Positions 1 to 64,000 of a stretch of 64,000 nt of DNA are shown piece after piece. The notes below the pieces were generated by a model. That model had not been told where the DNA came from. It made no database searches and saw only the letters and a program-made list of their open reading frames with translations. Made by a program: the position numbers and the translations under genes. Position 1 is the stretch's first letter, and every line of letters starts with the position of its first letter. Source of the DNA: Ferroacidibacillus organovorans (lineage in GTDB: Bacteria; Bacillota; Bacilli; Alicyclobacillales; SLC66); assembly GCF_001642725.1 (NCBI RefSeq), contig NZ_LSUQ01000006.1, positions 1 to 64,000 on the forward strand, given 5' to 3'.

Positions 1-1
1 T

Positions 2-292
2 CGACACGCTCATGAGCGAACCGATGAGCAGTTCGACGACGTCGAGCAGACTTTGCAATTTTAGCATCCAGATCGCAGGCGCGCAGATGGTCACGATCGG
101 CAGGATGACGCTGAGCAGTTTGCTCCCTGTGGTCAGATCGATCAGCATCGCGAAGATGAAGGCGAGCGCCATGCAGTTGATCATGGAGGCGCGCATCGTG
201 ATGTGGCGCGGGGCGTGCGCGACGCGTGCAAACATCTGGTAGTAGGCGAGAAAGCCGATGAGCGAGCCGATGAAACTGGTGGCGATCAGCAT
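2..292 (-). CDS. Hypothetical membrane protein, truncated by the window edge (not in ORF track)
   Basis: Minus strand reads caGGAGGTGtcccATG (start 292), then MLIATSFIGSLIGFLAYYQMFARVAHAPRHITMRASMINCMALAFIFAMLIDL... with no stop before base 1; several hydrophobic segments. Confidence 0.7.
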   Translation of the reverse strand, partial: MLIATSFIGSLIGFLAYYQMFARVAHAPRHITMRASMINCMALAFIFAMLIDLTTGSKLLSVILPIVTICAPAIWMLKLQSLLDVVELLIGSLMSVS

Positions 293-307
293 GGGACACC
301 TCCTGTG

Positions 308-337
308 TTGACGTATGTATATGCGAGACAGTATCAT
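308..337 (+). promoter_or_regulatory. Putative sigma-A promoter for the fluoride riboswitch transcript
   Basis: TTGACG (308-313), 18 nt, TATCAT (332-337), ~15 nt upstream of the aptamer. Confidence 0.55.
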
Positions 338-349
338 TCAAGTAATTGA

Positions 350-397
350 ATCGCGATGGAGCTCGCATAAGCCCGGCCGTGGGATGATAGCCCCTAC
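350..397 (+). promoter_or_regulatory. Fluoride (crcB-motif) riboswitch aptamer
   Basis: GCG-AU-GGAGCU-CGC...CCC-loop-GGG-A-UGAU-AGCCCC-UAC matches the crcB-motif layout (P1, conserved AU, pseudoknot 358-363/389-394, UGAU, UAC); lies upstream of two fluc genes. Confidence 0.8.
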
Positions 398-441
398 AAG
401 TGTCCTTGGAGGAAACTCTGTGGCGCTTGTGGGGGTTTTTT
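390..441 (+). terminator. Riboswitch expression-platform intrinsic terminator
   Basis: GCCCCUACAAGUGUC (390-404) pairs with GGCGCUUGUGGGGGU (422-436) using G-U pairs, then a U-tract to 441; its 5' arm is the aptamer's pseudoknot strand. Confidence 0.8.
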
Positions 442-510
442 GCTGAGATCGAGTGGGACGCGACGATCGCAAAACCTAAAGAGACTGCAACACCTAGAGG
501 AGGAAGTTGT

Positions 511-753
511 GTGAAACAGGGAGATCGCCTGGAGGCGCGCGTGGTTGCGCTCGATCAGCGCGGCGCGTGGGTGGAGCATCAAGGCATTCGCGCGTTCGTG
601 CCACTCGCAGAACTCGCGTGGTACGAGATTGAGCACCCGACGGTTTCGCTTGGCGTTGGCGATTTGGTGCGCGTGCGTCTTGTAAAGAAGATGGAGGATG
701 GGGTTTGGGCGTGTTCCGTTCGCCGGGTGGACGTGGATGGGACGCTGACGTAA
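511..753 (+). CDS. Small single S1 (OB-fold) RNA-binding domain protein, 80 aa
   Basis: RBS AGAGGAGG then GTG at 511; GDRLEARVVALDQRGAWVEHQGIRAFVPLAELAWYEIEHPTVSLGVGDLVRVRLV resembles ribosomal protein S1 repeats. Confidence 0.75.
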   Translation: MKQGDRLEARVVALDQRGAWVEHQGIRAFVPLAELAWYEIEHPTVSLGVGDLVRVRLVKKMEDGVWACSVRRVDVDGTLT

Positions 754-830
754 GGCATGAATAGAGGCGTGGCCAGTCGGTTGCGCGACAGATCGATAGA
801 GACAACTTCGATCAACGAAAGGTGTGTCAG

Positions 831-1274
831 GTGTTGGCTGAGGAGAAAAAACGCGAAGAAACGTCGCGCGATCTGTCTTTGCGGGGGGATGTCGCGCGCC
901 AATACGGCGCAGTGGCAGTCGGTGGGGTCATCGGGGCGCTTTTGCGCGAACTGCTCGAGGTGGCGGTGCCACCCGTGCACGGGTTTCCGCTGGCGACACT
1001 CTTGATCAATTGGTCAGGAAGCTTTGTGCTGGCGTGGTTTTACACGGTCACCATCTGGCGCTTTAAGGTGCCGCAGTGGCTGCGCGCGGGCATTGGAACG
1101 GGGATCATCGGAGCGTATACCACGTTTTCCACGTTTGCCGTTGAGACGAACGCGCTTCTCATGCATGGGCAAAGTGCAACCGCACTTCTCTATGTGGTCC
1201 TCAGCCTTGTCGGCGGCTTTCTCATAGCGCTGCTCGGAAGCCATCTGGGCGGCGAGAGGAGGGAGATCGGATGA
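831..1274 (+). CDS. crcB: Fluoride channel Fluc/CrcB subunit 1
   Basis: GGVIGALLR, FPLATLLINWSGSF and GIIGAYTTFSTF motifs; 4 TM; start placed at GTG 831 after GAAAGGTG. Confidence 0.92.
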   Translation: MLAEEKKREETSRDLSLRGDVARQYGAVAVGGVIGALLRELLEVAVPPVHGFPLATLLINWSGSFVLAWFYTVTIWRFKVPQWLRAGIGTGIIGAYTTFSTFAVETNALLMHGQSATALLYVVLSLVGGFLIALLGSHLGGERREIG

Positions 1275-1633
1275 TCGAGTGGGTCGGCGTTGCCATCGGC
1301 GGAATGTTTGGCGCGTGCACACGCTTTTTTATCACCAATCAGATCAACGCACGCTTTAAAAAAGGCTTTCCCGTCGCGACATTTCTCATCAACATCACAG
1401 GCGCGTTTTTACTCGGCTATGTCTATGCGGCGGCGCGTCCGAACAACCTTGTGGACTACTGGCTACGCAGCGCCATTGGCATCGGGTTCATTGGGGCGTA
1501 CACCACGTTTTCCACGTGGATGTTTGAGAGCGCAACACTGCGCGATCGGCGCGCTGTGAAAACGATGGTCGCCTATCTGCTCGCGAGTCTGGTGGTCGGA
1601 CTGTTTGGCGCGTGGGTCGGTTCACGCTTGTAA
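1271..1633 (+). CDS. crcB: Fluoride channel Fluc/CrcB subunit 2
   Basis: GGMFGACTR, FPVATFLINITGAF and GFIGAYTTFSTW motifs; ATGA overlap with subunit 1. Confidence 0.92.
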   Translation: MIEWVGVAIGGMFGACTRFFITNQINARFKKGFPVATFLINITGAFLLGYVYAAARPNNLVDYWLRSAIGIGFIGAYTTFSTWMFESATLRDRRAVKTMVAYLLASLVVGLFGAWVGSRL

Positions 1634-1748
1634 TTTGTGGCGTCACTTAGGAATTACTTGCCAAGACGCGCTGTGTCTACTACCCTTAACCTATTGAATA
1701 GGAATAAGCGAGAATCGTTTGTTCAAATGGGCCAAAGGGGATGGCGGG

Positions 1749-2978
1749 ATGAGTGACTCTTTTCCAATCGATGAGGTTCGCGCGCATTTTCCGGCGCTGA
1801 AGCGTCTGTATCACGGCCAGCGTGTCGCCTACTTTGACGGACCTGGCGGGTCGCAAGTGGCGCAATCGACGATTGATGCGATGACCTCTTACATGGCGCG
1901 CGGCGGCGCGAATCTGCACGGCGTCTTTCCGACGAGCGTTGAGACGGAAGCGACCATCGCAGACGCAAAGACAAAACTGGCGGCACTTCTTCATACGCAA
2001 CCGTCGGAGATCGCATTTGGCGCCAACATGACAACCCTTACGTTCGCCATAGCGCGTGCACTCGCAAGAACGTGGGATGCGCAGACAGAGATTGTCGTGA
2101 CGGAACTTGACCATCGGGCAAATGTTGACCCGTGGCTCACGGCGGCACGCGATCGCGGCGCAAAACCGGTGTGGCTACGGGTGAATGAAGAGTCACTCGC
2201 GCTCGATCTTGATCGTCTTGATGAAGCGATTACCCCACGCACGAGAGTGGTCGCGGTGGGACTTGCCTCCAATGCAGTCGGCACAATAACGGATGTGCGA
2301 CGGATCGCACAGCGCGCGCATGAGGTGGGGGCGCTCGTGGTGGTTGACGCGGTGCATGCAGTACCGCATTTTTCCGTTGACCGCGAAATCTTGGACGCTG
2401 ACATCCTGTTGTGTTCAACGTATAAGTTCTTTGGCCCGCACGTCGGCGTTGCGGCGATTCGCGAGGTGCTGTTTGCGCAAATCGACGTTTACAAACTGGA
2501 CCCAGCCCCAACGTATGATCCGGACAAACTTGAAACGGGAACGCAGAGCCACGAAGGGATCGCGGGGATTGGCGGCGCGCTCGATTTTCTGGCAAGCCTT
2601 GGCGACGGGACGACGCTGCGTGAAAAGATGATTTCTGCCATGAAACGGATCGAGGCGTATGAGGACAGTCTGGCGCGTCACATGCGCGCGGGGTTACAGG
2701 CCATTCGTGGTGTGCGGCTTTTTTCGGCAGAAGAGGGAATCCCTAAAACGCCGACGCTTGCGATCACGGTCGATGGGAAGAATGCGCGCACTGTGTGCGA
2801 GCAAGTGGTGGAGACAGCGAGTGTTTTTGTGGCGGATGGCCATTTCTATGCGAGTACACTGGCTGATCGGCTCGATGTAAACGCCTGTGGCGGCTTTGTG
2901 CGGGCCGGGATTGCGCCGTACAATACGCAAGAAGAGGTGGATCGCTACCTGAATGCCTTAGAGCGAATCGCGCGGTAG
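1749..2978 (+). CDS. Cysteine desulfurase-like class V PLP aminotransferase (VC1184-type subfamily)
   Basis: YFDGPGGSQV, ELDHRANVDPW, VDAVH and CSTYKFFGPH (PLP Lys) motifs; ATG 1749 after AAAGGGG. Confidence 0.85.
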   Translation: MSDSFPIDEVRAHFPALKRLYHGQRVAYFDGPGGSQVAQSTIDAMTSYMARGGANLHGVFPTSVETEATIADAKTKLAALLHTQPSEIAFGANMTTLTFAIARALARTWDAQTEIVVTELDHRANVDPWLTAARDRGAKPVWLRVNEESLALDLDRLDEAITPRTRVVAVGLASNAVGTITDVRRIAQRAHEVGALVVVDAVHAVPHFSVDREILDADILLCSTYKFFGPHVGVAAIREVLFAQIDVYKLDPAPTYDPDKLETGTQSHEGIAGIGGALDFLASLGDGTTLREKMISAMKRIEAYEDSLARHMRAGLQAIRGVRLFSAEEGIPKTPTLAITVDGKNARTVCEQVVETASVFVADGHFYASTLADRLDVNACGGFVRAGIAPYNTQEEVDRYLNALERIAR

Positions 2979-3090
2979 CGCCATGGCGTGATCTGGCATG
3001 CGAAAAATGCCGTGAATCGCATGGCCACGTTGTATACGCGTATAGGAGCTTCGCCAGGTGGATCGATTGCAGGCGTTTCGTACATCGAAA

Positions 3091-3099
3091 TGCTATAAT
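3091..3099 (+). promoter_or_regulatory. Extended -10 promoter element (TG-c-TATAAT) of the aldo/keto reductase gene
   Basis: Perfect TGnTATAAT ~35 nt upstream of the start codon. Confidence 0.6.
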
Positions 3100-3132
3100 A
3101 GGTAAGCTACATACAAAAAGGAGGTTCTCGTG

Positions 3133-4119
<987 letters not shown>

Positions 4120-4129
4120 GACTCAGCGC

Positions 4130-4178
4130 AACCAGGCAACCGATCCACGCTACAGTGGAGCAGTTGCCTGGTTTTTTT
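4130..4178 (+). terminator. Intrinsic terminator
   Basis: AACCAGGCAAC...GTTGCCTGGTT stem with an inner TCCAC/GTGGA helix, followed by a T-run. Confidence 0.75.
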
Positions 4179-4217
4179 GCGTGTCTGCCTACGTTGCGTC
4201 GGTCTTGGCGTACCTTG

Positions 4218-5366
4218 TTAAAACGTGAGTTTGCGAACGTTTACGTTGTTTTCAATGACCGGCCAGAGTTGCGGAAAATCAGCGGGCATCGTCCACAGGC
4301 TGATGCCGCGTAGTCCGTAGCGTTTGACAAGATCCAGTTTTGCGAGAATGCTGCGCGCATCTTCAAACCACACTTCGTGCGCGCGATGCTGCGCGTCAAC
4401 GTAGCGATAAAACGGCGCCTGATACGTGGTGTTGTACTGAATATCAACTTTGTATTGCGCGGCGCGCTCGACAGCCACTTGTGGGTCAAACGTCTCGGCG
4501 AGCGATTTGCCCTTGACAAAAGGGAGTGTCCAGTCGCGTCCATACGTAGGCACGCCCATCACGATCTTGTGCTTGGGAATCGCCGTGACCGCATAGTTGA
4601 GCACCTTTTCCACTTCATTGATCGGTGCAATCGCCCACGGCGGGCCGCCCGCCCAACCCCACTCATACGTCATGAGCACCACGAAATCGCACAATGCGCC
4701 GTGGACAGGATAATCGTGCGCGACATAGAGTAAGCCTTGCTGATTGGCGGATGTCTTTGGCGCGAGCGCCGTGGAGAGAAGGAAGCCTGCCTGGTGGATT
4801 CGCGTGGCGACTTTTCGCAAAAACGCGTTGTAGGCGTCCTTGTCTTGCGGGTAGAGGTACTCAAAATCGATATTGAGCCCCTTTAGGCCCTGGCTGTGCA
4901 TGAGTTCGAGCGCGTTTGTGATCAGCGTGTCTTGCACGGCGGGCGTGTTAAGAATGGCATGAGCCACGTCCGAACTGAACATGCTTCCTGCATAGTTTGT
5001 GAGGACGAGCATGGGCATCACATGATGATTGCGCGCGATCAGAAGGAGACTCGACGTCTCGATCGGACGGATCGCGCCTTGCGCTGTCGCTTGGTGGCTA
5101 AAGGGGCTGACATACGTAAGATCGTGCGCCACCTGTGTAAGGTTGTTTTGACCTTTTGCGCCAAAATCGGTGTAATACGCATTGATTTCGATCATTGGTA
5201 AAGTTGCCTTGTTGACGTTTTCAGACGGAATGATCAACGCTTGACCGATGACCAGTTCATCAGGCGTTGTCAGTCCATTCATGTGAATCAACGTGTCGAG
5301 TGAAACGTGGTATTCTTTGGAGAGTGCGTAGAGCGTGTCGCCATGGGACACGATATGGATGATCAC
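4218..5366 (-). CDS. LysM + GH18 glycoside hydrolase (YaaH/SleL/YdhD-like spore protein)
   Basis: N-terminal LysM (HIVSHGDTLYALSKEY); GH18 GLNIDFEY; AHDY, LMTYEWGW and HEVWFEDARS motifs. Confidence 0.9.
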   Translation of the reverse strand: MIIHIVSHGDTLYALSKEYHVSLDTLIHMNGLTTPDELVIGQALIIPSENVNKATLPMIEINAYYTDFGAKGQNNLTQVAHDLTYVSPFSHQATAQGAIRPIETSSLLLIARNHHVMPMLVLTNYAGSMFSSDVAHAILNTPAVQDTLITNALELMHSQGLKGLNIDFEYLYPQDKDAYNAFLRKVATRIHQAGFLLSTALAPKTSANQQGLLYVAHDYPVHGALCDFVVLMTYEWGWAGGPPWAIAPINEVEKVLNYAVTAIPKHKIVMGVPTYGRDWTLPFVKGKSLAETFDPQVAVERAAQYKVDIQYNTTYQAPFYRYVDAQHRAHEVWFEDARSILAKLDLVKRYGLRGISLWTMPADFPQLWPVIENNVNVRKLTF

Positions 5367-5605
5367 GACGGTTTCCTCCTGTGCGTTCGTCTCGACAACG
5401 TATGCGAATGCCTAGCGTGATGTTCCTTTTCTGTCGCGTTGGCGCTCGTGACGTGATCAACGGTAACGGAATAAGTAAAATACTACAGCACATTTCGTTA
5501 CATCTTTTTTTTTATCTACTTGTTTTTTGTGTTAGGGTCGTTGTATGATGGAGTTGAGCATTTAACGAAGCAGTGAACATTCGAAAATAATAGGGAGGTT
5601 TTTTC

Positions 5606-6139
5606 GTGGCAACAACAACGTGGGCACTTGATACAGCACATAGTCACATTTCTTTCTCTGTTCGGCACATGATGATTTCGAACGTGCGTGGATCGTTTAA
5701 AACCTTTGAGGCGCAGGTGACGGCAGATCCTACAGATCTGACGGATGCAAAGGTTTCAGTGAAAATGGATACGAAGAGCATTGACACAGCAAACGAAGAT
5801 CGTGACAACCATTTGCGCTCAGGGGATTTCTTTGAGGCAGACACGTATCCGACGATCGAATTCGTGTCGGACAGTGTGAAAAAATTGAGTGAGAATACAC
5901 ACACCTTGAAGGGGCAACTTACGATCAAAGGCGTAACGCGTCCGATTGAACTCACCTGTGAGATTGAAGGTCCTGCTAAAGATCCGTGGGGCAATGAGCG
6001 CATTGGCGTGGCTGCGACGGGTACGATAAATCGCTCTGACTTTGGTCTAACGTATAACGCGGTGCTTGAGACAGGCGGCGTACTCGTCGGTGATGCAATC
6101 AAGTTGAACATAGAGCTGGAGTTTGTAAAACAGGCGTGA
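5606..6139 (+). CDS. YceI family lipid/polyisoprenoid-binding protein
   Basis: WALDTAHSHISFSVRHMMISNVRGSF, RDNHLRSGDFF and GQLTIKGVT motifs. Confidence 0.93.
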   Translation: MATTTWALDTAHSHISFSVRHMMISNVRGSFKTFEAQVTADPTDLTDAKVSVKMDTKSIDTANEDRDNHLRSGDFFEADTYPTIEFVSDSVKKLSENTHTLKGQLTIKGVTRPIELTCEIEGPAKDPWGNERIGVAATGTINRSDFGLTYNAVLETGGVLVGDAIKLNIELEFVKQA

Positions 6140-6158
6140 TTGGCTGATTTTCCTGATG

Positions 6159-6200
6159 AAAAGCAAAAGGCGATCGGGGATGTACCCGGTCGCCTTTTGC
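6159..6200. terminator. Terminator hairpin between convergent yceI-like and MFS genes
   Basis: GCAAAAGGCGATCGGG / CCCGGTCGCCTTTTGC inverted repeat. Confidence 0.75.
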
Positions 6201-6221
6201 GTATCTTGATGTTGCGATGGA

Positions 6222-7418
6222 TCACGCTACAGGTGTCGCCTTCTTTGCGTCAGATGGCAAAAAGATGGAAATGAGTGTCGCCGTAACCGGCAACCATACG
6301 ATCAAATCAAAAATAAATGGAATGCCGTAGCGATCTGCGACAACGCCGAGCAGTGTCGCGCCGATACCGCCCGCCCCGACGCCAAATCCGATGATCAGGC
6401 CTGACGCCATGCCAATGTTTCGCGGCAGGAGCATCTGACCATAGACAACCGTTACGGCAAACGAAGAGAGAATGGTAAAGCCGAGCAAAAAGAGATCGAT
6501 GGCTGCCATCCAGCCAGAAAGGTGGGGCAATAACCACGCGAATGGGATGGCGAGTGCGACCGATGCGAGTACCAGCTGTTTTTTGCTGAAGCGGTCGCTC
6601 AGCGTGCCGCCGACATACGTGGCCAACGCACCTGCGGCGAGAAAGAGGAATGTAAACAGTTCTGCGACGTTTAAGCTCAAATGGTGGTGAAGGTAGTAGA
6701 AGGGCAGAAAACCGGAAAGGCTGATTTGCGCAAAAGAGCGTAGAATGACGACAATGACGAGCAGTGTCAACCCGAGCGGTTGATTTTTTCCTGTGATTTC
6801 GCGCGCCTTGCTGCGCTCTTCTGCGATGCGTCGGCGATACCAGGGCAAAATGCGAAAGGTCATCCAACCAATCAGTGCGGAAGGAATGATAAAGTAGCGC
6901 AATCCTTGGACGCCTGTTGCAAAGAGAAAAAGTGGGATCATCAGGGGTCCCAAGGCTTGCCCCATATTGCCTCCAACTTGAAAAATCGCCTGAGCCATCC
7001 CTTTGACAGGTCCAGACGCGAGATGAGCGCCGCGCGACGCTTCGGGGTGAAATGCGCCTGAGCCTAACCCAGAGAAGGCGATGGCGATGAGTAGCCATGG
7101 CAGGGATGGCGCAAAGCCTGTCAAACTGAGACCCACACCTGAGAGCGTGACGCCAAGTGGTAAAAAAAATGCCTTTGGATGGCGATCCGTATAAAGGCCA
7201 AACAGTGGCTGCATGACGGACGACGTCAGGTAGGATGCGAGCACGATGAAGCCAACGCCGATGTAAGAGAGGTGAAACTCCTCTTTATAGAGCGGAAGAA
7301 GTGCCGGGACGATGCCTGTCGTCATCAGGTCATTAAACAGGTGTGCACCCGAGAGGGTCCACACCTGTTTTTTCTGAAGCTTGAGGGGTGCGCCCTGTGT
7401 CGTGGGGTTCGCTGCCAT
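6222..7418 (-). CDS. MFS transporter (Fsr/YfnC fosmidomycin-resistance-like)
   Basis: HLFND, VMQPLFG, GSGAFHPEA and FQVGGNMGQALGP motifs; ~12 TM. Confidence 0.88.
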   Translation of the reverse strand: MAANPTTQGAPLKLQKKQVWTLSGAHLFNDLMTTGIVPALLPLYKEEFHLSYIGVGFIVLASYLTSSVMQPLFGLYTDRHPKAFFLPLGVTLSGVGLSLTGFAPSLPWLLIAIAFSGLGSGAFHPEASRGAHLASGPVKGMAQAIFQVGGNMGQALGPLMIPLFLFATGVQGLRYFIIPSALIGWMTFRILPWYRRRIAEERSKAREITGKNQPLGLTLLVIVVILRSFAQISLSGFLPFYYLHHHLSLNVAELFTFLFLAAGALATYVGGTLSDRFSKKQLVLASVALAIPFAWLLPHLSGWMAAIDLFLLGFTILSSFAVTVVYGQMLLPRNIGMASGLIIGFGVGAGGIGATLLGVVADRYGIPFIFDLIVWLPVTATLISIFLPSDAKKATPVA

Positions 7419-7445
7419 TTCATCTTCCTTTCGCGTGTGCTTCGA

Positions 7446-8654
7446 TCAGGCTGCCAAAGGTTCTGTGGCCTCTTGGTTCAATCGTAACACGCTGAGGCAA
7501 ACAGGGATAGCGATTACGGAGAAAAGGGAGCAGACGATCATGATCGAGCGAATCGGTACAAATGGAACAAGCGCCCCTCCCACCAGAACGGAGATCGAAC
7601 CTGCGGTCATGTTAAGGGTGGCGAGCGCGCCGAGCACGCGACCTTGGACTTCGATAGGAATGAGGTTTTGCCGTATGGTGCGCGACGCGGTCATCATCGA
7701 CATGATCCCAAGCCCCATCACGGCAACCCCTGCACCGACAGTAGCCAGCGTGTGCCCAAGCACATAAGTGATAATGCCAATGGGCGTGATCAAGCCGCCA
7801 ATCGCCATGGATTGCCTTGGCGTGATTCGTTTTGCCAAACGCATGTTGATCATGCCGGAAACGACAAACGCAAGTCCGTTAATGGCGAGAAAGATCGAGT
7901 AACCCGTTGCGTTTAAATGGACTCCTTTGGTAATATAAATCGCTTCGTACGCATCGATCGCCCCTGCGCCCAAATTCATGATAATCATAATCGTCATGAT
8001 CCTTCTTAAGAGGGTTGATCTTTTCATATAGGAAACAGCGAGTTGCAAATCTTCTTTGATCGTCGCGAGTGCAAATTTACGCGATCCACTCGCCGGTTTA
8101 GGCACGTTTAGGCGGAGCAGGAGAAGCGAGCCGGCCGACAAGAGAAACGAGAGCGACTGAGCATAAAAAGGAAACGTGTCTCCCGAAATCACGAGATACC
8201 CGCCGATCAATGGGCCAAACACCATCGCCACATAGGAAAACGTTGTTGTCATCGTGTTGACGCGGTGGCGGTTTCCCGTTGTTGTGATGCTCGTTATCAA
8301 TGGGTTAAACGCATTGGTAAACGTATCCGTGCCAAATGTGTTGAGCGCGACGAGAAAAAAGAGAAAGGGGGTGCCGAGGGTGAGCGGAATGAGCGCGGTT
8401 GAGATTGCACAGAGGAGATCGGCAGAGAGCGCTGCGGTTCGAAACCCGAAGCGATCGACGAGCGTTCCTGAAAAATAGGAGAAGAAAAAGGGAACAAGCA
8501 TGCGGATCGACCACAGCAGCAGAAGCTGTTCGCCGTGTTTTACCAAGAAAAGGCTAAGGGCAATCATATAGATACGATCTCCCATTTGCGAAACAAAACG
8601 TCCGAGATAAATGATCCAGTGCTTTGAGGTGTACGCGCTTTCGGTCAAGTTCAT
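7446..8654 (-). CDS. MFS transporter (DHA3/macrolide-efflux-like)
   Basis: FVSQMGDRIY, SGTLVDRFG (motif A), GPLIGG and QGRVLG motifs; ~12 TM. Confidence 0.8.
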   Translation of the reverse strand: MNLTESAYTSKHWIIYLGRFVSQMGDRIYMIALSLFLVKHGEQLLLLWSIRMLVPFFFSYFSGTLVDRFGFRTAALSADLLCAISTALIPLTLGTPFLFFLVALNTFGTDTFTNAFNPLITSITTTGNRHRVNTMTTTFSYVAMVFGPLIGGYLVISGDTFPFYAQSLSFLLSAGSLLLLRLNVPKPASGSRKFALATIKEDLQLAVSYMKRSTLLRRIMTIMIIMNLGAGAIDAYEAIYITKGVHLNATGYSIFLAINGLAFVVSGMINMRLAKRITPRQSMAIGGLITPIGIITYVLGHTLATVGAGVAVMGLGIMSMMTASRTIRQNLIPIEVQGRVLGALATLNMTAGSISVLVGGALVPFVPIRSIMIVCSLFSVIAIPVCLSVLRLNQEATEPLAA

Positions 8655-8701
8655 TCTCCTAATTTGTGTTACAACGGAGTAACAACGATCATTTTTACTA
8701 G

Positions 8702-8730
8702 AGTGTAATTCGGTTTCCTAGGACTGTCAA
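8702..8730 (-). promoter_or_regulatory. Putative sigma-A promoter for the two MFS genes
   Basis: Minus strand TTGACA-17 nt-TACACT. Confidence 0.6.
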
Positions 8731-8827
8731 TGCAAAGATTGGCGTTTTTTGTAATTGTAAGACATGGCGAGAAATCGTGAGATGGAACATGCTATGATCA
8801 CGAGAAGAAGAAAAAGGGGGACGTCTC

Positions 8828-9202
8828 ATGATCCTCACCCAGGATCGCGCGATACTCGCAGTTCTTGCGCTTGGTTTCGTATTTTTTCTGCAGATGAAAC
8901 AGCGTCGCGCATCCGATGCTTACATGGCGCGCATCCGTGATCGTCAGCGCATGCGCGAGGATGCGCTACGGGACCGAGAAAGTGAAGCAAACGCGAGTGA
9001 TGTGGATCTCTTTGAGGTGAGTCCGCAAAGCGGGGAAGTAAAACCAGAAGATCTCGTGTTGCCCGTTCCACCGACGGCTGCAGAAACGGCGGAGCGTCAA
9101 GCAGGGGTATCGGCAGACGTGAAGAAGGCACACCAAGAGGATGAACATCTGGATACGGATCCCGCCGCACAGCATCACCAACCCACACCGCCATCGCCCT
9201 AA
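8828..9202 (+). CDS. Hypothetical protein with N-terminal membrane anchor
   Basis: RBS AAAAGGGGG; one hydrophobic helix, a basic stretch, then an acidic/Pro-rich low-complexity tail. Confidence 0.6.
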   Translation: MILTQDRAILAVLALGFVFFLQMKQRRASDAYMARIRDRQRMREDALRDRESEANASDVDLFEVSPQSGEVKPEDLVLPVPPTAAETAERQAGVSADVKKAHQEDEHLDTDPAAQHHQPTPPSP

Positions 9203-9304
9203 GCGTGAACGCAGATTTCGCGCGCAGCTTGTCTAGAAAGCGCTGATTTCGCATACCCTAGAATCGCCGGCCACGCACAGCGCGGTGATAAGGGGGGATG
9301 GCAC

Positions 9305-10378
9305 ATGACGGAGCGGCGATCCCGCCTGCTGTTTATTGCGGTCATGACGCTGCTCGTGCTTTGCGACATCGCTTTGTTGGGGCATCTGCGCGCATTTTTC
9401 ACTGACATCTGGGCGGTCGCGCGCGCGGTGATTGGCCCGCTTTTGCTCGCGATCATTGCAACATACGTGTTGCGCCCATCCGTCGATCTGCTCGAGCAAC
9501 GCCGCGTTCCGCGCACGATCGCGATTCTCATGCTCTATACGATGATTCTCGTGTTGATCTTGCTGTTACTGGTTAGCACCATTCCGCTTTTACTTCATCA
9601 AATGCAACTTTTCATCACGTATTTGCCAGGCTACGTGACAATGGTTGACAAGACGATCGATCACATGTCAATCGCCACGCGCGTCCTTCCAAATAGCGTC
9701 AGACTTGGTATTGAAAAGGCACTTTCAAGCGCCGAAGGCGGCATTGCAGCTTGGCTATCTGGCACGCTTATCGGTGTGCGGGATTTGATCACAGGGATCG
9801 TGTCTGCGTTTGTCATCCCGTTTCTTGTTTTTTATCTCCTAAAGGATTACAGTCGCTTTCAATTGTTGCTCGTGCGCCTTTTTCCGCGTTCACAGCGTGA
9901 GACGGTCGTGCGCATTTTGCAGGGGGTTGACCACGCGCTCGGAAGGTATGTGCGCGGTCAGTTGCTCGTGATGGCGCTGGTGGGGGTTGCCACACTCATC
10001 GGTCTGATGATCGTGCGCATGCCAAATGCGCTACTGCTCTCGGTGGTGGTGGGGCTCACCAATATCATTCCGTATGTCGGGCCGTTTATCGGCGCCGCGC
10101 CCGGGCTCGTCATGGCCATCGGCATCTCTAAAGGAATGTTTATTAACGTTTTGCTTGTGAATCTGGTTGTGCAGCAGTTGGAAGGAAATTTGCTCTCCCC
10201 GATGATTATGGGAAAAACGATCGAGTTACATCCGCTGCTCATTTTGCTTGGCGTGATGGCGGCAGGCGAGATCGGCGGGATCACGGGACTCATCTTCGCG
10301 GTGCCCATCCTTGCGGTTATCAAGGTGGTCTACACGCAGATCCATCTTCACGTTTCGCGAAATGATGGGGGATCTTGA
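9305..10378 (+). CDS. AI-2E family transporter (YrrI/TqsA-like)
   Basis: TNIIPYVGPFIG, VQQLEGNLLSPMIMG, LHPLLI and GLIFAVP motifs. Confidence 0.9.
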   Translation: MTERRSRLLFIAVMTLLVLCDIALLGHLRAFFTDIWAVARAVIGPLLLAIIATYVLRPSVDLLEQRRVPRTIAILMLYTMILVLILLLLVSTIPLLLHQMQLFITYLPGYVTMVDKTIDHMSIATRVLPNSVRLGIEKALSSAEGGIAAWLSGTLIGVRDLITGIVSAFVIPFLVFYLLKDYSRFQLLLVRLFPRSQRETVVRILQGVDHALGRYVRGQLLVMALVGVATLIGLMIVRMPNALLLSVVVGLTNIIPYVGPFIGAAPGLVMAIGISKGMFINVLLVNLVVQQLEGNLLSPMIMGKTIELHPLLILLGVMAAGEIGGITGLIFAVPILAVIKVVYTQIHLHVSRNDGGS

Positions 10379-10403
10379 CCTTTTCTTACAAATCGTGTAT
10401 GCT
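10375..10403 (+). promoter_or_regulatory. Putative sigma-A promoter directly in front of the 5S rRNA gene
   Basis: TTGACC (10375-10380), 17 nt, TATGCT (10398-10403). Confidence 0.65.
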
Positions 10404-10411
10404 TACTCTTG

Positions 10412-10528
10412 CCTGGTGATGATGGCGGAGGGGACACACTCGTTCCCATCCCGAACACGGCAGTTAAGCCCTCCAGCGCCGATGGTACTTGGACCGCAGG
10501 GTCCTGGGAGAGTAGGACGTTGCCAGAC
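10412..10528 (+). rRNA. rrf: 5S ribosomal RNA (stand-alone, no adjacent 16S/23S)
   Basis: CCTGGTG...GTTCCCATCCCGAACACGG...GTTAAGC...AGCGCCGATGGTACT...GGGAGAGTAGGACGTTGCCAG; ends pair as helix I; ~117 nt. Confidence 0.97.
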
Positions 10529-10534
10529 AAACGA

Positions 10535-10561
10535 GCGACACCTCACGGTGTCGCTTTTTTT
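10535..10561 (+). terminator. Terminator of the 5S gene
   Basis: AGCGACACC-tcac-GGTGTCGCT followed by a T-run. Confidence 0.85.
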
Positions 10562-10571
10562 CTTCAAATGG

Positions 10572-10615
10572 TAGCAAAAAAGCACCTGACTTCGATATCA
10601 GGTGCTTTTTTGCTA
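10572..10615. terminator. Bidirectional terminator (serves the GT2/MTase gene)
   Basis: TAGCAAAAAAGCACCTGA / TCAGGTGCTTTTTTGCTA perfect inverted repeat with A/T tracts. Confidence 0.85.
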
Positions 10616-10622
10616 ATGCATG

Positions 10623-12017
10623 TTATTTTTCTGCTTTGACGAGATACTGATAGACATTGAATTGCGTTGGCTCAGTATGAATTGAAAGCTTCATAAGGCT
10701 TGCAATCCAAATTTGGTCATTTTCCGAAATTGGCATTTGTGTAGAACTGTATAACCGGTTTATGAATCCACAGTTAACAAACATGCGTTCAATTTCATAG
10801 AGTGTGAAAAAACGGATGTGTGTTCGGTCTAATAACCCTGCATCTGTGTAGGTGAATTGTCCGTTGATGAGACTGCGTAGTGCACTAACATGCATCAAGT
10901 TGGGTATACTTGAGAGTACATATCCCCCCACTTTTAGATAATTCCTCAGATTAGCAAGCACTTTCCAAGGATCATATAAATGTTCAAGTACATCAGCCAA
11001 GATGATATAGTCAAAAAAATCCTGAGGGTATGAGAGGGGTTCTTCTGCGTTCATCGCCTGAACCTTCGCGAATGTTTCGGCAATAGCGGAAGAATGGGGA
11101 TTTAACTCAATTCCGTATAGTTCGGCTTGTGGAAACCTATTTTTAATTTCTAATAGGGTTGCACCGCATGCACAGCCAATTTCAAGGACGCGAAGCGGGG
11201 CGCTCGAATCATGTTGGTCGAGCAATTGCAGAAGTTCATAACGTATAAATGAAGAATACGTTGTGTTAAATCCCCATTTTTTTTCGAATTTTGCCTGGTT
11301 CGTGGTAAGTAGTTGGTGATAAAGAGATTGTTCTTTTCCGAAGGATACAGAGCCTGTGTGATGAATAAATACATCTCGACATAGTTTGAGGCGATACCCC
11401 ATTTGAACCATGCGGTAGGATAGATCATCATCTTCAAAATTTCCGGGAGAAAACTGTTCGTCGAGTAGGCCAATTGTATCGATCACCGAACGTTTGATAA
11501 GTATACAAAATCCTACAAGTTTTAAACGGTATTCTGATCTGCCATATGCATCACTCATGATATCCTTTGCGAATTGTTGCATTTCATCGAGCGATGAATA
11601 GGAAACTGGGATTGCTTGATAGTAACTGCAGTTATTTGTGATTGGACCAACGGCACCAGTGAATTCATCTTCATATAAGACCTCTGTCATGCGTTTTAAC
11701 CATTTTGAAGTAACGACTGTATCATTATTTAAGAGAAGAATATTATTTCGCGTCGCAAGCTGTATGCCTTGATTGCATCCTGCTGGAAATCCAACATTTA
11801 TTAGATTCTCCTGAACGATCAGATCCGGCTGGGCGTGTAGCCATTCGCGCGTTCCGTCAGTCGATGCGTTGTCAATGACGATGATCTCATAGTCGACATC
11901 TGACGTGTAGTCGCGAATACTTTGAATGCATAACTGCGTGTGCACGAGTTGGTTGTGAGTCAGAATTACAATGCTTGTAGAGTATAGACTCGCATCAGTC
12001 TGTAGCGTGTATTCCAT
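10623..12017 (-). CDS. Bifunctional glycosyltransferase family 2 / class I SAM-dependent methyltransferase
   Basis: N-half: SIVILTHN, IIVIDNASTDGT, LLLNNDT, GNFEDDD; C-half: VLEIGCACG, DVLEHL, GLLDRTHIRFFT. Confidence 0.88.
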   Translation of the reverse strand: MEYTLQTDASLYSTSIVILTHNQLVHTQLCIQSIRDYTSDVDYEIIVIDNASTDGTREWLHAQPDLIVQENLINVGFPAGCNQGIQLATRNNILLLNNDTVVTSKWLKRMTEVLYEDEFTGAVGPITNNCSYYQAIPVSYSSLDEMQQFAKDIMSDAYGRSEYRLKLVGFCILIKRSVIDTIGLLDEQFSPGNFEDDDLSYRMVQMGYRLKLCRDVFIHHTGSVSFGKEQSLYHQLLTTNQAKFEKKWGFNTTYSSFIRYELLQLLDQHDSSAPLRVLEIGCACGATLLEIKNRFPQAELYGIELNPHSSAIAETFAKVQAMNAEEPLSYPQDFFDYIILADVLEHLYDPWKVLANLRNYLKVGGYVLSSIPNLMHVSALRSLINGQFTYTDAGLLDRTHIRFFTLYEIERMFVNCGFINRLYSSTQMPISENDQIWIASLMKLSIHTEPTQFNVYQYLVKAEK

Positions 12018-12063
12018 GAAAAATGCCTCCTGAGTTGAACGGTATCGATGATGCGACCCGCGG

Positions 12064-12636
12064 TCAGCGATTGAGAATTCCGCGCAGGTGCAGGTCGCAA
12101 AAGTAGCGTGCTATCTCCTGCGGTGACTTTTTTCCATCCGCTTTATACCAGCGATAGACCCAGTTGCAAGATCCGAGAATGGAGAGGGCAGTCAAGCGTG
12201 GATCCTCGCCTCGAAATTCTCGTGTGGCGACCCCTTCTCGGATAATTTGTACCCATAGGTTCAGATAGCGATCGTTTGCATCTTTGATGAGTTGATGCTG
12301 GTCATCGCTTAAGAAAAAGGCCTCGCGAAGTAAGACGGTGGTCATCTCAAGGTGGCCGATGACGATATCAAAATGGTGTAGGATTGCCCGCTCAAGTTTC
12401 TCCTGTGCGGAGGATGCTTGTTCGCACACGGCTTCGAGATCGCGGCAAAATCCATTGATGGATTTTGTGGCGATCTCCAGCAACAACTCTTCTTTGCTGT
12501 TGATATAATGGTACAAACTGCCTTTTTGTAGGCCTACTTCATCGGCAATATCTTGAACAGAGGTGGCGTGATACCCTTTTCGGTTGAAAAGGGTGATGGC
12601 AGCTTGCGCGATTTCGTCATACTTGTTTGTGGCCAA
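12064..12636 (-). CDS. TetR/AcrR family transcriptional regulator (KstR2-like C-terminus)
   Basis: HTH LFNRKGYHATSVQDIADEVGLQKGSLYHYINSKEELL; C-terminal NWVYRWY. Confidence 0.9.
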   Translation of the reverse strand: MATNKYDEIAQAAITLFNRKGYHATSVQDIADEVGLQKGSLYHYINSKEELLLEIATKSINGFCRDLEAVCEQASSAQEKLERAILHHFDIVIGHLEMTTVLLREAFFLSDDQHQLIKDANDRYLNLWVQIIREGVATREFRGEDPRLTALSILGSCNWVYRWYKADGKKSPQEIARYFCDLHLRGILNR

Positions 12637-12667
12637 AAGGGTACCTTCTCACACATTCATTTTCCTC

Positions 12668-12697
12668 AGTCTACCAACATGCGTGTGAAGGCGTCAA
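12668..12697 (-). promoter_or_regulatory. Putative sigma-A promoter of the TetR gene
   Basis: Minus strand TTGACG-18 nt-TAGACT with extended TG. Confidence 0.55.
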
Positions 12698-12722
12698 TTG
12701 AGTGATGCGTCAATTGGGTGAT
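12691..12722. repeat. 16-bp tandem direct repeat (2 copies)
   Basis: GCGTCAATTGAGTGAT GCGTCAATTGGGTGAT, one mismatch. Confidence 0.8.
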
Positions 12723-12781
12723 GGTGTCATGAAAGGCGGTTCGTTTTAAGAGGTTGAATCTAGTTCATGGAGGAATGGTGG

Positions 12782-13474
12782 ATGCAGAGAGAAGGCAATC
12801 TTTACATCTTTGATATGGATGGAACGCTGTTTCGGACGGAGGGGCTCGCCGTAAAAGCGTTTCGGGAAACCTTTGTCCGTCTTGAGGCGCGTGGAGTGAA
12901 ATGTCCAATGGACGTGACGGATGGGGAGATTGTAGGAACATTCGGCCGCGTTCATGAAGAGATTTGGGAAGTGTTATACAGTCGACGTTTGACAAAGGAC
13001 GAGTTGGAAGTGGCAGACGCGATTCTTCTTGAAGAAGAACTCGCTTTGTTAAAAAGAGGATACGGGAAACTTTATGATTGTGTTGAAAGCACCTTGGAAA
13101 CACTGACAAAGGAAGGGGCGATTTGTGCCGTGGCAAGCAACGGTCAGCAGCGCTACATCGAGGGAATAGCAGATCACTTCGGTATCTCTCGCTATTTCAA
13201 AGGTGGACTTTTGAGCGCGGGCGGCATGCGTGTCGCACAAAAAGCGGATCTTGTTGGCGCGCTGTTAAAAGAAAATCCCCATAAACACGCGATGATGGTC
13301 GGTGATCGCTCATCGGATATCGCGGCTGGCATGGCGCACGGAATCCATACGGTTGCGTGTCAATACGGGTTTGGATCGCTTGAAGAATGGCGCATGGCTG
13401 ATGATCAAGTTCATCGTTTCGACGAAATTTTAAATTTGACACCACGTGCACGTCGTACTATGATTAAGCCATAA
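12782..13474 (+). CDS. HAD superfamily hydrolase (phosphoglycolate-phosphatase-like)
   Basis: IFDMDGTL (motif I), VASNG (II), MVGDRSSD (IV); ATG 12782 after GGAGG. Confidence 0.88.
   Translation: MQREGNLYIFDMDGTLFRTEGLAVKAFRETFVRLEARGVKCPMDVTDGEIVGTFGRVHEEIWEVLYSRRLTKDELEVADAILLEEELALLKRGYGKLYDCVESTLETLTKEGAICAVASNGQQRYIEGIADHFGISRYFKGGLLSAGGMRVAQKADLVGALLKENPHKHAMMVGDRSSDIAAGMAHGIHTVACQYGFGSLEEWRMADDQVHRFDEILNLTPRARRTMIKP
13436..13464 (+). promoter_or_regulatory. Sigma-A promoter of the ctsR-mcsA-mcsB-clpC operon (inside the HAD gene 3' end)
   Basis: TTGACA-17 nt-TATGAT immediately upstream of the CtsR box. Confidence 0.75.
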
Positions 13475-13497
13475 GGTCAAAGATAGTCAAAGTCAAA
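13475..13497 (+). promoter_or_regulatory. CtsR operator
   Basis: GGTCAAA-GAT-AGTCAAA-GTCAAA matches the RGTCAAA-NAN-RGTCAAA heptad repeat, plus a third copy. Confidence 0.9.
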
Positions 13498-13529
13498 TTG
13501 CTGATTTTCAAGAGGGAGGGATGGGATGG

Positions 13530-14006
13530 GTGAAAAGTACGGCTGATCAGATCGAAGCCTATCTCTTCAAGAGGATTGAAGACAGTGAGAATGGCATGAT
13601 CGATCTACAACGAAACGAATTGGCGCAACTCTTTTCTTGTGTTCCTTCACAAATCAATTATGTGATCGCCACTCGCTTTACACTTGAGCGGGGTTATGTG
13701 ATCGAGTCAAAGCGTGGCGGTGGAGGATATATACGGATTCGCCGAGTTACCGACGAAGCGCACTCGGAACTGGATCCAATCATGCGCGCCATCGGTTCTC
13801 AGATTAGCCAGCGCGAAGCAGAAGGCATTGTCTGGCGCATGGAGTCAGACGGGATCTTGACGGCGCGCGAGGCAAAAATGATGCGTGCGGTGCTTTCGAG
13901 GGACGTGATTCACATGCCACTGCCGGCACGCGATGAGTTACGGGCACGTCTCTTTGTGGCGATGCTGGTCGCTGTTTTAACGCATGATGGAGAAGAAATG
14001 GAATAG
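13530..14006 (+). CDS. ctsR: Class III heat-shock repressor CtsR
   Basis: CVPSQINYVIATRF and ESKRGGGGYIRI motifs; GTG 13530 fits RBS spacing. Confidence 0.96.
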   Translation: MKSTADQIEAYLFKRIEDSENGMIDLQRNELAQLFSCVPSQINYVIATRFTLERGYVIESKRGGGGYIRIRRVTDEAHSELDPIMRAIGSQISQREAEGIVWRMESDGILTAREAKMMRAVLSRDVIHMPLPARDELRARLFVAMLVAVLTHDGEEME

Positions 14007-14060
14007 TACATCGAGCCACACGTGAGTTGCTCGATTGGGTTATGTCAGGAGGTGATCGCT

Positions 14061-14573
14061 GTGATGTGCGAGCAGTGTGGAAATCGCACGGCGACCGTTC
14101 ACTTTACCGAGATTGTGCAGGGCGAGAAAAATGAATTCCATCTTTGTGAGACCTGCGCGAAAGAAAAGGGATACGCCGCGTATCAATTTATGACAGGCGC
14201 GTTCTCTGTCAATCAGTTGCTGTCGGGACTGATGAACCTTGATCCTGCTGTGAAGCAGCGGGCCGGGTCATCACAGACGCGTTGTGAATCGTGTGGTCTT
14301 ACGTTTTCGCAGTTCTCTCAGATTGGACGATTCGGGTGCGCGCATTGTTACGAGGCGTTCGCGCCGGGTCTCAATCCGATGCTCAAAAAAATTCAGAGCT
14401 CCAATCAACACGTGGGGAAGGTACCAAAGCGACAAGGGGGCACGATCGCCTATCGCCGCGAACTGACCCGTCTTCGACAGGAACTTCAGACGCGCATCCA
14501 GCAAGAGCAGTTTGAAGAGGCGGCGCGATTGCGCGATCAGATTCGCGAACTTGAGACGCGTGTGATGGAGTAA
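14061..14573 (+). CDS. mcsA: McsA, activator of protein arginine kinase (Zn fingers + UVR)
   Basis: Four CxxC motifs, GRFGCAHCY, HVGKVP, EQFEEAARLRDQI. Confidence 0.95.
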   Translation: MMCEQCGNRTATVHFTEIVQGEKNEFHLCETCAKEKGYAAYQFMTGAFSVNQLLSGLMNLDPAVKQRAGSSQTRCESCGLTFSQFSQIGRFGCAHCYEAFAPGLNPMLKKIQSSNQHVGKVPKRQGGTIAYRRELTRLRQELQTRIQQEQFEEAARLRDQIRELETRVME

Positions 14574-14607
14574 GCAGAAATTTCGACAGGATGAAGAAGG
14601 TGATCGG

Positions 14608-15684
14608 ATGTCTCTTGAAGACTACCTTGCGCAAAACTCCGCAACGTGGCTAAAGGATGATGGCCCCGAATCAGACATTGTCATCAGTAGCCGCGTGCGT
14701 ATCGCACGAAACCTGCGTGGACGCATCTTTCCGATGCTGGCAACGGATCAAGACAAGCAGGAGATTCTGGAGGCGGCGGCTCGCGCGGCAAAACACAGTG
14801 CGCTTTCTAAGCTCGGACCTTTTGAGCTGTTTGCGATGCGTGATCTGTCAGAGGTTGACCAGCAAGTTCTCATTGAAAAACATCTGATCAGTCCGGGCTT
14901 GATCGAATCATCGGGTGGCGCTGTTCTTTTACGGCCTGATGAGGAAGTGAGCATCATGGTCAATGAAGAAGACCATCTGCGGATTCAGTGCCTGTTGCCT
15001 GGGTATCAACTTGAGACGACGTACCGTCTGGCCGATCAGTTGGATGATGGACTAGAAGAAATGATCGACTATGCGTTTGATGAAGAGAAAGGTTATTTGA
15101 CGGCATGTCCGACAAACGTCGGAACGGGGATGCGGGCGTCCATCATGATGCACCTGCCTGTTCTCGTGTTGACGGGGCACATCAACCGCATCCTGACCGC
15201 CGTGACGCATGTGGGACTGGCTGTTCGCGGAATCTATGGTGAGGGCAGCGATGCACTCGGGAACCTATTTCAAATCTCCAATCAGATCACGCTTGGTCAA
15301 ACCGAACAGGAGATTATCGGGAACCTGCATGGAGTCGCGCGACAGTTGATCAATCACGAGCGAACTGCGCGTCAGCATCTTTTGCAAACGAATCGCGTGT
15401 TGCTTGAAGACCGCGTATGTCGCTCGTTTGGCATTCTTGCGTATGCGCGTCAGATTGATTCCAAAGAGGCGCTCTCTCGGCTCTCTGATGTGCGTCTGGG
15501 CATTGATCTTGGCATCATTCGCGGCGTTTCCGCAGGGATTCTAAAAGAGTTGATGGTAGCGACGCAACCGGGTTCTCTACAGAAAGCGGCGGGCCAGACG
15601 ATGACTCCAGAGGAGCGGGATGTTCGCCGTGCCGCACTGATTCGCGATCGGCTGCGCGCCGATCCATCGAGCTCACTGCAATAA
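14608..15684 (+). CDS. mcsB: Protein arginine kinase McsB
   Basis: [28 protein letters not shown]. Confidence 0.96.
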
Positions 15685-15698
15685 CGGAGGGGATGAAG

Positions 15699-18137
15699 AT
15701 GATGTTCAATCGATTCACGGAACGCGCGCAAAAAGTGCTTACACTCGCGCATGAAGAAGCGGTGCGACTGGGACATCCTGGCGTCGGCACGGAACATATT
15801 CTCCTTGGTCTCGTTCGGGAAGGTGAAGGCATTGCGGCAAAAGCGCTCGTCAGCTTTGGCCTCAGCGCAGAAAAGATTCAGCGCGAAGTAGAGCAGATTA
15901 TCGGGCGCGGAACGGGCAATGCGACAGGCACGACGTATACGCCGCGCGCGAAAAAGGTGATCGAGCTCTCGATGGATGAGGCTCGCAAACTCGGCCACAA
16001 TTACATTGGCACAGAGCACATCCTGCTCGGCCTGATTCGCGAGGGGGAAGGCATTGCCGCGCGCGTGCTCACAAACCTTGGCATCAGTCTGAACAAGGCG
16101 CGCCAGCAAGTCTTACAGTTACTTGGTTCGGACGCCCCAGAAGCAAGCTCGGATAATACACCTTCGGCGAGTACGCCGACGCTCGACGGACTCGCACGCG
16201 ATTTGACTGTTCTTGCGAAAGACGGAAAACTCGATCCTGTGATTGGACGTGCAAAAGAGATTGAGCGCGTGATCCAGGTGCTCTCGCGACGCACAAAGAA
16301 CAACCCTGTGCTCATTGGGGAGCCGGGCGTTGGAAAGACGGCGGTCGCAGAGGGGCTCGCGCAACGCATCGTGACCAACGAAATTCCAGAGGTGCTTCGC
16401 AATAAGCGCGTCATGGTGCTCGACATGGGAACCGTGGTTGCGGGAACCAAGTATCGCGGTGAGTTTGAGGATCGATTGAAGAAGATTATGGATGAGATTC
16501 GCAATGCGGGGAATGTGATTCTCTTCATCGACGAGTTGCACACCTTGATTGGCGCGGGTGGCGCAGAGGGCGCGATTGACGCGTCAAACATCCTGAAACC
16601 GGCGCTTGCACGCGGTGAGCTTCAGTGCATCGGAGCGACAACGCTTGACGAGTATCGCAAGCACATCGAGAAGGATGCAGCCCTTGAGCGGCGCTTCCAG
16701 CCAATCAAGGTGGAGCAACCCTCGACGGAAGAGGCGATTCAGATCCTGCTCGGTTTGCGTGACCGCTACGAGGCGCACCATCGCGTAAAAATCACCGATC
16801 AAGCGGTGGAAGCGGCGGTTCGCTACTCAGATCGCTACATCACGGATCGTTTCCTCCCTGACAAGGCGATCGATTTGATTGATGAAGCAGGCTCGCGCGT
16901 GCGGCTGCGCACGTATACTGCGCCGCCCAATTTGAAAGAGGCCGAGCAAAAACTCGAAGAGATTCGCTCTGAGAAGGACTCGGCCATTCAGGGGCAAGAA
17001 TTTGAGTTGGCCGCCTCGCTGCGCGACCAGGAGCAGAAGCTTCGAGATGAGCTGGAGCGCCGGAAAATGGAGTGGCAGCAGCGGCAGGATTCACACGATG
17101 TGGCTGTGACAGAAGAGGATATTGCGGAAATTGTCTCTAGTTGGACGGGGATTCCAATCAAGAAGTTGGCTGAAGGGGAAACGCAGCGGCTTCTCAACAT
17201 GGAACAATTGCTGCATGAGCGAGTCATTGGACAGGATGAGGCGGTCAAAGCCGTGGCGCGCGCGATTCGGCGGGCGCGGGCGGGTCTGAAAGATCCGAAG
17301 CGACCGATCGGGTCGTTCATCTTCCTTGGTCCGACGGGTGTTGGGAAAACGGAATTGGCGCGGGCGCTTGCGGAGTCAATGTTTGGGGATGAGGACGCCA
17401 TGATTCGGATTGACATGTCCGAATACATGGAACGCCACACCACAGCGCGGCTTGTCGGAGCGCCTCCGGGCTATGTCGGGTTTGACGAAGGTGGACAGCT
17501 GACGGAAAAGGTTCGCAGGAAACCCTATTCCGTGGTGTTGCTCGACGAGATTGAAAAGGCGCACCCTGAGGTGTTTAACGTTCTCTTGCAGGTGCTGGAT
17601 GACGGTCGATTGACGGATGGCAAAGGGAGAACGGTTGATTTTCGGAATACAGTGATCATCATGACGTCAAACGTTGGCGCGCAGATGGTCAAAAAAGGTG
17701 GGCCACTCGGATTTACGAATAATCGCGAGAACGAGTACAACGACATGAAAGACAAAGTGATGGAAGAGTTAAAGCGAACCTTCCGACCGGAATTCTTAAA
17801 CCGGATTGATGACTTAATCGTCTTTCACTCGCTCGCAGAGCAAGACATCTCGAAGATCGTCAAACTACTTTTGGAAGAGCTCCGTGCGCGCCTTCACGAT
17901 TATGGTCTCGATTTTACGCTGACAGAAGGCGCTGAAGCGTTCTTGGCGAAGGAAGGGTTTGACCCGCAGTATGGCGCGCGCCCACTGAAGCGCGCGATGC
18001 AGCGCCACATTGAGGATCGTCTCTCGGAGGCGCTGTTGAGCGGGGAGATCAAACAGGGCGATCACGTTACGATGGATCTTGATCCGGAGGGCGGATTGCG
18101 TGTGATCCGCGAAACGAAAGAGGTTGTCGGAAGCTGA
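15699..18137 (+). CDS. clpC: ATP-dependent Clp protease ATP-binding subunit ClpC
   Basis: Clp-N repeats; two Walker A ([16 protein letters not shown]); operon context. Confidence 0.97.
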
Positions 18138-18158
18138 GCGACACCGGGTTGATTCGAC

Positions 18159-18190
18159 GCCGTGGGTGGGGACGCCCACGGCATTTTGTT
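18159..18190 (+). terminator. Terminator after clpC
   Basis: GCCGTGGGT / GCCCACGGC stem then ATTTTGTT. Confidence 0.6.
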
Positions 18191-18264
18191 CTTGATTTGA
18201 CTGGGTGGGAAATATCCAATTTGCTATGGTGAGGACAAAAATCAAGGCGTATAGTGGTGACACA

Positions 18265-19629
18265 ATGAAAAAAACAAAAACGAAGTTTGTCTGCGCGGAG
18301 TGTGGGGCGGAAAGCCCGAAGTGGATGGGAAAGTGTCCGAATTGCGGCACGTGGGGCAGTATGGTTGAGGAGATCGACAGCAAGGCATCGCCGAGTGCGC
18401 GTCTGCCGAGTTTCTCTTCTCCAGTGTTGCTTCAAGATGTACATATGGAAAAGATGGACCGGTATTCGTCTGGCAGTCACGAATTCGACCGCGTGCTCGG
18501 CGGTGGGATCATTCCGGGTTCGCTTTTTTTAGTCGGCGGCGATCCGGGGATTGGCAAATCGACACTGCTTTTGCAGACGGTGCACCGCATCGCAATAGAG
18601 GGGGGCGTCACCCTCTATGTTACGGGAGAAGAGTCACCTCAACAGGTGAAAATGCGGGCCGCGCGATTGGGGTCTTTCGCAGAATCGCTCTATATTTTGG
18701 CGGAGACGGATTTAGATCAAATTGAAAAGCATGTAAAGCATATCCAACCGATATTCTTAGTTATCGACTCCATTCAGACGATGTTTCGCTCTGCACTTCC
18801 TAGTGCGCCCGGTAGTCCGCAACAGGTGAGGGAGTGTACGATGCAGATCTTGCGGTTTGCTAAAGAGGCGCAGATCGCGACATGCATCGTCGGACATGTC
18901 ACGAAGGATGGGACGATCGCGGGACCGAGATTGATGGAACACATGGTGGATGCTGTTCTCTATTTTGAGGGGGATCGCCATCACCGGTTTCGTATCTTGC
19001 GGGCCGTTAAAAATCGCTTTGGTTCGACGAATGAAATCGGTGTGTTTGACATGCAAGGCGGCGGATTGGAGGATGTCGCGAGTCCTTCGGAGATTTTCCT
19101 CGAGGAGCGGACGCAAGGCGCGGCCGGGTCGGCGGTTGTCGCAAGCCTTGAGGGGACACGTACAGTGCTCGCCGAAATTCAGGCGCTTGTCACGACAAGC
19201 GCCTTCGGGCAACCGCGCAGAATGGCGTCAGGGATGGATTATCAGCGCGTCACTCTGCTTATGGCGGTGCTCGAAAAACGGGTGGGACTCTATTTGCAAA
19301 GTCAAGATGCGTATGTCAATGTAGCGGGAGGTTTGCGCATTGAGGAACCCGCAATTGACTTGGGGATTTGTCTCGCCATCACGTCGAGTTTTCGCGACCA
19401 GCCATTGAAACCGGGAACGGTCGTGATCGGTGAAGTTGGACTTACGGGTGAGATACGCGCCGTCACGCGGCTTGAGCAGCGCATTCAGGAAGTGGCCAAA
19501 CTCGGATTTTCTCGCATCATCGCCCCCAATCGAAGTGTAGCGCGATTAACAGAGTCGACTGTGCGCGATCTCGAACTGATCGGGGTCGACACCGTGGCGG
19601 ATGCGATTCGGTATGCCATAGGGGGGTAG
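18265..19629 (+). CDS. radA: DNA repair protein RadA/Sms
   Basis: C4 zinc finger, GDPGIGKST, KNRFG. Confidence 0.96.
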   Translation: MKKTKTKFVCAECGAESPKWMGKCPNCGTWGSMVEEIDSKASPSARLPSFSSPVLLQDVHMEKMDRYSSGSHEFDRVLGGGIIPGSLFLVGGDPGIGKSTLLLQTVHRIAIEGGVTLYVTGEESPQQVKMRAARLGSFAESLYILAETDLDQIEKHVKHIQPIFLVIDSIQTMFRSALPSAPGSPQQVRECTMQILRFAKEAQIATCIVGHVTKDGTIAGPRLMEHMVDAVLYFEGDRHHRFRILRAVKNRFGSTNEIGVFDMQGGGLEDVASPSEIFLEERTQGAAGSAVVASLEGTRTVLAEIQALVTTSAFGQPRRMASGMDYQRVTLLMAVLEKRVGLYLQSQDAYVNVAGGLRIEEPAIDLGICLAITSSFRDQPLKPGTVVIGEVGLTGEIRAVTRLEQRIQEVAKLGFSRIIAPNRSVARLTESTVRDLELIGVDTVADAIRYAIGG

Positions 19630-19634
19630 ATGGA

Positions 19635-20720
19635 TTGAAGGAACGGGATGACGGGAAAAAAGAAGCGGTCATGATGAAGATTTTGCGAATGGTGGCGCCT
19701 GGAACCCCCATTCGCGAAGGGGTTGACAACGTTTTGCGTGCGAAAACGGGTGGGCTCATTATCGTTGGCTGTGACGATGAAATGCTCTCCACCGTTGACG
19801 GCGGCTTTGCGATTAACTGCGAATTTACACCTGCTGGTCTCTACGAACTCGCAAAGATGGATGGTGCGATCATTCTGAGCGATGACGCAAAAAAAATTCT
19901 ATACGCGAATACACAGTTAAATCCCGATCCATCAATCCCTACGAGCGAGACGGGAACGCGCCATCGCACGGCTGAACGAATGGCTCGGCATACGCAAAAG
20001 CTGGTGATCTGTGTTTCGCAGCGGCGAAATGTGATCACGCTGTATCAGGGAAACCTGCGCTATTCTTTGAAAGATTTGAGTGTTATCGTCACAAAGGCAA
20101 ATCAAGCGATTCAAACCTTGGAGCGCTACAAGACTGTTCTTGACAATGCGCTTGGCAATCTCTCGGCGCTTGAGATGGGTGAATTGGTAACCCTGCAAGA
20201 TGTTGTCAACGTGGTGCAGCGGTTTGAAATGGTGCTGCGGATTCGAACGGAGATCAAACGCTACATCACCGAACTCGGCACGGAGGGGCGGTTGGTCGCG
20301 ATGCAGCTCGATGAACTGGTTTCGCGTGTCGATGAGGAAGCGTATTTGCTTGTAAAAGATTACGCTGGACCAGAACAATCGCTCACGCCGCATCAGGTAT
20401 TGACGGAAGTGCATGAGCTTGATGCGGAAGAACTGTTGAATGGGCAGGTATTGGCGCAACTGCTCGGTTACACAGGCGTTCAAAACCTGTCTGAGGCGAC
20501 GGTGCTCTCGCGCGGATTTCGCATTCTGCATAAAATTCCGCGTTTACCGCAACCGGTGATTGAGAATCTCGCAGAGGAGTTTGAGAGCTTGGGGCGCATC
20601 GTCTCAGCATCCGTCGAGGAATTGGATGAGGTGGAGGGGATTGGCGCTGTGCGCGCTCGCTCGATTAAAGAAGGATTAAAACGTATGCAGGAGCAAGTGT
20701 ATCTAGAGCGCAATTTGTAA
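19635..20720 (+). CDS. disA: DNA integrity scanning diadenylate cyclase DisA
   Basis: APGTPIREG, KMDGA and GTRHRTAER DAC motifs; C-terminal HhH. Confidence 0.96.
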   Translation: MKERDDGKKEAVMMKILRMVAPGTPIREGVDNVLRAKTGGLIIVGCDDEMLSTVDGGFAINCEFTPAGLYELAKMDGAIILSDDAKKILYANTQLNPDPSIPTSETGTRHRTAERMARHTQKLVICVSQRRNVITLYQGNLRYSLKDLSVIVTKANQAIQTLERYKTVLDNALGNLSALEMGELVTLQDVVNVVQRFEMVLRIRTEIKRYITELGTEGRLVAMQLDELVSRVDEEAYLLVKDYAGPEQSLTPHQVLTEVHELDAEELLNGQVLAQLLGYTGVQNLSEATVLSRGFRILHKIPRLPQPVIENLAEEFESLGRIVSASVEELDEVEGIGAVRARSIKEGLKRMQEQVYLERNL

Positions 20721-20773
20721 GCCGCAGTGACGCACACAAAGATTGTGACACATCCTACGCGTGGAGGCTTACT

Positions 20774-21484
20774 ATGTTCCGACTGATTCCCAATATGCTG
20801 ACGCTTGCGAATCTCATCGCGGGCATGACCGCCGTATTGCTCACTGTCGATGGAATGCCGCGCACGGCGGCAATCCTGGTGTTGGCAGGGATGTTGCTAG
20901 ACGCGCTCGACGGTCGCGCCGCTCGCGCACTTCGCGTGGAGAGCGCGTTTGGTGAACAGCTTGACTCACTCTGCGACGTGGTCACATTTGGGGTGGCTCC
21001 GGCGCTCATCATGTATGTCGTTGCACTGCGCGGACTCGGTGTTGCTGGGATTCTCGGCGCGCTCGCGTTTGTGATTGCAGGCGTTTTGCGTCTGGCGAGA
21101 TTTCACGTTTTGAAAGGCAACCGGAACGAATTTGTTGGAATGCCGATCACCGCTGCAGGTGGTCTGCTTGCGGCACTGGCGCTCTATCACGAAATGATCC
21201 CCACGCCGCTTATGGAAATTTTCACTTTCTCACTCAGTTATCTCATGGTGAGTAAATCGCGGTATCCAAACTTTAAACATGTAGGCCCACCGACTGTCTC
21301 TTACTTGGCGATTCCGATCATCGTTTTGTTCGCGGTGTTTATTTTTATTTTTCAACGTTCGTTTATCCCGCTTTTTTTGATGATTGTGTTGGCCGGCTAT
21401 GGAATTTTCGGTGTTTTACACGACCTGCGCGCCGCGTACCGGATTTTCGGGCGGTTTTTTCATCGCCTTCACAGGGAGTTGTAA
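20774..21484 (+). CDS. pssA: CDP-diacylglycerol--serine O-phosphatidyltransferase
   Basis: IPNMLTLAN, DALDGRAAR...FGEQLDSLCDVVTFGVAPA, RLARF. Confidence 0.88.
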   Translation: MFRLIPNMLTLANLIAGMTAVLLTVDGMPRTAAILVLAGMLLDALDGRAARALRVESAFGEQLDSLCDVVTFGVAPALIMYVVALRGLGVAGILGALAFVIAGVLRLARFHVLKGNRNEFVGMPITAAGGLLAALALYHEMIPTPLMEIFTFSLSYLMVSKSRYPNFKHVGPPTVSYLAIPIIVLFAVFIFIFQRSFIPLFLMIVLAGYGIFGVLHDLRAAYRIFGRFFHRLHREL

Positions 21485-21558
21485 GGAATGCTTGCTATCC
21501 TGTACACAGGCGTGTTCAGACGCGTGTGGCAGATCTTCTCAGAATCCATAGAGCTTTG

Positions 21559-21587
21559 TTGACCGACCAAATTCTCCGTGGTAATGT
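21559..21587 (+). promoter_or_regulatory. Putative sigma-A promoter of yacL-ispD-ispF
   Basis: TTGACC-17 nt-TAATGT with extended TG. Confidence 0.55.
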
Positions 21588-21649
21588 AATTCTGAATACG
21601 TTTAAAAGGTGTGAAATTGCCTATACTGCTTGAAAGGAGGTGAACATTT

Positions 21650-22738
21650 ATGGTTAATCGGATTGTGCAATTGTTTTTTATCGTGACAGGTATTGGACTC
21701 GGGTGGTCCTACGGTGAGCATTTGTTTGCACTTATCCATGTTCCTTCTTCAACGTGGATCACTCCTGTTTCGATTCTGATCGGCGGTTTAATTGGGTTGA
21801 CAGTCGGAACCTTCCTCGTTGATCCGATTGTGAGATGGTTTCATTGGCTTGAAGATCGGTTGATTAAAACGCCGCTTCTGGATCTCCTTTCAGGGATTGT
21901 GGGACTTTTGATTGGACTGGCTGTCGCGTTTGTGCTGACACCGGCGATTGAACGGATTCCTTATGTGGGGATTTACGTTCAATTCTTTGTCTCCATTCTT
22001 TTAGGGTATCTCGGATTTCGTATCTTTTTTTCTCGTCGCGAAGAGATCGTTTCGCTGCTTCCGTTTCTCGCGCAGCGCGTCTCTCGTGATAAAAGCGGAG
22101 CAAAGGCAGTTCAAGAGGAGAATCCGTTCGTTGGAGCAAAATTGCTTGATACGAGCGTCATTATTGATGGCCGTATCGCAGATCTCGTGCAGACGGGGTT
22201 TTTGGAAGGCGTTTTGATCATTCCTTCTTTTGTTCTGGAAGAGTTGCAACACATTGCAGACAGCTCCGATGTGTTAAAACGAAATCGTGGACGGCGCGGA
22301 TTGGACATTTTGAATCGCGTGCAAAAAGAACTCAAGGTGAAAGTCGAAGTTCTTGAGACAGACTTTGAGGATGTGGCGGAAGTCGACAGCAAACTCGTCA
22401 AACTCGCAAAACAGCTTGACGGGAAAGTGGTTACGAATGACTTTAATTTGAATAAAGTCTGCGAACTACAGGGAGTTTCCGTTTTAAACATCAATGATCT
22501 GGCGAATGCAGTAAAGCCAGTCGTTCTACCAGGAGAAGAGATTGTTGTTCTTGTGATCAAAGATGGCAAAGAGTTCGGGCAAGGGATCGGATACCTGGAT
22601 GACGGTACGATGATTGTCATTGAGGGTGGACGTGAGCACATCGGCAATCGACTCGAAGTGGTTGTGACGAGTGTATTGCAAACATCAGCCGGGCGCATGA
22701 TTTTTGCGAAACCCAAACTCCTCGAAAAAGCGCTATAA
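21650..22738 (+). CDS. yacL: Membrane PIN/TRAM domain protein (YacL)
   Basis: N-terminal TMs; [12 protein letters not shown] (PIN); [14 protein letters not shown] (TRAM). Confidence 0.93.
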
Positions 22739-22785
22739 TGGAAAAATGGGTTTGTGGAGAGAAGTAAGGCAGGGAATCGCGCGAG

Positions 22786-23478
22786 ATGAAGCACTATGAT
22801 GATGTTGATGTTTTGATTATGGCGGCTGGGACAGGTTCCAGAATGAATTTGGATGTGAAAAAGCAGTGGTTGACGCTTTGCGGTCAGCCACTGTTTAGCT
22901 ATGTCGCACGCATGTTTCAAGCGCTCGGATTCACGTCGATCACGCTCGTCATGCATGAGGACGATCTTGCGCGCGCGCAGGGCGTGCTTCATGCGCAAGG
23001 ACTTGACGCGATACGTCTTGTTGCGGGCGGTCCTGATCGCCAGACATCTGTGCGCAACGGACTTCTCGCATGTGTGCGTACGATCGTGTTGGTGCATGAC
23101 GCGGCTCGTCCATTTCTTTGCGAAGAAGATGTGCGGGCGGTTATTGCGCGGGGTCGCGCTACTGGGGCTGCGACACTCGGGCACGCGGTGCGGGATACGC
23201 TCGTGAAGGCAGAGCGCGAAACGATTGTTGCGCGCGTGGATCGCGAGCAGCTCTATCAGTTGCAGACGCCACAAGTCTTTCGGCGCGAATTGTTGCAGCG
23301 CGCACACGATGAAGCGCTGCGTGCAGGGGCTGTTGCGACGGATGATACGAGCGTTGTAGAAAGGTTGGGCTGTGTGGTTGAAATTGTTGGGGGCGCTGCA
23401 CACAACCTAAAAATTACGGAGCCTTCTGATCAACTTTTTTTGGCCATGTGGGAGGCTGTGCAATGCGGGTCGGATTAG
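22786..23478 (+). CDS. ispD: 2-C-methyl-D-erythritol 4-phosphate cytidylyltransferase
   Basis: AAGTGSRM, RQTSVRNGL, VHDAARP, QTPQVF, NLKIT. Confidence 0.93.
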   Translation: MKHYDDVDVLIMAAGTGSRMNLDVKKQWLTLCGQPLFSYVARMFQALGFTSITLVMHEDDLARAQGVLHAQGLDAIRLVAGGPDRQTSVRNGLLACVRTIVLVHDAARPFLCEEDVRAVIARGRATGAATLGHAVRDTLVKAERETIVARVDREQLYQLQTPQVFRRELLQRAHDEALRAGAVATDDTSVVERLGCVVEIVGGAAHNLKITEPSDQLFLAMWEAVQCGSD

Positions 23479-23948
23479 GATTTGATGTCCATCGATTTCA
23501 AGAGGGCAGACCGCTCGTCCTGGCGGGGGTGGCAATTCCGTCGCCTATTGGACTGTTGGGTCACTCCGACGCGGATGTTATCTTGCACGCGCTTATGGAC
23601 GCGTTGCTCGGGGCGCTGGCGCTGGGCGATATCGGCGATCACTTTCCGGACACGGATGAACAGTATCGCGGAATTTCTAGCGTGCAGTTGCTTTCTCGCG
23701 TGATGGATTTGATCACAGCGCGCGACTATGTCGTCTCAAACGTAGACGTGATGGTGATGGCAGAGGCGCCTAAGCTTTCACCCTATAAAAAAGAAATGAT
23801 ACAAAAGATGGCGCAGACCCTTCAGGTGAGCGATGATCAGGTCAGCTTGAAGGCGACGACCATGGAAGGCATGGGGTTTGTCGGGCGCAGGGAAGGAATT
23901 GCCGCGCAGGCGATGGTCTCTCTTGTGCGCTGCACAGAAAACGTGTAG
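23463..23948 (+). CDS. ispF: 2-C-methyl-D-erythritol 2,4-cyclodiphosphate synthase
   Basis: MRVGLGFDVH, GHSDADVILHA, DIGDHFPD. Confidence 0.95.
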   Translation: MRVGLGFDVHRFQEGRPLVLAGVAIPSPIGLLGHSDADVILHALMDALLGALALGDIGDHFPDTDEQYRGISSVQLLSRVMDLITARDYVVSNVDVMVMAEAPKLSPYKKEMIQKMAQTLQVSDDQVSLKATTMEGMGFVGRREGIAAQAMVSLVRCTENV

Positions 23949-24020
23949 CGTCACGCGGTGGGTGTCTATGAAATGGATTTACTCTGTAAAGAGAATCAAA
24001 CCTAAAAAGTGGGGATCGCA

Positions 24021-25475
24021 ATGACTGTACGATTGCGCTATGCGCCGAGTCCAACGGGGCATTTACATATCGGGGGCGCGCGGACAGCGCTTTTTAATTA
24101 TTTGTACGCGATGCACCATCAAGGCACGTTCATCCTGCGCATCGAGGACACAGATCTTGAGCGCCATGTCGCGAATGCGGCAGATGAGTTTGCGGAAAAC
24201 TTGCGCTGGCTTGGCATCGAGTGGCAAGAAGGTTATCAGGTAGGGGGCTCTTTTGGCCCGTACACGTGCATGGAACGGCTTGGCATCTATCGCGATCATG
24301 TGGATAAGCTGGTTCAGTCAGGTCGCGCGTATCCTTGTTTTTGCACAGAGGATGAACTGAGCGCTGTTCGCGAAAAACAACAGGCAGAAGGGGTCACCCC
24401 GCACTATCTCGGAACATGCCGCGCGCTTGCGGAGGATGAGCGTGCGATTCGCATAGAGCGTGGGGATGCGTATACGATTCGCTTTCGCGTGCCGGAGCAC
24501 GCTGTTTCGTTTGATGATCTCATTCGGGGCGCACTGCATTTCGAGCCGGAGCATGTCGGAGGTGACTTTGTCATCGTCAAGTCAAACGGTGTGCCCGTTT
24601 ACAATTTTGCTGTCACGGTCGATGATATGCTCATGGAAATTACACATGTGATACGCGGTGAAGAACACATTTCCAATACGCCGCGCCAGCTTTACCTGTA
24701 TGAGGCGTTTGGAGCGAACCCGCCAATCTTTGGGCATGTACCTCTGATTCTCGGCGCGAATGGGAAAAAACTTAGCAAACGGGATGAGTCGATTGTACAG
24801 TTCATCGATCAGTACAGGGAACTCGGCTATCTTCCCGATGCGATCTTCAACTTCCTGGCGCTTTTGGGTTGGTCTCCGGGCGGAGAGCAAGAGGTCATGA
24901 CGAAGCAAGAATTGATTGATCGATTCGATCTTGAACGCGTGAGTAAAAGTGGGGCGTTTTTTGACGCGGCCAAACTGCAGTGGATGAACGGGCACTATCT
25001 CCATGCGGTAGATCCTGCCACACTGCTGGAAGAGGCGCGCGCGTTACTGTTCGCTCGCGGCGTGGCAGCGCCTGACGATGAATGGCTTCACGCGTTTTTG
25101 TCGCTGGTACTTGAAAAAGTGACTCAACTCACAGAGATCGAAGGATATGCTCGCAATCTTCTCTCAGAGAACGTGACGCTTGAGCGCGATGCGCAGGAGA
25201 CGCTCGCGTCCCCTCAGGCAATTACGGTGCTCGAATGTTTTGCGGGGGTGATTGACGCGGAGTGTGACGGGACGCCAGACGGGTTTAAAGCGGCGATTCG
25301 CCGCGTGCAAGATGAGACGAAGATTAAAGGCAAGGATCTGTTTATGCCGATTCGTGCGGCGCTTATGGGAACACTGCACGGACCTGACTTGAATCGCTCA
25401 CTCTCGCTCATTGGCTGTGTTAGGTGTGTGAAACGCGTGCGGGAGGCACTAGTAAAGATGAAATCCTTAGGGTAG
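24021..25475 (+). CDS. gltX: Glutamate--tRNA ligase
   Basis: RYAPSPTGHLHIGG, LRIEDTD, KLSKR. Confidence 0.96.
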   Translation: MTVRLRYAPSPTGHLHIGGARTALFNYLYAMHHQGTFILRIEDTDLERHVANAADEFAENLRWLGIEWQEGYQVGGSFGPYTCMERLGIYRDHVDKLVQSGRAYPCFCTEDELSAVREKQQAEGVTPHYLGTCRALAEDERAIRIERGDAYTIRFRVPEHAVSFDDLIRGALHFEPEHVGGDFVIVKSNGVPVYNFAVTVDDMLMEITHVIRGEEHISNTPRQLYLYEAFGANPPIFGHVPLILGANGKKLSKRDESIVQFIDQYRELGYLPDAIFNFLALLGWSPGGEQEVMTKQELIDRFDLERVSKSGAFFDAAKLQWMNGHYLHAVDPATLLEEARALLFARGVAAPDDEWLHAFLSLVLEKVTQLTEIEGYARNLLSENVTLERDAQETLASPQAITVLECFAGVIDAECDGTPDGFKAAIRRVQDETKIKGKDLFMPIRAALMGTLHGPDLNRSLSLIGCVRCVKRVREALVKMKSLG

Positions 25476-25641
25476 AATAGGAAGTGTATCAAGATAGGAT
25501 CGCTCTATCGAGTCATCTCGGTTTTTGTGTGCAAGCGTGAGTTTCACAGATGAAATGGATGGATAGACGGTAGCATGGCGCTCTCACGCCACCGTCTGTG
25601 GGAAAAATAATCGGCTACGCCGTTATTTCTAGATAGACAAT

Positions 25642-25882
25642 CGAACGCGCAGAGGAGTAAATTCGTTGCGCCATGACAGAGAGCCTTTTACGGGATACCG
25701 GTTGAGAAAAAGGGCCATGGCGACGAATTGAATGCACTGCACGCGAGCGGGATGAACAGGAGTACCCTCAGTAGTCCACGACGGATCGGCTCGTTATCGC
25801 CGTGAAAGGCGCGATCGTTGCGCGAAGCAGAGTGGGACCACGGCTGACGCCGTCTCTGGGATTACCGGAGACGGCATTTTAT
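25642..25882 (+). promoter_or_regulatory. Cysteine T-box riboswitch
   Basis: Stem I with AG box (ACAGAGAGC), GGTTGAGA loop and specifier GAA-TGC (Cys, 25733-25735); T-box AAGCAGAGTGGGACCACGG (25825-25843); terminator GCCGTCTCTGG/CCGGAGACGGC + T-run; upstream of cysE-cysS. Confidence 0.92.
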
Positions 25883-25903
25883 GTTCTTTGGAGGTGTAGA
25901 GTG

Positions 25904-26596
25904 ATGTTACAGGGCATGAAGGAAGATGTCGATCACGTCATGCAACTGGATCCGGCCGCTCGCTCTCGCTTTGAAGTGTACATGACGTATGCGGGGCTTC
26001 ACGCGGTGTGGTTGTATCGTATCGCACACGCGCTTCATGTGCGGGGCGTGACGACGCTGGCGCGCGTTTTGTCGCAAATCGCCCGATTTTTTACGGGCAT
26101 TGAGATCCATCCTGGAGCGGTGATTGGCAAAGGACTTTTTATTGATCACGGGGATGGTGTCGTGATTGGTGAAACGGCAGTGCTTGGCGACTATGTAATC
26201 ATGTATCAAGGCGTAACGCTCGGTGGGACGGGCAAAGAGCGGGGAAAACGTCACCCGACGATTGGCAATCACGTTCTGATTGCGACGGGCGCCAAAATTC
26301 TCGGCTCGATTACAGTCGGTGATTACGCGAAGATTGGCGCGGGGTCTGTTGTGCTAAAACCGGTTCCTCCGAATTCGACGGTCGTTGGCATCCCAGCGCG
26401 CATCGTCGTCATCGACGGTCGTCGCGTCGATGAGATGGATCAGACAAACCTGCCTGATCCGGTGAGTGAGCAGTGTGAGATGCTCGAAGATCGCATCGTG
26501 AAACTGGAACGCCACATCACAGAACTCGAGAGCAGGCTTTGCAAAACGCAGGTGAAAACGTTGGAGGAAGATTCAAATGTCTATTCGGGTGTATAA
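25904..26596 (+). CDS. cysE: Serine O-acetyltransferase
   Basis: DPAARS, TGIEIHPGA, FIDHG, GKRHPTIG; RBS GGAGGTG. Confidence 0.95.
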   Translation: MLQGMKEDVDHVMQLDPAARSRFEVYMTYAGLHAVWLYRIAHALHVRGVTTLARVLSQIARFFTGIEIHPGAVIGKGLFIDHGDGVVIGETAVLGDYVIMYQGVTLGGTGKERGKRHPTIGNHVLIATGAKILGSITVGDYAKIGAGSVVLKPVPPNSTVVGIPARIVVIDGRRVDEMDQTNLPDPVSEQCEMLEDRIVKLERHITELESRLCKTQVKTLEEDSNVYSGV

Positions 26597-27965
26597 CAGT
26601 CTGACCGGGCAGAAGGAGCCGTTTCAAACGCTTGAACCGGGTATTGTTCGCATGTACTCTTGCGGACCAACGGTTTACAATTACTTTCACATTGGGAACG
26701 CGCGCGCGTTTGTCGTTTTTGATATGGTGCGGAGATACTTACGGTATCGCGGCTATCGCGTGACGTTTGTCCAGAACTTTACAGACGTCGATGACAAGTT
26801 GATCGTGCGCGCGAATGAGTTGGGGACGAGTGTCACGGATGTGGCTGATTCGTATATTGAGGCGTATTTTCAGGACGCAGAGACGCTCGGGATCGAGCGG
26901 GCAGATGTGCACCCACGCGTCACGGAGACGATGCAGGATATCATCGACTTTATTGAATCGTTGGTGCGTGCGGGGTACGCATATGAGGCGGATGGCGATG
27001 TGCTGTTTGAGACTGTGCGCTTTCCGGGGTATGGCAAGCTTTCCAATCAATCTCTTGAAGACCTTCAGGCGGGAAGCCGCGTCGAAGTTTCTGACAAGAA
27101 AAGGAACGTGACCGATTTCACGCTGTGGAAAGCGGTAAAGCCGGGGGAACCGGCCTGGGAGAGTCCGTGGGGACTCGGGCGCCCAGGCTGGCATATCGAA
27201 TGCTCGGCGATGATTCGCAAATACCTCGGCAACCACATTGACATTCACGGTGGCGGTCACGACTTGCTGTTTCCTCATCATGAGAATGAGATCGCGCAGA
27301 GTGAGTCGATCCTTGGTGAACCGCTGGCGGCGTACTTTATGCACAACGGGTACATCAACATTGACAACCAAAAAATGTCGAAGTCACTCGGCAACAGCAT
27401 TTTTGTCCACGAACTCGCCAAACGTTATGATCCGCGCGCGCTTCGTCTGTTTCTTTTATCGGCGCATTATCGCAACCCGATCAATTACTCGGACGAGATC
27501 ATGGGACAAATGACGGCGGCGCTGCGGCGCATCGACAACTTTCGCGAGCATCTCGCGCTAAGACAGCGCATGGAGTACCTGCCTGAAGGTGAGGTGCTGC
27601 ATTTCTCAGCCGAAGAAGAGCGTCTGCAGGCGGCGATGGATGATGATTTTAACACGGCGGACGCGCTCGGCGTTTTGTTTGATTTTGTGCGAGATGGCAA
27701 TCAGTACATTCATTCTTCGGTGATCACGCGAAAAGGGCTTGAGAGTTACCGCGCAAAGCTCGCGACTTGGCTTTCGCTCTTTGGCTTGCGCGAGAGTGAG
27801 GTGACAGCGCGTGACGAAGAGATTGACGGCTTGATCGCAGAGCGTGAACAGGCGCGCAAATCGCGCGATTTTGCGCGTGCGGATCGCGTGCGCGAAGAGC
27901 TCACGGCGCGCGGTATTAAATTGGAAGACACTGCGCAAGGAACGCGTTGGTGGCGAGAGGCATGA
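26577..27965 (+). CDS. cysS: Cysteine--tRNA ligase
   Basis: CGPTVY, HIGN, PGWHIECS, KMSKS. Confidence 0.97.
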   Translation: MSIRVYNSLTGQKEPFQTLEPGIVRMYSCGPTVYNYFHIGNARAFVVFDMVRRYLRYRGYRVTFVQNFTDVDDKLIVRANELGTSVTDVADSYIEAYFQDAETLGIERADVHPRVTETMQDIIDFIESLVRAGYAYEADGDVLFETVRFPGYGKLSNQSLEDLQAGSRVEVSDKKRNVTDFTLWKAVKPGEPAWESPWGLGRPGWHIECSAMIRKYLGNHIDIHGGGHDLLFPHHENEIAQSESILGEPLAAYFMHNGYINIDNQKMSKSLGNSIFVHELAKRYDPRALRLFLLSAHYRNPINYSDEIMGQMTAALRRIDNFREHLALRQRMEYLPEGEVLHFSAEEERLQAAMDDDFNTADALGVLFDFVRDGNQYIHSSVITRKGLESYRAKLATWLSLFGLRESEVTARDEEIDGLIAEREQARKSRDFARADRVREELTARGIKLEDTAQGTRWWREA

Positions 27966-28348
27966 TGAGCGAACAGGAGGCGTTTGCGGTCGCTCCGCTC
28001 GCGCTCGCCTATTTAGGGGACGCAGTGTGGGAGCTGGCTGTGCGCGAGGCTTTGATTCTAAAGGGTGAGCGCCAACCGAATCAGCTGCATCACCAAGCGC
28101 TCGATTATGTGAAAGCGGTCAATCAGGCTGAGCGGATTCGGCGAATGTCGGAGCGTTTGACTGAGCGTGAAATGTCTGTCTTTAAACGCGGTCGAAACGC
28201 GAAGAGCCACTCGATGCCAAAATCAGCACGGATGGCTGACTATCGGCATAGCACGGGGCTTGAAGCGCTATTGGGATACCTCTATTTAGCGGGAGATCAA
28301 GTGCGGATGAAGGAAATTCTTCACTTGCTTCTCGCAGAGGTGGAGTGA
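27962..28348 (+). CDS. mrnC: Mini-ribonuclease III
   Basis: LAYLGDAVWEL, KRGRNAK, TGLEALLGYLYL. Confidence 0.93.
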   Translation: MMSEQEAFAVAPLALAYLGDAVWELAVREALILKGERQPNQLHHQALDYVKAVNQAERIRRMSERLTEREMSVFKRGRNAKSHSMPKSARMADYRHSTGLEALLGYLYLAGDQVRMKEILHLLLAEVE

Positions 28349-28392
28349 GAACGTCAGGAAGTATATATCAAAACAGCTAAGGGTGTGTCAGG

Positions 28393-29379
28393 TTGAGAAA
28401 TCAAGGATCAGGGCGAGCGCAAGGGTTCAAATCCCGCTCCGAACGCGGTGGAAAACAGGAGAGGCAAGAAGGTGGTTTGCGCAGAGGAGGCGATTCGCGC
28501 GGTTCGGAGGATGCGCGCAGAAGGAACGGTCCGCGCGGTTCGGAGGATGCGCGCAGGAGGAGCGGCCCGCGCAGAGGAGTGAGTCGCGGACCCATTCGCG
28601 AGCGCGACGGTGCGGACGTCGAGATGACGCAAGAAACCGAGATGGTCATCGGTCGCCGGGCAGTGCTCGAAGCGATCAAGGGACAGCGCACACTGAACAA
28701 GTTGTTGGTTCAAGAAGGCGCTTCTGGCGGAAGTATCGGCGAAATCCTTGCGCTCTCGCGCGCAAACGGCATCGTCACACAGATGGTCCCGAAAGCAAAG
28801 CTTGACGAACTTGCGCAGAACAAGAGCCATCAAGGCGTCGCCGCTTATTTGAGCGCGAAGGATTACGTCGAGTTGGAAGCGCTCATCGCGCACGCTAGGG
28901 CGCACGGACCTGGGCTTATCGTGCTTCTCGATGGGTTGGAAGACCCGCACAACCTCGGTTCGGTCTTACGTTCTGCGGAAGGAGCAGGCGCACACGGCGT
29001 GATTATCCCGAAACGGCGCGCGGTTCCGCTTACGGGTACAGTGGCAAAGGCATCGGCAGGGGCGCTTGAACATGTGCAGGTTGCCCGTGTTGGAAATGTG
29101 AGCCAGGCGATTGAGACACTCCAAAAAGCGGGGTTCTGGGTATACGGGGCGGATGCAGAAGGGGAACAGACGCATGATCGCGTTGATCTGACAGAAGATG
29201 TTGTTCTCGTCATCGGCAATGAGGGTGCAGGACTTGCGCCGCTCGTAAAAAAACGCTGTGACCATTTGATTCGCATCCCGATGACTGGGAAAATTCAATC
29301 GCTAAATGCCGGAGTCGCGACAGGAATTTTACTGTTTGAAGCGGTGAGGCAGCGGAGAAACGCGAAATCGCCTCAATGA
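28393..29379 (+). CDS. rlmB: 23S rRNA (guanosine-2'-O)-methyltransferase RlmB/YacO with Arg/Gly-rich N-terminal extension
   Basis: HQGV, DPHNLGSVLRSA, VIGNEGAG and SLNAGVA SPOUT motifs; start uncertain (TTG 28393 vs ATG 28624). Confidence 0.9.
   Translation: MRNQGSGRAQGFKSRSERGGKQERQEGGLRRGGDSRGSEDARRRNGPRGSEDARRRSGPRRGVSRGPIRERDGADVEMTQETEMVIGRRAVLEAIKGQRTLNKLLVQEGASGGSIGEILALSRANGIVTQMVPKAKLDELAQNKSHQGVAAYLSAKDYVELEALIAHARAHGPGLIVLLDGLEDPHNLGSVLRSAEGAGAHGVIIPKRRAVPLTGTVAKASAGALEHVQVARVGNVSQAIETLQKAGFWVYGADAEGEQTHDRVDLTEDVVLVIGNEGAGLAPLVKKRCDHLIRIPMTGKIQSLNAGVATGILLFEAVRQRRNAKSPQ
28498..28569 (+). repeat. In-frame 36-bp tandem duplication (RGSEDARRRNGP / RGSEDARRRSGP)
   Basis: Two near-identical 36-nt units at 28498-28533 and 28534-28569. 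Confidence 0.9.
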
Positions 29380-29424
29380 TTCGCTGCGGTGGTAGAGAAT
29401 AGTAGCGCGATTGTATCGCGTCGC

Positions 29425-29461
29425 AAGGCACCTTCCGCGTGTCAGGGGAGGTGCCTTTTTG
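29425..29461 (+). terminator. Terminator after rlmB
   Basis: AAGGCACCTTCC / GGGAGGTGCCTT + T-run. Confidence 0.75.
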
Positions 29462-29501
29462 TGCGATGGAGCCGTCTGATCATGGATCTCTCATTCAATC
29501 G

Positions 29502-29531
29502 TTGACCTTACTAGATTACATAATGTATACT
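29502..29531 (+). promoter_or_regulatory. Putative sigma-A promoter of sigH
   Basis: TTGACC-18 nt-TATACT. Confidence 0.55.
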
Positions 29532-29647
29532 AGGCTCACTTCAAAGGATTGCGAAACACGCCCCTGTCTGTTGCTCTCGATAGGTCACGACACGAAACCG
29601 TGATGTTCATCTTTGCGCTTTTTTAGGTTCAGCAGGAGGGATGCCTC

Positions 29648-30292
29648 ATGGCTATGGAAATCCCCGTTACTCTGGAGCGAGATCTCTCCGACATCCCTGA
29701 TGAACTGCTGGTGGAGTGTGTACGAATCGGCGACGATGACGCACTGCTCAGTCTAATTCATCGCTACAAGTCATTTGTGCGTGGGAAGGCAAGATCGTAT
29801 TTCCTCATTGGGGCGGATCGCGAAGATATTGTTCAAGAAGGCATGATTGGGCTCTACAAGGCTATTCGCGACTTTCGCGATGACAAGCTCTCGTCGTTTA
29901 AAGCGTTTGCCGAGTTGTGCGTGACGCGCCAGATCATCACGGCGATCAAGACGGCGACTAGGCAGAAACACGTTCCCCTCAACTCCTATATTTCGTTGGA
30001 CAAGCCTATATACGAGGAAGATTCGGATCGCACACTGATGGACGTCATTGGCGGCGCGCGCGTCACAGATCCGGAAGAGCTGTTCATACACCAAGAAGAG
30101 TTCTCTGCAATCGAAGGTAAGATGGCAGAGCTTTTGAGTGGATTGGAGCGTGATGTTTTGATGCTCTATCTTGATGGACGCTCATACCAAGAGATTGCGG
30201 AAGACTTACAGCGTCATGTTAAAAGTATTGACAATGCGCTTCAACGCGTCAAACGGAAACTGGAGAAATATTTGGAAGACCGTTTTTTGTAA
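29648..30292 (+). CDS. sigH: RNA polymerase sigma-H factor
   Basis: KARSYFLIGADREDIVQEGMIGLYKAIRD, KTATRQKH, KSIDNALQRVKRKL. Confidence 0.97.
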   Translation: MAMEIPVTLERDLSDIPDELLVECVRIGDDDALLSLIHRYKSFVRGKARSYFLIGADREDIVQEGMIGLYKAIRDFRDDKLSSFKAFAELCVTRQIITAIKTATRQKHVPLNSYISLDKPIYEEDSDRTLMDVIGGARVTDPEELFIHQEEFSAIEGKMAELLSGLERDVLMLYLDGRSYQEIAEDLQRHVKSIDNALQRVKRKLEKYLEDRFL

Positions 30293-30368
30293 TCTGTCGA
30301 GATTTTTGATAAGATGTCTAAGTGTCATGGGACGGTCGACGTCCCTTTTTTGACGTGTGATTTTTTTG

Positions 30369-30397
30369 TTGACTTTCGCTTAACTCAGTGGTAATGT
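30369..30397 (+). promoter_or_regulatory. Putative sigma-A promoter of rpmG-secE-nusG
   Basis: TTGACT-17 nt-TAATGT with extended TG. Confidence 0.6.
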
Positions 30398-30446
30398 ATA
30401 TGGGTATTTTTACGGATTTCTGACCGTGGTTTTGGAGGTGGTTGAT

Positions 30447-30596
30447 GTGAGAGTCATGATTACGATGGCGTGCACGGATTGCAAACAGCGCAATTACACA
30501 AGCATGAAAAACAAGAAAAACAATCCTGACCGTATGGAACTCAAGAAATATTGCAAGTTCTGCAACGGTCACACGGTGCACCGCGAAACGCGCTGA
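30447..30596 (+). CDS. rpmG: 50S ribosomal protein L33 (Zn-binding form; not in ORF track)
   Basis: [59 protein letters not shown]. Confidence 0.96.
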
Positions 30597-30636
30597 TCAT
30601 CGATTGCTTTCAGAGAAGGATGGAGGCGAAGCGTTC

Positions 30637-30858
30637 GTGAGTTCAACGCCGTCTGAAGAGGGTCGACCCTTGCCGCAACCCTTCTCCTATTTTCGGGGGG
30701 TCTATGCGGAACTAAAGAAGGTGCGCTGGCCTAACCGCAAGGAAATGGTTCGTTATACGACGACAGTGGTTGTCGTATGTGTCATTCTTTTTGTCTTAAC
30801 GTACGCATTCGATCTTCTGGTCACAAAGCTCTTTCAGTTGATCGGGATCGGTTCTTAG
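30637..30858 (+). CDS. secE: Preprotein translocase subunit SecE
   Basis: ELKKVRWP motif, one TM, between rpmG and nusG. Confidence 0.93.
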   Translation: MSSTPSEEGRPLPQPFSYFRGVYAELKKVRWPNRKEMVRYTTTVVVVCVILFVLTYAFDLLVTKLFQLIGIGS

Positions 30859-30897
30859 TCATCTACGCAGGGGAGGTGCGGGCGTCCGCCCTCGGTA

Positions 30898-31443
30898 ATG
30901 GACAATCAAACAGAAGTCAGTTGGTACGTGGTGCACACGTATTCCGGCTATGAAAACAAAGTAAAAGCAAACCTTGAGCGCCGCGTTGAGTCGATGGACA
31001 TGTCGGACAAGATTTTTCGCGTTCTCGTGCCGGTTAACGAGGAGATCGAGGTCAAGAACGGCAAGCGAAAGACAGTCCAGCACAAGGTCTATCCCGGTTA
31101 TGTTCTCGTCGAGATGATCATGACGGACGATTCGTGGTATGTGGTGCGCAATACGCCGGGGGTGACGGGGTTCGTTGGCGCCAATACGTCAGGAGCCAAA
31201 CCGATTCCTCTTTTGTCCAACGAGGTGCGTTCGATCATGCGCCAAATGGGCGTAGATGATGTGAAGACGCGTTTTGATTTCGAGCAAAAAGAGGCTGTGC
31301 GAATTGTCGCGGGACCGTTTGCAAACTTCGTCGGCACGATCGATCAGATCGATATGACGCTCGAAAAAGTACAGGTGGTCGTCACGATGTTCGGTCGTGA
31401 TACGCCAGTAGAACTTGATTTTGATCAGATCGAAAAACTATAA
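30898..31443 (+). CDS. nusG: Transcription elongation factor NusG
   Basis: WYVVHTYSGYENKVK, PGYVLVEM, C-terminal KOW, MFGRDTPVEL. Confidence 0.97.
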   Translation: MDNQTEVSWYVVHTYSGYENKVKANLERRVESMDMSDKIFRVLVPVNEEIEVKNGKRKTVQHKVYPGYVLVEMIMTDDSWYVVRNTPGVTGFVGANTSGAKPIPLLSNEVRSIMRQMGVDDVKTRFDFEQKEAVRIVAGPFANFVGTIDQIDMTLEKVQVVVTMFGRDTPVELDFDQIEKL

Positions 31444-31475
31444 TCATTTGGTTGTGATGTGTGCTATACGTACCT

Positions 31476-31514
31476 GTGGGAGGTCGCGTGGTGCAAAGCG
31501 TCCGTCATGACCAC
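31476..31514 (+). promoter_or_regulatory. Putative L1-binding leader upstream of rplK
   Basis: GTGGGAG...ATGACCAC hairpin with asymmetric internal loop. Confidence 0.6.
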
Positions 31515-31543
31515 ATTCTGAGCGAAAAGAGGAGGTGTGCGCA

Positions 31544-31969
31544 GTGGCAAAACGCGTTATGAAGATCGTGAAGCTCCAAGTTATCGGGGGCAAAGCCACG
31601 CCAGCGCCACCGATTGGTCCAGCTCTTGGCCAAGCCGGTGTCAACATTATGATGTTTTGTAAAGAGTTTAATGCACGCACGGCAGATCAGGCGGGAACTG
31701 TGATTCCTGTTGTCATCACGGTGTACGAGGATCGCTCGTTTACGTTTGAGCTGAAGACGCCGCCTGCGGCAGTCTTGATCAAGAAAGCGATTGGAATCGA
31801 GTCTGGTTCCGGCGAGCCGAACAAGAAGAAGGTCGGCACGATCAGCCGTACGAAAGTCCGCGAGATTGCGGAGTTGAAGATGGTCGATCTGAATGCCGCT
31901 TCGATCGAAGCTGCAATGCGGATGGTTGAAGGTACAGCGCGTTCGATGGGCGTGACAGTCGGGGAGTAA
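31544..31969 (+). CDS. rplK: 50S ribosomal protein L11
   Basis: [24 protein letters not shown]. Confidence 0.97.
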
Positions 31970-31986
31970 GGATATCCCTGATGAGC

Positions 31987-32015
31987 GTGGGAGGTATTCG
32001 CATACCGCTTACCAC
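31987..32015 (+). promoter_or_regulatory. Putative L1-binding leader upstream of rplA
   Basis: GTGGGAGGTAT-TCGC-ATACCGCTTACCAC. Confidence 0.65.
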
Positions 32016-32035
32016 ATGTGAAGGAGAGTGATCAA

Positions 32036-32740
32036 ATGGCGGGGAAAAAGTACCAGGACGTCGTGAAGTTGATCGACCCAGAAAAGGCGTACGATCCGCT
32101 TGAAGCGATGGAACTCGTGAAAAAGACCTCTGTCGTCAAGTTCGACGCGACAGTTGAAGTTGCATTCCGTATGGGTCTTGACCAACGGAAAAATGATCAG
32201 CAAATCCGTGGCGCGGTTGTCTTGCCGCACGGCACAGGGCGCTCCGTTCGCCTTGTCGTTTTTGCGAAGGGTGACAAAGCGCGAGAGGCTGAGGCGGCTG
32301 GAGCTGACGTCGTGGGCGATGACGATCTCATCGCGCGCATTGCAGGTGGATGGCTTGAGTTTGATGCGGCGATCGCAACGCCAGACATGATGGCGTCGGT
32401 GGGTCGCTTAGGGCGTGTCCTTGGACCGCGTGGCTTAATGCCAAACCCCAAAACAGGCACGGTTACGTTTGATGTTAAACGTGCGGTTGAAGAGGTAAAA
32501 GCCGGTAAAGTGGAATACCGTCTCGATAAGGGCGGCAACGTTCACGCGGTGCTCGGCAAAGTTAGTTTCTCGACAGAACAATTGCTGGGGAATTTCCGCG
32601 TGATTGTCGATGCGATTCAGAAAGCCAAACCGGCTGCGGCGAAAGGTCAATACTTCCGCCATGTCAGTGTGAGCAGCACGATGGCGCCTGGTATTCAGCT
32701 GAACTTGCAACGGTTGTCTGCCTCTTCTGCGGCTGAGTGA
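32036..32740 (+). CDS. rplA: 50S ribosomal protein L1
   Basis: [29 protein letters not shown]. Confidence 0.97.
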
Positions 32741-32811
32741 GTTGTAGGTGAATCGTTGGTCGCGTGGATTGCTAAATGCAATCGCGCTCTGCTATACTGA
32801 TACAGTATGTC

Positions 32812-32955
32812 GCGCTGTAGACAGCGGGTGCCGCGAGGCTTAATGTTACCCGCCGAGGTCGTCGACACTCTAACACTTCATAGGAATGTGTATGACTCCT
32901 TGATAGGGTTTGGGTTCGAGAAGAGACCTCCGTCGCAATGCGGAGGTCTCTTGGT
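32812..32955 (+). promoter_or_regulatory. L10 leader (attenuator) RNA
   Basis: GTAGACAGCGGGTG...TTAAT...CCCGCCGAGG core and downstream hairpin AAGAGACCTCCG/CGGAGGTCTCTT; preceded by TTGCTA...TG-c-TATACT promoter. Confidence 0.8.
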
Positions 32956-32989
32956 TTACAGCAACCAATGTAGAGTGGAGGTGTCAAAA

Positions 32990-33484
32990 ATGAGTGTGCA
33001 TGAAGAAAAAGCGCAGGTTGTCACTGAAGTCGTCGAGAAATTTCAAGCGGCCAAAAGTGTGATCGTCACCGATTATCGTGGCTTGACTGTCGCTGAGGTG
33101 ACAGAGCTTCGCAAGAATTTACGTGAAGCTGGAATTGATTTTCGGGTGCTTAAAAACACCTTGACACGTCGCGCAACGGCGATTGCACAGGTGCAAGGTT
33201 TGGATCCTTTCTTGAAGGGACCGACTGCCGTAGCGTTTGGTGAAGATGTTATCAGCCCTGCCAAAATTCTCAATGACTTTGCCGGAAAACACAAGGCGCT
33301 TGAGATCAAAGGCGGATTGGTAGAAGGGCGCGTCATTGATGTTGATGGCGTGAAAGAGCTTGCGACGCTACCGTCGCGCGAAGGATTGCTCTCGATGCTG
33401 CTTAGTGTGCTACAAGCGCCGATGCGCAACTTTGCCTATGCGACAAAGCAAGTGGCCGATCAAAAGGAAGCTGCTGGCGCTTAA
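32990..33484 (+). CDS. rplJ: 50S ribosomal protein L10
   Basis: [24 protein letters not shown] 32990 after GGAGGTG. Confidence 0.97.
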
Positions 33485-33562
33485 ACACATGATTTCGAGA
33501 GGTGATGCGCTATTGATGCGTGTTGCCGCAAATTTATAGAATGATTCCAAGGAGGAATTGAG

Positions 33563-33931
33563 ATGTCGAGTGAACAAATTCTCGAAGCGATCAAAACGAT
33601 GACGGTTCTCGAATTAAATGATTTGGTGAAAGCGATTGAAACAGAGTTTGGCGTGACGGCTGCAGCGCCTATGGCAATGGGCGGTGGCGGCGGCGCCGCG
33701 GTTGAGGCGGAAGTGGAGCAAACAGAGTTTGACGTCATTTTGACGGGCGCTGGCGCATCCAAAATCAACGTCATTAAAGCGGTTCGCGAAGTGACAGGCC
33801 TTGGTCTGAAAGAAGCAAAAGATCTTGTAGACAACCTGCCGAAACCTCTTAAAGAGAAAGTAAGCAAGGAAGATGCAGAAGGCTTCAAAGCGAAGATTGA
33901 CGAAGCTGGCGGAACGGTCGAAATCAAGTAA
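33563..33931 (+). CDS. rplL: 50S ribosomal protein L7/L12
   Basis: [20 protein letters not shown]. Confidence 0.97.
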
Positions 33932-33956
33932 GTTAATTGAAGAATGGATGATGATA

Positions 33957-33988
33957 AAAAGGAGTTGCTGCATTGCGGCGCTCCTTTT
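33957..33988 (+). terminator. Terminator after rplL
   Basis: AAAAGGAG...CTCCTTTT hairpin. Confidence 0.6.
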
Positions 33989-34007
33989 GTCTGTCAGGTG
34001 AACGATC

Positions 34008-34619
34008 ATGAGCGACCACTATTACACAGAAAATCCTCAGTCCCCCTCTGCTAAAACGCGGTGGACAACACGTATCAAAGACGTGCCTATCACATTTCAA
34101 ACTGCTCACGGCGTATTCAGCCGTGAGCGAGTGGATGAAGGGACGCGTCTCTTGATTGAGTCTGCGCAGATTTTGCCTCACGCGAATGTCCTTGATCTCG
34201 GTTGTGGCTATGGCGCGGTTGGCGTGAGTGTTCTCACGCTCGTGAAGACTGCGACCGTTACAATGGTGGATGTGAATGCGCGCGCGGTAGCGCTGGCTGA
34301 ACAAAATGCGCAGATCAATCATGTCGATGAGCGCGCGCGGACGCTGTGTGGCGACGCCGTCGGTCTTTTGATGACAGATGCGCAATGCTATGACGTTATC
34401 ATGTTGAACCCGCCTATTCGCGCTGGGAAAGACGTCGTATTTTCGCTCTATGAAGTTGCTCGAATGAAACTGAATCAGCAGGGCGTGTTGTACGTCGTGA
34501 TTCAGAAGAAGCAAGGTGCGCCTTCGACGGAAGATAAATTGCTTACGCTCTTCCAACAGGTGGAACGCGTCGCGCGCCATCGCGGTTATGTCGTCTTCTG
34601 TGCCAGGAACCCCCGCTGA
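34008..34619 (+). CDS. Class I SAM methyltransferase (RsmC/YbxB-like)
   Basis: HYY, GVFS, LDLGCGYG, NPPIRAGK, KKQGAPS; between rplL and rpoB. Confidence 0.9.
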   Translation: MSDHYYTENPQSPSAKTRWTTRIKDVPITFQTAHGVFSRERVDEGTRLLIESAQILPHANVLDLGCGYGAVGVSVLTLVKTATVTMVDVNARAVALAEQNAQINHVDERARTLCGDAVGLLMTDAQCYDVIMLNPPIRAGKDVVFSLYEVARMKLNQQGVLYVVIQKKQGAPSTEDKLLTLFQQVERVARHRGYVVFCARNPR

Positions 34620-34655
34620 CATTCAAAATTTATTCATTTTGATGAAATTCTCCTG

Positions 34656-34684
34656 TTGACTTCAATTTGTCGTCGTGGTATTGT
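34656..34684 (+). promoter_or_regulatory. Putative sigma-A promoter of rpoBC
   Basis: TTGACT-17 nt-TATTGT with extended TG. Confidence 0.6.
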
Positions 34685-34856
34685 TTAATAATGCGAAATG
34701 ATACTGTGGTATGCTATGCCACTGGGAATATTTTGCTTTGCTATTGGCAATACAAGAATACTGCGCGCTATGTAAAGGGAATTTGCGGCTGTGAGGCCCG
34801 TTCCTTTTTCTATCTTTTCACGGAACGCCAGCATCCAGCTACGAGGGGTGACCGTA

Positions 34857-37800
34857 TTGCAAGGACATGTTGTTCAGTATGGACGCCGTCAGCGTCGGAC
34901 GTATTCGCGGGTGTCAGAAGTTCATGAACTTCCGAATTTAATTGAGATTCAACAAAAGTCGTATGAATGGTTTTTGAATGAGGGGTTGCGCGAAATGTTT
35001 GCGGACATTTCACCGATCCAAGACTTTACAGGAAACCTCGTGCTGGAGTTTATCGACTACAGTCTCGGCGAACCGAAATACAGTGTTGATGAGTCAAAAG
35101 AGCGCGATGTTACCTATGCTGCTCCTCTTCGTGTCAAAGTACGGTTGATTAACCGTGAAACGGGCGAAGTGAAAGAGCAAGAGGTATTCATGGGTGATTT
35201 CCCTCTGATGACTGAAACGGGAACGTTTATCATCAATGGCGCTGAGCGCGTCATCGTAAGCCAACTCGTTCGCTCTCCGAGTGTGTATTTTAACGCAAAG
35301 ATTGACAAAAACGGCAAACGCACATTCAGTGCGACTGTGATTCCCAATCGCGGCGCCTGGCTCGAACTTGAGACGGACGCGAAAGACATAATATATGTTC
35401 GCATTGATCGAACGAGGAAAATTCCGGTCACGGTGCTTTTACGCGCGCTCGGATTCTCGACGGATGCTGAAATTTTAAACCTTTTGGGTGAAGACGACTA
35501 TCTGAGAAACACGCTCGAAAAGGATAGCACAGATTCGACCGAAAAAGCGTTGACTGAAATTTATGAGCGGTTGCGTCCTGGTGAACCGCCGACGGTAGAT
35601 AATGCGCGGAATCTCTTGTCTTCACGCTTTTTCGACCCGAAGCGCTACGACCTTGCCAACGTGGGTCGCTACAAAATCAATAAGAAATTACATCTTAAAA
35701 ACCGCCTTCTGAATCAACGGTTGGCAGAGACGCTGGTCGACCCGGAAACGGGGGAGGTCATCGCAGAGACGGGACAGTTGATTGATCGTCGCCTCCTTGA
35801 CCGATTGACGGTATACCTCGAAAACGGACTGAATCAAGTGACGCTGCGTTCGAACGCGGGACTTCTTGAAGACCCGACGGTCGTTATGCAAGAGATTCGC
35901 ATCCTCAGCCAAGTCGAAGAGGGTAAAATGATCAAAGTGATCGGGAATGGGCAAATCGACCGTCAGGTTAAAAACATCATTCCGGCGGATATTATTGCAT
36001 CGATCAACTACTTTATGAATTTGTTGCACGGTGTTGGAACGACGGATGACATTGACCATCTCGGCAATCGTCGTCTGCGCTCCGTGGGAGAGTTGCTTCA
36101 AAACCAGTTTCGTATCGGGTTGTCGCGCATGGAGCGCGTGGTTCGCGAGCGGATGTCAATTCAGGATGCCAATGCAATCACGCCACAGGCGCTGATCAAC
36201 ATTCGTCCGGTGATTGCCGCGATCAAGGAGTTTTTCGGTTCCAGCCAGTTGTCGCAGTTTATGGACCAAACCAACCCGTTGGCTGAACTTACTCACAAGC
36301 GCCGCTTGTCTGCGCTTGGGCCGGGCGGACTTACGCGCGAACGTGCAGGCTTTGAGGTGCGCGACGTTCACCCGTCTCACTACGGACGCATGTGTCCAAT
36401 CGAGACGCCAGAAGGTCCGAACATTGGCTTGATCAACTCCCTCTCGACGTATGCGCGCATTAATGAGTTCGGTTTTATTGAAACACCGTACCGCCGCCTT
36501 GACCCGGATACGGGCCGCATTTCTGAAGTTGCGGACTATTTGACGGCGGATGAAGAAGACAATTATGTCATCGGGCAGGCTGTCGCCAAACTGACGAAAG
36601 AAAACCGCATGGTTGAGGATGAGCAGATTGTCCGCTACAAAGGCGACATCCTCACGATGCCAAAAGAGCGCGTCGATTATATCGACGTTTCGCCAAAACA
36701 AGTTGTGTCTGTCGCGACGGCCATGATTCCGTTTCTTGAGAATGACGATGCGAACCGCGCTCTAATGGGATCAAACATGCAACGTCAAGCGGTGCCGCTG
36801 CTCGTGACGGAAGCGCCGTTCGTTGGAACGGGTATGGAACACAAAGCAGCGAAAGACTCAGGCGTGGTCATCGTGGCGCGACATGACGGTGTCGTTGAGC
36901 GCGTGACGGCCACCGAGATTATCGTGCGCACAGAGCTCACTGTGGATGGACAACTGGTGAAAGGTGACGTAGTACGCTACCGCTGCCAGAAGTTTATGCG
37001 CTCTAACCAAGGGACGTGTATTAATCAGCGTCCGCTCGTGCGCATGGGTGATCGCGTGAAACGCGGTGATATCTTGGCGGATGGACCTGCGACAGAACAG
37101 GGCGAGTTAGCGCTCGGACGAAATGTGCTCGTCGCGTTTATGACGTGGGAAGGGTACAACTACGAGGATGCGATTCTGCTCAGCGAAACGATGGTCAAGG
37201 ACGATGTTTACACATCGATTCACATTGAAGAGTACGAGTGTGAAGCGCGCGATACGAAGCTAGGGCCTGAAGAGATTACGCGCGATATCCCGAACGTGGG
37301 TGAAGAGGCGCTGCGCAATCTCGATGACCGCGGAATTATTCGCATTGGCGCAGAGATATTTGCAAATGACATCCTTGTCGGGAAGGTTACGCCAAAAGGA
37401 GTCACGGAACTCACAGCTGAAGAGCGATTGCTACACGCGATTTTCGGAGAGAAAGCGCGTGAAGTGCGTGACACGTCTCAGCGTGTTCCAAACGGTGGCG
37501 CGGGAATCGTCGTCGACGTGAAGGTGTTTACGCGTGAAAATGGCGATGAGTTGCCACCGGGCGTCAATCAGTTGGTCCGCGTTTATATTGCACAGAAGCG
37601 CAAGATTTCCGAGGGTGACAAGATGGCAGGCCGTCACGGAAACAAGGGTGTCGTCGCGCGGATCATGCCGATCGAGGATATGCCTTATTTGCCTGATGGT
37701 ACCCCTGTGCAAATCGTCTTGAATCCGCTTGGTGTTCCTTCACGGATGAACATTGGCCAGGTGCTGGAGACGCATTTGGGGATGGCGGCGAAAATGCTCG

Positions 37801-38390
37801 GCATTCATGTTGCGACGCCGGTTTTTGACGGCGCTCACGAGAGTGACGTGTTTGACGCGTTGGAAGAGGCGGGGCTTGCGCGGGATGGCAAAACGGTGCT
37901 CTTCGATGGTAGAACGGGTGAACGCTTTGACGGTCGCGTGACCGTTGGGTACGTGTATATGTTGAAATTGGCACACTTGGTCGATGACAAGATTCACGCG
38001 CGCTCGACGGGGCCTTACTCGCTTGTCACACAGCAACCGCTCGGAGGCAAGGCGCAGTTTGGCGGACAACGCTTTGGGGAGATGGAAGTGTGGGCGCTTG
38101 AAGCGTATGGAGCAGCCTATACCCTGCAGGAGATTCTCACAGTCAAATCGGATGATGTCGTGGGTCGCGTGAAAACCTATGAAGCGATCGTGAAAGGCGA
38201 GAATGTACCGGAACCTGGTGTGCCTGAGTCATTCAAAGTGTTGATCAAGGAACTGCAAAGTCTTGGTCTCGATGTCAAGATCTTGTCTGAAGATGAACAA
38301 GAGATCGCGATGCGCGAAGTCGATGAGGATGACGATACGTCAGAAAAACTCAACTTTAGCCTCGAAATGCGCGAGTTAGGCGACGACTGA
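34857..38390 (+). CDS. rpoB: RNA polymerase beta subunit
   Basis: [44 protein letters not shown] 34857 after GAGGGGTG. Confidence 0.98.
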
Positions 38391-38405
38391 TAGGGAGGGA
38401 CCCCT

Positions 38406-41400
38406 TTGCTGGATGTCAACAACTTTGAGTATATGAAAATCGGTCTTGCATCGCCGGATAAAATTCGCTCGTGGTCACACGGTGAAGTAAAAAAACCGGA
38501 AACGATTAACTATCGCACACTGAAACCCGAAAAAGAGGGGCTCTTTTGCGAGAAGATTTTTGGCCCGCAGCGCGACTGGGAGTGTCACTGCGGAAAGTAT
38601 AAGCGTGTCCGCTATAAAGGCGTGGTGTGTGATCGCTGCGGCGTGGAGGTTACACGCGCAAAAGTTCGACGCGAGCGCATGGGGCACATTGAATTGGCGG
38701 CGCCGGTATCGCACATCTGGTATTTCAAAGGAATTCCAAGTCGCATGGGGCTTGTCCTTGACATGTCTCCGCGCAATCTTGAAGAAGTCATCTATTTTGC
38801 CTCCTATGTCGTGACAGATCCAGGCGATACCCCGCTTGAGTTAAAGCAGTTGCTCTCGGAGAAAGAGTATCGCAGCTATCGCGAAAAGTATGGCTATGGC
38901 TTCGAGGCGGGGATGGGCGCAGAGGCAGTGAAAAAGCTTCTGCTCGGCATTGATGTCGATCAACAAATTGAAACACTCCGCGAAGAACTGCGCACCGTTC
39001 AAGGTCAGCGTAGAAATCGTGCGATCAAGCGCCTCGAAGTTCTTGACGCTTTCAAGCAATCAGCAAACGACCCGTCGTGGATGATTCTTGACGCACTACC
39101 CGTCATTCCGCCGGATCTTCGCCCGATGGTTCAGCTCGACGGAGGACGTTTTGCGACTTCCGATCTAAATGACCTGTATCGCCGCGTCATCAACAGAAAC
39201 AATCGTCTAAAGCGGTTGCTTGAACTGGGCGCGCCTGACATCATCGTGCAAAATGAGAAGCGGATGCTTCAAGAAGCGGTCGACGCGTTGATTGACAACG
39301 GCCGCCGTGGTCGCCCTGTTACCGGGCCTGGAAATCGACCGCTCAAATCTCTGTCGCACATGCTAAAAGGGAAACAGGGGCGGTTTCGTCAGAATCTCTT
39401 GGGTAAACGCGTTGACTATTCCGGTCGCTCAGTAATCGTTGTTGGTCCGGAGTTGAAGATGTATCAGTGCGGCCTGCCAAAAGAGATGGCGCTCGAACTG
39501 TTCAAACCGTTTGTTATGAAGGAGCTTGTTGCACAAGGGCTCGCGCACAACATCAAGAGCGCAAAACGCAAAGTTGAGCGCGTGTCGGATGAGGTTTGGG
39601 ATGTTCTCGAACAGGTCATCACCGAACACCCTGTGTTGCTCAATCGTGCACCGACGCTCCACCGACTGGGGATTCAGGCATTCGAACCGATTCTCGTGGC
39701 GGGGCGCGCCATTAAACTGCACCCGCTCGTCTGCACGGCGTATAATGCTGACTTTGACGGCGACCAGATGGCGGTTCACGTTCCGCTCTCGGCAGAAGCT
39801 CAGGCGGAAGCGCGTCTGCTCATGCTTGCAGCGCATAACATCTTGAATCCAAAAGATGGAAAACCGGTTGTTACGCCGACGCAGGACATGGTGTTAGGAT
39901 CGTATTACCTTACGATTGAGCGAGAAGGCGAAGTTGGTGAGGGACGGATTTTTTCGAGTCCGGAAGAAGTCCTTCTTGCCTATCAGGACCATCAAGTAAC
40001 GCTCCACACGCGAATCATGATTCCGGCAAAAGTGTTAAACAAGGTGTCCTTTACAGCTCGTCAACGTGAGGCTATTTTGGTGACGACGCCGGGAAAAATC
40101 CTATTTAATGAGATCTTCCCGAGCGAGTTTCCTTACATCAACGTGGCGGATCGCAAGAACTTGCTGCATGGAACGCCGGATGACTACTTTGTCTTTGAAC
40201 GGGGCGTCAATCTGCGCGAACACGCGATGAGTATTCCGTTTAAGGGAGCGATCGTCAAGTCTTTCCTCGGTGCGATTATTGGTGAGTGCTTTGCGCGCTA
40301 TGGAACGACGAGAACGGCAGAAATTCTCGACAGAGTGAAAAAGCTTAGCTTTACGTACTCGACGAAAGCAGGCATCACCATCTCTGTCGCAGACATCTAT
40401 GTTCCTGAGCAAAAAGAGCGGATTCTGGCTGACGCGGAACAAAAGGAAGATCGCGTCTTGGTTCAGTTTCGCCGCGGATTGATCACGGAAGAAGAGCGCT
40501 ACAATCGATTTATTAGCATTTGGAGTTCGGCGAAAGATGAACTTACCAATACGCTTATGGATTCGCTCGATCGGTTTAATCCGATTTACATGATGGCCAA
40601 TTCTGGAGCGCGCGGATCGGTTTCGCAAATCACGCAGCTCGCGGGAATGCGCGGATTGATGGCGAATCCATCTGGTCGCATTATCGAGTTGCCGATTAAG
40701 TCGAATTTCCGCGAGGGTCTCACGGTTCTCGAGTATTTCATATCGACGCACGGCGCTCGAAAAGGACTCGCAGATACGGCACTGCGGACGGCAGACTCAG
40801 GGTACTTGACGCGGCGCTTGGTTGACGTGGCGCAAGATACGATTGTCCGCCAGGAAGACTGTGGGACGGATCGCGGAATCATGGTGGAAGAGATTCGCGA
40901 TGGAAAAGAGATTATTGAGGATCTTTATGACCGGATTGTCGGGCGCATCGCGTTCAAAACGCTGCGCCATCCAGAGACGAGTGAGGTTCTCGTTGAAAAA
41001 GACGGTCTGATCGATGAAGCGATCGCGCGTTCGATCATCGACGCGAACATTCAGTCTGTCGTGATTCGCTCCGTGCTGACCTGCCGGGCGCGCCACGGTG
41101 TCTGCATACAGTGCTATGGAAGAAACCTCGCGACAGGAAAAATGGTCGAGATTGGTGAAGCTGTTGGAATTATTGCGGCGCAATCCATCGGTGAGCCAGG
41201 AACACAGTTGACCATGAGGACGTTCCACACAGGGGGCGTCGCGGGAGATGACATCACGCAAGGTTTGCCGCGGATTCAGGAACTTTTTGAAGCGCGCCAC
41301 CCCAAAGGGCAAGCGACGATCACGGAGATTTCTGGCACGATCTCAGATATTCGCGAGATCAAAGACAAGCGCGAGGTTGAAGTCGTCGGTGAGTCTGAGA

Positions 41401-42065
41401 CAAAAGTCTACGCGATTCCGTTTGGATCGCGCATTCGGGCGAGTGTCGGGCAGATTGTTGAAGCGGGCGACGAGTTGACGGAGGGTTCGGTTGATCCGAA
41501 GGAAATGTTGCGCGTTAAAGGGTTGCGTGGGGTGCAAAACTACCTTTTACGCGAAGTCCAACGGGTTTACCGCATTCAGGGCGTCGACATCAATGACAAG
41601 CACGTCGAGGTGATGATTCGCCAAATGATGCGCAAAGTGCGTATCGTGGATAGTGGCACTACGGATCTGTTACCAGGCACGTATGTCGATTTACTTGCGT
41701 ATGAAGAGTCGAATCGCAAGGTGCTTCTGTCGGGTGGAGAACCGGCCGTTGCTCGTCCAGCGCTTCTTGGCATCACGAAAGCATCGCTTGAGACAGATTC
41801 CTTCTTGTCCGCTGCATCCTTCCAGGAGACGACGCGCGTCCTTACGGAAGCCGCCATCAAAGGAAAGGTTGATCATCTGCTCGGGCTGAAAGAAAATGTC
41901 ATCATCGGCAAATTAATCCCTGCGGGAACGGGTATGTCGCGCTACCGCAACATTGCGCTGGTTGATGCATCTGCGTATACCGATGATGTGACGGGAACGG
42001 CTACAGCAGTGAAACCTAAAGAACTGGTTGAAGTTCTCGCGACAGAATCGGGCGATCTGCACTAG
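38406..42065 (+). CDS. rpoC: RNA polymerase beta' subunit
   Basis: Zn finger, NADFDGD catalytic motif, QLTMRTFH. Confidence 0.98.
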
Positions 42066-42087
42066 CCCTTGCGTGATGAGAGACGGT

Positions 42088-42125
42088 GAAAGCCGGGAGA
42101 GCGAAAAATGCTCCCCGGCTTTCTT
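42088..42125 (+). terminator. Terminator after rpoC
   Basis: GAAAGCCGGG...CCCGGCTTTC hairpin. Confidence 0.7.
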
Positions 42126-42192
42126 GACTTGAATGTCAAAGACGTGATAATATCATCAAGTGTGCCTACATGTGAGCGTTGAGGTGTCACCT

Positions 42193-42447
42193 ATGTACCA
42201 ACGAGTCAAAAAACAGCAGCGTCGTACAGTCGGAACTTCGTCGACTCTGCGTGCGATTGAACGCGACCGAATCTCGGAGGTTTATATCGCGCGAGATGTT
42301 GACCGCCATGTCCTCAACCCGGTAATCGCCATCTGCAAAGAAAAGGGCGTCAAAATTAATTGGGTTGATTGCCAAGGTGCGCTAGGCGCAGCCTGCGGAA
42401 TGAAATTAGCTACGTCGACCGTAGGATTTCTTCGTGACGATGTGTGA
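42193..42447 (+). CDS. ybxF: L7Ae family RNA (kink-turn)-binding protein YbxF
   Basis: VG...TLRAI, VYIARD, LGAACG; position before rpsL. Confidence 0.85.
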   Translation: MYQRVKKQQRRTVGTSSTLRAIERDRISEVYIARDVDRHVLNPVIAICKEKGVKINWVDCQGALGAACGMKLATSTVGFLRDDV

Positions 42448-42534
42448 TTCTTTTTTTGGCTCACAAAATGAACCACCAGGGTCTGTGGTCTAAAAAAACA
42501 CTGCAGAACCCACTCTTGGAAGGAGGTGCACACG

Positions 42535-42954
<420 letters not shown>

Positions 42955-43048
42955 GACTCATCGATCTGTCGCCTGATGCAACGTATTGTACAGTGTGATG
43001 GAGGTATTGCGCGATGTCACGGATCGTGCGAGAAAGGAGGATGTACTC

Positions 43049-43519
43049 ATGCCGAGAAAAGGACCTGTACCGCGTAGAGATGTTATGCCGGACCCGCTTT
43101 TCACCAACAAGTTGGTCACGCGTTTGATTAATAAAGTGATGCTTGATGGCAAGCGTGGTGTGGCACAGAATCTCGTTTACGGTGCGTTTGAAAAAGTGCG
43201 TGAACGTTCGGGAAAAGACCCGATGGAAGTGTTTGACGCGGCAATGAAAAATATTATGCCCGTCTTGGAAGTCAAAGCACGTCGGGTTGGTGGATCGAAT
43301 TATCAGGTGCCTGTTGAAGTTCGCCCGGATCGTCGCACGACGCTTGGCTTGCGCTGGCTTGTTCAGTATTCGAGACAGCGTCATGAAAAGAGCATGGATG
43401 ATCGTCTCGCCAATGAAATTCTTGATGCTGCCAACAATGCGGGCGGCGCTGTAAAGAAACGCGAAGATACGCATCGCATGGCGGAAGCGAATAAGGCGTT
43501 TGCCCACTATCGCTGGTAG
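43049..43519 (+). CDS. rpsG: 30S ribosomal protein S7
   Basis: [31 protein letters not shown]. Confidence 0.98.
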
Positions 43520-43554
43520 GATCATGAGATTGCGAAGAAAGGAGGACACAGCTC

Positions 43555-45627
43555 ATGGCAAGGCAGTTTCCGCTCGATAAGACGCGCAACATTGGTATCA
43601 TGGCGCATATCGACGCGGGTAAGACAACGACCACGGAGCGTATCCTGTTTTACACAGGCCGCGTGCACAAAATCGGTGAAGTTCACGAGGGTGCGGCGAC
43701 CATGGACTGGATGGTTCAAGAGCAAGAGCGTGGAATCACGATTACGTCGGCTGCTACGACTGCGCAGTGGAAAGCGCATCGCATCAACATCATTGATACG
43801 CCAGGGCACGTTGATTTCACAGTTGAAGTCGAACGCTCTTTGCGTGTACTCGACGGTGCGGTGGCTGTTTTTGACGCCAAGGGTGGCGTTGAACCACAGT
43901 CAGAAACGGTGTGGCGTCAAGCAGACAAGTATGATGTGCCTCGTTTGGCTTATGTCAACAAAATGGATATTATCGGTGCTGACTATTTTGAGTGCATTCG
44001 CCAAATCCGCGATCGCCTTAAGTCAAACCCGGTTGCGATTCAAGTCCCAATTGGAGCTGAAGATCACTTTCATGGCGTCATTGATCTGGTCGAGAATCGC
44101 GCGATCGTCTATACGGATGATCTCGGTACAACTTCAGAATCTCGCGATATCCCGGAAGAGTATCAAGCCCAAGTGGAAGAGTACCGCACGTTGTTACTTG
44201 AAGCTTGCGCCGAGGTTGAGAACGAGTTGATGGAGAAGTATCTCGAAGGCGAAGAGCTCACGGTTGAGGAGATCAAACGCGCGCTTCGCAAAGGCACGAT
44301 CGCTTCAACGCTCGTGCCTGTACTCTGTGGCTCATCGTACCGCAACAAGGGTGTTCAACCAATGCTTGATGCGGTTGTCGACTACCTTCCATCGCCGCTC
44401 GATGTGCCGGCGATCAAAGGGACATCGCCTGACGGTGAGGATATGGAGCGGCACGCGAGTGACGAAGAACCGTTCTCGGCGCTTGCGTTCAAAATCATGA
44501 CCGACCCGTTTGTCGGAAAGCTTGCGTTCTTTCGCGTCTATTCCGGAACGCTCTCTTCTGGTTCGTATGTCTTGAATTCGACGAAAAACAAGCGTGAGCG
44601 CATTGGGCGCATTCTGCAGATGCACGCGAACCACCGCGAAGAGATTCCGGTTGTGTACTCCGGAGATATTGCGGCTGCCGTCGGATTAAAAGATACGACG
44701 ACTGGCGATACACTGTGCGAAGAGAAGAATGTGGTTATTCTTGAGTCGATGGACTTTCCGGAACCGGTTATCTCGGTTGCGATTGAGCCTAAAACAAAAG
44801 CGGACCAGGATAAGATGGGAATTGCGCTCTCCAAACTGTCTGAAGAGGATCCGACGTTTCGGACGCACACCAACCACGAGACTGGGCAAACGATCATCTC
44901 GGGCATGGGCGAGTTGCACCTGGAAATTATCGTTGATCGCATGATGCGTGAGTTTAAAGTCGAGGCAAACGTCGGCAAGCCGCAGGTTGCTTACAAGGAA
45001 ACCATTCGCAACAAGGTAAAGGCGGAAGGGAAATTTGTGCGGCAGTCCGGCGGTCGTGGACAGTATGGTCACGTCTGGGTCGAATTCGAACCACTCGAGC
45101 GCGGTCAAGGGTATCTGTTTGAAAACAAAGTTGTCGGTGGTGTTGTTCCTCGCGAATACATCCCGGCGGTTGACAACGGTATCCAGGAAGCCATGCGCAA
45201 TGGCGTGCTTGCAGGCTATCCGATGCTTGACGTCAAGGCGACAATCGTTGACGGTTCGTACCATGATGTTGACTCGTCTGAAATGGCGTTTCACATTGCC
45301 GGTTCGATGGCGCTGAAAAACGCGGTAAGCCGCGCTGACGCGCACTTGCTTGAACCGATCATGAAGGTTGAAGTAACCGTTCCGGAAGAGTACATGGGCG
45401 ATATCATGGGGGATATCAACTCCCGCCGTGGTCGCATCGAGGGTATGGAGGCGCGCTCTGGCGCGCAAGTCATCCGCGGGTTTGTCCCTCTCTCTGAAAT
45501 GTTCGGATACGCGACAATCCTTCGCTCGCGCACGCAAGGACGCGGAACGTATACGATGGAACCTGCCACGTATGAAGAAGTTCCGAAAAACATCGCGGCA
45601 GAGATCATTGCGAAACAAAAAGGTTAA
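43555..45627 (+). CDS. fusA: Elongation factor G
   Basis: [24 protein letters not shown]. Confidence 0.98.
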
Positions 45628-45653
45628 AACGATACGATAAGGAGCTGATTTCA

Positions 45654-46844
45654 TTGGCAAAGTCAAAATTCGAACGGAATAAACCGCACGTAAACATCGG
45701 TACAATCGGTCACGTTGACCACGGTAAAACCACACTCACAGCGGCGATCACGACCGTTCTTTCTAAATCTGGTCAAGCGCAAGCGATGGCGTATGACGCG
45801 ATTGACAAGGCGCCGGAAGAGCGCGAGCGCGGTATCACGATCAACACTGCGCACGTGGAATACGAGACGGCAAACCGTCACTATGCACACGTTGACTGCC
45901 CGGGACACGCCGACTATGTAAAGAACATGATCACGGGTGCCGCGCAAATGGACGGCGGTATTCTCGTCGTGTCCGCGACGGATGGCCCTATGCCACAAAC
46001 GCGCGAGCACATCCTGCTCTCCCGCCAAGTTGGCGTTCCGCACCTTGTCGTCTTCATGAACAAGTGCGACATGGTGGAAGACGAAGAACTTCTTGAGTTG
46101 GTCGAGATGGAAATTCGTGATCTTCTCAGTGAGTATGAATTCCCTGGCGATGACACCCCAGTGATTCGTGGTTCGGCGCTCAAGGCGCTCGAAGATCCGA
46201 GTGGTGAGTGGGCGAAGAAGATCGACGAGTTGATGGCGGCGGTTGACAGCTTTATCCCAACGCCTGAGCGCGATACCGACAAGCCTTTCTTGATGCCTGT
46301 TGAAGACGTGTTTACGATCACGGGTCGCGGTACGGTTGCAACAGGTCGTGTTGAGCGTGGACAACTGAAAGTCGGCGACGAAGTTGAAGTGGTTGGCTTT
46401 ACGGAAGACCCACGCAAAACGGTTGCCACGGGGATTGAAATGTTTCGCAAGCTCCTCGACTTTGCGCAAGCCGGCGACAATATCGGCGCTTTGCTTCGCG
46501 GCGTTGATCGCAAAGACATCGAGCGCGGCCAAGTCATTTGCAAACCGGGCTCGATTAAACCGCACACCAACTTTCAAGCGCAGGTGTACGTTTTGAAAAA
46601 GGAAGAAGGCGGTCGTCACACGCCGTTTTTCAACAACTATCGCCCGCAGTTTTATTTCCGTACGACGGACGTTACGGGAATCATCACGCTCCCAGAAGGT
46701 ACGGAAATGGTGATGCCTGGTGATAACATCACGGTTACGGTTGAGCTTATTTCGCAAATTGCAATCGAAGATGGCACGCGCTTCGCGATTCGCGAAGGCG
46801 GCCGCACAGTTGGTGCGGGTGTCGTTGTTGGCATCTCGAAATAA
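45654..46844 (+). CDS. tuf: Elongation factor Tu
   Basis: [24 protein letters not shown] start. Confidence 0.98.
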
Positions 46845-46859
46845 GGAAAATTGATGTAA

Positions 46860-46892
46860 GGAAGGGGCCTTCTTTGAAGGCTCCCTTTTTTT
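46860..46892 (+). terminator. Terminator after tuf
   Basis: GGGGCCTTC-ttt-GAAGGCTCC + T-run. Confidence 0.8.
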
Positions 46893-46992
46893 GTGATCAG
46901 GCTCGTCGCATTGGGCGATGGATGTATGTATAATGATGAAGGTATAACCATGGACATTGTAGGCAGGTAATGCTTGTACATAAAGGAGTGCT

Positions 46993-47595
46993 TTGACGTT
47001 GGATGACCAGGTGACGGACGAGATACAAGCGCCTGCGCATAAAAAGGGCAACCAAAGGAAAGATTCCGTTTGGGATTGGGTCAAAGCGGGAATTGTTGCG
47101 TTGATCATCGCGTTTGGCATTCACCAGTTTCTTTTTACGCAGTTTCGCGTCGACGGTCAATCGATGGATTATACTCTGGCAAATGGCGAACGCTTGATCG
47201 TCGATAAGATCCCGTATTATTTTGGCATGCCAAAACGAGGCGACATCATTGTATTTTTGGCGCCGGATGGTCAATATTGGGTGAAGCGTGTCATCGGCTT
47301 ACCGGGTGATACGATTCAAATCAAGAATGGTCAATTGATCTTGAATGGCAAAGTGATCAAGGAACCGTTTATCGCGCAACCGATGGACCCGAGTATGCCG
47401 TTTGGTCCGGTAAAAGTACCACCAGGACGACTGTTCGTTATGGGGGACAATCGAAACATCAGTGAAGATAGTCGCGTCATTGGACCGATTAAGATTTCAA
47501 GCGTCGTGGGGCGTGTCGATCTGGTGATTTGGCCGTTCAATAAATTCGAAGTGATCGGATCGACGCAGGAACATTTTTTACCGCAAACACCGTGA
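46993..47595 (+). CDS. lepB: Signal peptidase I
   Basis: One N-terminal TM; GQSMDYTL (Ser), VKRVIGLPGD (Lys), GDNRNISEDSR. Confidence 0.93.
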   Translation: MTLDDQVTDEIQAPAHKKGNQRKDSVWDWVKAGIVALIIAFGIHQFLFTQFRVDGQSMDYTLANGERLIVDKIPYYFGMPKRGDIIVFLAPDGQYWVKRVIGLPGDTIQIKNGQLILNGKVIKEPFIAQPMDPSMPFGPVKVPPGRLFVMGDNRNISEDSRVIGPIKISSVVGRVDLVIWPFNKFEVIGSTQEHFLPQTP

Positions 47596-47646
47596 TCATC
47601 TGAGTGAGCGCTTGAAAGATCGATAACGCTGAAGTGCAGCTTTTCG

Positions 47647-47674
47647 GATGCGGAGAGACTCCGCATCTTTTTTT
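47647..47674 (+). terminator. Terminator after the signal peptidase gene
   Basis: GATGCGGAG-aga-CTCCGCATC + T7. Confidence 0.85.
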
Positions 47675-47684
47675 ATATATTGTA

Positions 47685-47713
47685 TTGTGTTTCGTCGAGG
47701 TGTTTAGTATAAT
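47685..47713 (+). promoter_or_regulatory. Sigma-A promoter of the S10 cluster
   Basis: TTGTGT-17 nt-TATAAT. Confidence 0.65.
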
Positions 47714-47730
47714 TTTATATTGTTGGTTTA

Positions 47731-47825
47731 AGACTGCGTTGATGCAAAAGGTTGCTCACGTACCGTTCGCCATGTGCGGGACCACTGAGGAAATTTTTGC
47801 TGAGTATGTCCAATCGATTGGGCGA
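47731..47825 (+). promoter_or_regulatory. Structured rpsJ (S10) leader RNA
   Basis: GATGCAAAAGGTTGC...GCCATG...AAATTTTTGCTGAG long stem plus GTCCAATC/GATTGGGC hairpin before the RBS; resembles the Firmicutes rpsJ leader as I recall it. Confidence 0.55.
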
Positions 47826-47842
47826 CGAAGGAGGGAAACCAT

Positions 47843-48151
47843 ATGGCAAAGCAAAAGATTCGCATTCGACTCAAAGCGTATGACCACAAGTTGTTGGATC
47901 AGTCCGCTGAAAAGATTGTCGAGACCGCCAAACGTTCTGGCGCTGGTGTGGCGGGGCCCATACCGCTTCCGACCGATAAGTCAATTATCACGATTTTGCG
48001 TTCACCGCACAAATACAAAGACTCTCGGGAGCAGTTTGAGATGCGCACCCATAAACGACTCATTGATATATTGAGTCCGACGCCGCAGACGGTTGATGCG
48101 CTGATGCGTCTTGATCTGCCTTCTGGCGTGGACATTGAGATTAAACTTTGA
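47843..48151 (+). CDS. rpsJ: 30S ribosomal protein S10
   Basis: [28 protein letters not shown]. Confidence 0.98.
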
Positions 48152-48174
48152 TGTAAGAAGCGGGGGTGTAAGTT

Positions 48175-48795
48175 ATGAAAGGGATTCTTGGACGCAAACT
48201 TGGAATGACACAAGTGTTTCTCGAAGATGGAAACGTTGTGCCTGTGACCGTTGTTGAAGCGGGTCCGTGTGTTGTGTTGCAAGTGAAAACGCCTAATACG
48301 GATGGCTACGAAAGTGTACAGTTGGGGTTCGCTGACAAAAAGCGCCCAACCAAACCGGAGGCAGGCCACGCTGCAAAAGCGAACACGGTTGCCAAGCGCT
48401 ACGTTCGAGAGCTTCGTGGGCCACTCAGCGAGACTTATGAAGTGGGTCAGGAAGTCAAAGCGGATGTCTTTGCAAGCGGGGATATCGTCGATGTGATCGG
48501 CGTCTCAAAAGGTAAGGGGACGGCGGGACCGATCAAGCGTCACAATCAATCGCGCGGTCCAATGGCGCACGGTTCCAAATATCACCGTGGTGTCGGTTCG
48601 CTTGGTTCGATCAATGCAAACCGCGTTTTTAAGGGTCAAACCATGGCGGGACGCATGGGTCACGAGCGCGTGACGGTGCAAAACCTTGAAGTGGTTCGCG
48701 TTGATGTTGCTCGCAATGTTCTTCTGATTAAAGGTGCGTTGCCTGGTCCGAAGAACTCATTTGTAACCGTGCGTTCTGCGGTTAAAAAGCGCTAG
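48175..48795 (+). CDS. rplC: 50S ribosomal protein L3
   Basis: [19 protein letters not shown]. Confidence 0.97.
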
Positions 48796-48815
48796 GATGA
48801 AAGGAGGTACAATCC

Positions 48816-49442
48816 ATGGCAAAAGTTCCGGTTTACAACCTGGAAGGTGCGGTCGTCGGGGAAATTGAGCTCTCGGCTGACGTGTGGAATACAGAAGGAA
48901 AAGAACACTTGTTGCATCCGGCTGTCGTCGCGCAATTGGCGAGTCGCAGAGCGGGCACGCATAAAGTGAAGGGCCGCTCAGAAGTGCGCGGTGGCGGACG
49001 CAAACCTTGGCGTCAAAAAGGAACGGGTCGGGCGCGTCAAGGAAGCATTCGCAGTCCGCAATGGGTAGGCGGCGGTACGGTTCACGGTCCAGTTCCACGC
49101 AGTTACGCGATCTCGCTTCCGAAAAAGGTGCGTCGCGCAGCGATTCGCTCGGCACTCACGTCAAAGGTTCAAGCGGGCACCATTCTTGTGTTGGATCAAC
49201 TGTCGCTTGAAGGTATCAAAACCAAAGTGATGGCACAAGCGTTACAGAAACTCGGCGTGACTAAAAAAGCGTTGCTGGTGGATGCTGTTAAGCAGCAAAA
49301 TGTGTACCTATCGATACGCAATCTACCGGGTGTTTCTTATTCAGGCGCAGACACTGTCAACGTATACGATGTCTTGGCGCATCAGCGTCTCGTCATCACG
49401 ACGGCTGGCGTGGCTCGTGTGGAGGAGGTGTTTTCAAAGTGA
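48816..49442 (+). CDS. rplD: 50S ribosomal protein L4
   Basis: [15 protein letters not shown]. Confidence 0.97.
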
Positions 49443-49726
49443 AAGATGCGCGCGATATCATTAAACGCCCGATCGTAACGGAAAACACCACAGAGCTTAT
49501 GGAATCGAATGTTTATACGTTTGAAGTGGACGGACACGCGAACAAAATCGAGATTGCACAGGCTGTCGAAACCCTTTTTGGTGGATCGAAAGTGGCTGCC
49601 GTCAATACGATGTGGGTTCCGGCAAAACGCAAACGCTACGGGAAACATTATGGTTTCACATCGAAATGGAAAAAAGCCTATGTAAAATTCACGGCTGAAT
49701 CCGAATTGCCTGATTTCTTAGGTTGA
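49439..49726 (+). CDS. rplW: 50S ribosomal protein L23
   Basis: [21 protein letters not shown]; operon position. Confidence 0.94.
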
Positions 49727-49759
49727 TTGACAACGGCGTGAAAAGAGGAGGGAAACAAG

Positions 49760-50590
49760 ATGGCGATTAAGAAGTATAAACCGACTTCTCCAGGGCGCAG
49801 ATTTATGTCTGTCTCGACGTTTGAAGAGATTACGACAGATAAACCGGAAAAGTCGCTGCTAAGACCGCTTGCAAAGCGTGCGGGTCGCAACCATCAGGGT
49901 AAAATTACTGTGCGCCATCGCGGTGGCGGACACAAGCGTCAGTACCGGATTATCGATTTTAAACGTGACAAAGATGGCATACCAGGCCGCGTTGCCACGA
50001 TCGAGTACGATCCGAATCGCTCTTCGCGTATTGCACTGATTAACTATGTGGATGGCGAGAAGCGGTACATCTTGGCTCCGGTTGGATTGAAAGTTGGAGA
50101 CATGATCTACTCCGGTCCGGATGTTGACATTAAAGTGGGAAATACGTTGCCGCTTATCAACATTCCTGTCGGTACGGTTCTTCACAACGTGGAATTGAAG
50201 CCTGGCAAAGGTGGCCAATTGGCGCGTGCGGCGGGTGCGGAAGCGCAACTGCTTGGTAAAGATGGGGATTATGTCACGCTTCGCCTTTCGTCGGGGGAAG
50301 TTCGAATGGTTCGCAAAGAATGTCGCGCGACGGTTGGGCAAGTTGGGAATCTTGATCACGAGAATATATCGATCGGAAAAGCGGGTCGCACGCGCTGGAA
50401 GGGCATTCGTCCAACAGTTCGTGGTGTCGTTATGAACCCGAACGATCACCCGCACGGTGGCGGTGAAGGTCGCGCTCCGATTGGTCGCAAGTCTCCGATG
50501 TCGCCTTGGGGTAAGCCGACCCTTGGTAAAAAGACGCGGAAAAAGAATCACAATACGGATAAGTACATTGTGCGTCGCAGGAAGAAGTAG
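49760..50590 (+). CDS. rplB: 50S ribosomal protein L2
   Basis: [21 protein letters not shown]. Confidence 0.98.
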
Positions 50591-50610
50591 TGTGAGAGGA
50601 GGCTTTAGGC

Positions 50611-50892
50611 ATGGGACGTTCTTTGAAGAAAGGCCCGTTTGCGGATGAGCATCTGCTAAAGAAGGTTGAAGTACTAAACGCTGCGAATGAAAAACGCGTG
50701 TTTAAGACGTGGTCACGTCGCTCAACCATTTTTCCGCAGTTTGTAGGTCACACCATTGCAGTGCATGATGGTCGTAAACATGTGCCGGTGTATATTACAG
50801 AAGACATGGTTGGTCACAAACTCGGAGAGTTTGCCCCGACCCGCACGTTTAAGGGCCATGCTGGTGACGAGAAGTCGTCGCGGTCACGCTGA
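50611..50892 (+). CDS. rpsS: 30S ribosomal protein S19
   Basis: [27 protein letters not shown]. Confidence 0.98.
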
Positions 50893-50914
50893 TCGCGAAA
50901 GGAGGAGGCAAGTC

Positions 50915-51247
50915 ATGGAAGCACGCGCTGTGGCAAAACACATCCGCATTGCGCCGCGTAAGATGCGTCTGGTTGTCGACCTGATTCGCGGTAAAAGTGT
51001 GGGCGAAGCAATTGCGATTTTGAAACACACCCCAAAAGCAGGTTCGCCTGTCATAGAAAAGGTGTTGAAATCGGCGATTGCCAACGCAGAACACAATTAC
51101 AACCTGGATACAGAACGTCTTGTTATCAGCAAGGTGTTTGTCGATCAAGGGTCTACACTGAAACGGTTTCATCCCCGGTCCCAAGGACGTGCGTTTAGTA
51201 TTCTTAAGCATACGAGCCATGTGACGGTCGTTGTGACGGAAAAGTAA
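50915..51247 (+). CDS. rplV: 50S ribosomal protein L22
   Basis: [28 protein letters not shown] 50915 after GGAGGAGG. Confidence 0.97.
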
Positions 51248-51263
51248 AGGAGGGATCGACTGC

Positions 51264-51929
51264 ATGGGTCAAAAGGTAAACCCTACAGGCTTGCGTATTG
51301 GTATCATTCGCGACTGGGAGTCAAAATGGTTTGCGTCCAAGAAGGACTATCGCGGTCTCTTGCATGAAGACCTTCGCATTCGTGAATTCGTGTTTCGTCG
51401 TTTGAAAGATGCAGCGGTTTCCCATGTGCAGATCGAGCGTTCGCCGAATCGCATCAATGTGACGGTGCAAACCGCGAAACCTGGCATGGTGATCGGCAAG
51501 GGCGGAACGGAAGTGGACACACTCCGAAATACGCTTAGCGACATGACGGGCAAACGTGTACACATCAATATCACGGAAATCAAATCGGCGGATCTCGACG
51601 CGAAACTGGTTGCGGACAATATTGCATTGCAGCTGCAGCGGCGGGTAGCGTTTCGTCGCGCGATGAAGCAGGCGATGCAGCGGACGCTTCGCGCGGGAGC
51701 TAAAGGGATCAAGGTGCAGGTTTCTGGTCGACTGGGCGGTGCGGACATTGCGCGGACAGAAGGCTATTCAGAAGGTACTGTTCCATTGCACACCCTTCGC
51801 GCAGATATCGACTATGCACTCTCTGAGGCGCATACGACATTTGGTCGCATCGGTGTAAAGGTATGGATTTATCGCGGAGAAATTCTCCCGACTAAAGTAA
51901 AAAAAGAGGCGGAACAGCCCGAACTCTAA
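51264..51929 (+). CDS. rpsC: 30S ribosomal protein S3
   Basis: [28 protein letters not shown]. Confidence 0.98.
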
Positions 51930-51948
51930 GTTAGGGAGGCAACCAAGC

Positions 51949-52383
51949 ATGTTGATGCCAAAGCGCGTCTTACACCGTAAAGAACATCGCGGGCGTATGA
52001 CGGGAATGAGCAAGGGCGGCAACGAAGTGACGTTTGGTGAGTATGGACTACAGGCTCTTGAGCCTGCGTGGATCACCAATCGGCAAATTGAGGCTGCTCG
52101 AATTGCGATGACACGCTATATCCGTCGAGGCGGAAAAGTGTGGATCAAGATTTTCCCGAGTAAGCCAGTGACAGCAAAGCCTGCTGAGACTCGGATGGGT
52201 AGCGGTAAAGGTTCACCGGAAAAATGGGTGGCCGTAGTAAAACCAGGTCGAATTCTTTTCGAATTAGCTGGTGTTCCTGAAGAGGTTGCACGCGAGGCGT
52301 TGCGTCTGGCTGCTCATAAACTTCCGATTAAAACGAAGTTTGTCACTCGCCAGGAAGCAGGGGGTGAATCGGTTGAAGGTTAA
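51949..52383 (+). CDS. rplP: 50S ribosomal protein L16
   Basis: MLMPKR, QIEAAR, RMGSGKG. Confidence 0.98.
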
Positions 52384-52570
52384 AGAGATGCGTTCAAAGA
52401 CTAACGTAGAAATTTTGCAAGATATCGATTCACTTAAAGGCGAATTGTTCAATCTGCGCTTTCAGGTTGCCACAGGTCAGTGTGAGAATCCGATGCGCAT
52501 CCGTGAAGTTCGCAAAGCGATCGCGCGTGCAAAAACCATTTTGCGCGAGCGTGAACTGGGTATCGGTTAA
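52373..52570 (+). CDS. rpmC: 50S ribosomal protein L29
   Basis: [21 protein letters not shown] 52373. Confidence 0.95.
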
Positions 52571-52593
52571 GCAAGACGAAAGGAGGCTGTTTG

Positions 52594-52860
52594 ATGAGCG
52601 AAGTGCGTAGTGAGCGTAAAGTTCGAAGTGGCAAGGTTGTCAGCGATAAAATGCAAAAGACAATCGTTGTGGCAGTTGAAACGACGATGCGCCATCCGCT
52701 TTATGGTAAGCGAGTAAAGCGCACGAAAAAATTCAAGGCGCACGATGAATACAACGAAGCTAAGATTGGCGATGTTGTGCGCATCATGGAGACGCGGCCA
52801 CTCAGCAAAGACAAGAATTGGCGCTTGGTGGAGATCGTTGAGAAGGCTGAGATTTTGTGA
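52594..52860 (+). CDS. rpsQ: 30S ribosomal protein S17
   Basis: [27 protein letters not shown]. Confidence 0.97.
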
Positions 52861-52906
52861 TCAAATGCGTGTGTAGCATCGAGTTAATGGAAGGGAGGCG
52901 CTCGCA

Positions 52907-53275
52907 GTGATTCAACCGCAAACGAGACTGGTTGTCGCCGATAATTCAGGTGCGAAAGAGATTATGTGTTTTCGTGTACTGGGTGGGTCCAACCGTAAGA
53001 CTGCGAACATCGGAGATATCATTGTGGCTTCTGTCAAAAGCGCAACACCAGGGGGCGTTGTCAAGAAAGGCGATGTTGTTAAAGCCGTCGTCGTTCGTAC
53101 CCGTCGTGGTGTCCAACGCGAAGATGGATCGTATATCCGATTTGATGAAAATGCCGCAGTCATTATTAAAGAGGACAAGGGACCACGTGGGACGCGGATC
53201 TTTGGCCCTGTCGCTCGCGAACTTCGCGATCGGGATTTTATGAAGATCATCTCCCTCGCTCCTGAGGTACTGTAA
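52907..53275 (+). CDS. rplN: 50S ribosomal protein L14
   Basis: [22 protein letters not shown]. Confidence 0.98.
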
Positions 53276-53288
53276 AGGAGGGATTAAC

Positions 53289-53615
53289 GTGACACAACCG
53301 AAGTTGAAGGTCAAAAAAGGCGATACGGTCATTGTGATCTCTGGCAAAAATCGCGATCAAAAGGGTAAGGTATTGGCTGTCTATCCGCGCGAAAGCCGTG
53401 TGGTGATCGAAGGCGTCAATATGATCAAGAAGCACACAAAGCCGAGCTTTCAATCGCCAGAAGGCGGTATTGTTGAGAGAGAAGCTCCGCTGCACGTTTC
53501 CAATGTTGCTCTGGTCGACCCAAAGACAGGTGGCCCAACGCGTGTAGGCTACAAAATCCTTGAGGATGGAACCAAGGTTCGCATTGCAAAAAAATCTGGT
53601 GAAGTACTCGACTAG
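53289..53615 (+). CDS. rplX: 50S ribosomal protein L24
   Basis: [20 protein letters not shown]. Confidence 0.97.
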
Positions 53616-53642
53616 TAGCCAGGTCAAAACGAGGTGATGTTC

Positions 53643-54185
53643 GTGGCAAGGTTAAAAGATCACTATGTCAGTGCGGTTACGCCGAATCTCATGGAAAAAT
53701 TCTCTTATAAAAGCGTAATGCAAGTGCCGAGAATTGAAAAAGTCGTCATCAATATGGGTGTCGGCGAAGCGGCTCAAAACGAGAAGGTTCTCGACCATGC
53801 GGTTACCGACCTAACGCTGATCGCAGGTCAAAAACCTGTGATCACAAGGGCGAAAAAGTCGATTGCCGGTTTCAAACTCCGTGAGAATCAGAAAATCGGC
53901 GTGAAAGTAACACTGCGCGGTGAGCGGATGTTTTACTTTCTCGACAAGCTTTTCAACATTGCACTCCCACGCGTTCGCGACTTTCGCGGGGTTTCTCCAA
54001 AGTCGTTTGACGGACGCGGCAATTACACGCTTGGCGTTCGCGAGCAATTGATTTTTCCTGAAATCGAGTATGACAAGATTGACAAAACTCGCGGCATGGA
54101 TATCGTCATCGTCACAACGGCGGGGAGCGACGAAGAGGCGCGCGCGCTGTTGACGGAGATGGGCATGCCTTTTCGCACTGCATAA
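53643..54185 (+). CDS. rplE: 50S ribosomal protein L5
   Basis: [25 protein letters not shown]. Confidence 0.98.
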
Positions 54186-54215
54186 TGCGGTGAGCAAGAT
54201 TAAGGAGGAACACCT

Positions 54216-54401
54216 GTGGCAAAAAAGTCGATGATCATTAAAGCGTCACGGCCCGCAAAATTCAGCACGCAGGCGTACACGCGTTGCACGCGTTGTGGAC
54301 GACCACACTCCGTACTACGTCGCTTTGGGATTTGTCGGATTTGTTTCCGCCAATTGGCACACAACGGGCAACTGCCTGGCGTGACCAAGGCGAGCTGGTA
54401 A
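54216..54401 (+). CDS. rpsN: 30S ribosomal protein S14 (type Z, Zn-binding)
   Basis: 61 aa; RCTRCGRP and CRICFR. Confidence 0.97.
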
Positions 54402-54427
54402 GGGGAATCGGAAGGAGGTTTTGTTTC

Positions 54428-54826
54428 ATGGTATTGTCAGATCCAATCGCGGATATGCTCACACGCATTCGAAACGGCAACATGGTCGGGCATGAGAAGG
54501 TTGACATTCCAGGGTCGAAGATTAAAAAATCGATCGCTGATATCCTGAAAGCTGAAGGATACATTCGGGATGCCGAGTTTATTGCAGATGAGAAGCAAGG
54601 CACGATTCGCGTGCACCTGAAGTATGGTCCGCAAAATACGAAGGTGATCACTGGGCTAAAGCGTATCAGCAAACCAGGGTTGCGCGTTTATGCAGGCGCC
54701 GAGGAATTGCCTCGCGTGCTTGGGGGACTTGGCATCGCGATCGTCTCGACATCGCGCGGCATCATGACGGATCGTCAAGCCCGTCAGCACAAAGTTGGCG
54801 GAGAAGTTCTCTGCTACGTTTGGTAA
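54428..54826 (+). CDS. rpsH: 30S ribosomal protein S8
   Basis: [29 protein letters not shown]. Confidence 0.98.
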
Positions 54827-54856
54827 TCGATTCAGTCAGACAAGGGAGGTGTCGGT

Positions 54857-55396
54857 GTGTCCCGTATTGGCAGAAAGCCGATTGTTGTGCCTGCGGGTGT
54901 AACCATCACCCAGGAAGGCCACGTGTTGACCGTTAAAGGACCCAAGGGGACTTTGAGTCGCGCGCTACATGAGGACATGATCGTACGTATAGAAACCGAC
55001 GAAATTCATGTAGAACGTCCATCCGATGCAAAATTGCATCGCAGTTTGCACGGTACGACGCGCAGTGTGGTTTCCAACATGGTTGAAGGTGTCACGAAAG
55101 GCTATGAAAAAGTGCTGGATCTCGTTGGTGTCGGTTACCGCGCTACGAAGGCTGGCAACAAGGTCACCCTGACACTCGGATTTTCCCACCCGGTTGAAGT
55201 GGTTGCGGAAGAGGGTCTGGAGATTGACGTCCCGACCAATACGCGCCTTATTGTAAAAGGAATTGACAAGGAGCGTGTGGGGACATTCTCCGCAAAGATC
55301 CGTGATCTGCGCAGACCTGAGCCGTACAAAGGTAAAGGAATTCGCTATGAAAATGAAGTGGTTCGCCGCAAGGTCGGTAAGACCGGTAAGAAATAA
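54857..55396 (+). CDS. rplF: 50S ribosomal protein L6
   Basis: [19 protein letters not shown]. Confidence 0.98.
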
Positions 55397-55415
55397 CCGG
55401 AAGGGGGCGTAAACG

Positions 55416-55784
55416 GTGATTAATAAAGTTGATAAAGTCGCGGGCCGCGCGAGAAGACACTCGCGGATTCGCAAAAACCTGACGGGTTCCCCTGCGCGTC
55501 CGAGGTTGAATGTGTTTCGCTCTGGCAAGCACATCTATGCGCAAGTCATCGATGATTCGGCGTCTCGCACACTCGTCTCCGCATCGTCTGTCGAAAAGGA
55601 TCTCAAAACGGAGATTCCACACGGCAATACGGTGGAAGCAGCGAAAGCGATTGGTCGCATTGTGGCAAAACGTGCTAAAGAAGCAGGGATTTCAACAGTC
55701 GTTTTTGATCGCGGCGGTTATCTCTATCACGGACGGATTCAGGCGCTTGCCGACGCTGCTCGTGAAGAAGGCCTCGAGTTTTAA
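55416..55784 (+). CDS. rplR: 50S ribosomal protein L18
   Basis: [21 protein letters not shown]. Confidence 0.97.
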
Positions 55785-55813
55785 CTTGAAAGGACAAGGA
55801 GGGAATCTCGCAG

Positions 55814-56311
55814 GTGCGCATTGATCCGACTAACCTCGATTTGACAGAGAAAGTAGTACACATCAACCGCGTCGCCAAAGTGGTGAAAGGCGGTCGTCGC
55901 TTCAGTTTCAGCGCGCTCGTCGTCGTCGGCGACGGTCAAGGGCATGTTGGCGCTGGTCTTGGCAAAGCTTCGGAGGTTCAAGAAGCTGTACGTAAGGGTG
56001 TCGCGGATGCGAAGAAGAATCTCATTAGCGTCGCAATGCAACGCACGTCGGTCCCACACGAGATTTTGGGACGCTTTGGCGCTGGTCGCGTCTTGATCAA
56101 GCCAGCGCGCGAAGGTACGGGTGTTATTGCAGGCGGTCCTGTTCGCGCAGTGATCGAACTCGCAGGGATTAAGGATATTGTGACAAAGTCGCTTGGCTCT
56201 TCAAACTCCATCAACATGGTACACGCAACACTTGAAGGTCTTCGTCAATTGAAACGCCCTGAAGACGTTGCAAAAATGCGCGGTAAAACGGTTGAAGAGA
56301 TTCGCGGATAA
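55814..56311 (+). CDS. rpsE: 30S ribosomal protein S5
   Basis: [19 protein letters not shown]. Confidence 0.98.
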
Positions 56312-56363
56312 TACGTGATTCGGATCCGCTGAATCTACTGTGTTTTGTAGGAGGTGCATCGTC

Positions 56364-56549
56364 GTGAAACAAGTGGAAATCACCTTGGTGAAGAGCCTGA
56401 TTGGCCAGAATGAGAAACAAAGAGCAACGGTACAGGCTTTGGGACTTCGCAAGATTCGCCAATCGATCGTTCGGGAAGATTCGCCATCCTTACGCGGTAT
56501 GATCGACAAGGTTGGGCACCTCGTTCAGTACAAAGTGATTGAAGCGTAA
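56364..56549 (+). CDS. rpmD: 50S ribosomal protein L30
   Basis: ITLVKSLIG, ALGLRK, GMIDKVGHLV. Confidence 0.96.
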   Translation: MKQVEITLVKSLIGQNEKQRATVQALGLRKIRQSIVREDSPSLRGMIDKVGHLVQYKVIEA

Positions 56550-56600
56550 CAGACGTGAATACGGAACGGGTCACTCATCGACCCGATCGGAGGGATCGCA

Positions 56601-57044
56601 TTGAATCTTCATGAACTATCTCCGCAACCCGGATCGCGCAAAAGTCGCAAGCGTTTGGGACGCGGAATCGGTTCTGGACTTGGAAAAACATCGGGGCGCG
56701 GACACAAAGGTCAGTGGGCGCGTTCAGGCGGTGGTGTACGTCTCGGATTTGAGGGTGGTCAGACACCGCTTTTCCGTCGACTGCCAAAGCGCGGTTTTTC
56801 CAATGAACCGTTTAAAACGGAGTATGCAATTGTTAATGTGGGTCAGTTGAAGTCGTTTGAAGCGGGTACGGTCGTGACACCTGAGCTCCTTCTTGAGCGT
56901 CGGATCATCCGTAAGCTGAAAGATGGCGTCAAGCTGCTTGGCGAGGGGGAAATCGCAATGGGCGTGACAGTTCGCGTGCATGCGGCTTCTTCGAGCGCTG
57001 TGGAAAAGATTCAAAATGCGGGTGGCACGGTTGAGGTGATCTGA
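56601..57044 (+). CDS. rplO: 50S ribosomal protein L15
   Basis: [24 protein letters not shown]. Confidence 0.97.
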
Positions 57045-58342
57045 TGGCGTCGACGTTGGCGGGTGTATTTCGGGCGAAGGATTTGCGCAAGCGCATCCTG
57101 TTTACCTTGATGATTCTCGCCGTCTATCGCATTGGCGTCATCATTCCCGTACCGGGAGTCAACGCGACGATGCTCCAATCTCTCGCATCGAAAAGCGCGG
57201 TGATTGGACTGCTCAACACCTTTTCAGGCGGCGCGCTCAATCGTTTTTCCATCTTTACGATGAACATTTACCCGTACGTCACTGCATCGATCATCGTCCA
57301 GTTGCTTTCGCAAGGCGTTATCCAGCGCTGGGACGACTGGTCGAAAGAAGGCGAAACGGGTCGGGCGAAACTGACACAGTGGACGCGGTTTCTCACAGTG
57401 GGTCTGGGTATCGTTCAGGCCGTTGCGCTAACCTTTTCGTTCAGTCGTCAGTTAGGAGCCGGGTTTATCGTTGATCCATCCATTTGGACGTATGCGCTGA
57501 TTGCGATCACAATGACTGCGGGCACCGTTTTCATGATGTGGCTCGGGGAACAGATCACAGACAAGGGCATCGGTAACGGGATCTCGGTGATCATTCTGCT
57601 GAGTATCTTGTCTCGCGTCGAGACGGTGATCCCGTTGCTTTATGCAAACTGGTTTCAAGCGCATCCCGGACAGATTTTCCTGAATGTCTTGAAGGTGGTT
57701 ATCCTTCTCGCGGTTGTTCTGCTTATGACGGTGTTCATCGTCTTTGTGCAACAAGGTGTGAGACGCATTGCTATCCAGTACGCAAAACGACAAGTGGGTT
57801 CAACGGTGTACGGCGGTCAAAGTGCGCACATTCCGATCAAGGTGAATGCGGCGGGTGTTATTCCTGTCATCTTTGCCACATCGCTGTTGTTTCTTCCGGC
57901 GATTATTGGCGGGTTCATTCAAGGAAGTCCGGTAGGTCAGTGGTTAGTGAACTTCTTCTCACCCACCAACTGGATCTTCGATGTTCTTGAGTTCGCATTG
58001 ATTGTCGGGTTCACGTTCTTTTACACGCTGGTGCAAATGAACCCGCAACAGATGGCGGAAAACCTCCAGAAGAATGCTGGATCAATACCCGGCATTCGCC
58101 CTGGGAAGGCCACAGAGGATTACATTACGCGACTCCTCAACCGTCTCTCGCTGATTGGCGGATTGTTCCTGGCCGTTGTCTCGATCCTACCGCTCGCCTT
58201 CATGAGTATCGGTGGCATGAGCCAGATCAATAGCTACTACAGCGGAACATCGTTTCTCATCGTCATCACCGTCGCGCTTGACACCATGCGACAGCTTGAG
58301 GGGCAGATCTTGCAGCGCAGTTATCGAGGCTTCATTCGCTAA
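57044..58342 (+). CDS. secY: Preprotein translocase subunit SecY
   Basis: PYVTASIIVQLL, WLGEQIT, GIGNGIS, GVIPVIFA, IPGIRPG. Confidence 0.97.
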   Translation: MASTLAGVFRAKDLRKRILFTLMILAVYRIGVIIPVPGVNATMLQSLASKSAVIGLLNTFSGGALNRFSIFTMNIYPYVTASIIVQLLSQGVIQRWDDWSKEGETGRAKLTQWTRFLTVGLGIVQAVALTFSFSRQLGAGFIVDPSIWTYALIAITMTAGTVFMMWLGEQITDKGIGNGISVIILLSILSRVETVIPLLYANWFQAHPGQIFLNVLKVVILLAVVLLMTVFIVFVQQGVRRIAIQYAKRQVGSTVYGGQSAHIPIKVNAAGVIPVIFATSLLFLPAIIGGFIQGSPVGQWLVNFFSPTNWIFDVLEFALIVGFTFFYTLVQMNPQQMAENLQKNAGSIPGIRPGKATEDYITRLLNRLSLIGGLFLAVVSILPLAFMSIGGMSQINSYYSGTSFLIVITVALDTMRQLEGQILQRSYRGFIR

Positions 58343-58365
58343 CGCGATGCGCGGGGGGCAGTAAA

Positions 58366-59019
58366 ATGCAGATCGTATTCCTGGGATTGCCCGGGGCGGG
58401 TAAGGGAACACAGGCGACTTCGATCACCGAAGAGTTCCGAATTCCCCATATCGCAACCGGTGACATGTTCAGGGCTGCGCGCGCCGCGGGAACACCGCTT
58501 GGCGAGGAGGTCAAAGGGTATCTGGATGCCGGGCGTCTTGTACCTGATGAACTGACGATTCGCGTCGTAGAAGACCGCCTGATGAAAGAGGATTGCAAAG
58601 GCGGGTTCTTGCTTGACGGGTTTCCGCGCACGGTGCCACAGGCGACAGCGCTCGATGATGTGTTGAGCGGGCTAGGAAAACCGGTGACGCATGTTTTGTA
58701 TCTCAACGTGAGCCCGTCCGAATTGCTCGCGCGAATCACGGGGCGGCGCGTATGCCCGTCTTGTGGTGCATCGTACCATCTGTCGTTTCATCCGCCGACG
58801 CAAGCCGGAATCTGCGATCGCTGTGGTGCTGAACTCATTCAGCGGAGTGACGATACGCCTGATGCGGTGGCGGTGCGAATCGAAGAAAATTTAAAGCGTA
58901 CGCAGGTGCTCGTTGAACGCTATCGCGAGCGCGGTGTGTTGACACAGATTGACGGGGAACAACCCATCGATACGGTGTACAGCCAGATTCGCGATACGCT
59001 TCGAGGGAATGTTCGTTGA
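58366..59019 (+). CDS. adk: Adenylate kinase (Zn-lid type)
   Basis: [17 protein letters not shown], two CxxC in lid. Confidence 0.97.
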
Positions 59020-59762
59020 TCACGCTTAAGTCTCAACGCGAATTGGAGATCATGCGTGAGGCTGGACGCATTGTGGCGAGAGTGCATCAATTGATGCGCA
59101 CGCTCGTGCAACCGGGAATCACAACGGCAGAACTTGACGCGGAGGCGGAAAAGCTTATCCGCGCGCATGATGCGACACCGTCGTTTAAGGGGTATAACGG
59201 GTTTCCGGCCTCCATTTGCGCATCGGTAAATGAAGAGCTGGTGCACGGAATTCCCGGAATGCGCGTGTTGCGCGAAGGAGACATTGTTTCGATTGATGTC
59301 GGTGCGAAGTGGAACGGCTTCCACGGAGACTCCGCATTCACGTACGCTGTGGGGCAGATTCATCCGGACGCGCAGGCGCTTCTCGATGTAACTGAGCAAT
59401 CGCTGTACGAGGGAATCCATCACGTGCGCTCGGAGAATCGTCTGTCTGATGTCTCTCACGCCATCCAGATGTACGTCGAGGCGCGAAACGGTTCGATCGT
59501 GCGCGATTATGTCGGACACGGCATCGGACGCGAGATGCATGAGTCCCCCCAGATTCCAAACTTTGGCCCGGCGGGCAAAGGCCCGCGGTTGCGTCCCGGA
59601 ATGGTACTTGCGATTGAGCCGATGGTCAATGCAGGCAGCTATGAAGTGCGGACCCTCTCGGACAACTGGACGGTGGTTACGGCGGATGGTTCGCTTTGTG
59701 CACATTTTGAGCACACCATCGCCGTTACGGAAGACGGACCACTCATCATGACTGCGCTGTGA
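59016..59762 (+). CDS. map: Methionine aminopeptidase type I
   Basis: [29 protein letters not shown]. Confidence 0.97.
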
Positions 59763-59843
59763 CGGAGAAAATCGTAAGACGCCTTCCCCTTTGTCAAGGG
59801 AGAGGGGCAACAGGCGAATGAAGCAGAAAAAGGGGTGCCATGC

Positions 59844-60062
59844 GTGGCAAAAGACGATGTCATTGAAGTCGAAGGTAAAGTGATCGAGCCGCTACCCAAT
59901 GCGATGTTCCGAGTTGAACTGGAGAATGGCCATAAGATTCTTGCGCATGTATCCGGTAAGATTCGTATGAACTACATCAAGATCTTGCCTGGGGACAGAG
60001 TGACGGTCGAGTTGTCACCCTATGATCTTACTCGGGGTCGGATCACGTATCGTTACAAGTAA
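59844..60062 (+). CDS. infA: Translation initiation factor IF-1
   Basis: [31 protein letters not shown]. Confidence 0.98.
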
Positions 60063-60089
60063 TTGACCTTGTGAGAGGAGGCGCACGAC

Positions 60090-60203
60090 GTGAAAGTTCG
60101 TCCTTCCGTCAAGCCGATCTGCGAAAAGTGCAAGATCATTCGTCGCAAAGGCAACGTGATGGTTATTTGCGAAAATCCAAAACACAAGCAACGCCAGGGT
60201 TAA
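60090..60203 (+). CDS. rpmJ: 50S ribosomal protein L36 (not in ORF track)
   Basis: [47 protein letters not shown]. Confidence 0.97.
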
Positions 60204-60243
60204 CCTGATGCAAAGATTGAAAGACTATTAGGAGGTGCAGTGA

Positions 60244-60612
60244 ATGGCACGTATCGCAGGCGTCGACTTGCCTCGCGACAAGCGCGTGGAGATCGGCTTA
60301 ACCTATATCTTTGGCATTGGCCGTCCAACCGCAAATGCGATTCTGGCAAAAACCGAGATTAACAAGGATACGCGTATTCGCGATCTTTCGGATGAAGATG
60401 TACAAAAGCTTCGCGATGAGATCGACAAGACGTTAAAGGTTGAAGGCGATCTACGTCGTGAGATTGCGCTGAATATTAAACGTCTCATCGAAATCGGTTC
60501 TTTCCGTGGCGTTCGTCATCGCAAGGGTCTGCCGGTTCGTGGACAGCGGAGCAAAACCAATGCGCGCACGCGCAAAGGCCCGCGTCGCACGGTTGCTGGC
60601 AAGAAGAAATAA
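60244..60612 (+). CDS. rpsM: 30S ribosomal protein S13
   Basis: [27 protein letters not shown]. Confidence 0.98.
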
Positions 60613-60624
60613 GGAGGTCTGCAC

Positions 60625-61035
60625 GTGGCGACTAAGGTTAAACGCAAATCGGCTGCAACCGCTCGACCAAAGCGTCGGGACCGCAAAAATGTTGAAGTGG
60701 GAATCGCGCACATTCGCTCGACGTTTAACAACACGATTGTTACGATTACGGATCCAACAGGAAACGCGATCAGCTGGGCGAGTTCAGGCGGTTTAGGATT
60801 CAAAGGTTCACGCAAAAGCACGCCGTTTGCAGCGCAAATGGCCGCGGAGTCTGCCGGTCAGGCTGCAATGGAGCACGGAATGAAGTCGGTCGAAGTCTAT
60901 GTCAAGGGACCGGGCGCAGGACGTGAAGCGGCAATTCGCTCCCTTCAGTCCGTGGGACTTGAAGTTTCTGCGATCCGCGACGTAACGCCGATCCCACACA
61001 ATGGGTGCCGCCCTCCGAAACGCCGTCGCGTATAA
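60625..61035 (+). CDS. rpsK: 30S ribosomal protein S11
   Basis: [32 protein letters not shown]. Confidence 0.98.
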
Positions 61036-61095
61036 CGCAAACCATGCGCGAGTAGGCTCGCGTTTTGATGAATTCATGGAGGTGTCAATCACAGA

Positions 61096-61728
61096 ATGGC
61101 TCGATATTCTGACCCTGTCTGCAGAATTTGCCGCCGCGAGGGATTAAAGCTCTACCTAAAGGGTGAGCGTTGTTACACGGATAAGTGTGCAATTGATCGT
61201 CGCGGTTATGCACCTGGCCAACACGGCCAAACGCAAGGTCGCAAACGTACCAGTGAGTACGGATTGCAACTGCGCGAGAAGCAAAAAGCACGCAAAATGT
61301 ATGGCGTGCTCGAGAAGCAATTCCGCGCATATTACGATGAAGCGGCGCGTCGCAAAGGGATCACGGGTGATACACTCTTGCAACTGCTTGAAACGCGTCT
61401 CGACAATGTCGTGTACCGTCTCGGCTTTGCAGCGTCCCGCCCGGAAGCGCGTCAACTCGTCAAACACGGTCATTTTGAAGTCAACGGCCGTCGAGTCGAC
61501 ATTCCGTCCTACCAAGTGCGTATTGGGGAGTTGGTGAGTGTTCGCGAGAAGAGCGCTACATCCCCTAAGTTTAAAGAGTTGCTCGAAGCGGCGGAAGGAA
61601 AAACCGTATTGTCGTGGCTCGAGCGCGACATGGTTACGCGAAGCGGTAAAGCGACACGCCTGCCCGCACGCGAAGAAATCGATGCACCAGTAACGGAGCA
61701 ACTGATCATCGAATATTACTCGCGATAA
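61096..61728 (+). CDS. rpsD: 30S ribosomal protein S4 (four-Cys Zn form)
   Basis: [10 protein letters not shown]...[23 protein letters not shown]. Confidence 0.97.
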
Positions 61729-61790
61729 GTGCGACCTGCCCGATCTCGCGCGTGGCGCGGGTCGGCTTCGTCCTGAGGGAGGGTTAGTGG

Positions 61791-62735
61791 ATGAACGATA
61801 GGGAAAAGTCACGCATCCTGATCGAAGAGATCAGTGAGGATGGAAAGTACGGCAAGTTCGTGATCGAACCGCTTGACCGAGGTTACGGAACGACACTTGG
61901 AAATTCGTTGCGTAGGGTGCTTCTCTCGTCGCTGGAGGGAGCGGCTGTAACGTCCGTCAAGATTGAGGGCGTATTGCATGAGTTTTCAACGATTCCAGGT
62001 GTTGTGGAAGACACGACGGAGTTTATCCTCAATGTCAAGAAACTGGCATTGAAAATTCACTCTGACGAGTATAAGCGACTGATTATTGACATCGATCAAC
62101 CTGGAGAAATTCGTGCAGGCGATATTCGCGGTGATTCGGATGTGGAGATTCTCAATCCGGATCTGCACATCGCGACGCTTGCCCCGGGTTCCCGCATCTA
62201 TGTCGAAATGATGGCGCGAACGGGGCGCAGCTACATTCCGGCGAATCTGAACAAAGGCGAAGAGCAGGAGATTGGCGTGCTGCCGATCGATTCGATCTTC
62301 TCCCCGATCTACCGCGTGAATTATCAGGTTGAGAACACGCGCGTTGGGCAGATTACCGACTATGACAAGTTGACGCTTGAGGTGTGGACGGATGGCAGTG
62401 TTCGGCCAGATGAAGCGGTGAGCGACGCTTCCCGCATCCTGATTGAACAATTGGACCCGTTTCGCCGTTTGACAGATCACGGACGCCCGCTCGACACGAC
62501 ACTTGAGCGTGGTGACGAAAAGCATGACAAGGCTTTGGATATGACCATCGAAGAGCTTGATCTTTCGGTGCGTTCCTATAATTGCCTAAAGCGTGCAGGA
62601 ATCAACACGGTTGCGGAACTCTGTTCCCGCACGGAAGAAGAAATGATGAAGGTGCGTAACCTCGGCCGTAAGTCGCTGGAGGAAGTGCTTGAAAAATTGG
62701 AACGTCTCGAGTTGGGCTTGCGCCCAGACGAGTGA
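61791..62735 (+). CDS. rpoA: RNA polymerase alpha subunit
   Basis: [31 protein letters not shown]. Confidence 0.98.
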
Positions 62736-62767
62736 AACTAGGCTGAGAGGCTGAAGGAGGAGTTACA

Positions 62768-63145
62768 ATGGCCATGGGCTACCGCAAGCTCAATCGGCGC
62801 ACGGGTTCGCGCGAAGCGATGTTTCGCAGTCTCGTCACGGATCTCTTCATGTATGGAAGGATTCGCACGACAGAGGCGAAAGCCAAAGAGCTTCGCAAAC
62901 TCGCGGATAAGATGATTACTCTCGCAAAGCGTGGCGATCTGCATTCCCGTCGCCTCGCCGCTGCGTATGTTCGTCCGGAAATGGTGCAAGTCGAGGGCGA
63001 AGCAACGCAAAATGTGCTGCAAAAGCTGTTCACGGAGATTGGTCCGAAATTCGCGGAGCGTCAAGGCGGCTACACGCGCATTCTTAAACTCGGACCACGT
63101 CGCGGCGATGCAACAGAGATGGTTTACATCGAGCTCGTCGAGTAG
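62768..63145 (+). CDS. rplQ: 50S ribosomal protein L17
   Basis: [26 protein letters not shown]. Confidence 0.97.
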
Positions 63146-63156
63146 TTTGCATTGCG

Positions 63157-63924
63157 ATGACTCGGATCCGTCTCGTCGTCGCCTATGACGGCACAGGGTT
63201 TCGCGGCTTTCAGACACAGGGTTCCTTGCGAACTGTCCAGGGTGAATTGGATCGTGTGCTGTCCCGCGTCTTCTCACGAGAGATTCGTGTTGTCGGCGCA
63301 AGTCGCACCGATGCAGGCGTTCATGCGATTGGGCAGATGATTCACTTTGATGTGGATCATTGCCCGTATTCGGCGGATCATTTGCGCTATATTCTGCGCG
63401 CGCATCTTCCTGTTGATTTGACGGTGCCGCGCGTGGATATCGTGCCTGATACGTTTCATGTTCGCCACGATGTCACGTGGAAGACCTATCGCTATGAGTT
63501 GGACACGCGCGCTGTACCAGACGTCTTTCGTGCGAGGTACGCGGTTCACGTTCCTTATTCACTGAATGTGCGCGCGATGCAGGTCGCGAGTCACTATTTA
63601 GAAGGAATGCACGATTTCTCATCGTTCTGCTATGTTCACGCGCAGCAACCGGATAAGGTTCGAGAGGTCTACGCATTTCACGTAGAAGAGCGATCGGACT
63701 CGCTTCTTCTCACGGTCTCTGGCAACGGGTTTTTGCACAATATGGTGCGCATCATGGCGGGAACGCTGATCGACGTTGGTCGAGGACGTTTTCAAGCGGA
63801 TGACATTCAGACGATGCTCGGTGCAAAAGATCGCGCGAAGGCGGGGCCCACAGCGCCTGCCAAGGGGTTATGCCTCTGGCAGATCTCTTACAAGCCTTGG
63901 CCGTATCTTGACGAAACCCCTTGA
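63157..63924 (+). CDS. truA: tRNA pseudouridine(38-40) synthase
   Basis: YDGTGFRGFQ, SRTDAGVHA, FLHNMVRI, TAPAKGL. Confidence 0.96.
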   Translation: MTRIRLVVAYDGTGFRGFQTQGSLRTVQGELDRVLSRVFSREIRVVGASRTDAGVHAIGQMIHFDVDHCPYSADHLRYILRAHLPVDLTVPRVDIVPDTFHVRHDVTWKTYRYELDTRAVPDVFRARYAVHVPYSLNVRAMQVASHYLEGMHDFSSFCYVHAQQPDKVREVYAFHVEERSDSLLLTVSGNGFLHNMVRIMAGTLIDVGRGRFQADDIQTMLGAKDRAKAGPTAPAKGLCLWQISYKPWPYLDETP

Positions 63925-63989
63925 GGTACGGTACTCTAAAATTCAATGCGTTGGATCAGCGAATGGAATGACATTTAGGAGGAACACCC

Positions 63990-64000
63990 ATGCGAACGAC
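63990..64000 (+). CDS. rplM: Start of probable 50S ribosomal protein L13 (partial)
   Basis: AGGAGG RBS then ATG CGA ACG AC (M-R-T-T); truA-rplM synteny; only 11 nt visible. Confidence 0.65.

Follow-up and report, generated by a model that had tools for sequence, protein, structure and literature searches.

Anatomy of the locus

Positions 308-1640 of the window (the whole 64,000-nucleotide stretch of Ferroacidibacillus organovorans DNA analysed here) hold a promoter, a crcB-motif aptamer with an overlapping intrinsic terminator, a gene for an 80-aa S1-domain protein and two overlapping crcB genes. The features are as follows:

308..337, + strand: promoter-like site TTGACG-18-TATCAT, sigma-70-like, 10/12 consensus matches
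343..403, + strand: putative fluoride (crcB-motif) aptamer of a variant class, full-model match to RF01734
G353-G355/C364-C366, + strand: P1, three pairs plus a C352.A367 mismatch, read from the sequence
372-375/380-383 (C372-G375/U380-G383), + strand: P2, four pairs, read from the sequence
358-363/389-394, + strand: pseudoknot, 5/6 pairs with A360.C392 unpaired, read from the sequence
389..441, + strand: intrinsic terminator, stem 389-437 with the pseudoknot 3' strand as its 5' arm, T6 run at 436-441
499..503, + strand: Shine-Dalgarno GGAGG, 7 nt 5' of the GTG start, read from the sequence
511..753, + strand: stand-alone S1/OB-fold protein of 80 aa, GTG start, PF00575, signature PLAE(I/L)AW(F/Y)E(I/V)EHP
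754..830, + strand: intergenic spacer without promoter-like or terminator-like site
831..1274, + strand: crcB1, Fluc subunit whose N- and C-terminal tails are charged, PF02537 at 89.6 bits
1271..1633, + strand: crcB2, Fluc subunit, PF02537 at 89.3 bits, 4-nt ATGA overlap with crcB1
1610..1637, + strand: terminator-like hairpin (1610-1627, terminator scan) and T-rich tail at the operon 3' end

An earlier note on this DNA had described a promoter at 308-337, a crcB-motif aptamer at 350-397, a terminator at 390-441 that consumes the pseudoknot strand, an 80-aa ORF resembling a ribosomal-protein-S1 repeat behind a strong ribosome-binding site, a terminator-free gap of 77 nt and two overlapping fluc genes, and had taken the whole for an ON-type fluoride riboswitch ahead of the S1 ORF and the Fluc pair. 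All of these elements were recovered at or near the positions it gave, and the leader anatomy supports the ON-type reading. The promoter-like site is the sole sigma-70-like match within positions 1-2000, and since 0.9 such sites are expected by chance, the promoter scan taken alone proves little; similar -35/-10 pairs were seen by eye immediately 5' of the aptamers of three related genomes (G016, G011 and G003). A separate fluc promoter between 753 and 831 had also been considered, and site scans of 754-830 gave neither a promoter-like site nor a plus-strand terminator-like site. Folding of this gap is ordinary (z -1.6), and by ORF coordinates the corresponding spacer is only about 19 nt long in G016 and G005, compared with 77 nt in the window. 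Judging from this layout, the S1 gene, crcB1 and crcB2 are likely carried on one transcript. The order aptamer-S1-crcB-crcB recurs in three further genomes from three genera, and the arrangement therefore exceeds chance.

Translation of crcB1 is assigned to the GTG at 831 after AAGGTG, with an alternative GTG at 822. Both crcB products are small four-helix subunits with TTFST and LIN motifs, and N as well as T-T-F-S-T are invariant in the crcB1 and crcB2 alignments.

A variant fluoride aptamer overlaps a strong terminator

Using a relaxed threshold, RF01734 matches positions 343-403 over its full length at 21.3 bits (E 0.0017 locally, E 0.0019 genome-wide), which is the best match in the genome. 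A default Rfam scan yielded no aptamer match, as this score lies below the RF01734 gathering score of 34 bits, a curated threshold and not a structural feature. The covariance-model match anticipated in the earlier note was thus obtained in extent and falls short of the Rfam cut-off in score. Same-variant aptamers in relatives likewise score 20-28 bits. P1, P2 and the pseudoknot joining the P1 loop to the 3' tail are all present, and across 20 aligned aptamers 89% of the P1 and pseudoknot cells pair, compared with 40-52% when the partners are slid. Compensatory changes occur at two P1 pairs of this alignment, and by eye the P2 sequence varies among relatives with its pairing retained. The blocks GAUGG, UGAU and CCUAC, which we take to form the Mg/fluoride site of the aptamer, are conserved in both the model alignment and the alignment of 20 aptamers; GAUGG and CCU are found in every row (20/20), and AAUG or CCUG appears in some. 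The A.C opposition in the pseudoknot recurs in 13/20 aligned aptamers, an A:U pair being found at this place in G014_C148. From these alignments we assign the aptamer to a lineage-specific variant class with a conserved A.C pseudoknot mismatch.

Related acidophilic Bacillota carry leaders of this variant ahead of crcB, of enolase and of Na+/H+ exchanger genes. They lie 5' of two crcB ORFs in G004, G012 and L099, of two ORFs of which the second alone matches CRCB in L101 and G014_C148, of enolase in G003 and G011, and of a Na+/H+ exchanger gene in Alicyclobacillus fodiniaquatilis. Altogether the variant is kept 5' of fluoride genes in seven genera, and among the matches found its exact pattern is confined to the family that harbors the S1 clade plus one Alicyclobacillus. 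Such a sub-threshold class goes unseen by standard Rfam annotation: cmscan passed over plausible variant leaders in G003 (mutS operon), G007 and G014, which were spotted by eye or regular expression. A simple terminator scan did not list the terminator at 389-441.

Folding of positions 388-445 reaches -32.5 kcal/mol (z -6.0), a value attained by 0/200 shuffles. Terminator and pseudoknot both use nucleotides 389-394, and crcB genes lie downstream, as in RF01734 leaders. Transcription from the sigma-70-type promoter would accordingly produce a leader that folds either as the fluoride aptamer or as the strong intrinsic terminator. Bound fluoride would let the pseudoknot keep strand 389-394 and so block the terminator, and a single transcript with the S1-like gene, crcB1 and crcB2 would follow. 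We infer this ON-switch logic from the leader architecture.

A single-domain S1 protein with an altered surface

The product of 511-753 matches Pfam S1 (PF00575) at 37.1 bits (cut-off 22, E 4e-9). Its structure model (pLDDT 83.4) places strands at residues 6-15, 18-23, 26-31, 52-60 and 66-69 and a helix at 32-41, the order b1-b3, helix, b4-b5 of a five-stranded OB fold, and the top Foldseek matches are YabR, GSP13 and bS1 domains 3-4 with TM scores of about 0.72-0.76. Comparison with the G001 gene gives a dN/dS of 0.23 over 75 codons, and twelve columns are invariant over 11 aligned clade sequences. The Pfam match, the confident OB model and the dN/dS value show that the gene is real. A longer ORF at 400-753 (117 aa) was rejected, since it would start within the terminator and without a ribosome-binding site. 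The public record of one relative annotates the S1 protein at 112 aa.

In one search, the clade profile had its best relative of solved structure in domain 3 of bS1 (38.5 bits, E. coli residues 188-250), and a tree with two bS1 repeats as outgroup splits the clade from them at 100/100 support. By sequence, the S1 clade is closest to bS1 domain-3-type repeats. Compared with bS1 domain 3 (D3), however, the first GAF-strand aromatic is substituted in the clade and the second is retained, as Trp; the His of LLHIT is changed to Pro, and the basic KRVK to F/Y-E-I/V-E. All 12 clade domains are acidic, with a pI of 4.5-6.4. The b2 aromatics, the b3 His and basic residues are presumably the RNA-binding residues, as known from the PNPase S1 literature. 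RNA binding by the S1 clade appears doubtful on these grounds.

Free and fused S1 domains in relatives

Clade members were found in 11/19 genomes of one family and in 0/22 of its sister family. The free form occurs in five genomes from four genera, each time alongside a crcB pair in an operon with an aptamer at its head. In seven genomes, in sister genera, the domain is fused N-terminally to a divergent family I pyrophosphatase domain; for five of these seven copies the operon starts with a fluoride aptamer or an aptamer-like leader, and the readable DNA at the two others (G002 and G017) contains no aptamer. Because all free copies and most fused ones stand behind such leaders, and because of the uneven spread between the two families, relatives show that proteins of this S1 type are part of the response to fluoride stress, as far as gene context can tell. 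In four genomes S1 opens the aptamer-headed operon, whereas in G003 the free copy is the last of five operon genes and the fused copy the eighth of nine. The majority of fused copies are found some 8 kb inside hydrogenase-like operons, away from crcB; in G011 the fused form lies downstream of crcB-crcB.

The position noted in the window thus holds in some relatives and not in others, since G004 and G012, of the same genus as the S1-bearing G016, have riboswitch-crcB-crcB units without S1. We therefore regard the protein as accessory, and the S1 clade, by its distribution, as an optional module of the fluoride regulon and not as a core component of the Fluc unit. Its spread, its fusions and its variable place in the operon lead elsewhere than the RNA chaperone, translation aid and leader-feedback roles suggested in the earlier note. 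Free and fused copies are not resolved from each other in the tree, and the free G003 sequence clusters there with fused ones from the same genus (91/97). A homologue search returned two clusters with the 80-aa protein and four with the fused N-terminus, and a protein atlas search gave generic S1 clusters only. A library-wide profile search was dominated by multi-repeat bS1, with at least five single-domain matches among the 150 matches listed, so that the clade size is a lower bound. As found here, the clade is small and restricted to the fluoride-response loci of a single acidophilic Bacillota family, with Ferroacidibacillus organovorans and Sulfoacidibacillus thermotolerans as named members.

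The fused domains score 101-169 bits against PF00719, compared with 183-208 bits for unfused ones. At 14 catalytic or metal-binding positions, defined in E. coli numbering, all nine fused sequences carry 2-7 changes, whereas two of three unfused pyrophosphatase neighbours carry none and the third carries two. A second pyrophosphatase accompanies the fusions in G009, G014 and G017 (family I) and in G003 (family II). Among genomes with the free form, G005 (99% completeness) lacks a family I pyrophosphatase and has a family II enzyme, and G000 and G001 have family I only. A model of the S1::pyrophosphatase fusion (pLDDT 68, pTM 0.49) is too poor for judging domain contacts. No such fusion was described in the literature searched, and the main text of a survey of S1 architectures (PMC11641769) mentions pyrophosphatase 0 times.

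Possible roles of the S1 module

The explanation we favour, to which we give a probability of about one half, is that a putative fluoride ON switch controls crcB1 and crcB2 together with an accessory S1 module for single-stranded RNA or polyanions. Our best guess for this module is a small helper or tether, made solely under fluoride stress. The free protein might chaperone or stabilise transcripts or aid their translation, and the fused form might tether the pyrophosphatase-like domain to RNA, the site of pyrophosphate production; tethering of an active enzyme may not apply, given the substituted catalytic positions of the fused domains. A bolder version, which we consider improbable, is that the S1-like OB domain is a riboswitch-gated RNA-binding effector acting post-transcriptionally on stress transcripts, and that the fused pyrophosphatase-like domain, having lost catalytic residues (notably the general-base Asp), senses a Mg-pyrophosphate-fluoride complex. 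If true, the fusion would be a protein-based, fluoride-responsive RNA regulator alongside the RNA-based one.

Several other readings account for parts of the data. An OB domain that does not bind RNA might dock on or regulate a pyrophosphatase, or pyrophosphate handling, the free protein doing in trans what the fused one does in cis. Its fusion to PF00719 in seven genomes, the second pyrophosphatase beside four of these fusions and an acidic surface without several basic and aromatic residues of bS1 D3 would all fit, as would the standing of pyrophosphatase as a classic fluoride target and one of the genes most often behind fluoride riboswitches (PMC11139923 and PMC11210485). We nevertheless judge it unlikely, since no single pyrophosphatase type goes with the free S1, as G005 on the one hand and G000 and G001 on the other illustrate, and the fusion model is too poor to reveal domain contacts. 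Binding of the free protein to CrcB1/CrcB2, at the cytoplasmic face or at the charged tails, so as to modulate the channel or help in its assembly, could be suspected from the crcB pair adjoining all five free copies, upstream or downstream, from the G011 fusion behind crcB-crcB and from the charged N- and C-terminal extensions of CrcB1. Yet the same crcB pairs do without S1 in G004 and G012, as do a more distant pair in G006, the two crcB ORFs of L099 and the two ORFs of L101 (only the second matching CRCB), and most fused copies are remote from crcB, which makes this role quite improbable. A complex prediction of S1 with CrcB1 and CrcB2 scored 0.01 and is informative in neither direction.

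Similarly slim is the chance that S1, by attaching to the terminator arm of its own leader while this is single-stranded, works as an antiterminator and sharpens the switch, a form of the leader feedback suggested in the earlier note. OB-fold cold-shock proteins can melt RNA hairpins, S1 directly follows the aptamer in four genomes, and the clade leaders all carry the weakened A.C pseudoknot; however, both G003 copies sit late in their operons, and the same leaders stand 5' of crcB, enolase and other genes with no S1 in the genome or operon. That the free gene is a functionless leftover of a broken S1::pyrophosphatase fusion might be read from the tree, in which free and fused copies are not resolved and the free G003 copy falls among fused ones of its genus, but seems hardly credible in view of its dN/dS, the twelve invariant columns, the strong ribosome-binding site, a 77-nt gap devoid of any pyrophosphatase trace and its retention across four genera. 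We speak of a putative ligand response because of the sub-cut-off score, the three-pair P1 and the pseudoknot mismatch, and the same features would suit a decayed, fluoride-blind leader in an operon governed by some other signal or solely by the terminator. We give this very little weight, as the variant is shared by 13/20 aligned aptamers, the three conserved blocks are kept and the leader is retained 5' of fluoride genes across seven genera.

What cells require when exposed to fluoride, namely exporters, enolase, pyrophosphatase and antiporters, has been learned mainly from fluoride riboswitch regulons, and HF entry makes fluoride especially toxic to acidophiles. An S1/OB-fold type seen repeatedly, in three different kinds of fluoride operon and also in fusion with a pyrophosphatase-like domain, is a cheaply testable candidate for a new fluoride-tolerance function in acidophiles, within the range of the single bacterial family in which it was found. 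The earlier note had called S1 an unfamiliar partner of this riboswitch, and our search of the searchable fluoride-regulon literature likewise gave no paper linking the two.

Comparison with known systems

The leader shares its conserved blocks, P1, P2 and pseudoknot with RF01734 riboswitches of crcB operons, and its terminator shares sequence with the 3' portion of the motif, as in many crcB RNAs (PMC2864571). Downstream genes also agree, with crcB, enolase, mutS-like and formate-hydrogenlyase-like complex genes following both. The variant class differs in its score (20-28 bits, cut-off 34), in A.C instead of A:U in the pseudoknot and in a shortened P1. Pyrophosphatase genes behind fluoride riboswitches have a counterpart in the fused proteins of relatives (PF00719, 101-169 bits); unlike them, these proteins have an S1 domain at the N-terminus and are substituted at catalytic positions, and the pyrophosphatase domain is wholly absent from the window locus.

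The S1 clade has the AW..(I/V).HP motif in common with bS1 domain 3. In contrast to bS1, the protein consists of one domain, has other residues at the Tyr/Phe, His and Lys/Arg positions of D3, and forms a separate clade. Single S1 OB folds are likewise found in GSP13/YugI (PDB 2k4k), YabR (9a5a model) and CvfD of S. pneumoniae, and 2k4k matches the S1 clade at 31.7 bits, a likeness of fold and profile. The names of these proteins imply a link to stress, and CvfD is described as a post-transcriptional regulator (bioRxiv 10.1101/2020.06.23.167635). Compared with these stand-alone proteins, the one studied here has 80 aa instead of about 130, shares 23-25% identity, belongs to an acidic clade in which the HP-proximal basic residues are replaced, and is encoded inside a fluoride operon that is probably riboswitch-controlled.

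Organization of the locus and its leader

Window positions 1-2400 were read directly; together with model and pattern searches this placed the following features.

The S1-crcB1-crcB2 locus of the window
308-337, + strand, promoter-like site TTGACG-18-TATCAT (pattern scan)
343-403, + strand, match to fluoride aptamer model RF01734 (covariance-model search)
389-437, + strand, long hairpin, then a T run at 436-441
499-503, + strand, GGAGG preceding the GTG of the S1 ORF (read from the sequence)
511-753, + strand, S1 ORF with GTG start (Pfam S1)
77 nt, + strand, spacer between S1 and crcB1 (ORF coordinates)
831-1274, + strand, crcB1, with an earlier GTG at 822 (Pfam CRCB, 89.6 bits)
1271-1633, + strand, crcB2 (Pfam CRCB, 89.3 bits)
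1610-1627, + strand, terminator-like hairpin (terminator scan)

The aptamer claimed by the earlier note gave no match at Rfam's own threshold (cut-off 34) and was recovered with relaxed filters at 21.3 bits (E 0.0017), as the top RF01734 match of the 3.03-Mb genome (runner-up, 14 bits). It comprises a P1 of three pairs (353-355 with 364-366) and a C.A mismatch, a P2 of four pairs (372-375 with 380-383), and a pseudoknot (358-363 with 389-394) of five pairs flanking A360.C392. The hairpin at 389-437 folds at -32.5 kcal/mol (z -6.0), with none of 200 shuffles equally stable; we read it as a terminator that would compete with the aptamer for the pseudoknot strand, ligand binding being putative. 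The S1-repeat-like ORF proposed in the same note was confirmed by a Pfam S1 match of 37.1 bits (cut-off 22), and, in line with its description of the 77-nt spacer, scanning found neither a promoter-like nor a + strand terminator-like site there. The spacer fold is unremarkable (z -1.6), and in two relatives (G016 and G005) the S1-crcB1 distance is ~19 nt. From this layout we infer that S1, crcB1 and crcB2 are co-transcribed. Public records of a relative's gene give two lengths, 82 aa and 112 aa; the longer form (cf. window 400-753) would start inside the terminator hairpin. Elsewhere in the window lies a lone 5S rRNA gene (10412-10528, 98.6 bits), and no 16S/23S rRNA or tRNA genes were found in the whole 64 kb.

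A low-scoring class of fluoride aptamers

RF01734 matches at E <= 0.1 occur in 17 of the 19 genomes of the window's family, four of which have a match above the cut-off. Twenty aptamers were aligned, comprising 19 matches of at least 20 bits with a locus and one from Alicyclobacillus fodiniaquatilis. Excluded were the duplicate contig of the congener G001, one 24.9-bit match without a locus, all matches below 20 bits and six further matches of 20-21.6 bits (four over-long or partial, in G013, G014 and G007; one of 20.0 bits in G014; one of 20.2 bits in G007). Two matches of 18.9 and 19.5 bits did not look aptamer-like in sequence. P1 and pseudoknot cells pair in 89% of cases, compared with 40-52% when partners are slid, with compensatory changes at two P1 pairs; P2, judged by eye, varies in sequence between genomes and keeps its pairing. 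Pseudoknot pair 18-55 is A:U in seven aptamers and A.C in 13. Two classes co-exist in the family (loci L039-L065, L094-L103 and the window): a canonical one (GGAGCU/GGCUCC, 47-57 bits) and a variant one (GGAGCU/(A/G)GCCCC, 20-28 bits, 13 of the 20) with an A.C mismatch mid-pseudoknot. The exact variant pattern was found at 10 loci only among 185,579 species scanned, all from this acidophile family and A. fodiniaquatilis.

Low-scoring aptamers stand upstream of two crcB ORFs (G004, G012, L099), of enolase (G003, G011 and G014_C121a, the last with pair A:U), of AAA ATPases and, in A. fodiniaquatilis, of a Na+/H+ exchanger; at L101 and G014_C148 (pair A:U) two ORFs follow, the second alone matching CRCB. 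Because of the pairing and compensation among aligned aptamers, and the crcB, enolase and exchanger genes behind this class in relatives, we read the window leader as a probably genuine, lineage-specific fluoride riboswitch variant. Speculatively, if the A.C pair formed a protonated A+.C wobble, the variant switch would respond to pH. Unusual first genes behind fluoride aptamers were noted at L042/L071 (G001:C70), L040 (G012), L055 (G014), L046 and L098: a Glu_synthase-domain protein (47.2 bits, canonical class), a sigma-70 factor (56.8 bits), a GPR1/FUN34/YaaH channel, a MoxR-type AAA ATPase and an FtsH-like AAA/M41 protease.

Free and fused S1 domains

The survey covered 41 genomes, that of the window and 40 relatives. 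Of the 19 genomes of the window's family, 11 carry a strong S1 match (E <= 1e-14). The 22 genomes of the sister family gave none of this strength, and the matches they did give proved to be ribosomal protein S1 (bS1; frames of ~390-450 aa). A clade pattern scan of 185,579 species returned nine loci, all Bacillota or Bacillales MAGs, and a whole-library profile search at least five single-domain matches among the 150 best. The relatives that bear a species name are Ferroacidibacillus organovorans, at 91% identity, and Sulfoacidibacillus thermotolerans.

The domain occurs free (80-85 aa) or fused to a family I pyrophosphatase domain (PF00719; 248-265 aa). The order aptamer-S1-crcB-crcB, described earlier for the window, recurs in G001, G016 and G005. 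In G001 the aptamer-S1 locus lies on two contigs with equal scores (C1:1047-1274 and C52:6108-6335), either a duplication or an assembly/contamination artefact (stated contamination 5%). The free-form order in G003 is aptamer-MutS_V-MutS_V-crcB-crcB-S1, its aptamer (L069:17417-17470) being overlooked by the covariance model and seen by eye. The fused form follows aptamer-enolase-crcB-crcB in G011. In G003 and G009 an aptamer precedes a hydrogenase/complex-I-like cluster (seven genes in G003), the fusion, and then a family II (G003) or family I (G009) pyrophosphatase; a DUF6062-like fragment immediately follows the G009 aptamer (L044:1649-1906 / L068:322-765). In G007 and G014 the cluster is headed, ~8 kb ahead of the gene for the fusion, by an aptamer-like leader with GUUGG in place of the GAUGG of all other copies, which cmscan did not report at E <= 10. 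No aptamer was found at the fused loci of G017, whose contig begins 1.1 kb upstream, and G002, where 4 kb were read. Ten of 12 S1 loci lie behind an aptamer or aptamer-like leader, and the place of the S1 gene within the operon is not fixed.

GUUGG leaders and fusion genes in relatives
L104:1861-1995 (G007), GUUGG aptamer-like leader with promoter and terminator
L105 (G014), minus strand, GUUGG aptamer-like leader with promoter and terminator
L033:3974-4723, S1::family-I-pyrophosphatase fusion
L037:3977-4726, S1::family-I-pyrophosphatase fusion
L034:3971-4717, S1::family-I-pyrophosphatase fusion
L029:3971-4726, S1::family-I-pyrophosphatase fusion
L030:1128-1922, S1::family-I-pyrophosphatase fusion
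L031:3980-4738, S1::family-I-pyrophosphatase fusion
L032:3980-4744, S1::family-I-pyrophosphatase fusion

Fusions usually have an unfused pyrophosphatase, of family I or family II, as their neighbour, at the end of an aptamer-headed hydrogenase/complex-I-like operon. Fused domains score 101-169 bits against PF00719, compared with 183-208 bits for unfused ones. At 14 positions, which we take to be the catalytic set of E. coli pyrophosphatase, all nine fused sequences carry 2-7 changes, and eight have N, H or E at the Asp67 equivalent; two unfused enzymes have none, and the unfused enzyme beside the fusion in G009 carries two, one of them Asp67 to Ala. The fused domains may be variants that tolerate fluoride, or else pseudo-enzymes.

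Possible role of the S1 protein

Locus anatomy, S1 kinship and regulon context are shown by the sequence analysis. In the account we favour, at roughly even odds as a whole (about 0.5), fluoride would open the switch, S1, crcB1 and crcB2 would then be made together, and the OB module, specific to fluoride stress, would bind single-stranded RNA or some other polyanion, either on its own or as a tether for a fused partner; the switch, operon and regulon membership are much firmer than this molecular role. A dead switch would fit the low aptamer score; against it stands the presence of the variant in 13 of the 20 aligned aptamers. A pyrophosphatase partner would suit the fusions; free S1 does not track any single pyrophosphatase type, G005 having family II without family I at 99% completeness, and the window's genome and G001 family I only. 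A Fluc partner would suit the loci in which S1 adjoins crcB; riboswitch-crcB-crcB units lack S1 in G004 and G012 (both of G016's genus) and in G006, and the S1 protein is therefore optional. A factor feeding back on the leader would suit a gene directly behind it, as in the window; in G003 the free S1 gene is the last of five. Against a remnant without function stands the dN/dS of the S1 gene between window and G001: 0.23 (7.5 non-synonymous and 9.5 synonymous differences, 75 codons), compared with 0.08 for crcB1.

Comparison with known fluoride genes and S1 domains

A full-text literature search for fluoride riboswitch/crcB and S1 gave none with both among the matches listed; a mention may stand in the lists of Baker 2012. 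In the eight supplementary files of Weinberg 2010 (PMC2864571) neither 'S1 RNA' nor a pyrophosphatase entry linked to crcB occurs, and 'RNA-binding' has no occurrence in the available text of a 2024 review (PMC11139923). Genes named are mutS, K+/Cl- transport and formate hydrogen lyase, for the crcB motif, in the former, and exporters, Na+/H+ antiporters, pyrophosphatase, enolase, haloacid-dehalogenase-type enzymes and formate hydrogen lyase in the latter.

A structure model from an 11-row alignment (pLDDT 83.4) has the S1 strand order, with YabR, a human S1 domain, GSP13 and bS1 D3-D4 as top Foldseek chains. The tree splits the clade from two bS1 repeats with support 100/100 and leaves the number of fusion or fission events unsettled. 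E. coli bS1 domain 3 is the top match of the clade profile among solved structures (38.5 bits). Canonical RNA binding by the clade is possible, not assured, given that each of the 12 domains has an acidic pI (4.5-6.4) and that residues are replaced relative to bS1 domain 3: the first aromatic before GA(F/W) is replaced, Pro stands at the His of LLHIT, and F/Y-E-I/V-E at KRVK. The AW..(I/V).HP motif is common to the clade and bS1 domain 3.
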